Below, piece by piece: positions 1-64,000 of a DNA stretch of 64,000 bases; positions within the stretch are counted from its first letter, which is position 1; each line of letters starts with the position of its first letter. The notes under the pieces are model-generated. The model was not told where the DNA came from. It saw only the letters and a program-made list of their open reading frames with translations, and did not search any database. Source of the stretch: Octopus bimaculoides (taxonomy: Eukaryota). Both the position numbers and the translations under genes were made by a program. The stretch spans positions 22,005,415-22,069,414 of the forward strand of contig NC_069004.1 in NCBI RefSeq assembly GCF_001194135.2, in the 5' to 3' direction.

Positions 1-432
1 GGGGTCAGGGGAGATTAGAGAAGCCTATTTGGATTTGAACACACCACTTATAAAGTGGAGAGTATAAATACTGATTTCTAACATCAGCATATGCCTAGAA
101 ATTTGTGTGGAGAATCTAGAGGTGATTAAATCAACCCTAGTATTTGACTGCTACTTTATTTAATGAATTCCTGGAAAGATGAAAGGCAAAGTCAACCTCA
201 TGAGGATTTGAACTCAGATCATAAAGGGTCATGACCAAATGCTGCAAGACAGGTATTTTGCTTGACACTCTATTGATTCTGCTACACAGTCCAGTAAATA
301 ATGATTTTGTTTTCAATGAGGTAGAAAGCTGATTCTGTTTTTATAAGGTACTAGACTAGCTATAGTCAAGTTAGATTACTGCAATACATTACTGGTACAT
401 ATTTTATTGCTTGTGGAGTGAATAGGATTTTT

Positions 433-473
<41 letters not shown>

Positions 474-481
474 AACCTTAC

Positions 482-622
482 ATATTGATTTCTTGTGATT
501 AGGCACTAGGGGTGTGTTATACCATACATCCACCAATGATGGTAAATTTTCATCATGATTTTGTTGTTTAAGTTTAATAACAATAATATGGTTGTAATGT
601 TTTTCAAATGCACAAACACACA
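482..622 (-). CDS. Candidate internal exon of an unidentified gene (141 nt, phase 1/1): CVCAFEKHYNHIIVIKLKQQNHDENLPSLVDVWYNTPLVPNHKKSI
   Basis: Acceptor ttttttttattttggtatccaAG, strong donor GTAAGG, open frame, length divisible by 3. Confidence 0.45.
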
Positions 623-803
623 CTTGGATACCAAAATAAAAAAAAAAGTTTAGGTTGGAATCACATTATGTATTGAAATAGTCAAAATTTAGGGTGGTTC
701 ATGTTTATACTAGAGTAGTAGGTTTAGCATCAAAACACACCCTCTGACAACTGCTAAATGCTACTAATTCATAGATACCTATCCTGTGATTTGTCATTTA
801 GAC

Positions 804-1129
804 CAGGGGTTCTCAACCATTTATGGACCCCTTTGATAAATATTTTATTCTGGTGGGCCCCCATAGCCATTTGCTATTTAAAAACTAGTTTAATAGAAAC
901 TTCTTTCTAAATTCTTATTTTGTTTTTCACCCATTAATTTGTGTAGGTTGAACTATGTAAAATGTTAGAGCAAGAAGCCTAGCTTGCAATACATACATCT
1001 AAAGCAAAATTTTTTCAGGGGCCCTTAAAATACTATTGTAGATCCCCAATTTACTATTTTGTTGTGTGGACCCCCAAAAATCTTATATGAATCTTCGGGG
1101 GCCATATGGACCCTGGCTGAGATCCACTG
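804..1129. mobile_element. hAT-type MITE
   Basis: TIR CAGGGGTTCTCAACC ... GGCTGAGATCCACTG; 8-bp TSD remnant ATTTAGAC/ATTTAAAA. Confidence 0.7.
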
Positions 1130-2009
1130 ATTTAAAAGAAGACAAATATAAAACACATACCCAAACAATTGATCAAAATCACAGTCTTTCATAATTTACT
1201 CAGTTTTCCATCACGTTCTGTACAGAACTTAGTAATTTAGATAAGGCAGTGTTGGTTACATTTCTTCGCCATGTTGTATCTCCCATCTCTTCTGTTTCTG
1301 TTTCCTTGCCACTTCTATGAACCTTTGCTCTCCTTAATCCTACTAAACACCAGTTATTGTCCCCTGTCACTTTCTCCCCCATCTCTCTGCTATCAATACC
1401 ACCAACCCTGCTCAGTCTCACTATGAAAGATACCAGGCACCCATCAAGCTACTACAGAGCAACATTAACTGTGGGTCGGAACCTGAAACCATGTGGTTGC
1501 AAATTGAGCTTCTTAACTGCCTAGCCATGCTGGTACCCTATGATAAAATATGATAAAATAAACAAAAAAATATGGTAAAATATTTATTCAATCCTCTCTA
1601 TGGCTATCCATGACCTAATGGCTTACAGGGACAGGGATCATACTCTTTCTTTTATGATTTTTCATTTAGAAGAGGTAGATAATATTAAAGACATAATCTT
1701 AACAATTTATCCAAATCACAGAATTTTGTTTTTATATTTTTCTCACTGTTCTCCATCAAATGCTGAGGGTGAGAAAAATTTGATTGGTTGTTTAATTGGA
1801 TTTAGGATCAATTTAATAGTTCAAACATTAAATGGTTGAAAATTTTGTAGTTGGATAAACAAAATAATTCAGAGATTCACAGCCATCTAATCAAGATAAA
1901 ATCATTAAAATTCTATGTCATGCTCTACTCATCCACCTTTTAACAATACTACAGGACCTATGATTTGTGCTATTGCTTACTCTTATATTTTATTTACTCA
2001 CATTCCTAA

Positions 2010-2127
2010 TGGGTGTGTGGGTGTGTGGGTGTGTGGGTGTGTGGGTATGTGGGTATGTGGGTGTGTGGGTGTGTGGGTGTGTGGGTGTGTGGGTGTGTGG
2101 GTGTGTGGGTATGTGGGTGTGTGGGTA
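2010..2127 (+). repeat. (GTGTGG)n hexanucleotide microsatellite
   Basis: About 19 near-perfect units; source of the VGVW/HTPT pseudo-ORFs. Confidence 0.95.
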
Positions 2128-3946
2128 TTTTGAAAATGCTTCACAGCATGATGATTGTGCTCTTCATAGTTACGGTTGCTTTTGGCAAGGTGCAGCCTCC
2201 ATTTAGCCACTCTGTCAGCGAGATGATGAAGTCATGGGACTGCAGCATGGTGGATTGTGAAGAAGTAGTGGAAGAACTCAACTGGTGCTTCTTAAATTGA
2301 TGCTGAGCAGAGGAATCCTAGAAAATCAATGGTCAGGATCACCAAGCTCTATAAAGAGAGTAACTGCAACACATCCATGCTTGTGTAATCAACTAATGAA
2401 AGATTCACTTTGACTCCAGCTCCCAATTCAAATTCATAATAATTCATAATTGGATGGTGACAGTCATGGGAATCCTTGAAAGCAGCACAACCAAGAAAAA
2501 GACATTTATACACATACATATATATGTATGTATGTGCATGTGTGTGTGTGTATGTGAGGGGATCTTGTCTTGAAGATACTTGGTGATCTCTCACCAGTGT
2601 GAGTTTCATGAAAAAACATCCAGTACACTGTGGAAATAGTTGGTATTTGGAGGGGCATCCAGCTGTAGAAACTCTGCCAAAGCAGATACTGGACCTTGAT
2701 GCAATTCTCTGACTTATCATGTCAAATCATTCCATCCATGTGAAATGAGTGCCAGAAGACAAAAAGACAGAGGAAGATGGTGAGACACCTTTATCAGCAT
2801 GGGGAAAAATGTAAAAATGATGATAATAATGATACATTGGGAACAGAAATTGTTCAAAACATGTAATAGAGTTCATCTTTAATTCAGTTGAAGTTGCTGA
2901 TTCACTACATTTCTCTACTCCAAGTTCCTTGCTTTTGGGTAGCATTCAACCAGGCAATAACCGATTTTGTCACCAGAATGAATGTTGAAAAATCAGAACA
3001 CGGAATAGTGACAGAATGGTACCGATGCCAAGCTGTACAGGGCCTTAATGCAACAGCTTGTGATTTGAAAAACATTGATGGCATGGAGAAGAGAAAACTT
3101 CTCCATGTATGGCAAACTGCTAATCTTTCACAAAAATAAAAGGAACCTTTTCCATGCCTGCATATACATGCCAACACATGGTCAAATCTGACTGATGCAG
3201 GCCTGATATATGTATGTGTGCTTATGCTTGTGTGTGTGTGTGTGTGTGTGTGTATCGAGTGAAGGTGCATGGCTTAGTGGTTAGGGTATTTGACTCTCAA
3301 TCGTAAGGTTGTGAGTTTGATTCCTGGCAGCGGATATGATAATTAGTGTATCAATTATGTTTTCATTGTTGTCCAATCTTGTAGCACTAGATACTTCAAA
3401 TTCTGTGTTTACCAAATCTGCTAATAATTTAGTATAATGATTCACTGCATTTATAAACATCAATTGTGTCAATTCTTTAAGGTCTTCCATTTTTTTCCTT
3501 TTGATATTGATAGCTGTTCGGAATACTTCATTTGCAGTGTATGCCTGGCTAGGTTGAATGTTCTGGTGTTATAGGCTGCTTTTTCCTTTCTGCAGTCTGA
3601 CAGGATGGCTATTATCAGGGATTGTATGATATGCAGTGGATATGATGTAGCCATCTTTATATTGAAAATCAAATATTAATTTTCTTGCATTACTAAATTT
3701 AGTAGTTGATGAAATGCATAATTTCAGGACATCAAAATCAAGAAAATTGCAGTTTCATTTCTACAAATGGAAAGAACTATTTGTCTCTGCAATGCTTGGA
3801 ATCTTCTGTGGAACCCACAATTTACACTTCAGTGTAAAAGAGTGTGAATTAAGCTCTACCTTCTTTGGCATGGATGAAGATGAGGTTTCAAATAGTCCTT
3901 TAAGATGAAAAATGCAATTTAAAAAAATTCTTCTATTAAATGCGTC

Positions 3947-3991
<45 letters not shown>

Positions 3992-4329
3992 CGTACACAT
4001 ATATACACATATATATACATACACTCAGTTAAATTTGTTCCAAGCTGACAAGGGAGCTTCTATGCAGTCATTCTAACTGTTAGAAATAGCAGCCAAATTT
4101 CTACCAAAACATCACCTTACTATCTTAAAAATGTGGGACAAGAAAACTGAATAAGATGCTGAAAATTTGACACACAAAAATTATTATAAATCTGCTTTTA
4201 TAGGGTTTACTTGTTGAGCCTACAGAATAAACACAATAATAAATCCTATTTGTAATCATCCAGCTTTGATAAGGTTTGTGTTATGATGGAAATATTGAAA
4301 ATTCTTTATACATAAATTATTGTAGGTCT

Positions 4330-4710
4330 GCTCCATCAAAAGTTAGATGTGTTCCACCAAAGAGGCTTGGCAGGGTTTTTAAGAACATACTGGCAAAACC
4401 ACACAACTAATGAAGACATTTTGAAAAGAGCAAACAGAAGACCATTAAATGAAATCAACAGAGAATGTAGGTTAAAACTATCAGGTCAAATACTCCAGCT
4501 ACCAGTAAAATGCCATTCTAAAACAGCTTTTGAATGGACATCACCAGAGAGAAAAAGAACAAGATTGAAAATTACATGGTGCAGAACATTCATAACCGAC
4601 ATGAAAGAGAACAATATCAGATGACTGGATGGAGAGAAAACTGTAGCCAAGAGAAACCAGTGGCATCAGCTTGCTGCTGAATGTGCTTGAGAGCAGAAGA
4701 GGAACTGAAA
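4330..4710 (+). mobile_element. RTE-clade LINE 3' fragment (degenerate)
   Basis: KLDVFHQR.L..FLRTYWQNHTTNEDILKRAN...RLKLSGQIL...AFEWT...KRTR.KITW, typical of the RTE C-terminus. Confidence 0.75.
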
Positions 4711-4944
4711 CTGATCAGAACTAACATAGAGTTGCATCAACAACAACAGCAACAGCAACAATTATGAGGACCATACTGCTTTGATAAAATCTGTTTGCAT
4801 AATGTAAAGATGAAAATTCAACACTTAGAAATATTTATAGGTTTTCTCAGTCAAAAATGATGACCCACAGTTGATGTTGTTGTGTAGCAGCAGTATCAAC
4901 AAGAACAATCAAATTTGTTTGGTGTATTAATAGCACAAGCATAG

Positions 4945-5360
4945 CTGTATGGTTAAGAAATTTGTTTCCCAACCACATGGTTTTGGGTTCATTGTGTGGC
5001 ACTTTGGACAGGTGTCTTCTCCTATAGCCTTAGGCTGACTAAAGCTTTACTAGTGGATTTGGTGGATGGAAACTGAGAGAAGCCTATTGTACATGTGTGT
5101 GTGTGTAAGTGTGTGTATTATTGTCTCCTTGCCTTGATTTCATGTGATAGTTGTAAGCAAGTGTCACTATCATGTAAGCACTGTCCTTCATTACCAATCT
5201 TCCAAGACATGGCTGGTCACAAGAAAATATTACCTTGCCTGGAAACAGGCAAGGGTTGACAACATGAAGGGTTTGCAGTTGTACAAAATCTGCCTCAACA
5301 AATTCTGTCTGACCCATGTGAGTATGGAAAAGTGGATGTTAAAGTGATGATGATGATGAT
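4945..5360 (+). mobile_element. tRNA-headed SINE with (ATG)n tail
   Basis: Head GCTGTATGGTTAAG...GGTTC, CA/TG tract, body ending CATG..AAAAGTGGATGTTAAA-(TGA)n. Similar copy 62868-63280; tail-type copies 2545-2835, 30885-31092(+), 46398-46680(-), 47328-47490(-), 51330-51476(+). Confidence 0.8.
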
Positions 5361-6990
5361 CTGGTTTTTGAAAATGTCTGTTAGTGTATGTTTACAATAA
5401 AGATGCATAGCATGAATTGCTTTAACTTAATGCCAATGAGTCACATTTAGGATACTTAAATCAGTTTGCATTGTATAAAGATGAGAAAATCTTCTCTCCA
5501 GCCCTTCTCTGGATAAGGTGCTAGTCTATATCACAGATACTTTCCCCAGATTTATACACTAATAATCTTGTTGGTTACAGAAAACCACTGTGTTACCATA
5601 TGAGACTTATTTACAGATGGAGGACTGAGCCTTATCAAAGACAAAACTGAACAAAAACATAGCCTTTGCTGGCTATTGTTGTTTAACCTCAACTTTGATT
5701 GATCATGCCTATGATCAAAGACATCTCAACTGTGCCCATCACATCTTGCTTCCTGGCATAGTTTATTTAGGACTAAATTATCCAATATGACTTTCCTTTT
5801 AACATAATAAGATCCACTGATGAACATACTTATAAAATCAAAACATAGTGCAGCATCCATAACTTTCAAAAACATTTCTTCATACTCAGAATTGTTAAAG
5901 CAATGAAGTAAACAACTAATATTGGTTGTTAGCTATCAGGATATTGTATCCTTCAAAGAATTCCATGTTTCCCAAAATTTGCAAACACTACACCTGTTGT
6001 GCCTATGCACCATTTTTTCATTACGGCTCTTTTACTATTCATTTTTCTGTCTTTTAGCGTTTCATCCTGTGTACTATGCATGCATTTTTCATTGCTAACT
6101 TTCTTGACTCTTTTTCTGAGAAGTCATAAGTGCACCTGAACATTGTATGCAATACGCTGGTTATTATATTATCACATAGGGATACAGTCCAGCAAATAAC
6201 ACTACAATGGTCTGAAGATATTACCAGGATGACATTCTCACATTTGCTTAACCATCTTTCTTATTCATATTTTTCCATGGTGCACCTAATTCTTTTAAAT
6301 GCAAGAAACACTGGATGAATTTCGCAAACAATGGTTGGAGGAGAAAGAGAAGGAAGAGGAGGTTATGATGATATATTAAAAAAAAAAAATAATTGATTAA
6401 AATTCAAAACAGTTTTTTCCTGTCCAAATTTAACAACATTAATTATATAAAAACTAAATGACTCTGACTAATGATTAAAAAGTTAAAACTCCAAATCCTA
6501 TTACAGTACTATGCTTTTTCCAAGGAGAAAATTCCTTAATTACTGTAGGTATAAGCTCAGTTCACTAGGCTGTAAACAGGAACCATGAAGTAGTAGACAC
6601 AGCTGCAACTAGGGAAAGTCAGCAACACTGAATAAATAGATTCAGCATTGAATAAATACAGACTGCAGTGAATAGATAAAGGCAACATTGAATAAATGAG
6701 TGTTTCATTGGCTTATGAACACATAGTTTAATTGTTCTGTGAACTGACAGAAGCCAGAGGGTAACTGCACAGATATATTCTTCTTCTGAACTCCTAATTG
6801 GAGACCAAGTCATTAACAATGTTTGCAGTAGTTTTACAGGACTGTTAAAAAATGTTATATTAAAAGGCAGAATTTCATAATATCTTTCAAAAATTCTTCA
6901 AAAGCATGAGCTTGCAGAGGTTTCAATAAAAATGCCACCAGATTCTGACCACATACACACGCATGCACGCAAGCATGCATGCATGCACAC

Positions 6991-7030
<40 letters not shown>

Positions 7031-9399
7031 GCACACATACACACACAAGAAACAAATTGGGAAACATGTTTGGGTTTTTTTTTAAAATCTCCCTTAATAT
7101 TGGAATTATCTTCTATCTTCCTCTGTTTCCATTTCAAAGCAAATATCACAGCCAAATTAAATAATATTGAAAAATAATTAATACCCAAATTTTGATATAT
7201 GAATATTTAGTATATGATACATGTACACACACATACACACACACACACACACACACATGCGCACACACACACACACATGTACACACACACACACACATGC
7301 GCATGCATGCAAGCATACACACACATATATAATATATATTTAATGTTTGATGTATCGAATGTGTCTATCCGTATAATTGCCTCTGTGTGCATATGTGTGT
7401 TTATAGAAATAGAACATATATGTATATATAAGCATAAAATGAACAAATCATTTATACACAAACAATTTGAAACACCAATAAGAAATATTAGACATCATTA
7501 CTTATATTTCATATATGATGTTTATGTATGTGTGTGTGGATATAATGTACATATATATAAATATATACATATGCATTTACACACATACACTCATGAACAC
7601 AAGTGTGCATGTATTGAAGTATATGTACACATGTGCACATAGATATGTATACACATTTTTATACACACTTAGTAGCAATATAAATACACATTCTATTATT
7701 CTACCATTGGTTTCAGCCAGAGGCTGTGGCCATGCTGGGGCACTGCCATTCTGCTTTACATAGACATATGTGCGTGAATGTGTGTATGTGTGTGTGTGTG
7801 TGTGTTTGTGTACATAAATCAGACATAAAACAAATATACACATGCATACACATACACACACATCCACCACAGCGAATATATATATTCATACATGTTTTCA
7901 TAAAACTGTGTGTGTACATGCATGTGGTAAAATATATATGTGTATGTATATTGTCACAACCATGGTTATTAATACAGAAATATACTAAGAGGCTATTTTG
8001 AAGAGATAGCAGAAAATTGAATTGTGTCTTAATAGCAATAGATCATAGATACATGCTTCATGTACTTTTGATCATCCCTCAAAGACATACAGAACTTTTT
8101 GATCAAAACTAAAATACTAATTAAAAAACTCAAAATGTTTTGCTATAAAAGCAACGTACAGTTATTCAAGGGAGTAGGACAATAACCAATGAGAATTAAT
8201 TAAAATTACTATTAATTAACTGGAGTATAATTATTAAAGAGGCGGCATGTGAAACCTAGGGTATGTGGGTATTTGAAAATACCTCATAGAGTGATGACTG
8301 TGCCTTGCACAGTTACAGGCTGCCCTTTAGCAAAGCATAGTTCCCATTCAGCCACCCTGCGAGGGATACAGGGAAGTCATGGGACTGCAGCATGGCAGAT
8401 TGTGAAGAGGTAGCAGAAAAGCTCCACTGAGCCAATGGTGCTTCTTACGTTGATGTTGAGCAGAAGAATCCTAAAAGATCATCAGTTAAGATCACTTAGC
8501 TCTATCATAGTGACAGAGAGTCATGGGAATGTATGAAAGCAGAGACGGAAAAAAATACGATAACCGATAATGATCAATTGAAGGGGTGGGAAAGGATGTG
8601 TTGAATATGAGAATGTGATTTGCATACATAATAATTCTTTCTATTATAGGTACAAGGCCTGAAATGTTGGGGGAGGAGGATAGTTAATTACATGAACTTT
8701 AGTGATCAACTGGTACTTAGTTTAACAACCCTGAAAGAATTAAAGACAAAGTCAACCTCAGCAAAACTTTAATTCAGAATGTAAAGCCAAGAGAAACACT
8801 GCCAAGCATTTTGTCTGAATGTTAATGATTCTGCCAGTTTGTCACCTTGATTTACATATGTAACAATGTGAAAGACTCTCCATGCTAGGTGGAAAACTGG
8901 GACAATTAATTGATGATGGAAGATATACCTTGATGTGTTAAATGAAAGAGAACTTAAGACGAAATGGTTAAACCCAGTTTTAAGAATTATGGAACTGCAC
9001 AGATAAGAATCAAGACAAATAGAAAATGCTACGTAGCAGATCTGTTTTGATGTCCATGATTTTCATAGAAAGAAGATATTATTTTTCTATTTCCATATAC
9101 CGACATTCCCCCATCCTTTTTTTCCTGATGTTAACTAATTTATCACAGAACACACTTTATTATCTTTATTTTGTAGCTGTAAAACTAAATATGTGTTACC
9201 TGTTTCAATTTGCATCTAAGATCAAGCTATTCTTTTGAAAACCTTGAACAATTAAGTCATCATATCTCAATGGGGTTTGTTTAAGAGATAAATGTACAAT
9301 ATGGTTTATTAATACTGATCTTCAACATATATATATATATATATATATTTTTATATATAACGTTGACCACTAACGTGGACATTCAATGTGCTAGAAATA

Positions 9400-9780
9400 G
9401 ATCACATCTTGTGTCTATTAAGACCTAAATTGTTCTCAACATGAAATATAGCGGAATACCAAAACGTAACCGGGCAAGACATTTAAAATCACCAAAAAAA
9501 ATCATTATTAAACAGGGTTTCAAAATTAACAATCTTACCGACTGTCTATTTCTCCTCAGCCTGATTTGTAATGTAACCATAATCCTCAGAACCCTATACA
9601 AAGTTGCCCACCGCCATAGGTGCGCGTGTTTATGGTTCTGCTAATTACAGCTTAATGGTAAAATTCAAAAGTCTTCGTTTTGGCATGCTAATTCCAGGAA
9701 TATGTCTGCAGAAAATATTTACTGCATCGCATATATCCAGTATGAGAACTCGGTAATGGTTAATATATTAAAAAATAGGG
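9400..9780 (-). promoter_or_regulatory. CpG-enriched unique segment with a strong splice donor; possible promoter/first exon of a minus-strand gene
   Basis: About 10 CpG in 340 bp against a CpG-poor background; donor TCG|GTAAGA with last exon base at 9539. Confidence 0.3.
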
Positions 9781-9827
9781 TAAAAAATCATATATTAATT
9801 AATATCGATTATATATATATATATATA

Positions 9828-10154
9828 TATATTGTCTGAATTTTATAGTGTTAATTATCCATCACGGCTGGTCTTACCAATCGGTTTTGTGTAAAATTAC
9901 AGAATGGAGTGTTAGGCAAGAAACCCGTTATATAATGTGCACTCGTCAGAGATAGCTGACATATAAGGGAAAATCGTGACGGCTCTCCACTGTGGAGAGC
10001 AGTCACCATTTCCCCTTCCATGTTGGCTATCTCTGATGAGTGTACATTATATAACTGGTTTCTTGCCTAACACTCCATTATGTAATTTCACGCGAAACTG
10101 ATTGGTAAGACCAGCTGTGATGGATAATTAACACTATAAAATTCAGACAATATA
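9828..10154. mobile_element. 327-bp fold-back palindrome (MITE-like) at a (TA)n tract
   Basis: Arms pair around a 1-nt centre at 9991 (GCTCTCCAC-T-GTGGAGAGC) with no net indel. Confidence 0.9.
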
Positions 10155-12139
10155 CTCACTCTACTAACATCTTCTCCCAGATGACTCAAGCAGCGGTACA
10201 TATATATGTATGTATGTTTTTANNNNNNNNNNNNNNNNNNNNNNNNNNNNNNNNNNNNNNNNNNNNNNNNNNNNNNNNNNNNNNNNNNNNNNNNNNNNNN
10301 NNNNNNNNNNNNNNNNNNNNNNNNNNNNNNNNNNNNNNNNNNNNNNNNNNNNNNNNNNNNNNNNNNNNNNNNNNNNNNNNNNNNNNNNNNNNNNNNNNNN
10401 NNNNNNNNNNNNNNNNNNNNNNNNNNNNNNNNNNNNNNNNNNNNNNNNNNNNNNNNNNNNNNNNNNNNNNNNNNNNNNNNNNNNNNNNNNNNNNNNNNNN
10501 NNNNNNNNNNNNNNNNNNNNNNNNNNNNNNNNNNNNNNNNNNNNNNNNNNNNNNNNNNNNNNNNNNNNNNNNNNNNNNNNNNNNNNNNNNNNNNNNNNNN
10601 NNNNNNNNNNNNNNNNNNNNNNNNNNNNNNNNNNNNNNNNNNNNNNNNNNNNNNNNNNNNNNNATATATAAATTAAAAAGACTAAAAATAAAAACAATAA
10701 ATAATTTTAATTTCAAGTAATATAAAATGTATAATCAAACAGATGTTAATTTTGTTCCCGATTTTATAGATGTGTGTATGTTGTAAGTAATTAGGAGAGA
10801 ACTTTAACGGGCTTTTTAATAGTTTTGATCGGTGTGTTAATAAAGTTATCTTCCTGAATATGTGAATGCCAGGACAATTGCTATTTTACCAGGGACAATA
10901 CACGTGCATGTGCACACAAACCTACACACCTACATATGTGTATATATAATATATGTAGTTCACATCATTAGACTACATACACACACACACATATAAGCTT
11001 GGATTTCCAGAAAAAGAAATCAACTAATTGACTTGCACATTACAAATACAATCTATAAGTGGACCAGTAAAACTATGCAAGACTTTTCTTTGTTTTCATT
11101 ATCTATATTCCAACGGTGGAGCTTTGTATCTTTGTTAGAAACCGGCTCCTTCTTCAAAGGAAGAATTTAAATAATTAAACACAGAAAAGAACATACATAC
11201 AGACAGACAAACTGACAGACAGACAGATAGATAGACAGGCAGGTAGGGAGATAGGTACGTCAATAGATGTGTGTGTGCAGTTAGCGAGAACAGCAAGAGA
11301 AATAATGATGATGATGATGATGAAGATGACGATGGTGACAGGAAACAAAAACCCAACCATCAACAGAAAACTGTGTAACAGAAGTAATGTTACCAGAAGA
11401 TAAGAAAACTATGAAGACTTAGGACCAGTGTTGATGTTGTATATAATGATGATGATGATGATGGTAGTGGTGTTGATGGGGGTGATCATTTGGATGGAAG
11501 TTTGCTGTTGGTGTGGCTGGCAATGGTAACATTAGTGGTGATAATGTTGTTGATGCAGCAATTAGAACTGGTTTAAAATGAATATAGGCAGGTTTATAGG
11601 AGCAGAAGGAGGAGGAGAAAGGGGAGGAGGCAGTGGATAAATAAGAGTGTGTGACATTAATACTTTCTTTCAGAAGGACATTATGGAGATAATCTTCATG
11701 CATACCATGCATATACTTGTGTGTGTGTATATACATACGAATGAATGTATATATATATATAAAAAAACCATGCCAAAGGAGACAATAGAACTTGGTGCAG
11801 TTCTTTCACAGCTCCTATCAAACCGTCCAAACCATGCTGATGATACATATATATATGCACAAGTTTACACATACATACATGCACACACGTACACACACCA
11901 TAAACAAAACTATCTGGCCATCAACTGATTTTTAATCTGTGCATCTTCCCCAAGTTTACTAATCAATTATACTGAACCACAGTATTTTACCGGTATTTTA
12001 CTTTATTGACATTAGACTCAACTAAACACAAATTTTCAAATCTAATTTTCTTCTCAGGACCAAAATTTATAAATATTTCTTAACCTTTAACTTTTATGTC
12101 AAAACATCTTTGATTTGCACCCAACAATTATTACCTTTA

Positions 12140-12450
12140 CAGGTGAAGGTACACGGCTTAGTGGTTAGGCTATTTGGCTCATGATCATAAGGTCATGAAT
12201 TTAATACTGAGCAGTGCATTGTGTCCTTGAGCAAGACACTTTATTTCATGATACTCCAGTCCGTTCAGTTGGCAAAACTGAGTTGTACCTGTAATTCAAA
12301 GTTGTACCTGTAATTCAAAGTCCAGTCATGTCACATGCTGTGTTATGCTGAATCTTCTATGTTAAGGGCACATGTGTCGGTGGAGTGCTCAGTCACTTGC
12401 ACAATAGTTTCATGTTAATTTCAGGTTGTTCTGTTGATTAACAGATGTTT
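12140..12450 (+). mobile_element. tRNA-derived SINE, family with head GGTGAAGG..GGCTTAGTGGTTAGG
   Basis: A-box/B-box-like head. Other copies 3258-3330(+), 20520-20740(-), 35070-35310(-), 35630-35960(-), 38765-39085(-), 40623-40875(-), 61720-61830(-). Confidence 0.8.
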
Positions 12451-13365
12451 TACTGGCCATTATACACACAGCTTCAGATAAACTTTCAAATCTTATATAT
12501 TTATATTTTAATACAAACATATATGTAAACATTCATTAGGTATATATGTATATATGTGCATGCATGTGTGTGTGTGTGAGCATGCATGTGTGTGCAATTG
12601 TACATAGCCACATAGACATACATGCATTACATGCACACATACATACATACCTTGCATACATGCATGCATGCATCCATCCATCCATCCATCCATCCATCCA
12701 TACATACATACATACATACATACATACATAGATGATGCTCATTGGTACACTCGCTTTACAAGTTCAATTCTAAGATCTGCTGTAAATTCCATTGAACAAA
12801 TACAGCCCAAAAGGTTTTCACAAAGATTTACAGACAACTGGTCTTAAGGAGTTAGAGGGGGCATGGCAGAAGAGGAAACTAGCAACACTTATGTCTGAAG
12901 TGGCTTATGAGACTGGAAACAGGGGAAGCATGTCCCTTTGACATACTTATGATGGCAAATGATATGAATCCATCCTGAGAATGTTTTTTGATTGCAAGAT
13001 GGGGATGATATTGACAGAGGGTGTGGTATGGTAAAGTTAGAACCCTTTTTATATGTATATAATGTCCTAGTTATGAATGAATGAGAATTTTCTCAATGGT
13101 ACCATCAATTCTGTTCCACCGGTCACTACAGGCAGTTTTTAGAATATACCAAATTTTTTCAGGTCATATTTCATAAGGTGTTTGTAGTTCATTAATTGAA
13201 TTTATTAAAAAAACATTTTCGTTACATTTTTATTTTTCAGTTATGTAGATTTGTATTCTTTCCATTTCTATCTCATTGTTATCATCATCATGCTTAAGCA
13301 TCCGCATAATCAGATACTGGTGCTCCGTGACCAGCCCATAGCACACACACACAATATGCATACAA

Positions 13366-13416
<51 letters not shown>

Positions 13417-13663
13417 GACACATATATATACACACACATACATGTTTTTAACTATGTACAAAATATGAGAACAAACTGCTTTAGTTTCTGATGTTTTTTT
13501 CTTATTTCCTAAACCTTGACTTCGAATTTTTAATATTTGGTAAGATGGACATACACATTGAGACCAGTAATATTTTATAAAAGTCACTTAAATGTAACAA
13601 ATATAAAAAATACTTATCCTGTCCAATCAAAGGAAAAAATGTAAAAAAAGAATCTATAAACAT

Positions 13664-14148
13664 AGGTGCTGGAGTGGCTGTGTGGTAAGAAGCTTGCTTC
13701 CCAACCACATGATTCTGGGTTCAGTCCCACTGTGTGACACCTTGGGCAAGTGTCTTCTACTACAGCCTTGGACTGACCAAACCATTGTGAGTGGATTTGG
13801 TAGATGGAAACTGAAAGAAGCCCATCATATATATATGTATGTATGTATGCAGGTATATATATATATATATATATACACACACAAATATATACACATATAT
13901 ATGTGTGTTTTTATATATATATATATGTATATATATGCATGTATTTGTGTGTCCGTGTCTGCCCCCCACACCATCACTAGACAAGTGAGGTTGGTGTGTT
14001 TACATCCCTGTAACTTAGTAGTTTGGCAAAAAAGACTGATAGAATAGGTACTAGGCTTACAAAGAATAAGTCCTGGGGTCGATTTGCTCAACTAAAGGCA
14101 GTGCTCCAGCATGGTCACAGTGAAATTACTGAAACAAATACAAGAATA
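13664..14148 (+). mobile_element. Full-length tRNA-derived SINE (head GGAGTGGCTGTGTGGTAAG)
   Basis: tRNA-like boxes, internal TA/TG microsatellite, tail GAAACAAGTAAAAGA. Plus copies 20812-21100, 23531-23998, 24590-25010, 25870-26040, 34405-34835, 57487-57792, 59927-60025; minus copies 21590-21745, 31215-31465, 47830-47990, 52920-53030, 61860-62020, 62385-62660, 63385-63500. Confidence 0.9.
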
Positions 14149-14149
14149 C

Positions 14150-14537
14150 TTCTGTGCAGCTTCCACTTTTACTTTTTACCTTTAACCTTTGAGTTATCTG
14201 GATTCTTAACCCCTTTTCAACTATATATGTATATATATATATTTCCATAAACCAGAACAAAAAGAGAATTTGAGTGGTTATATATTTAAATTATTGAATA
14301 GTTCAATATTCCTGGCTACAGCACATAACCAATCTGAAAGTTACCATTGGTTTTGTGCTTACTAGGCACTTGGCATCACTGACAACTCTTCAGATGTGCT
14401 AGCTGGATACCATAACCAAAAATACTTGATAGTATAAATGCATACGCATGTAATACAATTTTTCTGAATTATCAGATTTTTTTATATGCTAGACCACTGG
14501 TTTTGAATTGAAATTAATATTCAATTTATCACCCTCA

Positions 14538-14575
<38 letters not shown>

Positions 14576-17030
14576 NNNNNNNNNNNNNNNNNNNNNNNNN
14601 NNNNNNNNNNNNNNNNNNNNNNNNNNNNNNNNNNNNNNNNNNNNNNNNNNNNNNNNNNNNNNNNNNNNNNNNNNNNNNNNNNNNNNNNNNNNNNNNNNNN
14701 NNNNNNNNNNNNNNNNNNNNNNNNNNNNNNNNNNNNNNNNNNNNNNNNNNNNNNNNNNNNNNNNNNNNNNNNNNNNNNNNNNNNNNNNNNNNNNNNNNNN
14801 NNNNNNNNNNNNNNNNNNNNNNNNNNNNNNNNNNNNNNNNNNNNNNNNNNNNNNNNNNNNNNNNNNNNNNNNNNNNNNNNNNNNNNNNNNNNNNNNNNNN
14901 NNNNNNNNNNNNNNNNNNNNNNNNNNNNNNNNNNNNNNNNNNNNNNNNNNNNNNNNNNNNNNNNNNNNNNNNNNNNNNNNNNNNNNNNNNNNNNNNNNNN
15001 NNNNNNNNNNNNNNNNNNNNNNNNNNNNNNNNNNNNNNNNNNNNNNNNNNNNNNNNNNNNNNNNNNNNNNNNNNNNNNNNNNNNNNNNNNNNNNNNNNNN
15101 NNNNNNNNNNNNNNNNNNNNNNNNNNNNNNNNNNNNNNNNNNNNNNNNNNNNNNNNNNNNNNNNNNNNNNNNNNNNNNNNNNNNNNNNNNNNNNNNNNNN
15201 NNNNNNNNNNNNNNNNNNNNNNNNNNNNNNNNNNNNNNNNNNNNNNNNNNNNNNNNNNNNNNNNNNNNNNNNNNNNNNNNNNNNNNNNNNNNNNNNNNNN
15301 NNNNNNNNNNNNNNNNNNNNNNNNNNNNNNNNNNNNNNNNNNNNNNNNNNNNNNNNNNNNNNNNNNNNNNNNNNNNNTATATATATATATATATATGGGC
15401 AACACACACACACACACGTACATATGTACACCAATTGCATACATATTTTTTGTACGCATACATATTCGTATGTGTGTGTGTGTTGTCCATATATCAACAA
15501 AACACTTTTTTCCTTGGTGGGAAAAAAACAACAAAAGTCTTAACAAAAACTTACTCGTCGCTAGAAAGGGACTTAACTCCTGTTTGTAAACAATTGTGAT
15601 TTCTCTGACTTGAAAATTGTTAAGTTTTGGTTGAAAATTTATTTTTACTGCTATTTGCTGGTTCTTCTGGGGCAAAATAAGTTGACGAAAATACAGCTAG
15701 GGTAATGACGATTGTCCTCCTAAAGTTGGAGCAACATGCATGCTAATTTGTGGACGTGCATAAATTACATTCAAGTACACACACACACATCTTGCCTTTT
15801 ATACATACAGATTACATATAAACAGGTGTTGTTTTATTAATGACATCCCATCCAAACACAAATATGCAAATTAGGCTGTCCCCCAAGATGTCAGCCTAAC
15901 TCATGACTGCTTTATAAGTAGCTGATCTATGCTACTGATTGGAGGGGAAAATGCTAGGTATATCTTCTCTGAGGAGCAATCAGTGAACTATGAAATTATC
16001 TGTCATGAGACTCCCTCCCTTTTTTTTTTTTTTCTACACAACATTAATATGGAAAGAATGTGTTTACATTCATATGTAACCTACAGTGAGGCCTTATAAT
16101 GTTTAAATTTATTTAAGTTCTTCTGATTTATGATGTATTGGGCAGAAAAAATGCTTCAAAGATACACTCAAAGCCTCACTGAAGTGCTTTCAGATCAATC
16201 CTGACACCTGAGAAATGCAAGCACAGGACTACTGTGTCTGGCGTAGCTATGCAAACAGAGGTGCAGGATTGCAAGAGCTCAAAGGAAACATGAGCTGTGC
16301 AAGTCCAGAGCCAACTCCTTGCCTTAATTCGCAGCAAATTACCAATGCCTGACTTGCAGCAGAACCTTCTGAGCTTACATTGACCTGATCAGCCACAACC
16401 AGACGTGTCCCACCTTCTTCTCCCATGTGATGTCTCTGGTCATCGTCCACAACGGATGAACATTATTATTATTATATGTATGTATGAATATTTAAATATA
16501 TATCCGTATATACTTTGATGTTTTGTAAACAACTTGCACATGCAAGTGCTACCAATTGAAAGCTCTGCATACATTCATACATACATACATACATATATAA
16601 ATATACATATACACACACACATATAAATGTAAATATACAAATATACATATATACATACTTTCAAACATATATACTCAGCTTCACTGTAAAGAAAAAAGAA
16701 AGACCTATTAAAATGTGAATGCAGGATCCATCTCAATGTCCCTTGTTAAGGACTGAGGTAGCACAACCTTTCACCCAGCTAACACATGGGGGAGGGAGAG
16801 AAATGAGAGAGGGGGAGATAAAGAGAGAGAGGGGAGAGGGAGAAAAACAAAGATAGAGAGCATCCCCTTCCCCAACAATCACACTATATGATAATAATAA
16901 TAACTGTGTGGAGGGGGAGGGCTGTAAGAGGTTTGTGGGTGTGTATTTGTGTGTATGTACATGTACGTATTTGTACGTATGCATGCCTTGTGTTTGAGCA
17001 TGTGTGTGCATGTGTGTGTGCATGCATGTG
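14150..17030 (-). other. Probable long 3' UTR of the full-length ELKS isoform
   Basis: Follows the stop; no SINE copies seen, only microsatellites and an N-gap; minus-strand AATAAA at 16108-16113 and 15833-15838. True end unknown. Confidence 0.5.
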
Positions 17031-17189
17031 TCACGTGCTTTGACAACTCTCCGTATCAGATGATTCCATCATGGAAACAAAATTGTCTAATAATTCTGGG
17101 TAGGAAGCTCCTACTCTCTGTAGTAAGATATTGGCATAATCTTGTAATTTCTGGCAGTCTCGGTCACTTTTATGCAGTTCCAGTCGAAC
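17031..17189 (-). CDS. ERC1: ELKS terminal coding exon (FIP-RBD-like): VRLELHKSDRDCQKLQDYANILLQRVGASYPELLDNFVSMMESSDTESCQST*
   Basis: Acceptor tttttctgctatcattacAG; resembles the ERC1a C-terminal LQEFANAILQQIADHCPDILE; TGA at 17031-17033. Confidence 0.92.
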   Translation of the reverse strand, partial: VRLELHKSDRDCQKLQDYANILLQRVGASYPELLDNFVSMMESSDTESCQST

Positions 17190-17569
17190 CTGTAATGATA
17201 GCAGAAAAATAAAACAATGAAAAAGACCACGAAAAAGAAAAGAAAAATAGAAAATATCTGAGACAAGAAACAACATAAAAGTGTATAAAAAATCTTGTAA
17301 CTAACCTTTAATGGAAACTTACCACATCAGGGATTGAACATAAATAAATTTTTAAAAATAAAATTAACATTAGGACTATGAATACAGTTCTTTATTTAAG
17401 AGACAAGGAATTATGTACATTATTTACATTATTTACATTTGACGGATATTTGTCCTCATCTTGTTTGTTGTTAACACAACGTTTCGGCTGATATACCCTC
17501 CAGCCTTCATCAGGTGTCTTGGGGAAATTTCGAACCTAAGGTATTTTATTATTATTATCATTATTGTTA

Positions 17570-17612
<43 letters not shown>

Positions 17613-17683
17613 AGTCACNNNNNNNNNNNNNNNNNNNNNNNNNNNNNNNNNNNNNNNNNNNNNNNNNNNNNNNNNNNNNNNNN

Positions 17684-17755
<72 letters not shown>

Positions 17756-20700
17756 GAAAAATATCTTAGGAATGAGAACCCAGGTTCGAAATTCCCCCAA
17801 GACACCTGAAGAAGGCTGGAGGGTATATCAGCTGAAATGCTGTGTTAACAACAAACAAGATGAGGATGAATATCCGTCAAATATAAATAATGTAGGACAA
17901 TGAAATCAGTGTTGGTCTGCATTGGCAAATAATGAATATATAAAAAGAAATTCAAAAGTGAAATTAATTAGTTTGTCTTGAGGAAGAGAAAATGTCTAAT
18001 AGTTCAGGCTGGACCTTTCATTGGAAAATCATTGAATATCAGAAAACATTTTTCACTACGATGAAGAGTCCTGCTGAAATGCCAGAATTTTTTCCTTTTC
18101 CTCATGGCAAACCAATATGTAGTTTAACATAGAAATCATAAAGTTTGTTTAATGTGTTCAGTGCATTCTGTTTTAGGAATGTCGATATCTTTTGGGGCTC
18201 TTTCTTGTTATATTATTATCATTACTTTTTTTCCTTTTGCAAACAACTTGCATATACAAGTGCTACCAGTTGAAAGTTCCACATTCTGGATACTAGCAAG
18301 ATTATGGGATCAAAAGGAGAGAATACATGCCGTTTCGGGGCTTTCCTCTTAACGGCATTATTATGCACTGGCTCCCCTCACTGAGATGGGGCCCCACCTG
18401 CTAGATCAACTGGTTACTAGGTTTTGCTCAATATAATGAGACAAAATTATCTCATCTTGCCACTACAGTTGGTTTCATTGACGATCTACCCTATATCAAT
18501 CAGTGAGGCACCCACACAACCTTTGCATGTTTATTTATTGGTTTCTTGTTCTTGTATATTCCTTCTATTTGCTTCATCATCCTCATTTAATATCTGTGTT
18601 TCATGCTGGGATAGGTTGGATGGTTTGACAGAATCCAATGAGCCCAAGGATTACATTATGCTCCAGTGCTTATTTTGGCATGGTTACTATGTCTGGATGC
18701 CCTTCTTAACACCAACCACTTTACAGCATGTAATGGGTGCCACCAACACTAGTGAGGTTGTCATGCAGCTTACAAGACTATGAACCCTGACTGAGGAGGA
18801 GGAACTTAATGTTAGGAGAATAAGGAGAGGGACAAGGACCAGAGCAAAATGAGTATCTTGATGTGGAGAAGGGACATGACTCCTCACCTCCTAAAAGAGA
18901 CAGCGTGATGGGATGGAGTTGGAAAGTAATAAAAAGTGGTGATGAGGGATCAGAGTGGACCTTTAAGATATGAAGGGAGTAAGAATGGGAAGGGTAGGGG
19001 CAACAGGAGTGAGTGGGTGGAGTAGGGGATGTCTGATAGTGCAGGGTAGCAGTAATAATTTCTCAGATATTTTTATTTATTTAGCACTTTGGCTTGTTTT
19101 GATATCAAAACCTGTAGCTTTGCTAGCATGAACAGTTATTCATTAACTCTTTAGCATTTAAACCAGCCATATCTGGCCCAAATTTGCTGTCTGTTTTATG
19201 TTCAAACCAGCCAGATCTAGCCTATCACACCTACCCTTCAATGTCATTCTAAAAATATACAATCACATCATCAAAATTTTGAAGATATGAGATATTGCAT
19301 GATTAATTAAAAACAATGTGAATGAAAAAACATTACATTTGACAGAATAATCTGAATGCTAAAGGGTTAAACTCTATCTTGTTCAACTGTCTTAATATAT
19401 ATTTACTTACCAACAAAGCTTAGCTACTTTTTGTAAGCAGTTACAATTTCATTTGCGGTATGCTATGAAAATATTTTGCTGATTTGTTTATCAGAATCTT
19501 CTGAAATCAACTTATTACTACCTCACAGCTGTTCAAAAATTTTATTCCATGTGAAATATAAAAATACTACAAATAAAAGTATATTTGAAATGTTTCTACA
19601 GTGGTGCTAATTTTACGGAACTCTTAGAACAAGAAGAATTCTACAAATTTTTTCAACTCTTAATCCAGTATTCTGATTTACATTTACTGTTATGCTTGCA
19701 TTTTTACATGCAACCTGTTTGCTATTAAATGTAAGACATTCATTATATTTACTGACAAGAAAAATAGTGAACCAGGCTATAAAAGCACTTCTTTGCTGTT
19801 GCTATGGTTTCAATAATTGATTAAACTGAGAGAGGGTAGACTGGTGTTTTAAATGGGAAAATTCAACTGATACTAACAATTAAAAAACACACAAAAATAA
19901 AAATCGAAATTCTATTTATGCTTAACTGGACAAACGACTTAATCTATTGATGTCTATTTTTTATTTCTCATTAATGAGTTCAGAAACTGATTAATGAGGA
20001 AAAAATGATTAAACAGCAATCTATAAGATATTCTTATACTTGGGGATGGGTCATATTTTGCCAATTAAACACATGCACTACACATTTGGTCTTCACTTCA
20101 GCTTTATTAATATTATTTTAGCTTCTTTGTCAAAGCTCTATCTTCACACATTCTGTGACCTCTTCAGTAACTGTCTGTCCCACATGTCTCCTTTTGTTTT
20201 GCTTATTCCATTTTGTCTTTTTGTGGTTTGTATCTCTATCTAAACAGAACAAGAGAAGACATGGGAGATAGAGAGTTGCTGAAGAGGTCACAAGATGTGT
20301 GACGAAAGAGCTTTGACAAAGAAACTAAAAATAATAATAATAATAAAGCTGAAGTGAAGCCCAAATGTATAGAGCTTGTGTTTAATTGGCAAAATATGAC
20401 CCATCCCCAAGTATAACAATGTCTGTTTCAACACACAATTTTATATTGGGGATCTTGCAAAACATAAATATAAAATATTCACTAATCAGAAATAAGTAAA
20501 AGTAAGGGCAGTCACAAGTTGAAGGACTTATAGGGCCAGTCACCCAGTTTCCATCGTATGTAAATGAACAATATCATGACATTCTCCCTGAATGGGGTTC
20601 CAGTCCATTGCAGGGTTACTAATTTACAGCTGAGTAGATTGGAGCAACATGAAATGAAGTGTTTTGCTCACTGTACTGCCTGGTCCAGGAATTGAAACCA

Positions 20701-21117
20701 TGATTCTGCAATCATGGGTGCAACACCCTAACCACATGCCTTTGCAGGAATAAGATGAGTATATATTAAGTTATTCATCTACTGTGTGGTGATGTTGTGG
20801 GGTTAAGAACTTTCACAGGCGTGGCTGTGTGTTAAGAAGTTTGCTTCGCAACCACATGGTTCTGGGTTCAGTTCCACTCTGTGACATCTTGAGCAAGTGT
20901 TTTCTATTATATTCTCAGGTTGACCAAAACCTTGTGAGTGGATTTGGTAGGCAGAAACTGAAAGAAGCCCATCATATGTGTGTGTTTGTTTGTCCCTCAC
21001 TAATGCTTGGCAACTGGTGTTAGCATGTTTATGTCTCCATAACTTAGTAGTTTGGCAAAAAAGACTGACAGAGTAAGTACCAGGCTTAAAAAGAAAAATA
21101 AGATTTGGCGTTGATTA

Positions 21118-21149
<32 letters not shown>

Positions 21150-21532
21150 NNNNNNNNNNNNNNNNNNNNNNNNNNNNNNNNNNNNNNNNNNNNNNNNNNN
21201 NNNNNNNNNNNNNNNNNNNNNNNNNNNNNNNNNNNNNNNNNNNNNNNNNNNNNNNNNNNNNNNNNNNNNNNNNNNNNNNNNNNNNNNNNNNNNNNNNNNN
21301 NNNNNNNNNNNNNNNNNNNNNNNNNNNNNNNNNNNNNNNNNNNNNNNNNNNNNNNNNNNNNNNNNNNNNNNNNNNNNNNNNNNNNNNNNNNNNNNNNNNN
21401 NNNNNNNNNNNNNNNNNNNNNNNNNNNNNNNNNNNNNNNNNNNNNNNNNNNNNNNNNNNNNNNNNNNNNNNNNNNNNNNNNNNNNNNNNNNNNNNNNNNN
21501 NNNNNNNNNNNNNNNNNNNNNNNNNNNNNNNN

Positions 21533-21578
<46 letters not shown>

Positions 21579-23690
21579 CTAGCAACAAGCTTCTTACACT
21601 TTCTGTGTACCAAATCCACTCTCAAGGCTTTGGATGACCTGAAGATACAGCAGAAGACACTTGCCCAATGTGCCTAAGTGCCATGCAGCAGGACTGAACC
21701 CAGAACAACATGGTTGGGAAATAAGCTTTTTACCACACAGCCACATTTGTCCCTGGAAAACTTTCAAAATTGTCATCCAATCACTGATGCATATGTGTTT
21801 GTTTGTGTGTGAGTATAATGAGATAAACCATTAATAAAAGCAAAAAAAAAAAAAAGATACGAAAGATAGGGTTGCTTATTTTGTTAGAGAAATATATTTG
21901 TTCATTGACATGACTTTCAATCCAGCAGTTAAAATACAACAAAAGCCAAGAATGATAGGGACTCACAGCCAACTGGCTTGGAGATTTTTTTAGTCAACAC
22001 CTTACCTTAAGCTAGTGAAACAAAATGCACATGTATTATTGCTATTGTTATTATTAATACATCCACAGACCAGACAGCAATTAACATAAAATAATTTACC
22101 AATAGATACTTAACACAAATACATATATACAAATTGTAAGGAATATATGAGGCGGTACTGAAAAGTAACCAGAAACATTCTCTGTAAAACAAGCCCATTG
22201 TAGTTCAGGTTTCCATCACTAGAGGTCACTTGATGTGACACTCAAGCATTAGTCTGCCAACCAGAGGTGTTGGTTGTAGCCCTACTGCCATGTGGTGCGT
22301 CTTTGCTTTGCTGTGCTTCTCTCCTCTTCATCAATTTTTGCGATGGCTGAAACAAAGGAACAACGAGCTTCCATGAAATTTTGTTTTCTGCTGAAACAGT
22401 GGCTGAAACAGTGGCTGAAACAGTGGCTGAAACAGTGGCTGAAACAGTTGTGATGCTTCAAACACCTTACTGGACGCTGCCATGAGCAAAACACAAGTTT
22501 ACAAGTGGTTTCCATGATTTAGGGATGGTCACTTGTTGCTTGAGGACCAACCGCATTCAGGACAACCATCAACTTCTCAAATGAATGAAAATTCATGGAT
22601 TGGTCTTGGCAGACTGTCACCAAACAATTGACAAACTTGTTGATATGACTGGCGTGTCCTGGAGCTCCTGCCAACGAATTTTGAAAGAGGAATAGCAAAT
22701 GAATAGAGTTGCAACAAAATTTATGCCTCACTTGCACACAGAAGATCAAAAGCAGTCTTGACGAAATGCATGTCATAAATTGAAAGAACAGTTGGAAGTT
22801 GATCTAGACCAATTTCGAAGGTCATCATTGGTGACGAAAGCTGGTGCTACGGAATTTGCCGATGTGGAAGAGGTGAAGAAAAAAACAACGGAGATGTTAA
22901 AAGGCATTACCTCGCAAGAGTTCCAGCACTGTTTTGAATACTGGAAAACGCGTCTGGGCCGATGCATTGCTTCAAATGGGGAATACTTTGAAGGCAATGA
23001 AAGTGTAAACATGTAAAACTAAGTGAATAAAATAATATCGCAATATTTCAGTTTCTGTTGGGTACCCCCTCATATAAAACCATAAATATGTAAGAGAAAA
23101 GAAACAGGTTTATACAACATACAATATAATTTATGCAATGAGGTTATACAATACATGAATATACATTATATTCAATACATATAATAATCATTTTTCACTG
23201 GTTTATATTTTTATAACACACACATGCACATGCATGTGCACACACACACACACAGATTACTTTCATTGATACAAACTAAGAATTAGATTCCTTGGAACCT
23301 GAATTTCTTGCTGCAAAACTGGCAGTAGAATTGATCATTTTATTCCCTCACCCCTAAAAAATCAATTCTTTTCTTTTATAACTTTATAATTGTGGTGCAA
23401 AAACCCAATATCAATTATATTAATTTAATCTTTGCAATAATCATTTTTCCATGCAATAAACAATTACTAATTTTAGGTAGTCTTTTCTTGGTTCAAAAAT
23501 TTTCCAAAAGACAAATTTTTGGTGAAGTGAAGCGCAGATGTGGCTGTGTGGTGAGAGGCTTTCTTCCCAACCACATGGTTCCAGGCTCAGTCCCACTGCA
23601 TGGCACCTTGGGCAAGTGTCTTCTGCTATAGTCTTGGACCAACCAAAGCCTTGTGAGTGGATTTGGTAGATGGAAACTGAAAGAGGCCTG

Positions 23691-23779
<89 letters not shown>

Positions 23780-26700
23780 TGTGTGTGTCTTTGTGTCTGT
23801 GCTTGCTCCCCTCCCGCCACTGCTTGACCACTGGTGTTGGTGTGTTTATGTCTCTGTAACTTAGAGGTTTGGCAAAGGGGCCTGATAGAATAAGTGTCAG
23901 ACTTCAAAAAAAAGTACTGTTGTTGATTCATTCAGCTAAAAATTCTTCAAGGCAGTGCCCCAGTATGGCCACAGTCTAATGACCGGAACATGTAAAAAGA
24001 TCAACAATATAATTCATCTTTATCTATGGAATTTGAAGCAGATGAAGCTATGACATTGTAAATAACATACAGTTCTTGTTGGTAAGAACAAAGCTTTTAA
24101 AGATAGAGAATTTTGAATGATTGGTTTAGTACAATGGTAGAATGACTACCATTCTTTTACAGAAGATGTGGCTCCATGTCCCATGGGCAAACTTCACTTT
24201 TTCTATCCCAAAGAGTTTTTAACCCAATATTTACATGCTATTAATTATAGCTTTATTAAAGCAACAAACTGGCAGAATTGTTAGAGCATTGGGGAAAACG
24301 CTTTGCAGTATTTGTTCCAGCTGATTATGCTTTAAGTTCAAATTCCACTGAGGTTAACTTTGCCTTTCATCCTTTCAGAGTCAATAAAGTAAAGTACCAT
24401 TCAAGTTACTGGGATTGATGAAGCTGACCTTGTGCCAAAATAAGGAAGAATTATTTATAGCTTTATCTACTTTGAGTTCTACAGTTAAAAATGTATTATT
24501 CCACATCCTTTGAAGCTTCTAAATTCTTATGATATAAACAATCAAAATTGTGTTTAATAATGTAGAATTATTTTAAAAATCAAAAACAAGGTGTAGGCAT
24601 GGTTGTGTGGTAAGAAGTTTGTTTCCCAACCACATGGTTCTGGGTTCAGTCCCACTGAGTAGCATCTTGGGCAAGTGTCTTCTGCTATAGCCTCGGGCCG
24701 AGCAAAGCCTTGTGAGTGGATTTGGTAGATGGAAACTGAAAGAAGCTTGTGATATATATATATATATATACGTGTGTGTATGTATCTTTGTGTCTGTGTT
24801 AGTCCCTCATCACTACTTGATGACTGGTATTGGTGCATTTACATTCCTGTAACTTAGCAGTTTGACAAAAAAGACTGATAGAATAAGTATCAGGCTTAAA
24901 AATAAATAAAAATAAGTACTGGGATTGATTAGTTTGACTAAAATTCTTCAAGGCAGTGCCCCAGCATGGCTACAGTCTAATGACTGAAACAAGTAAAAGA
25001 TAAAAGATGAAAGATAGATCAAATATGCTACTGGTTCTATGATGTGCAAAATAACACAAAATAAATATGCATTTTGGTGTGTAAAACAGCAACTCATTTG
25101 ATGTCAATGTGGTAAAAAAAAATGTATACAAGAGAAAGGAATTTATGGATCATTGATAAAGTGTTTACAAAATCAATATTGAAGATACACTTTCAATTTT
25201 CTAGTTGTATCTTTGGAATTAAAGATATATACCAAAACAACTGGAGCAAATTTGCCTGAAGTTGAATTCTCAAAGAATGTAGTTCAGATATCAACATTTC
25301 AGGAACAATATGCAAGGTCCAGCTCCAACCTTGTAGCATTGGTTGCAAACCTGAGTATCGCTGCCCTTAATGTGAAGGAGAGAAAAATCAACAAATACAG
25401 GGGCCTGGCTGGCCACTATCAATTTGTGCTGATCACCATTGAGACATCAGGTGTTCTCAGACTCCATACTATCAATTTCCTTTGCAAAATAGGGATAACG
25501 ATGGCCTATTGAAGAAATGAGCCCCATGAGGTGGAGTAGCTGCTGCAGTCATTACTGTGGGGCAAGGCTGAGCTCACCATTTGTTCTCAGGTATGTGACC
25601 CATCGCCCCATCTCCCTCCATCTACTGCTGCCTTACCCCACCTCGCCACTACCTTTTCTCCTTTTCTTTCTTTTCCTTTCTTATGTCTCTTCTTTTCTGT
25701 GTCCCTGTATTTAAACGTCCTAATAAAATTCATTAAAGTAATATTAAAAAAAAAATATATGCAAGATTTTCATAAAACTTAAAGAGGGAATGGTTGTACA
25801 AAGACTGGTGAAAAGAACAAAACAGCCTCCGTAAACAAATATCCTTTTTTAATATCTTTCTTTAAAAAATATATATTGCACAGGCATGGCTGTACGATTA
25901 AAAAACTCCCTTTGAAAAGTTCAGTTCTGCTACAAAGAACCTTGCTTGCTAGAATAGTCCTGGACCAAACAATGCCTTATGAATGAATTTGGTGTATGGA
26001 AACTGTATGGAAGCTCATTGTGTGTGAGTATGTGTGTGTGTGTGTGTCTATGCCTTTGTTTCCCACACATTGGATAATGTAGATGCAGTATAATGCCAAG
26101 GAACAGACTCTGGTGTCTTCCATGACAAGTGTTATGTGCCTGACATAGAATTTTCCTTGCAGGAAATAAAAAGAAGTTTCACCTTTGTCTATCTTTGGGT
26201 GTTTTTTTGCAATCTTATCATATTTAATCATTTATGAGAAATTGAAGAAATAGTACTTGGTTTCAGTACTCATCTAGTACCTTATTTATCAACTGCTAAA
26301 GGAAGAAAGGCAAAGCTAACCTTGGCAAGATTTGAGGTTAGAGTGTAGAAAAGTGAAACAAATATCACAAATTATTTGTATCTGACTAACAATATACCAT
26401 CTTATTTAGATGATGTAGTCCTAAATATACAAAATGTTGACATGTCATGTCTGGAACATCTTTGACCACAGGCCTGTTAGATCAGAGCCACCTTGGGTAA
26501 AACAACAACATCAATCAACAAAACAAGAAAAAAAATAAAACATGTTTTAAAATAAATGTGTAGAAACAGATTCTAATACTGAAGATTATAAAATCATAAA
26601 CTGGAATAATGCCACAAGCTCTATCTAGTCATATACATGCCATCTGCGGATTGAGAAGCCGTATCTTTTAAAATAAACTGCATTTAATCTAAGATGGATT

Positions 26701-29700
26701 TGTGAGTATGAAGAAGATGCTAAAAGAATTTTTTTAATAAAATAAAAAAATCCAACTAGAAGTAAACAAACAAAAACAACAATAGTACAGTGTTATTTTC
26801 ATTGCAGATGTAGCATGTAGCATCACATATAGAAGCCTGCATAAAAATGGTTTACTAAGAAGCGACAAATACAGCTAGTGCAGCCAGGAGTGTAGTTAAC
26901 ATCAGGTCTCTCTACTTTTATACATACAAGCATACATACAGACATACATACACACACATACAGATTCACACACACACACACACACATACTTACATACACA
27001 CAGTGGTCCCAAGACAGTGCCCCGTGGAACACCACTCACTATTTGTGTTTTCATAGAGGTGGCTCCATTGGCCACTACTACCTGACTTCTATCTTTCAGA
27101 AAGTCATGTAACCACTCTGCAAGTTTTCCAGCTATGCCAAGATCACATAGTTTGTGGCATACCATACCATGATCCACTTTGTCAAAAGCTTTTGCAAAAT
27201 CAAGGTATATTACGTCCACATTTGAGTTATTGAGTAACTGCCTCAACACCCAGTCATAATGTTGTAAGAGCTGGGTCAGGCAGCTCCTACCTGGTCGAAA
27301 GCCATGCTGGGTATCACTCAGCAAGTTATTTTCTTCAAGGAATGTGATTAGTTTTCCTCTGACTATCCATTCCATGACTTTGCTGATGTGTGAAGTAGGC
27401 CTATAGTTTTTGGCATCTGCTCTGCTTCCTCCTTTATGGATTGGGCATATCATATGTATATATATATATTTATTATTGAGTTAGAAAACAGGGAGATATA
27501 ATGGAAACAAATTAATTTATTAATTAATCAACATATTCACTTTTATTTTCTTTTATTCATTATATTACTTTACCCTTATATAATATAATCCATCATTCAT
27601 GATTATTATTATTATTATTATTGAATTGAAATAAAGGGAATAATTTTAATGCATATTCACACACATATGTATACATAAACATGTCTGTATATTCTGAGTA
27701 TTCCAAACATATCCTGATTGTCCTCTAAAAACCCTGACAATTTTCCTTATAAGTCGTTTAAAATGTAAAAGTATATTTTTATATGTTTTGTAATTTTAAT
27801 CTTATTTGAGATATGAAACAGTTGTTGGCGAATATGTTGATTAATTAATAAATTATTTTGTATCCATTAGATCTCTCTGTTTTCTTACTCGATAATAATG
27901 TTTGATATTTTATGGTATTTTTTACAATATATTCATTGAAGAAATATCTCTTCAAAATATAAATATTTTAAACCAGTGTACCTTGGATAAATATCCCTAT
28001 AATCAGTTTAAATATCCTCATTGTGACCACAAAAAATATATATGTATGTATGTGTGTGTGTATATATGTATGTATGTATGTATATATATAATTAAAACAA
28101 AGAAGTTAAATTCTGGTCATAAAGTTACCAAAGGTTTTGAATCCACAAAAGCCACAGCCTTGTGGACTGCTCATCAGACTCTATACAAATACAAAAAAAT
28201 TAAACTTTTTACCATGCGGACATGAGGAAATGCTCAGATATCAAGTTTTAATGGCTAATGTATAAAAACATTAATGAGGAAGGGTTATCTGCCTTGGACC
28301 AGAGGATAAAAAAACTCTTACAGACCTAAAATAGCCAAACCAGCAAACGGGCAGATCTAATTTTCCAGTAGGTAGTGCTTGAAATGGACACATCTAGAGA
28401 AAACGTCATTACGACTATTTAATGCGCCAGGTTTAGCGTAGTCCTTAAGAATTTTGATTCTCTACACAATGCAGATTTTGCAACAGCCACTTCCATTAAT
28501 ATGTGGGCTTGGATGTTCTATTATTTTCCACCTGATATCACATGGGTCCCTTGATCTTTGAGGTGCCACACATGGCTGATCAGAGATGTGACAAAATGTC
28601 TTTCTGAGACTCTGAAGGATGACTAGAGGTTGCGGAAGTGACGTTTGAAAGATGTACTGGCCTATCTGATATATTTACAAACTTGGGATGTGGCTATATT
28701 CACACTCCTGGTATATCTCTGGTAGGCTCCGGGTCCAAGGATGTTGTTGGTAACACCATTGCTGACGTTGTCAATATGGTGCAATGATCTGGTGGTGTTA
28801 TCGCTGTGGTTATTGTTTCTGGTCATATGGTTGGTGATGTAGCTGCCAGCATTAGTGTGGGGGCAGCTGGTGGCAACATATGGTGCAGGGCCACTCATCC
28901 CCAGGCCTGGAGCCTACCAGAGATATACCAGGAGTGTGAATAGAGCCACATCCCAAGTTTGTAAATATATCAGATTGGCGAGGACATCTTTCAAACGTCA
29001 CTTCCACAACCACCAGTCATCCTTCAGAGTCCCAGAAAGACATTTTTCATCTTTGGCACCTCAAAGATCAAGAGACCCCTTATGATATCAGGTGGAAAAT
29101 AATAGAACATCCACGCCCATATATTAATGGGAGTGGCTGTTTCAAAATCTGTATTGCAGAGAGAACCAAGATTCTTAAGGACGATGCTAATCCTGGCGTG
29201 TAAATAATCGTAAAGATGTTTTCTCTAAACGTGTCCATTTCAAGCGCTACCTACTGGAAAATTGGATCTGCCCATTTGCTGGTTTGGTTATTTTGGGTCT
29301 GTAAGGGTTTTTTATCTTCTGGTCCAGGGCAGATAACCTGTCCTCATTAACGTTTTTATACGTTAGACATTAAATCTCGATATCTGAGCATTTCATCATG
29401 TCCGCGTGGTAGAAAGTTTAAATTTTTTGTCTTTGTATAGAGTCTGATGAGCTGTCCACATGACTGGCTTTCATGGATATGAAACCTTTGGTAACTTTTT
29501 GACCAGAATTTAACTTTTTGTTTTAATAATTACTGCTCCATTCTTTAGAGTGTGCTTCTTTTCTGATATATGTTGTATTCTTTTATTCTTTTATTTGTTT
29601 CAGTCATTTGACTGCAGCCATGCTGGAGCACTGCCTTTAGTCAAACAAATCAAACAAATTGACTATATATATATATATAGAGATAGATATATACCTACTG

Positions 29701-29966
29701 TTTAAAGAACACAATATATATTTTTGTGAACTACTAAAATAAAAATGACACAGGCAGCATTTTATAACATGTCTGGTGTCTTCATGTAATCTTCAGGCAT
29801 ATACAAGCTAAAACATGATGACAGAATGTCATTTTCATTGCCTGACACTATTAGTAGCTCATAAAAACGTATATTGTGTTCTTTATACAATATTTACCTC
29901 TCACCAGATAGAGTACTTTTTTTTTGTTGATATCACCATCACAGAACAATATACTATATATGTATG

Positions 29967-30027
<61 letters not shown>

Positions 30028-33000
30028 CATATGAGAGGCTGCTGAAAAATTCCTGGCTTTGAGTAAAAGAAAATACAGGAGGATCAGTTAATTATGGTTT
30101 TTATTCAGCATATTCCCCTCTCACATTCACACACTTATTGCAGAGGTCCTTCAGTTTTTTCTAAGCCCTGTAAAAGAACTCAGAAGTTTGGGTCTCTAAA
30201 GTCAGGAACTTCTCATCACCCCCTCTGTATATATATATGTGCATGTATGTATGTATGCATGTATGTGTGTATGTATGTATAGTTAACAACTACCTAGATA
30301 CAGCACAGCATATATGTGATAAGATACTTTTTATTGAGGTTAAGGGAATATTAGCAAATAGGAAACATTACAAGCAAACAAGTTTAACATTCCTGACACT
30401 TTTAGTGATGAAGCAAATTTGAATATTTACATCTACACTAGAGTTTGAGTGGTTTGATCTCTAGTCATCCCCAAGTGTCTTATTTCTCTGGATGTGTATA
30501 TAATATGAATCCAGTCTGGTTGTATGTACATGTCCTGGAATAAGACATCTGATGACAGTCACAATCAGAGTTGAAACCAATTAAAGTGTAGCGTAAATTG
30601 AATTCAATTTGGTTCACATTGAGCATCCAGAAATAAATTTTTAATCACAATTAAAACAAACTGTTTATGTAAATAATAAAAGATGCTTTATTGCTAATGG
30701 TGAGGCCAGCAGTAAAAGAAAAGAAAAATAAGCAATTTTGTGCTGATTTCTGACATAGTTACAAGGTCAGACATTTTAAGGGAGGGTTTGGTTAATTGAA
30801 TTGACACCAGGACTTAACTTTGGTGAAATTTGAACTCAGAACATGAAAAAAAAAAAATGTAGAATCTTATTTACAATAACTATTCCACCTGACTGGCCTT
30901 TGTGCCAGTGGCATGTAAAAGCACCCACTACACTCTTGGAGTGGTTGGTGTTAGGAAGGTCATCCAACTGTAGAAACTCTGCCAGATCAGACTGGAGCCT
31001 GGTGTAGCCATCTGGTTCACCAGTCCTCAGTCAAATCGTCCAACCCATGCTAGCATGGAAAGTGGACGTTAAACGATGATGATGATGATGATCTAAATAT
31101 ATAATTGTAATCAAATTTCTGTATTTCTAAATTAAACTTTTCTCCTAGCTTTAAATCTTTTATTCTCCGAAGCAGCATATTGTAGACATCCTGTTAACTT
31201 TCTTAAGGATCCTGATGTTGGTAGCATTTTGCCAAACCACCAAGTTAGGGGGATGTAAATACACCAATAATGGTTGTTAAGTGGTGGTGGGGTCAAACAC
31301 AGACCAAAGACACACACACACACACACACATGATGTGCTTCTTTCAGTTCCTGTCTCTCAAATCCACTGACAAGGCTTTGGTTAGTCCAAGGCTACAACA
31401 GAAGACACTTGCCCAAGGTTCCATGCAGTGGGATTAAACCCAGAACCATGTAGTTGGGAAGCAATCTTAGAAATTAAATAAACATTTAAATATTTATTTA
31501 AATTTGTGAACTTCACTCTAAACCAATGTCTCTGGATTACTTACGAGTCTTCATAAGGAACCTCAATGTGATTGCTAGGTCTGCTAAAAAGGGCAGTCAA
31601 ATCTCTTTCAAATCATAACCTGACCATTTTACAAAAGGCAAATCAACTAGAGAATCTCTACGTAGTTGCTGAAACTACAAATAATATCAGCCAAATCTCC
31701 CTCAAATCACACCCTACCAGCCAAGAAGAGTGCCTCTATATAGTCATTTGATCTACTAGAAATAGCAGTCAAATCTCCCTCAAATCACACCCTGCAAGCC
31801 AATGAGGATGCTTCTGTATAGTTGTTTGATACCCCTAAAATACGGAATGGTCATGGCTGGAATGGCTTTGATATATAAAGTCTACTGGATTAAGTTTGAT
31901 CTGAGTCTGAACAACAACAATATCAACAACACCAGCAACAACAACAACAGCAACAGATGGTCAACAAAAATGTTTCCTGGGTTAAATAGTAGGAGTAGTA
32001 ACATCAAAAACAACAGCAGCAGCAGCAGCAACAATAACAGCAACAAGAACAACAGCAAGAATAACATCAAAAGTAACAGCAGCAATAACTACAAGCCAAC
32101 AAAGGATCCTTGATGTGGTCATCGAGTCTGCTAGAAATAGCAGCCAAATCATCTTCAAATCTTACCCTACCATCTTCCAGAAAGCAGAAGAGACATTAGA
32201 TAATGTAATCCTGTATACTCCCTAAAAAGATGGGATGGCCATGATTGGAATACCTTTGACTATAGGTCTACTCAATGAGGACTAACCTGGTAGCTAAACA
32301 ACAACATCAAACAATCGACAAAACAGTAATACCTTGCATGACGTTGCTTACCTCTTCACTGCTTAGCGTCCTCAGGGTGGCGACACTCACACTCGGTCCT
32401 TGCTGTATCCGTGGTAATCCCTCAAGCAACTGTGGATCTGTATCCAGAACAGCAGCCAATAACTGATCAATCAATGTACGTAGGCGTTTCTTGCTGTGTT
32501 CTATTTTCCGAACTGCTCTTATCACCTAAGGTATAAACGGCCTTCAGTACACCTGTGCTCGTAAGCTTGGAAGGGGACGGGATAGGATTTGGAGGGAAAG
32601 GAATTTTATAGATTTATTTTTATATACTTTTTTTTGTCCCAAAGAAGGTCGGCTGTGGTGTGGGAGAGGGTAGGGAGAAAATAGGGGTGAGTAGAGGTTT
32701 ATTAAAGCAAGACATGAATGAAAGAGAAAGATGACAGAAGAGGGACACCAATGTATATAGGAATCTTATTTGGCATTTACAGATATGCAAACACACATCT
32801 ACACGCATACATTCACACATGTCTATATGCCTATCTGTGTGTGTGTGTGTGTGTATGTATGCATGTATATCTTCACGCATGTATATATGCACGTTGTTTC
32901 ACTTTACATGTGTTTTCTATACTAACATAAGTTAATCACAGAATGTATCACTGAAGCATTGTTAAATAGATAACTTTTAATTTTCAAGGAAAAGATTCCT

Positions 33001-34573
33001 TTTTTCGCAAATCTTCAAAGACAGCTTGTTGATAGGAGTAATGAGAGCAAGAACAGTCTTTAGAAAGTAATTTCTTTGGAGAAATGCCTATACATATATC
33101 TATCTAGTTATCTTTTGTCTCTCTCTTTTTATATATAATCTACCCATCTATTTCTCTACCTCCCTATCTAGATATTTATCTAGATATNNNNNNNNNNNNN
33201 NNNNNNNNNNNNNNNNNNNNNNNNNNNNNNNNNNNNNNNNNNNNNNNNNNNNNTATATATATATTTATATATATATATATATATAAATTTATCTATCTAT
33301 CTATTTATTTATATTTGTGTGTGTGTACACACACAGATGTTTATGAGAAATAGGTAGAGCATTGACAGAAAGCAAGATCATAATAATTATTATGACCTTG
33401 TTTTCTCTGCCTCTCTTCTTTCAAACTTTCTTCTATACCTTACACTAGTAGTAGATCAAAGCTCTCTACTAAGGCTATACCTCATTCTCCCTCTGATGAT
33501 GGAATAGATTGCTACCATAAGATTGGCTGCCAATTGGTTTCATGGAAATGCACCATCTGCACATCTATTCTTGAAACAGATGTAAGAGACTATCTGCACA
33601 CCTTATTGCTTCTTTCCTCCTTCTGATCTATACTCATAATTAATATATATAAATATCATAGTCTAACCTGATACGAGTTGTTTCTCTGTTTATATTTTTA
33701 TTCTATTATATACATACCAGCTAAATTGAAAACCTGTTTACAGTCAATTGTTATTGGACACCTGTAACATGCATGCTTTCAGTGTTAAGAGTTGGGGACA
33801 GCAAGTCAACCTGAGCACTAACTGTATGTACATATTACCTTACATCATCAGATGTAATATTACCTGAATTATATGTGTGTGTGTGTGTGTGTGTGCCCAG
33901 GGTGAAGAGGGTGGCTGCTGGAAGACCCTATGTTTGGCAGCAGGACTCTGTACCATGCCTCACAAGCTGGAGAATTCAGTCATGGCTGCTGTCAAACAAT
34001 TTCTGTGCCCACGTCACCCCTAACTCCCTACACTGCAACCCCCTTGATTATTATGTGTGGGGTGCAGTTGAGCAAGAGACCAACAAAACTTGTAACATCA
34101 AAGTTGAATTGAAGGCAAGGATTATGGCAGCATTCAACAACTTAAACAAGGAGACAGTCCAGAAGAGTTGCAGGAGATTCTGAAGTCGTCTGGAGACTGT
34201 GGTTGAAGCCAATGGCAATTTTATTGAATAAATCTACTCTTTAGCATTTCAAGATATTTTTATGTAATTAAGGCTTACGGCCATATCATGTTGAGAGCAC
34301 TGGTTCTTGTCCGATCACCGAAGTTAAGCAATGTCAAGCCTAGTGAGTACTTAGATGGGTGACCGCTTGGGAAACCTAGGTGCTGTAAACATCACACACA
34401 TAGGTATAGGAGTGGCTGTGTGGTAAGTAGCTTGCTTACAAACCACATGGTTCCTGGTTCAGTCCCACTGCATGGCACCTTGGGCAAGTGTCTTCAACTA
34501 TAGCCTTGGGCCAACCAAAGCCTTGTGAGTGGATATGGTAAATGGAAACTGAAAGAAGCCCGTCGTATATATG

Positions 34574-34620
<47 letters not shown>

Positions 34621-36791
34621 TTGTGTGTCTGTGTTTGTCCCCCCAACATCGCTTGACAACCGATGCTGTTGTGTTTATGTCCCTGTAATTTAGCAGTTCG
34701 GCAAAAGAGGCCGATAGAATAAGTACTAGGATTACAAAGAATAAGTCCTGGGGTTGATTTGCTCGACTAAAGGCGGTGCTCCAGCATGGCCACAGTCAAA
34801 TGAATGAAACAAGTAAAAAAAAGTAAAAGAGTATATATACCTGTTAAAATGAGATGTCAGTGTTATTTTTATTTTTGCGCAATTTAGACAACAGTTTATT
34901 CACCGCACCCTGTATATGTGTGTGTGTGTGTATGTATAAATATACCTCTTGGGCATCAGCAGGCTTGCAACAGACATGGACATCTCCCTTCATAAATCTA
35001 TGTGTATGTGCGTGTGTATATGTGTGTGTGTGTATGTATGTATGTATGAGCTTTTGCTGAACAACCTTCACAAATCATTTGTTTATAGTGATCAAATGTA
35101 TGTGCTGCACGTTAGCTCACTCCCTCCATCAAATCAACGCTGCCTTAACAGGTGCATGGTGTGTACCATCTGTCAGATGTCAAAGTGATTGCAGAGCAAC
35201 GTGAGATGAAGTGTTTTGCTCAAGAACACAACACACTACCTGGTCTAGGAATTGAAACCATGATCCCATGATTGTGAGTGGAACACCCTAATCACTATGC
35301 CATGCATCTTCACAAAATATATCTTTAAAATGTTATACGCACTGATATTTTAATTTAAGGTTGTTTCAAACGTGTATATTAATTTAATTCTAGTCTGGCT
35401 AGCTTTCAAACAAATCAGTATATTTTTATTTATCAATTTCTTTATGGGAACAAGTATTTTTGGACAAGCTCAAAATATCCAGGGTATTTGTCCCTGAGGA
35501 AACCAAATCATGTTGAAACACTAGTGATGTTTCTCTGAGACAAAATATTAATGTTAGCATCATTTTCTCTTTGTATACACATTATAAATGTTAGACACAC
35601 TGGTATATATAAATATATATATATATTATGGTACTCTGTCAGTTACGATGATGAGGGTTCCAGTTGATCTGATCAATGGAACAGCCTGTTTGTGAAATTA
35701 ACGTGCAAGTGGCTGAGCACTCCACAGACACGTGTACCCTTAACGTAATTCTCAGGGAGATTCAGTGTGACACTGAGTGTGACAAGGCTAGCCCTTTGAA
35801 ATACAGGCACAGCAGAAACAGGAAATAAAAGTGAGAGAAAGTTGTGGTGAAAGAGTACAGTAGGGTTTGCCACTACCCACTGTTAAGCCTTGCGCTCAAT
35901 AAACACTCACAACGCCCGGTCTGGGAATTGAAACCACAATCCCACAACCGCAAGTCCACTTCTTTATCTTACAGCTGTTTCTGCTATATGATGCAATAGA
36001 CTCATATTTGACAACTGACAAGGAATTAGCAAAGCTGTATGTGTGAATTTTCCATTTGCTGTGTTTCTATTTAAACTTTTGGTATACATACATACACACA
36101 TACATACATGCACACAACTATTTAGTATTAAATTTGATGACATCTCAAGAAAATGCTGTTATCAAAAATACTAAATAAAGTATAATTTAACTTATTACTT
36201 TCTTCACAGGAAATAAGAGAGGGTGAAAAGAAGAGAGAGAAGAGAAGGAGAGAGAGAAAGAGAAAAAAGTCAAAGAAGGTGAGATTGAGAGAGGAAAGGG
36301 ATTATCAGTAGAGACAGAATGAGAAATGAGAGAGAGAGAGAGACAGAGAGAAGAGCAGGTGGAGTTGGTATGAAAGAATATGATGAAGGAAAAGAAATAG
36401 TGGGAGGTAGAGAAGGGGGGATGGGGTCGGGGGGTTATATGCAAAACAGAGTTTTTTTTTAAAAAACAATAATAAAGATAAATATATATATATTGAGTCA
36501 AACTAAATGATTGCTACCTGTGCATTGCTGCATGTTACACAGCATTGCAATATTTAGTAGTAGTAATAGTATTATTATTATTATTAGTAGTAGTAGTAGT
36601 GGTAGTAGTAGTAGTAGTGGGTGGTGGTAGTGGTGGGAGAAGGTGACACAGATAAAGTGAAGACAGTTTAAGGGAGGACATGCAGTGCAAGTTTAAATTG
36701 GGAGGAAAAAAAAACTCAAATGACGAATTGGGGGTAAATTGTCGTTTAAATCAAGGATGCTTCTAAGCTTGTTTAATACAGAGTAGTTGTT

Positions 36792-36870
<79 letters not shown>

Positions 36871-37002
36871 NNNNNNNNNNNNNNNNNNNNNNNNNNNNNN
36901 NNNNNNNNNNNNNNNNNNNNNNNNNNNNNNNNNNNNNNNNNNNNNNNNNNNNNNNNNNNNNNNNNNNNNNNNNNNNNNNNNNNNNNNNNNNNNNNNNNNN
37001 NN

Positions 37003-37066
<64 letters not shown>

Positions 37067-40032
37067 GGACAGAAAATGAATAAATAATAAGAAAACAAGG
37101 AGGAAGAGGGAAATATAGACCAAGAAGAAAGAGAGAGAAAAAAGATGTATGGAATGAAAAATAAACCCAGGAAGAGAGAGAGAGAGAGAGAGAAGTGAGA
37201 GAGAAACAAGAGAAAGAGAGGAGAAAGAAGTATGGAGTGAAAAATATATTCAGGAGAGAGAAGAAAGAGAAAGAAAAGTGAGAGAAATAAGAAAGAGAGA
37301 AACAAGACAGGAGAAATGAAAAGAAAGAAAGATGGAAAGGAAGTCGAAGCCAGAGCTAATAAAGAGTAAAAAAAAAAACAACAATAACAACACCAACAAC
37401 AAGGAGAAGACTATATGAAGGAGTCTCTATATAGTCTCTTGATTTGCTACAAATAGCAGGCAAAAAAAAAGTATCTTCCTCAAATCATACCCTGCTGACT
37501 TATCCCTTTAGCATTTAAACCAAACATATCCAGCCCAAATATTCTGCTTTTTGTTCAAACTGGCCAGATCCAGCCTCTCACACCTACCCTACATTGCCAT
37601 TCTAAAACTAAACGATTAAATAATCATATCATTGAGATCTCAAAGCTACAAGATAATGCATGATTAATTCAAAGCAATGAGAACGAATAAGCAGAATATT
37701 TGACAGAATAATCTGAATGCAAAAGGGTTAAAAAAAAGGGAAGGACAAATACTTTGGGTAACATAGTTTTTGATATATTACACATTGTAACAGGGTTTTT
37801 GTCCTTGGGTAGCAAATGTTATTTGCTTAGCTGAAAAAATATGAAAAATTACTAATATTTCCTTCAAATTTTTGTTACATTTATTCAAACCCCAAAGAAT
37901 CCTTCTCAACACATGACTATGATGTTCTCCCACTACTCCTGCTCATGATCAGAGATGCACATATTGTCAACCACTAAGGGGTATGCTAAACTGGTTAAGG
38001 TCAAGCAACTGACAAGCAAATCTGTGGTCCTGAGTAGAATATTTGCTATAACAATATTTCTGCTTCAGTAACTCGGGGCTGAATTTGTCTGAAATGTAAT
38101 GGAAAATAGGTCAGTTTCAAAACATTGATGTCCAGGTCACAAAAGCAAAGTCTGAAGGGATTAGTAGCCATTTCATTTGATCATGGTAGGAAATACCTTT
38201 AATTACTCATTGGTTTGTTCAATCGATCAGGGAAGTATTGATGTAAAGAGGGGCTAATAGAAGCCTTGCAGATATGTCTGGATATTCTGCTTAAATGTTT
38301 AATTCAGGCAAACTTTCTGCTACATTGGCTAGAGTGAAGGACTTGGAAAATCTAGAGAAGATGCATGGAAGAATAGAAAGCCATGGTTCCAATGCCATAG
38401 ACCTTATGTTTTATATGAAATTGACCACATACATCTATACTTGCCAAACAACAAAAATGTTTTTAATATCACATTTCACTTTACAAATTTAGTATGGATA
38501 TACTGCTATGAAGTTGGATAAATTTGTAATGTAGTAGGGAGAGAAGGAAAAGGGGGTTTAAGACAAGATGGATAGACCTACCCAACCCCTTTTTCCTTAT
38601 ATTTATGAAATCAATGTTTTGAAATAAAAACAATTATGAGAGAGAAATTTCAGCAAGTATATTCATGTGTGTGTGTTTGCGTGTATATATGTGTGTGTAT
38701 GTATAAACACACACACACACAACACTCATACATATACACATACAACACTCATACATATACACATACCTGGTACTCTGTTGGTTACAACAATGAGTGTTCT
38801 AGTTGATTCCAATCAATGGAACAGCTTGCTTGCGAAATTATCATGTAAGTAACTGAGCACTTCATGGTCATGTGTACCCTTAATGTACTTCTCAGGGAAA
38901 TTCAGCGTGACACAGGATGTGACAAGGCTGGTCCTTTGAAATACAACTCACTTTTGCCAGCTGAGTGAACTGGAATAACATGAAATAAAGTATCTTGCTC
39001 AAGGACACAATATACCATCTGGAATCAAACTCACGACCTGACAATTGTGAACCAAATACCCTAACCACTAAGCCACACACCTTCACTACACACATACACT
39101 CGGTGCTGTAGCAGAAATATCGCTATAGCAAATATTCTACTCGATACCACAGATTTGCTTGTCAGTTGCTTAACCTTAACCACTTGAGCATGTCCCTTAG
39201 TGGCTGACAATCTGTGCATCTCTGATCATGAGCAGGAGTAGTGGGGGAGCATCATAATCATGTGTTGAGACGGATTCTTTGGGGGTTTCAATAAATGTAA
39301 CAAAAGCAAAGTTTGAAGGAAATATTAGCCATTTTTCATACTTTCTAAAAGTAAGCATATAGGAAATAACATTTGCTACCCAAGGACAAAAATCATGTTA
39401 CAGTGTAATAATGATAATTGTTTGTGATAAAGGTACACAGTTTTAGGGTAGAGGTTTAGCTGATTACAACAACCCAATTGTAATTACAATGACTGGTACT
39501 TTATTTAACAATCCCAGAAGGACAAACCATGAAGTTGATTGATAAGATTTATTCTCAGAAAGTTAAGAGCCAGAACAAATATCCTAAGGTATCTTTCCCA
39601 GATTCTGATAGCAATGTTTCTGATTTAGGTATTTTCAGGAGAGATTAAATCAAACTCAGTACTTGGCTTGTACTTCATTTTATTGACCTCAGAAGGATGA
39701 AAAACAAAGTCGACCTCGGTGAAATTTGAACTCAGAATGTAAAGATGAACAATATGTTGCTAAGCAGTTTGCCCGGCATGCTAACGATTCTACTTGTTTG
39801 CTGCCTTACCTTATAATAATAATCCTTTCTACTATAGGCACAAGGCCTGAAATTGGGGGAGGAGGATAGCCGATTACATTAACTCCAGTACTCAGCTGGT
39901 ACTTTTTCCATCAATCCCAAAAGTATGAAAAGCAAAGTTGATCTCAGCAGAATTTGAACTCAGAGTGTAACGACAGATGACATGCTGCTAAGCATTTCAC
40001 CCATTGTACTAACAATTCTGCCAGCTCCTTCC

Positions 40033-40088
<56 letters not shown>

Positions 40089-43000
40089 TTGAACGACTAT
40101 TGAAAGCTTGTGAATACCTAGGGCTACAGGTAGTAACCTGCTACCTATATAAATTCTACCAGGAATAAGAATGAACCTGAGTCAAATCAATCGTAATAAA
40201 TATAATCCTTTCTATTATAGACACAAGGTCTGAAATTTTGGGAGAGATGGGGCTAGTCAATTACATCGATCTCAGTGCTCAAAGTGGTACTTGTTTCATC
40301 AACCCCAAATAAATGAAAGGCAAAGTCAACCTTAGTGGAATTTGAACTTAGAACATAAAGAGTTGGAAGAAATGCTGCTTAGCATTTTGTCTAATATGCT
40401 AATGATTCTGTATGCTCACCATGTTGATAATAATCCGTTCTACTATAGGCACAAGGCTTGAACGTTTGTGGGGGAGGGGGCTAGTTGATTACATCAACTC
40501 CAGTGTGTGATTGGTACTTAATTTATCAACCCTGAAAGGACGAAAGGTAAAGTTGGCCTTAACGGAATTTGAACTCAGAATGTAAATAATAATAATAATA
40601 TAATAATAAATGCCCTGATGCAGTAAAAAAAGGTAAAGTTACCTTCTCAAGTCATGCTGACTCACAAGGGCTGGTTTTCCAGTTTCAATGGCGTATATAT
40701 TTCCAATTTGGATTGGTCCATTGCAGTATTACTCATTTTTGCCAGCTGAGTGGACTGGAACAACATGAAATGAAGTGTTTTGCTTAAGAACACAAGGTGT
40801 CGCCCGGTCCAGGAATCAATACCACAATCTTATAATCATGAGTCCAACACCCTAACCATGAAGCCACGCGCCTCCGCCCTGATGCAATACCAGGCAGTGG
40901 CTCTCATGACTTCTGATTTTAAATTATTGGAATTGTTATAATATACATGTTTTGTCTTGGTATAAAAGATGTGCTACAATAAATATTCTGCTCAATAGCA
41001 CAGATTTGCTTGTCAGTTGTTTGACCTTAACCAGCTGATTATGTCCCTTAGTAACTGATGATATGTACATCTCTATCATGAGCAGGAGTAGTGGAGGAGC
41101 ATCATAGTCATGCGTTGAGGGGAATTCTTTGGAGGTTTGAATAATTTACCTTTGGAAACATGGGTTTTTTGTTCATCATCCTTAAACGAACCTTATTCAG
41201 GGATATTTTGAGCTAGTTGACCTGCAGAAAATTCTAACTGGGCTACACCTGCAAGGTCATACACTGTTTATCTTGATATGAGATCGTGATGTTGCACACA
41301 TATGGTTGTGATGCATGTGCCAGTGTACTCTTATCAGACAGGCCAATGTACCCTTATCAGACAGGTAGTCATGATGGGTATATTGTGCTTTGTATATTTG
41401 TACCCCAGTGTCACTTTGATGGCATGCACTGCTGGTGGCTCAGCAAGGGTGACCTAAAAAAAGAATACTGAAAGCCTAATCATCACTGCCTGGGATCAGG
41501 CATTGAATACCAATTCAGTGAAAAGGGATATATACCACACAAGTGCAACGAATCTCTGCAGAATATGTAGAAAGAGAGTCAAAAGTGTGACTCACATTGT
41601 TAGCGCTTGTGAAAGTCTTGCACAGAAAGAGTACAAGTGTAGACATGTAGCCCCAAACCATCACTGGCTACTATGCCATAAATATGGATATGAGGTAATG
41701 GGTGCTTGGTACCAACAGACACTGGAAAAGGTAATGAATGAAAAGGGGAAGGCAAAATTCCTTTGAGACTTTGACTTCCAAATAGACAAGGTGTTAGAGC
41801 ACCGAAGGCCAGAGATAGTAACCCTTAGGAGGGACAAATAAGAGTGCCTAATAATCAACGTGGCAGTGTCAGGAGATCAACATATTATCATGAAGGAAAG
41901 AGAAAAGATTGGTAAATATGGAGACCTGAGAATTGAGATTGCTAAGATGTGGCAGCTATGAGAGTCAAACATAAAGATTATCCCTATTGTCATTGGAGCA
42001 CTGGGTTCAATATCACCCAAACCCGAATAAAACATCTGGAAACTTTAGAAATACCCTACAATCTAGGTGTGTTGCAAAAATCGGCATTACTTGGAACTGT
42101 ATGCATATTGCATAAAGTACAGGCTGTCTGAAGTCATTGTTGTGACTTGACAGACAGTACAAACCCCTGGTACACACAATATCTTCAATCAACAACAACA
42201 TGATATTGGATACTGTGCAATGTCTTAAATAATAATAATAATAATAATAATAATATCCTAGGAGAATTATGTCTCAGAGCTGATAAGTACTGCTCACATG
42301 ATTAGTTCTGATAGGACCCTATGGAGGAGGTAAAATGAAGACTCTACCCCCACAACCCTTCCAGGAATAGTTGGTAGAGGAAATAAGTTTGAGAATCACT
42401 GCTCAATTCCAGTAATAAAAATGATGCAAGAACTTGTATGGATTGTACCTGGTTGTAAGGGCTACTTTAACCTGTCTCCATATTTAATCACTACCACTGG
42501 ATCCTTGAGTGTAAAATAGTGGAATCTATTCTGTTGCAAGATTTCAAACCAGGTTCCCATTTTCTTCCTCCTTTTGTCCCCAAAGTTTCAGCGGTCCTCA
42601 GTAAAGGATCATTTGTGACAATCCTTTTCTGAATAAACCAGAGAAAAGAAATGGTTACATTTAATGTTACATTATTTTTCAGGTTATTTACATTAATCTT
42701 TCAGTAAAGCCAGTTATATATAGTGAATGACAGCAGAGCCAAATGAGTTTTCAGCAAACTAAATAGGCATAGTTTCTTATCTTTTTCGTAGTTTCCACTT
42801 TTGTTTTTTATCAATTATATAGTGTTCCTTTTGCTTTGTATAAGACATCAATATTTTCAACAAACATGAAATTGCTTAAATATCATACCTACATCATGAT
42901 AGTAGTAATAGTAGCAGTAGTAGTAGTGACAGCAGCAGAAAAAGAAGCGAGGAGGCAGAATGTCTTTGAACTAACAGTGGGAATATGATGGTGAGCATCT

Positions 43001-43161
43001 TCAAGTTATACAAGACCGTATTATCCAATGTAGCCCTTTTTTCCATTTTGTAAGACAGGAGGTTGAGATTTGAGAAGATTTTAAGAACCCATATATATAT
43101 ACACATTATATATACATATATACAATATATATACATATATACAATATATATATATATATAT

Positions 43162-43235
<74 letters not shown>

Positions 43236-44492
43236 ATATATATATATATACAATATATACAATATATATATATATACATGGTTTCAAATTTAGTACAAGG
43301 TCAGCATTGAGCAAAGTGTTCAGCTGGTATGTATTTTTTATTGGCTCCAAAAGAATGAAAGACAAAGTCGACCTTGGTAGAATTTGAATCCAACATTTAT
43401 ATACATACATATACATAGTCATATATACATACATACATACATACATATGCATGTGTGGATATATATATATATGTACGTGTGTGTATGCATGTGTGCTTTG
43501 CATGAGTGTAATATAAATGATAACAGGTTGGTCATTCAACACAATGCCACACAGGGGATATCACAAACATTTTTAAAATGAATTAATATATTTATTAACA
43601 AAAAGGAAAAAAGATTGTTAATTCACACAATATAGCAAACAAAAACAGTAGCATTACCAGGATGAAAACCATAGCGGAAGCATTCTCAGATACCACTGTG
43701 CAAAATACAAGGGAAAGGGATAAATTGGGAACTTAAAGGAAAAAAAAAAAAGAACAAAAAAATGAAACAATTTGCAACTTATTAAAATTTCAATACAAAA
43801 CAAACAAAACCAGCAGCAAATTATATTGGAACTGCAACCAAGATACACACAGACATGGTTTTATTATTTTGATTTCTTCAATTTCCAAACACAACAAAAC
43901 TAGATTAGTTTAATGTAAATCAAACATCATATGGGAAAGTAGTATGAACAAAAACCTTCTTTTAAAAAATAATGAAAAATAATAGTAGTGGCTTGATATT
44001 CAGCATACAAAACTGGCTGAATCACTAACATAACTATTGCATAAATGTGATGATGATAATAATAATAATCCTTTCTACTATAGGTACAAGGCCTGAAATC
44101 TTGGAGGAGGGGATTAAGTTGATTACATCGACCCCAGTGCTCAACTGGTACTTAATTTATCAACCTTGAAAGGACGAAAAGCAAAGTTGACTTTGGTGGA
44201 ATTTGAACTCAGAACCTAGCAACAGACGAAATACTGCTAAGCATTTCGCCCAGCATGCTAACGGTTCTGCCAGTTTGCTGTCTTAAAATAATAATTCTTT
44301 CTACTAAAGGCACAAGGCCTGAAATTTATGGCGAGGAAACTAGTCAATTACATCAAACCCTAGAGAAACACTGGTATTTAATTTATTGACCCTGAAAGGA
44401 TGAGAGGCAAAGTTGACTCAGAACATAAAGACAGACGAAATACTGCTAAGCATTTTGCCCGGCATGCTAGTGATTCAGCCAGCTTGCTGCCT

Positions 44493-44534
<42 letters not shown>

Positions 44535-44738
44535 CCACAAGGCCAACAATTTTGGTGGAGTGGCTAAGTTGATTTATATCAACCCCAGTGCCCAACTGGT
44601 ACTTATTTTATTGACCCCGAAAGGATGAAAACTAGGCTGACCCTGGTGGAATTGAACTCAGAACATGAAGATGGATGAAATGTCACTAAACATTTTGTCC
44701 AGCATGCTAACAATTCTGCCAGCTCACCACCATTTGTG

Positions 44739-44790
<52 letters not shown>

Positions 44791-45842
44791 TGTTCCTAAC
44801 ATAGGCATAAAGCCTGAAATTTTGCAGAGTGGGACTTAGTTGATACCACAGACTCTAGCATTTGACTGGTACTTATTTTATTTACCTTAAAAGGTCAATA
44901 TGACCCCCCAGAATAAGGAGCCAGAACAAATACTGCATGGTATTCTCTGATTCTCTGCCAATCCACTACCTTAACAATGATAAAAGTTATTTTCTTATAT
45001 AGGCACAAGGCCAGAAAATTTGTTGAATGGTTAAATTGTCTCAGGTATATGACTGCTACTTTATTTTATCTACTCCTAAATGAATGAAAGTTAAAGTTGG
45101 TCATGGTAAGATACACAAAGGAACATGACTGCCACAATACTAAAGATTCTACCAATACAACATAATACTATTAGTAATAACAACAATAATCATTTATTTA
45201 TTAGCCACAAGAGTAAAGAATGAATAAAATGACATGTAGTGATGTAGGAGCATTAACAGGTTAGGATGTGGGAGGTAGAGGGGAAGAGGGAACTAAAAAT
45301 AGTGAAATACAATATAATGGCAAAAAATGAAATATTGGAAAAAAAAAAAGCAAAAACATTCAGTTATTGTTTTAGTTTAGAAATAGTGAACCCCACCCCA
45401 AAATCAATATTTTTAAACACCCTCCTCCTATATCCTAAAGAAATAAAAAAAAGGCATACAGACATTCATGAAAAAATATTGAAAGATACTTTGAAAGACT
45501 ACAAGGGGTTTCAAACCGAAACAATAATAATAAAGATTTCTTACATAAGTACAAAACCAGAAATTTGGGGAAAGGAAACAGTCAATTATTCTGACTCCCA
45601 GTATTTGATTGGTACCTTATTTTATTGATCCTCAGAAGGATGGAAAGCAAAGCTGATCTTGGCAGGATTTGAACTCAGAGAAAATAGTCTCAGGACAAAT
45701 AGCAGCAAGGGGCATTGCATCTGAAGTTCTAATACTTCTGCCAATTCACCACTTTTAAAATAATTTCTAATATAAGCTTATGCTCATACCATTTTATATC
45801 TATTATTATATATGTGTATATTATGTATTTTATATATGTATA

Positions 45843-45880
<38 letters not shown>

Positions 45881-48800
45881 CATTGACACCGGATGAATGA
45901 AAGGCAAAAGTGATATTGGCAGAGTTTGAACTAAGAGTGTAAAGAGCCAGACCAGATACTACTTGTATAATTCAGCCAATCAATTGTCATTAAACAGTGC
46001 TAACCTTGGCTTGATTTGAACTCATATTGATAGAGACAGAATTAGATACTGTAAATTTCACAAAATTTCAAAGTTGACATAAAACTGCCTTTGGCCACCA
46101 TTTCCAGTGATAATAGATGTGAGGAGAGATTGGAGTATCTTAAATTTTCCGTAAATACAGAAGAGATGGAAGACAAGAATGGGTACAGCAAGGATTTGTT
46201 ATTTTTTGTTTTACTATATTTTTTTNNNNNNNNNNNNNNNNNNNNNNNNNNNNNNNNNNNNNNNNNNNNNNNNNNNNNNNNNNNNNNNNNNNNNNNNNNN
46301 NNNNNNNNNNNNNNNNNNNNNNNNNNNNNNNNNNNNNNNNNNNNNNNNNNNNNNNNNNNNNNNNNNNNNNGTACTTATTTTAATGACCCCAAAAGGATCA
46401 TCATCATCATTGTTTAACGTCCGCTTTCCATGCTAGCATGGGTTGGACGATTTGACTGAGGACTGGTGAAACCGGATGGCAACACCAGGCTCCAATCTAA
46501 TTTGGCAGAGTTTCTACAGCTGGATGCCCTTCCTAACGCCAACCACTCAGAGAGTGTAGTGGGTGCTTTTACGTGTCACCTGCACGAAAACGGCCACGCT
46601 CGAAATGGTGTCTTTTATGTGCCACCCGCACAAGAGCCAGTCCAGGGGCACTGGCAACGATCTCGCTCGAAAACCCTACAAGGATCATCTTTGGCAGAAT
46701 AATTTTAATAATATTGCAATTAATAAAAATGGCAATCCCTAGAGATTGTATATGTTGATGAAGCTACAATTGAACAACTATGGGAATAATTAATTAACCA
46801 AGAAGCATCTATCCAGTCACTAAATCTGCTAGAATTATCAGCTAAATTTCCTTTAAATCATTTCTCACCATTTTAAAAATGGAAAAAACATATTACAGAA
46901 TTGTTCAATAAATATAAAAGATTGTTATGGCAAGAACACCTGTGATTATAAGCCTTTACAGCTGTCCTGGCCTAAACAACACTATTATGGTTTCTAATAC
47001 AGACATTTTTTTGTTCTTTAGATTGGTGAGAAGGGAGGAAGTTAGACTACTCAAATCAGAGAAATGTCTGGAAAGCTTGCATGCATCTTATAAATGGGTG
47101 TGTATTCTCTGATTAAGCTTTAAGAAAACAAAAAATTAATTAGATAAATGCCACTTTATATTTCTACCTGAAGAGAGATAAAGGCATCTAATGGTAATAT
47201 TAATCCAGGCAATGGATTAAGTAAATCTTTACCAAACAGCCAAATTGTATATGTTTGAATATTAAATTATTGGTGTGTTTATAGTGTTTTGTTTCATTGC
47301 TATAATGCTCTATTGGACATATAATCATCATCATCATCATTTTAATGTCCACTTTTCCATGCAAGATTGGAGTTTAATTAAGGAAATTTTATATGGCCAG
47401 ATCCCTTCCTGTTGTCAACCCTCACCTGTTTCCAAGTAAGTTAATATTTCTTTGTGGCTAAACATGTTTTATCAGAATATTAGAAATGAATGACTCTGCT
47501 TGTTTCACTGTCATGTGAAACTCATTTACAATTATTGTGTGATATCAAGATAAGAAGACCCCCCCCCCCCACACACACACATACAAATACAAATACATGC
47601 ATCTTCCAGTTTCTTATTTCTTTACTGCCCACAAGGGGCTACACACAGAGGGGACAAAAAAGGACAGACAAATGGATTAAGTCGATTACATCGACCCCCA
47701 GTGTGTAACTGGTACTTATTTAATCAACCCTGAAAGGATGAAAGGCAAAATTGACCTCGGCGGAATCTGAACTCAGAACGTAGCGGTAGACGAAATATCG
47801 CTAAGCATTTCGCTCGGCGTGCTAACGTTTCTGCCAGCTCACCACCTATACACCTTCCAGTTTCTGTCTACCAAATCCATTCACAAAGCTTTGGTTAGCC
47901 CAAGGCTAGAATTGAAAATGTACCATGCAGCGGAACTGAACCCAAAACTATGTGGTTCAGAAGCAAATTTCTTAATGACACAGCTATAGCTTGATGTAGT
48001 ATTAGCCAACACTGTGTGATGTTCATGGAGAGAAAAAAAAAGGGACTAGTTGTACTTGTACATATCTCCTTCAGTTGGGATCTTTGTTAGCAGTTGTGCA
48101 CTCTCTTTAACAATCCGAAAACCAATTTACTTATAAAGCCACTAATGTTAGTAGAAGTTGATGTAAACAGAGTAGAGCAATTTTGCATATTTAACACTGT
48201 TTTGGTGGCTAGTTTGAACATGAAATTACTAATGTTTTAACAGTGTTTCATTCCATTGCATTTTATAGATTTAGATTATACATATTATATAGATATTACA
48301 TTTACCATTGGTTGATAAATCTACAGATATATTTTATAATATATTACAGCAATGAAACAAAGCACTTACACACCAGAAAGTTAATGTTCAAACTATCTGC
48401 CAAGATGTAAATTAATCAATCTCGTTTATTTCAGCACCTAACCATAATGGGTTTATAAGCAGTGTGTGTTTGTGGATAGTAAAGGAGGGTACACAGTTGC
48501 TGCTGATGATCAACACATGAATATATAGCTATCTCCTCTTTTCTCTCCAATTTATAGAAATGTTCTGTAGCATATCATAGCATTGAAGAGGTTGCAAATA
48601 GCAAACAACCAATTGTTTAACCAGCACATTAAACAAATAATTGATTAGTTAATTGGTTAGATATTTAACTAAGTGACTAACAATAAAGAAGTGATATTGA
48701 ATCAGTGCATCTGTTTATTATTATTGGCATGATGATCTTCCCAAGACAAGTTTTTAGTATATGAAAGCTTATGGAAGGCCCTACTTCATATATAGAATCT

Positions 48801-51800
48801 GGGGTGATATTTTGTATATTTATTTGGAAAAAGTGTGTCTTATATGCCATCAAACATGGTAGTTTGTATTTTTATGAACCTATAACATTTACTTTATATT
48901 GACACAAGCCATTGTGGGAGCCTGTATGTGCTTACTCAACCAGCTAGGTATAGCAGTCAAATCTCCACCAAATTTAATTAAACTATCATCTTAAAAAATA
49001 AGATGAGATGGTCATAGGTCTGTTTGAGTAGGGACTAAATAACAATATTGGGTCTATACTGCAGTTATTGTATTTGCAATACATAAAACATATAGCTTAT
49101 TAATACTGCTTCTGCCACTAATATATATTTATACAGCTTGTATTTGTAGAAACCTGTATTACTATATATAGTACATGGCAGTTTTTTTGTAATCACTGCT
49201 GTTATTAGAGAGAAAGAGAATACATTTTAAAGGACTTTGCTGAACAGCTATGATGACAATGATCATATTCTTTACACCAGGCCAGCAAAAATATTAGACC
49301 AATATAAATATCAATTTGAAAGGGAAAAGGGACTGATCAATTATCTTGTGCAGATAATTAAAAGAGCAGAAACAAATTATATTTCCTAACGTAATTTTAG
49401 AGTCCATGATGAGCTGAGAGAAAAACTGAGTTTATATTCAGGAATCAGATGACAACTGCATTGATACATGTCGATATCAATCAATATCATTGATGACAAA
49501 TGAATAAAGGAATGCCAGAAGGTCCATGTAGAAGGGACCAGTGGAAATGGAAGACCCAGGAAGATTGAGGAAGACAAAATAATGCAACAAGTGGCAACAT
49601 GATGACATGATGAAAGAAAGGACCTGTACTAGCCGAGCAATCTTGGAAAATGGATGTAAAATGATGATGATGATGAGGAAGAGGAGGAGGAATTTGAGGT
49701 AATGGAATGGCAGATGCTCTGCAATGTAGTTGGTGATAAATTTGCTAAGCAAGTGAGAGGTTTGACTCTGATTCTTTTTTTTTATCTCAAATTGGTGCTT
49801 ATATTATGATATGATTTACATTAAAATATTAGTTTCAAATTTTGGTACAAGGCCAGCAATTTCAGGACAGGAGGTAAGTCAATTACATCGATCCCAGCGC
49901 TCCAATGAAAGGATGAAAGGTAAAGTTGATCTTGGCAGAATTTGAACTCAGAACATAAAGACAGATGAAATGCTGTGAACATTTTGCCCAGCAAGCTAAC
50001 AATTTTGCCAGCTTGCCACCCTAGATTTACATTAAAATATTAGCAGTTGTTATTAAACTCTAGACCAATGCTGACAGAACAGAAGGCCAATGGTCAAAGA
50101 TGGTCCATCGATAACCATCATGTGTATCTAAGAATACACAAGCAGTTATTTTCTTCCATTGCATTCTGCTGTTGTCAATCCACAGCATGTTTATTGCCAG
50201 CATACTTTTGCTGGTTGTAAGCATACATACTTATGCTGGCCAACTGTGGGTTGGATGATATGCTCCCATAGTCGGGTAGTTAGATCTGGCTACTGACAAT
50301 TAGGTGGAATCTGAACTCATAAACAAACAAGCAGAACAGATACTGTAAGTCATGTCATCCAATGCTTTAAACCAGTGATTCTCAACTATTTTTTTACCTA
50401 TAGATCCCTTTGATTCCTATTTTGCTCCACTGGACCCTCATATCCATTCAATGTTTTAAAAAAATCCTATTATATCTTTATAGTTAATAATATTAGGAAT
50501 TATATTTAAAAATTGTTAAAAATATTTTGTGTATTGTAGAAGTATGAGCAATTTATTGTTCATAAACAACAAAATCTTACATGGACCTCGGTTGAGAACC
50601 ACTGCTCAAAACAATTGCATCAATTCACTGGAACTGTATTTATCAAGCCACCCAAAAAGAATGAAAAGCAAAGTTTATTTTCACTCTTCACATTCACTGA
50701 AGTAAATGTCATTCCACTTGGAGGTACCCTTCTCTTCAAAGTTGATAAAATGAATTACCAGTCCAGAGCAGCAGTAGATGGTCAAAATTGTTAGAGCATT
50801 GGGCAAGATGCCTGACAGTATTTGTTCTGGCTTCTTGGGGTAGCAGAATTAATCCACCATCATCCATTTTAACACCACCACCTTGGTCCTTGGGTACCCT
50901 TAGTGGAGTTCACTCAGCTGCAAGTATTTAGGCCAGATCTTCATTTGAATATAACTTCCTCCTATCAATCTTGAAGATATCAAACAATAATGGATCATTA
51001 GTACTATTTTTATCTGACTAACAAAGAAAAAAGTAAAAACAAAACAAAAAAAAACAAAAATGAAAAAACAATGCTGTACAACTATGTGTTTATGGCTTCT
51101 TTATGCTACATATTTTGGATCAGATTGCATAAGATAAACATGTAGCAGTTCCATTTTAGTATTTCATGTATTGAGGCTAAATCAGTCAGCCATTGTCTAC
51201 ATTTTAAGTAATATCTTATTAAAAAATAAATGTAACATACTCCAGCAATAGTTTTCAAATTTATGTATATATCATTATTATGCTAGTGGTGTTCTTCATT
51301 TCCAATTTTCCAAGTCATGTCTGGTCATGAAGAAATATTATTTTACTTGGAAACAAGTAGGGTTGGTGACAGGAAGAGCATCTGGCTATGGAAAAAAATC
51401 TACCTCAACAAATTCCATCTGACCCATGTGAACATAGAAAAGTGGATGTTAGATGATGATGACGATAATGATGATGCAAACGTGGTTTCCAAAAAGTATT
51501 TTTTGATGTTATATTTAGCTACACCCCCATCTTCAGGCATTTATAAACAAAAATGAAAGTATTGAAAATAATAATGTTTTTTAAAAAAACTGGTCTTGAA
51601 AAAGTGAATAAAAAAGAGAATGAAATTAATTTCAAAATGAACAAAATAAAGAAAAACAAAAAAATAACTAGTGATTAATTCTATTTTATTGATCTTCCCA
51701 TAAAAAAAAACAAGCAAAAAAAAAACACAAACTAATAAAAATAAATTAAAATGTTTCAAAAGTAAGACAAATAAAAATAAAAGAATAAAAGTAATAGAAA

Positions 51801-54108
51801 ATTTATTTAGAAACCAGACATAACTTATAATTAATGCTTGTGTTAATTAGTTCAGATATTGATACAAGAATTCTGAAGAAAATTCTTTAATCCCACCTGT
51901 GTCTGTTAGATCTATTCTTCATTCTTTCTTTCTCCAGATTAAATATATATATATATATATATATATAAGAGAAAGAGTTATGGATTTTAAGAGATTCTAT
52001 TTAGGGTACCAAACTAAATGCTGAATGAAGTGTTTGATAGTTTATGTCTTGCCACAAGCACTGTGCAATGTATATCCCCCACTATAGCAGAGACACTTCA
52101 TTTTCAACTACTCCATCCATCTAACTATAGATAGGTACAACAGGTGAGTATGACTCACGGTTGTACAAAGTAGGAGCACAGAACAATTAATGAGTGATTG
52201 CTAGATAACAAAGCAAGCAGTGCTTGTATGAACTTTACTTCTTTAGTGGTAGTAGAAGCCCATGCATAGCAGACACTTAATTCTAACTAAATTCTATGGT
52301 TGCCATCATACCAAAGTAGTTTTGATCTAAATGGATGCTTGGCAACTCCCAATCAGCAGTATTTGTTATGAAGTGAAGGTGACCAGGCTGATTGACAACA
52401 GGGAAGAGAGAGAGAGAGAGAAACTACATGGGAAGCTTTGAGATGATCATACCTTTCTCAAAGGCATCACTACATATATAGTGCAATGGCTCCAATTCAG
52501 GACTGAAATCAAAAGTCACAGATACAGCTCACCAGGAGCTGATCTTTTAAACTGTGGTGCTTGCCACAACTTCAAGTGTACATATTTGTCTTGGACAGTT
52601 AACAGAAGGGAGAGAAAGAAAATGTATTTATGGAGATTTATTTCATATATTTATTCATTTTATTGCAAATGGCACCATTAGTTATAGGTTTCCAATGGGT
52701 TAATCCCAAGTTCACTACATTTCTGACAGTGAGAAGGAGAAGGGAGGTCTATAACTTGATGCAGAACAAATATCTCAAAGAATTTTATTCATTAAAGCAT
52801 TTATTTTTTTACTCTTTTGCTGATGTTTATATCCTTCACTGCTATACATTAGTAAAAGACACAAACATACATAATATATACAGACACTAACAGCCACATA
52901 TATATATATATATATATGATAGACTTCTGCATAGTTTTTGCCCACCAAATTCCACTTACAAGGAATTGGTTAACCCAAGGCTATTGCAGAAGATACTTGC
53001 ACCAGCTGTGGTGCCATGCTGCAGAATTGAATCCATTGATTCGGTGTGGTTTGCAAAGCATGATGTTCAAGTGTTTCTCAAGAGGCATTATTAAGCCTTT
53101 CAACTAAATATCATATTTGTTGTTGTTGTTGTTTGTTTTTATGAATTAGCAGTGAAGGTTTGTTATTGTAAAATCATGTTTAACCATAATAAACAACAAT
53201 CTAAAACAGAACAGAGTAATGGAACTACATTTGTTTATCAGGCAAAATACATGCTTATTACAGCACTGCAGTTGCTTTGTAGAAGTTCCTAATGCCTGTC
53301 CTGTCTAAGGGCTTAGGCTTAAAAACAAAAACTACTGGCATTTCAGACAATGTCATTTTATGTCTCAATTTTTCTTTCATGCACACTAGGAAAGAGAAGT
53401 AAGAGAGGAAGAGAGAAAATCCTGGATTCATGCTTTTCGTAAGTACCTTAGAAACACAAGTGAAATAACTACAACTTGGAATCAAAACGCAATGGTGGTG
53501 GTGGTGGTGGTTGGAAGGAAAAAGAGAAAGAGTGGTCTTGGCTCACCGGGAGCATACCACCAACACAATACTATTGTGCTCACTATACATTCATATATAC
53601 ATAGCAGTATTATCATATGAGTAGATTTTCTGCTTCATTTTTATATAGTTATTTATATTTATTTTTTGTGGGGTTAGGAAATGGGGATGTGAATAATATT
53701 TCTGATAATATTTGCAGGTTCAAATATTAAAATACATACAAGGAGCTAGTAATAATAATATTAATTTAATTAATAATAATAGTAATAATGATAATAATGA
53801 TTTGGCACAAAACCATGAATAGACTTGATAATATCAACCCCAGTACTTCTCTGCTATAATAACAATAATAATGATAATAATTTACAATATTGGCACAAAG
53901 TTAGAAATTTTGGTGGGAGAGGGAAGAGTAGTTAGATCAATCTCCTCTCCATACTTCACTGATATTTTATTTTAAACTATCCTAGAAAGATGAAGGCAAA
54001 TTTGATCTCAGCAGGATTTGAACTCAAAATGTAACTAAATACTTTAAGATATTTTTATCCAGTATTCTACTGACTTTATCAAACCATCTTCATACAATAA
54101 CAACAACA

Positions 54109-54142
<34 letters not shown>

Positions 54143-57100
54143 ATAGGTTCAAATTTGGGCACAGGGTCAGCAATTTTGAGGGGAAGTGATTAGTCAATAA
54201 CATCAACCCCTGTACTTGTTTGTCACTTTATTTCATCAACCTTGGAAAGATGAAAGGCAAAGTTGACCTTCATGGGAATTGAATACTGTAATAAAAATAA
54301 TGATGGTGATTTTTTTTACTATACTTAATTTACTATATTTAATGATAATGAATTAAAAAAAATTACTCAAGAAATTATTTTTATATTAATATATGTTATT
54401 TCATTTACTTAGCTCCTCCATACTGAATTAATGTCCAAGCATTAAAAAACTACCGAAAAAACTCCATAAATACATGCAATTGAAAGTGGGCTAGTGAGAA
54501 GATATTTAAAAAAGTCCACAATTAATGTGTAGTCTTTTTAAATATTCTCTCACTTGCCCGCTTTCAATCACAAGTATTTATGGAGATTTTCGGTAGCTTC
54601 GTAATGCTTGGACATTAATTCAGTATGGAGGAGATAAATCTTGTTTTGACTTTCTCCCTTAAAATAATTATATATATATAATTATTAATGATATATAAGT
54701 TGCTACGAATTGCTTTTTTCCATGCTGAATACCTGATAATTATCATTAATGTGATTTTTATCCTTATTTTATGAATATGTGTTATTTCAAATAATATTGT
54801 CTGAAGAAGAAAGCCTCTATCCCCATCAAATGAAAAGAAAAAAAAACACCAACAAAAAATAATTTTTTTTTTACATAAAAAAATTCAATATGATCAAACA
54901 ATTAAAATCTTTTTAAAAATTTTATCAAACAAAACACCAGAAAAAAAAATGTGGAGTAACATCAACAAAAACTGGAAAACACACACAAGAAAAAATTTAA
55001 TAACTAAAAATATCTTGGTGTAAAATAATAAAATAAAAACTTACATCAACATTTGTACTGAGGGATTGGGATGTATTATCGTTATCATTACTATCATTAT
55101 TACCATTATTATGTTTTTTTATTTCTTCAAATGTAGACACATGCACACAAAATGAAACACAGTATAAACTGTTTTTAGAAAAATACATATTCATAGAAAT
55201 AAATAAGGTAAAAAAAAAGAATATATATAAAATATATAAAAAGAAATAGGAGCACCAAAAATAAGTTTGAAAAAATAAAGAAAAAATGTGGAGTTCCATA
55301 TTTTAAAAAACAAAAATGTAACATATAAAACTTTATGGTGACAGTGGAAGTGGTTGTGGGAGTGGTAAAAAAAAAGAAGACATAAAGGAGCTTTGAGAGA
55401 GATAATAGTGGTATGGTAGCACACACACACACACACACACAAACAAACATTTACATATATTTGTGTAAATAAGGAACAGCATTTCTTTCAAACATGTTAT
55501 CTTAAAAACTATTACTGATGAGATTCCTATCACTTTTCCCCAGATTTTTCTATGTCAAAAATACATAAACTTACATGGCCTTGCCTTGTATGTGCTTAGT
55601 CAAAAATCTAAAAAGAGCTGTGGATGTCTGACCAATGTTGCAACTGCTATGGTGTTAACAACTTTCAGTTTTATATACAAGTTTATTGTATTACATTGAC
55701 AACACCCAGAATCCCAGTAGGTGTGACAACAGAGGTACATTATGCATCCTTAACTTCAGTGATTTTATCAGACATCCTGCCACTTATTGAAGTGCTTTCT
55801 AGTGAATATAAGAAACAACTGAGAAAACATCCTCTATATGATCATCTATGCACTTACTAACCACAACCTGACTTTTAACACAACTTTGAAGATGGTTACA
55901 AACTTGGTCATAAGTTTGTAGAAAAAATTTCTTCTTCCTTTAACATATAAAACATTTCAGATCTCTTTCCTATATTAATCAAAAGTAATATTAAAGAATA
56001 GAATAGAAATTGGTTAATAGACCCACCGGTGCTTTGTTTAACTAAACATGTATAAATGAAAGGCTGTACAATAATTACACACACCCATACATGTCTGTGT
56101 GTGTGTATACACATATACTCACACACTATGTATGTATATATATATGGACATTTATATATAATTCATACAAACACACACCCATACACATAGGTTAAAAGCA
56201 GAAGCAGCAGGCAGAGTGAAAGGAGAGAGAGAGAGAGAGAGAGGGAGAAAGAGGGAGAAAAGTGTGTGCTAGTGAGACAACTGCTAGGACGTGGACACAG
56301 ACTCAGGCATGGCAGCGGCTGCAGCAGTGGCCGTAGCATCTGCTGACCGGCGATCACGGTCAAAGTTCTCTACCTGTTCATCTGTGGCACCTTTCATACG
56401 GTGTACAAGAGACTTCTGGCTTCCAGTGGTTGAGGGTTCTTTCTTCTTCTGTAGGAGACGCATACGAGTTTCAGTCTACAAAGAAACAACAAAAACATTA
56501 AACACCACTAACAAGAGGGTCAATCTATAATAAATGTGAAATTCTGTCTGTCCTGTACCTCAGCCTACATTTGCTCTAAATAGACAAACACCTTTTTGGA
56601 ATCAGGATGATTCCAGGATTGAAAATCTGCCTTTCATTTGGTTCTTGAACATCCAACATTGAGATCTGATTTAAATGCATTTGGGCTGCTATTTCTAGCA
56701 GGTAAAGCTTGGCTGATTTATGCCATCTTAGTGGAGTTTGTAAGATGACATCAGAGATCAAGAGAGAGATAAATGACATTCGCTTTGTTAATTTTATGTT
56801 GAGATAAGAACTTTGGGACAAATTGGCCAACAGCTGCAATTCAACCTGGAACTGGAACAGTAGAATGATTGCATTACAGAATTAATTCTCACTTATCCTT
56901 AACCTCTGATCAAATACCACCGGGGCATATAGTCATTATAGATGTTATTTGGCTCTCTTTAGTTTTGGGCCACAGGCCCATTTAGCCCTCCACAGGAGCT
57001 AGCTTATAAGTCTGCACAGAGTGCGGCTTTTAAGCTAGTATATCAATAATGAGCAAACTGTGACCCATAGAACATTCTGAATGGCACATCTAATGAAAAA

Positions 57101-58735
57101 TTATTTTGAATTGTTTAGTAGTGTGGCCCATCTGATGATGATTCATGTCCATTGTAGCCTGCTTCTTGAAAAAGGTTGCTCCTACCTGCTATATATGGTC
57201 ACTCAAAATGCTAGGAATAGCAACCGTGTCTCCCTTAAATTATACTCTACCATTTTAAAACAGCGACATACATAAGATAATATAGTTGTAGATAATCCAC
57301 TAAAAAAAAAAAAGGATGTTCATTGCTGAGTCCCTTTACATTTCTAACGAGTACAAGAGCTACAAACATAATTAAATAAATCAATCCAAAGTTCTTGATG
57401 GGCACTTTCTTTTATCATCTCTTGAAAGGATAAAAGGGGTTGACAAAATATTACAATATCAACAAGATTTGATCTCAGAGTATAAAGGTATGGCCATGTG
57501 TTTAAGAAGCTTGCTCTGCAACTACATGGTTTTAAGTTCAGTCCCATTGTGCAGTACCTAGGGCAAATGTCTTCTACTATAGTCCCAGTTGAGTGAACTT
57601 GATAAATGGAAATTGTGTGGAAGCTTGTCATATAAATACACAATCTTTATATGTGTGTGATTGTTAGTCTTTGTGTTTGTTCTTCCACTCAACTTGTGAA
57701 AAAGTGATGGTTTGTTTACATCCATGTAACTTAGCTGTTCACAAAAGAGACCTCCTACGGCTGCAGTCTAATGACAGAAACAGGTAAAAGAATAATGTTA
57801 TTGTTCACTAAAATGTGATATTGAAGAGAAAGTAATCTTCATCTTGCCTCTGATTTTTGTGTTTTGGTGTTTTTTTCTTATTTGTTGTTCTTAAAACTTA
57901 CCAATTCCTTAAGTTGTTGTGCTAGTTTTTCCTTCTCTTTTTCAAGTCTTGTGATGTCTTCGACATGCCGTTGCTTTTTTGTACTGGTCATTTCAAGTAA
58001 GGCAATGTTAGCGTCTTTCTCACTGATTGTAGCTTGGATGGCTTCTTGTCTGTAAAGATAAAGTTAGAGGTTACAGTCAGTTCTTCTTGCCATGGGTCAA
58101 ACACAAAGGTTCCAATGGGATGGAAACACAAGAAACGGAGGAAAAGTTTCTATATACTTGCTAATGTTTTTCATATCACAACCTAATTTGAATTATGTAT
58201 CTTTAAAACTCCCTAGTAACTTAACCCATCTTATATATATATAATCCAAGAGAGTTAGGGGTTGAGGATCCAACCCAATAAGGGATAGTATCTATCCAAT
58301 ATACTGCTGGGAGGGTACCCAATTATTGTTACACTACTGTTATACCAAGTGCAATAAGTGGGTGCAGGTAAAAGGGGGTTATTTTACCCTAAATTTATAT
58401 AGCAATAAGAAAATGGAGGAGAATATGCGGTACCCATTGACTTGCAGACACTGTATTCCGTTGATTAATCTGTCTATTTATTTTATAACTAAACTGACAA
58501 AAAACACAATATACAGATACTTATGGCATACCATGTCATATTAACAATTAAGATTTCTCCAATTGCTAAATGTCCTTTAAATTTGAAATCTTAATTGTTA
58601 ATATGACATGGTATGCCATAAGTATCTGTATATTGTGTTTTTTGTCAATTTAGTTATAAAATAAACAGATTAATCAACAGAATACAGTGTCTGCAAGTCG
58701 ATGGGTACTGCATATTCTCCTCCATTTTCTCATTG

Positions 58736-58781
<46 letters not shown>

Positions 58782-60704
58782 GGAAGAGGACAACAAGCAC
58801 TGAGGTATAACAAGCATCTCAATTCATTTAAAAGAGTGGAGAGTAAGGAAATAAAGTTCACAGTTCATATATACATCGCTTTATATACATAGATAGCATT
58901 TTTCTCGATGGCCCGATAGTTGAAGAGATGGTGGCGTGGGTTTCTGCCCCGACATTCGAAACTCGAGTTTTATCATGACTACCAAATAATTGTCACATAT
59001 TATATTTACAGATACCAACATACATATATATATATATATTTGTTTTACATGATTGAACGCCTGCGTCATATCCTGTAAGTAGTTTTGAACTTTATATTTT
59101 CTGACGCTACTCTATCTCTTTCTCTATCTCTATAACTTTTTCCCCTTCTCGTGCTTCTTTCTGTTACTACTATATTTCTCTCTTCCTCTCGTTGCTCACC
59201 TATTTTCTACTTCCTCCCCTTGTTTCTCCCTCTACCACTCTCCCTTCCTTACCCCTCGTGGTCACATGTGTCCACGTACTAATTCTTTTCTTCCTTGGCT
59301 ATCGCCAAGCAAATACGCAGACTACTGTCCCACTTCCAGTTCGTTGCTTCACAGCGTTCCACATACACATAATTTTTCACGTCTGGCCGTAAAGCCTTTT
59401 CCGTTTGTTTTCCTGTCTTGTTTTCTGTCCGCCACTACATTCCTCCATGGTACAGTTTAATTTGTGTCTACAAATTTAATTTGTGATCCATGGTTAGAGC
59501 CATTTTAACAATGTGTCCTGCCCTACTCTTCGAAACGCCTGTGTTAGAATGGGGGTAGCTGATGAAGGAAAATGTTCTCTATGTGGCCTGTGTGTTTTCT
59601 GTACTCTGGTTATTATTATTTTTTTGTCTACATTTTGTTTGCAATGTCCTGTACCCAGATATGCACCTATATATACAGGTAGACGTAGGTATGCACATAC
59701 CTGTACGNNNNNNNNNNNNNNNNNNNNNNNNNNNNNNNNNNNNNNNNNNNNNNNNNNNNNNNNNNNNNNNNNNNNNNNNNNNNNNNNNNNNNNNNNNNNN
59801 NNNNNNNNNNNNNNNNNNNNNNNNNNNNNNNNNNNNNNNNNNNNNNNNNNNNNNNNNNNNNNNNNNNNNNNNNNTATATATATAAATAATTATATATATA
59901 ACACATAAAACATATATATATATAGCGTAGGAGTGGCTGTGTGGTAAGTAGCTTGCTTATGAACAACATGGTTCCAGGTTCAGTCCCACTGCGTGGCACC
60001 TTGGGCAAGTGTCTTCTACTATAGCGTCTTGGTATGATACATCATAACATTTACGCAGCCTAAACTAAGAGTTATGCTTAGTGATAAATACTTATAATTA
60101 AGTTATAAGTAACGAGATTATCATTATAGCTTTTAAATAAGAAACAATAATATTTGTTATAACTTACGAATGATAAAATTGTAAATAAAGATATAGTATA
60201 TCTCACACTTCAACGACCTGTTGTGATAAACAACCACATAAAACTGGGTTTTAGCCAGACCAAAAAGAAAGAAAATAAAAAAGACTCACTTCATTTCATA
60301 GACTTCTTCTAACTGTTTGTGTCTTTCAGAAACAAGACGGCGTAATTTGGCATCCTTCTCCTCCAGCTGACGTGTCAGAGCTCCAACCTTGGCAATGTGG
60401 TCACTTTGAATGGATTTCATCTTCTCTAATTCAGCAGTCAGTTCATAGACCTTAGAGAATGGAGGTAGGTAAAGACATATTAACAAAATACAGAAAAATG
60501 TGAATGATAGACCATGTAAGAAAATATGTACAAGAGAGAGAGAGAGAGAGAGTGGAAGGAGAGTGAGAACAGAAAGAGATAGTGAAAGGGGGAGAAATGG
60601 AAACAGTGGGAGATGGATAGAGACCCAGCAGGCTGAGTAGGGTACCATTCTGAGTTAAAAGGAAAACAGCCAAAACACTTGAACAAATAAGGGAGATTCC
60701 CTTC

Positions 60705-60743
<39 letters not shown>

Positions 60744-61442
60744 ACACACACACAATGGGAAACTGCAATTTCAAAGGAAATACTGAAGGGAGAGCAGCTT
60801 TCAGAAAGAGAACAGGAAAATATGACCTGTGCTTGTCAGAAACATTTCACATACTATACCACTTAAAATCCAAAATTGATATTTAAAAGATACAGTGGAG
60901 ATGTTTGAATACCTAGAAAGTTTTTTGAATGGATAAGATTGAAATAAAAGGATGTTATTACTTAACCATGAGATACAAAATATAGTGGGTATTTGTCAGT
61001 AAGGAAAAGAAGGAAACAAGGTGTAAATATGATATGGGGAACTATAAATATGAAAAAACATGAAAGACTTGCATAAATTAGAGAGTATAAAGAAAAAGAT
61101 AAAGTTTACAAAATGTATAAGAAAATTTAGTGAGCATCAAAAATTTTAAAACATGGATGAGACAGACATTTGTTCAAGGGAAATAATTCAAAGGGAGAGA
61201 GGAAGAAAATTTGTATGTGATATTGAAATGGTGGGGGAGATATTGGGAATGAAAGGAGGAGGAGGNNNNNNNNNNNNNNNNNNNNNNNNNNNNNNNNNNN
61301 NNNNNNNNNNNNNNNNNNNNNNNNNNNNNNNNNNNNNNNNNNNNNNNNNNNNNNNNNNNNNNNNNNNNNNNNNNNNNNNNNNNNNNNNNNNNTTTTGGGT
61401 GGGAGTAAAAGAGGAAGTACATACATACCCATATACATCATA

Positions 61443-61518
<76 letters not shown>

Positions 61519-62186
61519 TCAGGGAGACAAAAAGGCAAAATAATGGATGAGAGTGAATGGAGGGAAAGAGAGTTAGAGAAACAAAGTCAGCAGAAATAAA
61601 ACTCCTCATTTTGATGGGTATCAGGCTAGCGTGTGTGTGTACATGTGTGTATCTGTTAATACATACATGATAGACTTGTAGATTGATTTTGATGTATGAG
61701 TGTTCAGTAGGTTGATCAAGAGGACAACCCATTCATTGAATTAATGTACGAAGTGGTCAAATACTCTGAAGACACATGTGTACCTTTAATGAAATTCTCA
61801 GGTAGAGGTTGGCATGACACAAGTGTGACAATGGAAGACATGTGAGGTACAGATACAGTCCACCTGATGAGCTTCTATACAATTTCTGTCCACCAAAAAT
61901 TCAATCAAAAGGTTTGGGCCAACTCATGGTAATGATAAATGTACCACCCAAGATGCCATGCTGTGGGATCAAACCTTGAATCTTGTGATTGCAAAGAGAA
62001 CTTCATAACTACTCAGCCATATCTACACACACACACACACTTTTATAGACTCACTTTTGCTTCTGTTTGTTGGATCTTGCTTTCTTGCTCTGCCATGACC
62101 ATTTCTCGTTCGGCTGTTATTGTTACACTCTCTCGCAGAGCTTCCTCTAGTTCTTCCACACGATCATCCATGTGTTTTATGGCATT
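17031..62186 (-). CDS. ERC1: ELKS/RAB6-interacting/CAST family (ERC1/ERC2, bruchpilot-related) gene, 3' six coding exons; 5' part lies beyond the window
   Basis: The spliced peptide NAIKHMDDRVEELEEALRESVTITAEREMVMAEQ...ERHKQLEEVYEMKQEAIQATISEKDANIALLEM...TETRMRLL...DEQ|VIRAVRKIE...SEE|VRLELHKSDRDCQKLQDYANILLQ...PELLD resembles recalled ERC1 motifs (EELEEALRESVQITAEREMVLA; KQEALLAAISEKDANIALLE; FANAILQQIADHCPDILEQ). All introns are GT-AG with compatible phases. Likely the invertebrate co-orthologue of ERC1/ERC2. Confidence 0.93.
17473..17518 (-). ncRNA. Minimal type I hammerhead ribozyme motif (Penelope-associated type), core intact
   Basis: Minus strand GACAC-CUGAUGA-A-GGCUG-gagggUAUAU-CAGCC-GAAAC-GUU-GUGUU: stem I GACAC/GUGUU, stem II GGCUG/CAGCC, palindromic AACGUU stem III. 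Confidence 0.8.
17801..17846 (+). ncRNA. Degenerate hammerhead motif, inverted sister copy
   Basis: GACAC-CUGAAGA-A-GGCUG..CAGCU-GAAAU-GCU-GUGUU; U16.1 replaced by C, so probably inactive. Confidence 0.65.
19143..19369. mobile_element. TTAA-flanked MITE (piggyBac-type ends)
   Basis: TTAA-CTCTTTAGCATT ... AATGCTAAAGGG-TTAA; second copy 37500-37731. Confidence 0.8.
20034..20416. mobile_element. Fold-back MITE with about 160-bp inverted arms
   Basis: TTATACTTGGGGATGGGTCATATTTTGCCAATTAAACAC ... GTGTTTAATTGGCAAAATATGACCCATCCCCAAGTATAA. Confidence 0.9.
22146..23074 (+). mobile_element. Internally deleted mariner (Tc1/mariner) transposon
   Basis: TIRs TATGAGGCGGTAC/GTACCCCCTCATA with TA flanks. 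N-terminal remnants EQRASMKFCF, GVSWSSCQRIL, RVATKFMPH and C-terminal CFEYWKTRLGRCIASNGEYFE; catalytic core missing. Confidence 0.9.
25330..25756 (+). mobile_element. 3' fragment of an RLE-type non-LTR retrotransposon (CRE-like) with A tail
   Basis: AALNVKERKINKYRGLAGHYQFVLITIETSGVL..TINFLCKIG resembles the CRE-type restriction-like endonuclease C-terminus; AATAAA plus an A-run at about 25746-25756. Confidence 0.6.
27001..27450 (-). mobile_element. CR1/L2-group LINE reverse transcriptase fragment
   Basis: PIHKGG..NYRP..SKVMEWIV..QHGFRPGRSCLTQLL..VDVIYLDFAKAFDKVDH..SGVPRGTVLGP (RT domains 1-4); truncated between microsatellites. Confidence 0.92.
27470..27898. mobile_element. AT-rich MITE with about 70-bp TIRs
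   Basis: 27470-27540 is the reverse complement of 27829-27898. Confidence 0.75.
28121..28182 (-). ncRNA. Hammerhead motif in the PLE left arm, G12>A mutated
   Basis: AGAGU-CUGAUGA-GCAGUCCACAA...UUGUGGAUUC-AAAAC-CUUUG-GUA-ACUUU. Confidence 0.6.
29439..29498 (+). ncRNA. Hammerhead ribozyme motif in the PLE right arm
   Basis: AGAGU-CUGAUGA-GCUGUCCA...UGGAUAU-GAAAC-CUUUG-GUA-ACUUU: core and stems I-III formable. Confidence 0.7.
30030..30229. mobile_element. Mariner-derived MITE (about 200 bp)
   Basis: TIRs TATGAGAGG..GCTGAAAAATTCCTGGCTTT / AAAGTCAGGAACTTCTCATCACCCCCTCTGTA in TA context. Confidence 0.7.
31905..32105 (+). repeat. Mixed (AAC)/(AGC) trinucleotide tract, intronic
   Basis: Gives poly-N/S or poly-L pseudo-ORFs. 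Confidence 0.85.
32352..32525 (-). CDS. ERC1: ELKS exon (58 codons, phase 0/0): VIRAVRKIEHSKKRLRTLIDQLLAAVLDTDPQLLEGLPRIQQGPSVSVATLRTLSSEE
   Basis: Acceptor tttataccttAG, donor GTAAGC; resembles ERC1a IIQPLLELDQNRSKLKLYIGHL...RDPLILRGL. Confidence 0.9.
33893..34912 (+). mobile_element. Tc1/mariner (maT-like) 3' remnant interrupted by a 5S pseudogene and a SINE
   Basis: YVWQQDS..PNS..CNPLDYYVWGAVE..LKARIMAAF..VQKSCRRF*SRLETVVEANGNFIE (third catalytic residue D); right TIR ..TTATTCACCGCACCCTG-TA at 34841-34912. Confidence 0.8.
34273..34391 (+). pseudogene. 5S rRNA: 5S rRNA pseudogene (full length)
   Basis: GCTTACGGCCATATCATGTTGAGAGCACTGGTTCTTGTCCGATCACCGAAGTTAAGCAA...GTACTTAGATGGGTGACCGCTTGGGAA..GGTGCTGTAAAC; several CpG>TpG changes; no oligo-T terminator; solitary. 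Confidence 0.9.
36796..37300 (+). repeat. (GA)n and purine-rich tract spanning an N-gap
   Basis: Direct observation; source of the ER/SL pseudo-ORFs. Confidence 0.95.
37776..39410. mobile_element. Non-autonomous element with about 290-bp terminal inverted repeats and a nested SINE
   Basis: 37776-38068 is the reverse complement of 39106-39410; nested SINE at 38765-39085. Confidence 0.7.
39410..40585 (-). mobile_element. Head-to-tail cluster of an (ATT)n-tailed tRNA-SINE
   Basis: Five minus copies (AATCCTTTCTACTATAGGCACAAGGCCTG...GAATTTGAACTCAG...CTGCCAG). More at 43290-46395, 47660-47830, 49830-50020, 53790-54290, 1-290, 8630-8850; plus copies 24265-24440, 50740-50830. Confidence 0.85.
40587..41432 (-). 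mobile_element. (ATT)n-tailed retroposon of unknown class with a nested SINE
   Basis: Shares a core of about 170 bp with the TIR arms at 37.8 and 39.1 kb; nested SINE 40623-40875 flanked by an 11-bp TSD GCCCTGATGCA. Confidence 0.6.
41433..42254 (+). mobile_element. Dong/R4-clade non-LTR retrotransposon 3' fragment (CCHC plus RLE), ending in (AAT)n
   Basis: CRICRKRVKSVTHIVSAC (CX2CX8HX4C); DFDFQIDKVLEHRRPE..KEREKIGKYGDL..IPIVIGALG..LQKSALLGT; stops and frameshifts. Confidence 0.88.
44065..46395 (-). mobile_element. Second head-to-tail cluster of the (ATT)n-tailed SINE
   Basis: About 8 minus-strand copies separated by (AAT)n tracts. Confidence 0.8.
49400..49680 (+). mobile_element. RTE-like LINE 3' tail fragment with (ATG)n end
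   Basis: KECQKVHVEGTSGNGRPRK resembles RTE ..VEG.R.RGRP; tail AAAATGGATGTAAAA-(TGA)n. Confidence 0.55.
50373..50604. mobile_element. hAT-type MITE, related to 804-1129
   Basis: CAGTGATTCTCAAC ... GTTGAGAACCACTG; TSD remnant CTTTAAAC/CTCAAAAC. Confidence 0.75.
54412..54634. mobile_element. About 220-bp fold-back palindrome flanked by TA
   Basis: CTCCTCCATACTGAATTAATGTCCAAGCATTA ... TAATGCTTGGACATTAATTCAGTATGGAGGAG. Confidence 0.88.
56284..56373 (-). CDS. ERC1: Alternative read-through C-terminus of ELKS: VENFDRDRRSADATATAAAAAMPESVSTS*
   Basis: In-frame, GC/CpG-rich 29-codon extension past a non-consensus donor, ending TAG; followed by SINE-free U-rich UTR-like sequence. Confidence 0.6.
   Translation of the reverse strand, partial: VENFDRDRRSADATATAAAAAMPESVSTS
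56374..56475 (-). CDS. ERC1: ELKS exon (34 codons, phase 0/0): TETRMRLLQKKKEPSTTGSQKSLVHRMKGATDEQ
   Basis: Acceptor ttgtttctttgtAG; donor CAG|GTAGAG. TETRMRLL aligns to ERC1 TQNRMKLM, and DEQ| to PDQ|. Confidence 0.88.
57902..58049 (-). CDS. ERC1: ELKS exon (148 nt, phase 2/0): QEAIQATISEKDANIALLEMTSTKKQRHVEDITRLEKEKEKLAQQLKEL
   Basis: Acceptor ctttatctttacAG, donor GTAAGT; ISEKDANIALLE hallmark of ELKS/CAST/Brp. Confidence 0.96.
58396..58742. mobile_element. About 347-bp fold-back palindrome ending in (TA)n
   Basis: Arms 58396-58557 and 58585-58742 nearly identical (one 4-nt indel); 27-nt loop. Confidence 0.92.
60290..60450 (-). CDS. ERC1: ELKS exon (161 nt, phase 0/2): VYELTAELEKMKSIQSDHIAKVGALTRQLEEKDAKLRRLVSERHKQLEEVYEM
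   Basis: Acceptor ctccattctctaAG, donor GTGAGT; coiled coil ending ER.K.LEEV.EMK as in ERC1. Confidence 0.95.
62055..62186 (-). CDS. ERC1: ELKS exon (44 codons, phase 0/0): NAIKHMDDRVEELEEALRESVTITAEREMVMAEQESKIQQTEAK
   Basis: Acceptor ttttctgtcttttAG, donor GTGAGT; conserved EELEEALRES.ITAEREMV motif. Confidence 0.95.
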
Positions 62187-64000
62187 CTAAAAGACAGAAA
62201 ATTAATTGCAATTAAGACACAACATCTAAATTATCAATGACTCTTTATATTTACACCTCAAACTTTCAATACTTTCAAGTCTTGTATCTGTTGGTAAGGT
62301 TCTTTTTTTTTTGTTTTTTACTTGTTTCAGTCAGATTAATCATCCTCAGGACTTATTTTTTTAAAGCCTAGTAGTATCTTATTGGTGTCTTTTGCTGAAT
62401 TGCTAAGTTATGGGGACATAAACACACCGATACTTGTTGTCAAGTGGTGGTGAAGGGACATACACAGACACAAAGACACACACACACACACACATATGAT
62501 AGGCCTCCTCAAGCTTCCATCTACCAAATCCACTCACAAGGCTTTGGTCAGACCAAGGCTTTAGTAGAAAACACTTGTCCAAGGTACCACACGGTGGAAC
62601 TTAACACACACCCATGTAGTTGGGAAGTAAGTTTCTTACCACACAGCTACACCTGCACCTTGTATGTTTGTTTTTTTTGCCAATGGCTTAGATAGAGGGG
62701 GAAGAGCAATGGTTAATTGCTTTTTGCAGGGCACCCGAAACTGAAGTTGAGGAAACAAAAAGGAAGACACCACAATACACAGGATATTGCAATACAAAGT
62801 AATACATCAAAACAGCCAGTTCCTTAGCGACTGTGTATTTAGTCTGGATGATTACAATACAGATTCATAGGTGCAAGTATGGCTGTGTGGTAAGAAATTT
62901 GCTTCTCAATTACATGGTTCTGAGCTCAGACCCACAATGTGGCACCTTGGCTAAGTACCTTCTGCTATAGCCTTGGGCTGACCAAAGCCTTGTGGGTTGA
63001 TTTGGTAAATGAAAACTAAAAGAAGCATAGTACGCGTGTGTGTGAGAGACTCTCTCATTGCCTTGACATCATGTGATAGCTGAGTGTTACCACCAAGAAA
63101 GTGGTGTCCTTTGTTTCCAATCTTCTGTTAAAAACATATCTGGTCATTGGAGAAATATTACCTCAATTGGAAACAAGTCAGGGCTGATAAAAAGAAGGGC
63201 ATCCGACCATAGAATATCTGCTTCAACAAATTCCATCCAGTCCATGCAAGCATGGAAATGTGAATGTTGAAACAATGACTCTGCTGAAGGTTCACAAGGA
63301 CCAGGTGGTGGTGTTTAACTGGATAATGGATTAAGTCTGTTACCCAAAAACGTTTATAGAAGGTTTCTTCTGCTCAAGTTTATTCATAAGACTTGGGTTG
63401 ACCCAAGGCTATTGTAGAAGATACTTGCCCAAAATGTCACATAATATGGGATTGAACCTAGAATCAAAGGACTGCAGATGAACTTGACCACACAGCAATG
63501 TATGTAATGTGATGGTAGTAGCAGCAATATTACAGCTCTAGCAAGGAGAAAGACCAAGGAGGACATATGAAAAGAGGGTGGATTCCCATTTGGTTAACCT
63601 TGGATCTGATAAGAAGGCAGACACAGAAAGTGAAGGGTGACTGATATAAAACAAGAGAAATGTATAATTTACACCAAAAGGGAAAGATAGATACATATAT
63701 ACTAATATATGTTTGTTATATAGGTATTCTTTAAATTCATGTGTTTGATGACCATACAGATCTCTACAAGATTTAAATTAGCAAACCACAGAATATACTT
63801 CAAACAACCAATGTAATATACAAATTTCAATACAGAACATAGAAATTGTAAACTACACGGCTAAAACTGTTTCATCAGACACATTAGTATATCACTTTCT
63901 CATTTGCTGACCATACATTTCATACAAAGAGCCATCACAATTCACTGTAATGAAGCTCAAGAAATAAAATCAGATAGAAAAACATTAGCTGACAGCATTG

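What the first reader, a model, noticed from the sequence alone, without database searches (positions are those of the whole stretch)
56284..56475. ELKS C-terminal isoform switch at the vertebrate junction, but with a different short tail
Seen: DEQ| splices in frame to the exons leading to the FIP-RBD, yet the donor CAG|GTAGAG is non-consensus. Read-through gives a coding-like 29-aa tail (VENFDRDRRSADATATAAAAAMPESVSTS*), then U-rich UTR-like DNA with AATAAA at 55682-55687 and 55118-55123. Established (recalled): vertebrate ERC1 switches at PDQ| between a FIP-RBD form and a neuronal DEEEGIWA form that binds the RIM PDZ domain. Inference: an ancient or convergent isoform switch, here by intronic polyadenylation, yielding a tail without the IWA motif.
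Basis: partly seen in the sequence, partly recalled or inferred. Interest (0 to 1): 0.7.

Follow-up and report, generated by a model that had tools for sequence, protein, structure and literature searches.

The report
Possible short-tail ELKS isoform in octopus
An exon of a cephalopod ELKS/ERC synaptic-scaffold gene can be read straight on into its intron to give a 29-residue alternative protein end, at the same point where vertebrate ELKS switches tails. The DNA of that extension looks exon-like, but nothing available here shows that the isoform is actually made.

Summary
On the minus strand, exon C (56475-56374) of an ELKS/CAST gene ends ...GATDEQ at a weak donor, CAG|GTAGAG. Read-through gives VENFDRDRRSADATATAAAAAMPESVSTS*, with the stop at 56286-56284. 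Splicing instead joins in frame to exon D (32525-32352) and exon E (17189-17031), which carry the FIP-RBD. The DEQ| junction aligns column for column with vertebrate PDQ|.

- An open run of 29 codons or more occurs at 18-22% of positions.
- Another frame is open for 68 codons over the same DNA.
- AATAAA occurs at background density.

New evidence partly rescues the idea. The 87 nt are the most GC-rich stretch of the window (61%). They hold 6 CpG in a genome with CpG o/e 0.23 (P about 3e-5 at the intronic rate). They are not a repeat, and the donor is the weakest of the gene's five.

No IWA-type exon exists in the sequenced window. GIWA is ancient, since C. elegans has it. The vertebrate switch uses a stop-containing cassette exon, not read-through.

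No transcript or orthologous cephalopod DNA could be reached. Verdict: a plausible composite terminal exon (about 0.45). An ordinary intron start with a GC-rich splicing element is nearly as likely.

The parts
62055..62186 (-). ELKS exon A (NAIKHMDDRVEELEEALRESVTITAEREMVMAEQESKIQQTEAK), donor AAA|GTGAGT
   Evidence: falls within the Pfam Cast match
60290..60450 (-). ELKS exon A2 (VYELTAELEKMKSIQSDHIAKVGALTRQLEEKDAKLRRLVSERHKQLEEVYEMK), ends in phase 2, donor GAA|GTGAGT
57902..58049 (-). ELKS exon B (QEAIQATISEKDANIALLEMTSTKKQRHVEDITRLEKEKEKLAQQLKEL), donor TTG|GTAAGT
   Evidence: (homologues carry PF10174)
56374..56475 (-). ELKS exon C (TETRMRLLQKKKEPSTTGSQKSLVHRMKGATDEQ), phase 0 at both ends. 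Its 3' end is the branch point, homologous to vertebrate ...PSPDQ|
56368..56376 (-). Weak 5' splice site CAG|GTAGAG. It lacks +4A, +5G and +6T and is the lowest-scoring of the five donors in the window
56284..56373 (-). Read-through extension: 29 codons (VENFDRDRRSADATATAAAAAMPESVSTS) plus TAG. GC 61%, 6 CpG, unique in the window, 6 YGCY motifs
56194..56261 (-). CU-rich tract, a (TCTC)n microsatellite, directly after the stop. Followed by TG/TA microsatellites
55682..55687 (-). AATAAA 597 nt after the stop, with UGUA just upstream and GUUGUU about 25 nt downstream. The better of the two candidate poly(A) signals, but present at chance density
55118..55123 (-). Second AATAAA, inside an A-run, with no GU-rich downstream element
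32352..32525 (-). ELKS exon D (VIRAVRKIEHSKKRLRTLIDQLLAAVLDTDPQLLEGLPRIQQGPSVSVATLRTLSSEE). Phase 0, first A-type exon, best Pfam RBD-FIP stretch, donor GAG|GTAAGC
17031..17189 (-). ELKS exon E coding part (VRLELHKSDRDCQKLQDYANILLQRVGASYPELLDNFVSMMESSDTESCQST*), the C-terminal end of the long form

Best explanation
Exon C of a cephalopod (octopus-like) ELKS/ERC gene is a composite exon. When its weak donor CAG|GTAGAG is used, the mRNA continues over a 24-kb intron to exons D and E and encodes the long, FIP-RBD-bearing 'A-type' ELKS. When the donor is not used, transcription reads on and 29 further codons are translated (VENFDRDRRSADATATAAAAAMPESVSTS), up to the TAG at 56286-56284. The message is then ended by cleavage and polyadenylation inside the intron; the AATAAA at 55687-55682 is the best candidate signal. 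The product is a short ELKS that keeps the whole coiled-coil (Cast) part, lacks the FIP-RBD end, and has no IWA ligand for the RIM PDZ domain.

Shown: the exon structure, the frame, the weak donor, the homology of the branch point, and the exon-like composition of the extension.

Inferred: that the extension is translated, that a poly(A) site is used, and any tissue specificity.
For: 1. The branch point is the same as the vertebrate A/B branch point (alignment). The long path is real: it gives Pfam Cast plus RBD-FIP and matches the junction in Sepia ERC1.
2. The donor is the weakest of the five in the window, 6.4 against 8.4-11.2. It is the only one without +4A and +5G.
3. The 87 nt after the donor are the most GC-rich 87-mer of the 64-kb window apart from one unexplained patch and one microsatellite (61%, top 0.06%). 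They carry 6 CpG where the intron averages 0.57 per 87 nt (Poisson P = 2.9e-5). CpG o/e is 0.75, against 0.23 for the window and 0.59 for the exons. The other four introns start with GC 0.29-0.40 and 0-2 CpG.
4. The stretch is unique in the window, whereas the other CpG-rich patches are SINE-like repeats.
5. Three of the six CpG lie in CGN arginine codons, which is this gene's preferred arginine codon type (16 of 21). GC3 is lower than GC1 and GC2 in the exon-C frame.
6. No GT inside the extension is both in frame with exon D and donor-like (sequence read directly). If the extension is coding, it must therefore be terminal.
7. No known RNA family and no unusually stable fold (z = +0.35) offers another reason for the composition.
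Against: - ORF length is uninformative: probability 0.18-0.22, or 0.44 given the composition. A different frame is open for 68 codons over the same DNA.
- AATAAA occurs at background density.
- The peptide is low-complexity (alanine run, weak GCN tandem repeat). It has no Pfam match, no homologue among 1.84 billion representative proteins, and no significant similarity to arthropod ELKS tails.
- The only cephalopod ELKS protein that could be reached (Sepia) is the long form.
- The GC-rich block is also a dense YGCY cluster (6 motifs, top 0.2%), which could act as an intronic splicing enhancer instead.
- The CpG-free state after the stop is partly forced by the CT and TG microsatellites that follow.
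- No RNA evidence and no orthologous DNA were available.
Confidence: 0.45

Rival explanations
1. This is an ordinary intron start. The in-frame ORF is a by-product of GC-rich composition. The GC-, CpG- and YGCY-rich block is an intronic splicing element, for example a Muscleblind-type YGCY cluster, possibly working with the CU-rich tract behind it. It helps the weak CAG|GTAGAG donor to be recognised. No tail-bearing protein is made in meaningful amounts.
For: - The ORF is not significant, and a second frame is open for longer.
- There are 6 YGCY motifs in 87 nt, top 0.2% of the window.
- A weak donor needs help.
- The tail has no protein homologue anywhere.
- Read-through-like tails directly after PDQ also appear in vertebrate ERC2 gene predictions (P0060, P0061, P0064, P0073). 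Such ORFs therefore arise easily at this junction.
Against: - Known intronic enhancers do not require CpG retention, and 3 of the 6 CpG sit in CGN arginine codons of the exon frame.
- The block starts at the donor itself rather than tens of nt into the intron.
- GC3 is lower than GC1 and GC2 in the exon frame, though this is weak evidence from only 29 codons.
Confidence: 0.35
2. The extension is transcribed, but as an unproductive or differently processed RNA. One possibility is partial intron retention. Another is use of a cryptic donor beyond the stop, for example CCG|GTGGGT at 56027, CAT|GTAAGT at 55575 or GAT|GTAAGT at 55045, which splices on to exons D and E. The stop at 56286-56284 then acts like the stop of the vertebrate ERC1b cassette exon. 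It either yields the short protein with the A-type exons as 3'UTR, or targets the mRNA for nonsense-mediated decay as a dosage control.
For: - Donor-like sites scoring 7.6-10.7 lie 250-1330 nt after the stop.
- The vertebrate B form is made by a stop-containing internal exon with the A-type exons downstream (PMC11310779, PMC10913846).
- The donor is weak.
Against: - Such donor-like 9-mers are frequent: 127 minus-strand GT sites score at least as high as the real exon C donor.
- No data show their use.
- An extension kept only for decay would not need exon-like CpG retention over its whole length.
Confidence: 0.12
3. The GC- and CpG-rich block is young, neutral DNA with no function. It could be a fragment of a mobile element, a recent insertion or expansion of a GCN repeat, or an assembly artefact next to the exon.
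For: - The other CpG-rich patches in the window are repeats.
- There is a weak GCAGCGGCCGCA x2.2 tandem signal at 56312-56338.
- The assembly has N gaps.
Against: - The block has no other copy in the 64-kb window.
- It is contiguous with exon C, with no gap nearby.
- It has no protein-level relative.
Confidence: 0.05

Closest known systems
Vertebrate ERC1/ELKS1 C-terminal A/B switch (ERC1a = long, ubiquitous, FIP-RBD end; ERC1b = short, neuronal, ...PDQDEEEGIWA, ligand of the RIM PDZ domain)
   Same: - Same gene family (Pfam Cast).
- Same branch point: octopus ...TDEQ| falls in the column of ...SPDQ|.
- The same kind of long continuation (VIRAVRKIEHSKKRL aligns with IIQSLLELDQNRSKL, and the FIP-RBD follows).
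- The proposed short form would likewise drop the FIP-RBD end.
   Different: - The vertebrate short form comes from inclusion of a separate, PTB-repressed, stop-containing cassette exon (PMC10913846, PMC11310779). Here the extra codons are contiguous with the exon, as read-through of a weak donor.
- The tail has no IWA and no similarity to DEEEGIWA.
- Expression of the octopus short form is unproven.
C. elegans ELKS-1 and other invertebrate ELKS ending in GIWA
   Same: Single-gene invertebrate ELKS with the conserved ISEKDxNIALLE block shortly before the C-terminus.
   Different: These proteins end ...GIWA (PMC5830537; P0069 and P0070 end ...EDEGIWA). No ORF ending in [IVL]W[AS]* with an acidic lead-in exists on the gene strand of the window. 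Three N gaps lie in the intron between exons C and D.
Composite terminal exons / intronic polyadenylation isoforms (general class, e.g. the membrane versus secreted IgM heavy-chain switch; named from general knowledge)
   Same: A weak 5' splice site competes with a downstream intronic poly(A) site. There is a short in-frame read-through peptide and then a stop, and the truncated protein lacks the C-terminal domain.
   Different: Here the poly(A) site is only a consensus hexamer at chance density. No 3'-end data exist.
Arthropod ELKS-like proteins with short non-IWA tails (...DNDERTGSDSSV, ...FDEKTGSDFSL, ...EDGLRSLTSL; database fragments P0046, P0054, P0040)
   Same: They show that ELKS proteins outside vertebrates and nematodes can end soon after the TExxMRLLQ block with a serine-rich tail that is not IWA.
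   Different: - There is no significant sequence similarity to the octopus tail.
- The arthropod tails end in a hydrophobic residue, like a class I PDZ ligand, whereas the octopus tail ends ...VSTS.

Membership tests
ELKS/CAST/ERC family (Pfam PF10174 Cast) | Significant match to the Cast coiled-coil profile, including the ISEKDANIALLE block | tested here: met
   The joined exons A-E hit Cast at 1.3e-27, 96.8 bits, against a cut-off of 29.1. Homologues of exon B all carry PF10174.
ELKS A-type (ERC1a-like) C-terminus | In-frame continuation from the ...DQ| junction into a FIP-RBD (PF09457) end | tested here: met
   RBD-FIP at 1.9e-10, 40.9 bits, against a cut-off of 23.3, with two stretches in exons D and E. 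The junction is phase 0 to phase 0. The same junction is present in Sepia ERC1.
ELKS B-type (ERC1b-like) C-terminus | Branches off at the ...PDQ| junction | tested here: met
   Alignment A1 puts DEQ| and PDQ| in the same column.
ELKS B-type (ERC1b-like) C-terminus | C-terminal ...GIWA motif (RIM PDZ ligand) | tested here: not met
   The tail ends ...PESVSTS. There is no [IVL]W[AS]* or acidic-Wx* ORF end on the gene strand between exons C and D, or elsewhere in a plausible context.
ELKS B-type (ERC1b-like) C-terminus | Encoded by a separate stop-containing cassette exon repressed by PTB (PMC10913846, PMC11310779) | tested here: not met
   The extra codons are contiguous with exon C, with no intervening intron. 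A CU-rich tract follows the stop (56261-56194), but its function is unknown.
ELKS B-type (ERC1b-like) C-terminus | Neuron-specific expression and binding to the RIM PDZ domain | not testable with these tools
   No expression or binding data were accessible.
Composite terminal exon / intronic polyadenylation isoform | Suboptimal 5' splice site at the exon end | tested here: met
   CAG|GTAGAG scores 6.4 against 8.4-11.2 for the other four donors (approximate matrix).
Composite terminal exon / intronic polyadenylation isoform | In-frame stop soon after the donor | tested here: met
   TAG lies 29 codons downstream, although this ORF length is expected by chance.
Composite terminal exon / intronic polyadenylation isoform | Functional poly(A) signal and cleavage site downstream in the intron | tested here: inconclusive
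   AATAAA at 55687-55682 has a UGUA/GU-rich context. Hexamer density equals background, 1.3 per kb.
Composite terminal exon / intronic polyadenylation isoform | Transcripts that end in the intron | not testable with these tools
   No cephalopod transcript-derived sequence was found in the protein or contig collections.
Protein-coding sequence under selection | Exon-like composition and CpG retention in a CpG-depleted genome | tested here: met
   GC is 0.61 and CpG o/e 0.75, against 0.23 for the window and 0.59 for the exons. Poisson P = 2.9e-5.
Protein-coding sequence under selection | Frame and stop conserved in orthologues, with mostly synonymous change | not testable with these tools
The Logan contig L001 ends before exon C. 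Exon C is not recognisable in the distant mollusc loci L002-L004.

The most novel reading that the evidence does not exclude
Cephalopods have replaced the ancient GIWA end of neuronal ELKS, the RIM-PDZ ligand conserved from nematodes to mammals. In its place is a lineage-specific tail made by read-through of exon C and intronic polyadenylation. ELKS-RIM coupling at cephalopod active zones would then be wired differently, or be dispensable. The A/B branch point would have been reused with a new mechanism and a new peptide.
Probability: 0.15. Interest if true: 0.65.

Novelty: new variant of a known kind. Interest (0 to 1): 0.4.

Why it matters
ELKS/CAST is a core scaffold of the presynaptic active zone. 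Its short C-terminal form, ending in GIWA, is what ties it to RIM in vertebrates and nematodes.

Suppose an octopus makes its short form at the same junction, but by a different RNA-processing route and with a tail that cannot bind RIM in the known way. That would be a concrete example of how a complex nervous system that evolved independently rewired a conserved synaptic module. It would also give a directly testable peptide.

If the tail is not expressed, the locus is still a tidy example of a GC- and CpG-rich element placed behind a weak splice donor. The practical point for annotation is that read-through ORF length and AATAAA hits carry no weight in this AT-rich genome, whereas CpG retention does.

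Tried and rejected
1. **Annotated or transcript-derived proteins with the tail.**
   - A word-indexed search with exons B + C + tail found only genomic exon-B ORF fragments from molluscs.
   - An exhaustive HMMER search with exon C + tail found only Sepia ERC1 (long form) plus three low-complexity false friends.
   - An exact look-up of the 59-aa ORF found nothing on record.
   - A search with the 292-aa long form returned no cephalopod entry. All of its hits were 501 aa or shorter, so full-length ELKS proteins seem to lie outside that index.
2. **Orthologous DNA.**
   - L001, a Logan contig whose exon B is identical to that of the Sepia pharaonis ERC1 protein (P0021), stops 535 bp after exon B.
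   - Three distant mollusc loci (L002-L004) have exon B but no recognisable exon C within 10 kb. The tblastn 'hits' there were a common repeat peptide.
   - A metagenome scan found nothing.
3. **An IWA-type exon in the window or in the mollusc loci.** None was found.
4. **Homology of the tail to arthropod ELKS tails.** E-x-F-D...S-x-D looked similar by eye, but BLASTP alignments stop at the start of exon C. Rejected.
5. **RNA explanations for the GC-rich block.** There is no Rfam family over it, and the mir-like hits at 56075-56190 are TG/TA microsatellite palindromes far below gathering scores. The fold is not stable.
6. **Alternative in-frame donors inside the extension.** None is plausible (read from the sequence).
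7. **Antisense gene.** The 79-aa plus-strand ORF at 56291-56530 is just the mirror of the open minus-strand frame.
8. **Literature.** Wang et al. 2002 is not held. The supplement of the Aplysia/Octopus scaffold paper, which covers CAST/ELKS, is not held either. No paper links ERC1 with intronic polyadenylation in a relevant way.
Full report
**What is there.** The window is AT-rich (about 34% GC), gap-containing eukaryotic DNA. It carries SINE-like repeats of the kind I recall from octopus genomes; that recollection is not tested. The last six coding exons of an ELKS/CAST/ERC gene lie on the minus strand:

| Exon | Coordinates |
|---|---|
| A | 62186-62055 |
| A2 | 60450-60290 |
| B | 58049-57902 |
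| C | 56475-56374 |
| D | 32525-32352 |
| E (coding part, stop TGA) | 17189-17031 |

Joined, they give a 292-residue open frame. It hits Pfam Cast (1.3e-27, reaching the end of the model) and RBD-FIP (1.9e-10, with stretches in exons D and E). The closest protein that could be retrieved is ERC1 of the cuttlefish Acanthosepion (Sepia) pharaonis (CAE1176229.1). It has the same ...GATDEQ|VIRAVRKIEHSKKRL... junction and nearly identical D and E exons.

**Check of the observation.** All items hold.
- The donor is CAG|GTAGAG.
- AATAAA sits at 55687-55682 and 55123-55118.
- DEQ| is phase 0 and enters exon D in phase 0.

In an alignment with vertebrate ERC1 A forms, vertebrate B forms and two unidentified, presumably invertebrate, GIWA forms, octopus ...TDEQ| occupies the same column as ...SPDQ|. 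After that column the A forms continue and the B forms end in D(E/D)EEGIWA. 'At the vertebrate junction' is therefore correct.

- In this window an open run of at least 29 codons starts at 19-22% of all positions and at 17-18% of AG|GTR sites.
- With the tail's own base composition the probability is 44%, and a different frame is open for 68 codons across the same DNA.
- AATAAA occurs 1.3 times per kb on this strand, so 1.7 are expected in the 1283 nt after the stop and 2 are found.
- U content there is 39.8% against 35.1% in the rest of the intron.
- The donor is genuinely the weak one. With an approximate position-weight matrix (frequencies recalled, AT-rich background) it scores 6.4 against 8.4-11.2 for the other four. 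It is the only donor lacking +4A and +5G. Still, 3.5% of all GT sites on the strand score at least as well.

**New evidence.** The 87 nt between the donor and the stop stand out sharply.
- GC is 61%, in the top 0.06% of all 87-mers. Only one other unexplained patch and a (CCCACACA)n microsatellite reach that level.
- There are 6 CpG, in the top 0.35%.
- The genome is strongly CpG-depleted: o/e is 0.23 for the window, 0.59 for the six exons and 0.75 for the tail.
- The rest of this intron has 0.57 CpG per 87 nt, so six has a Poisson probability of 2.9e-5.
- The first 87 nt of the four other introns have GC 0.29-0.40 and 0-2 CpG. The 1283 nt after the stop contain only 2 CpG.
- The other CpG-rich patches in the window are SINE-like repeats, whereas the tail has no second copy.
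- Three of its CpG lie in CGT, CGC and CGG arginine codons, which is this gene's usual arginine codon type (16 of 21).
- GC3 (0.52) is below GC1 and GC2 (0.66) in the exon frame.

The stretch therefore looks like sequence under constraint, in an exon-like way.

Three caveats apply.
- The CpG-free state downstream is partly forced by CT and TG microsatellites.
- The block is also a dense YGCY cluster (6 motifs, top 0.2%). It could be a splicing enhancer behind a weak donor.
- Twenty-nine low-complexity codons give little statistical power for frame-specific tests.

No Rfam family and no unusually stable RNA fold (z = +0.35) explains the composition.

**What could not be obtained.** No transcript-derived or annotated cephalopod protein with this tail turned up. 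No orthologous cephalopod DNA for exon C and its downstream flank could be reached:
- The related Logan contig ends too early.
- The Sepia locus is too long for the tool.
- The distant mollusc loci do not show exon C.
- The metagenome scan found nothing.

**Comparison with what is known.**
- Held and Kaeser (PMC5830537) state that both vertebrate ELKS genes have long A and short B C-terminal variants. The B variant carries the PDZ ligand GIWA and dominates in neurons. C. elegans ELKS also ends in GIWA.
- Two further database proteins of unknown, presumably invertebrate, origin end ...EDEGIWA (P0069, P0070). The B tail is therefore ancient.
- The vertebrate ERC1b form is described as inclusion of an extra, PTB-repressed exon (PMC10913846). 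In primates a stop-containing skipped exon 18 rises during neuronal differentiation (PMC11310779). This is a cassette-exon mechanism, not read-through.
- In the window no ORF ends in an IWA-like motif on the gene strand. Three N gaps lie in the intron between exons C and D.
- The octopus tail has no similarity to GIWA tails or to arthropod ELKS tails. It ends ...VSTS, which is not a canonical PDZ ligand (general knowledge).
- If real, it shares the branch point and the consequence (loss of the FIP-RBD end) with ERC1b. It does not share the mechanism, the peptide or the RIM-binding motif. It fails the defining IWA test for a B-type tail, so it should not be filed as one.

**Verdict.** The most likely single explanation (about 0.45) is a composite terminal exon. 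A weak donor competes with intronic cleavage and polyadenylation, which gives a short, IWA-less ELKS. Nearly as likely (about 0.35) is an ordinary intron start whose GC-, CpG- and YGCY-rich block serves splice-site recognition, with the ORF incidental. Minor alternatives are an unproductive, stop-containing extended exon that uses a cryptic donor further downstream (about 0.12), and young neutral DNA (about 0.05).

The finding is a reasonable, testable lead of moderate interest. It is not established. Genome-annotation pipelines with RNA-seq support may already list such an isoform, which I could not check.

Noticed in passing
L002:8124-8321 and L002:10082-10231: A distant mollusc contig (ENA ERZ25069865) carries two partial extra copies of ELKS exon B (RQEGLQAAICEKDANIALLEMTSTKKQRNTE and SVTAAICEKDASIALLEMTSTR). 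They lie about 2 kb upstream of the complete exon B. They may be exon duplicates, either decaying or mutually exclusive.
   Followed up: no
database proteins P0046, P0054, P0040-P0043, P0069, P0070: Arthropod ELKS-like fragments end in serine-rich tails that resemble class I PDZ ligands (...GSDSSV...GSDFSL...RSLTSL). Two proteins of unknown, presumably invertebrate, origin end ...EDEGIWA. The ELKS C-terminus seems to have been replaced more than once outside vertebrates and nematodes.
   Followed up: partly
database proteins P0060, P0061, P0064, P0073: Several vertebrate ERC2 gene predictions carry unrelated short tails directly after ...PSPDQ (for example PDQ|VSSIAAHLQDPFSPWGILR). This looks like intron read-through at the same junction in automated annotation.
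   Followed up: no
window 32410-32525 (minus), exon D: The best Pfam RBD-FIP stretch falls in exon D (residues 178-216 of the joined protein), and a second stretch falls in exon E. The A-type end therefore contains two FIP-RBD-like helices.
   Followed up: no
window 56194-56261 (minus): A 68-nt CU-rich tract, (TCTC)n, starts 23 nt after the tail's stop codon. CU-rich tracts are PTB-type motifs, and the vertebrate ERC1b exon is reported to be PTB-repressed. However, CT microsatellites are common throughout this window.
   Followed up: partly
window 47690-47877, 46500-46700, 62380-62680 (minus): CpG-rich SINE-like repeats, some of them tRNA-like. They account for most CpG-rich patches in a window whose overall CpG o/e is only 0.23, which indicates heavy CpG decay.
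   Followed up: partly
window 28830-28925 (minus): A non-repetitive patch of about 61% GC with no CpG, inside the intron between exons D and E. No obvious ORF and no explanation.
   Followed up: no
window 56291-56530 (plus): A 79-aa antisense ORF mirrors exon C plus the tail. It is treated as a by-product of the open minus-strand frame.
   Followed up: partly
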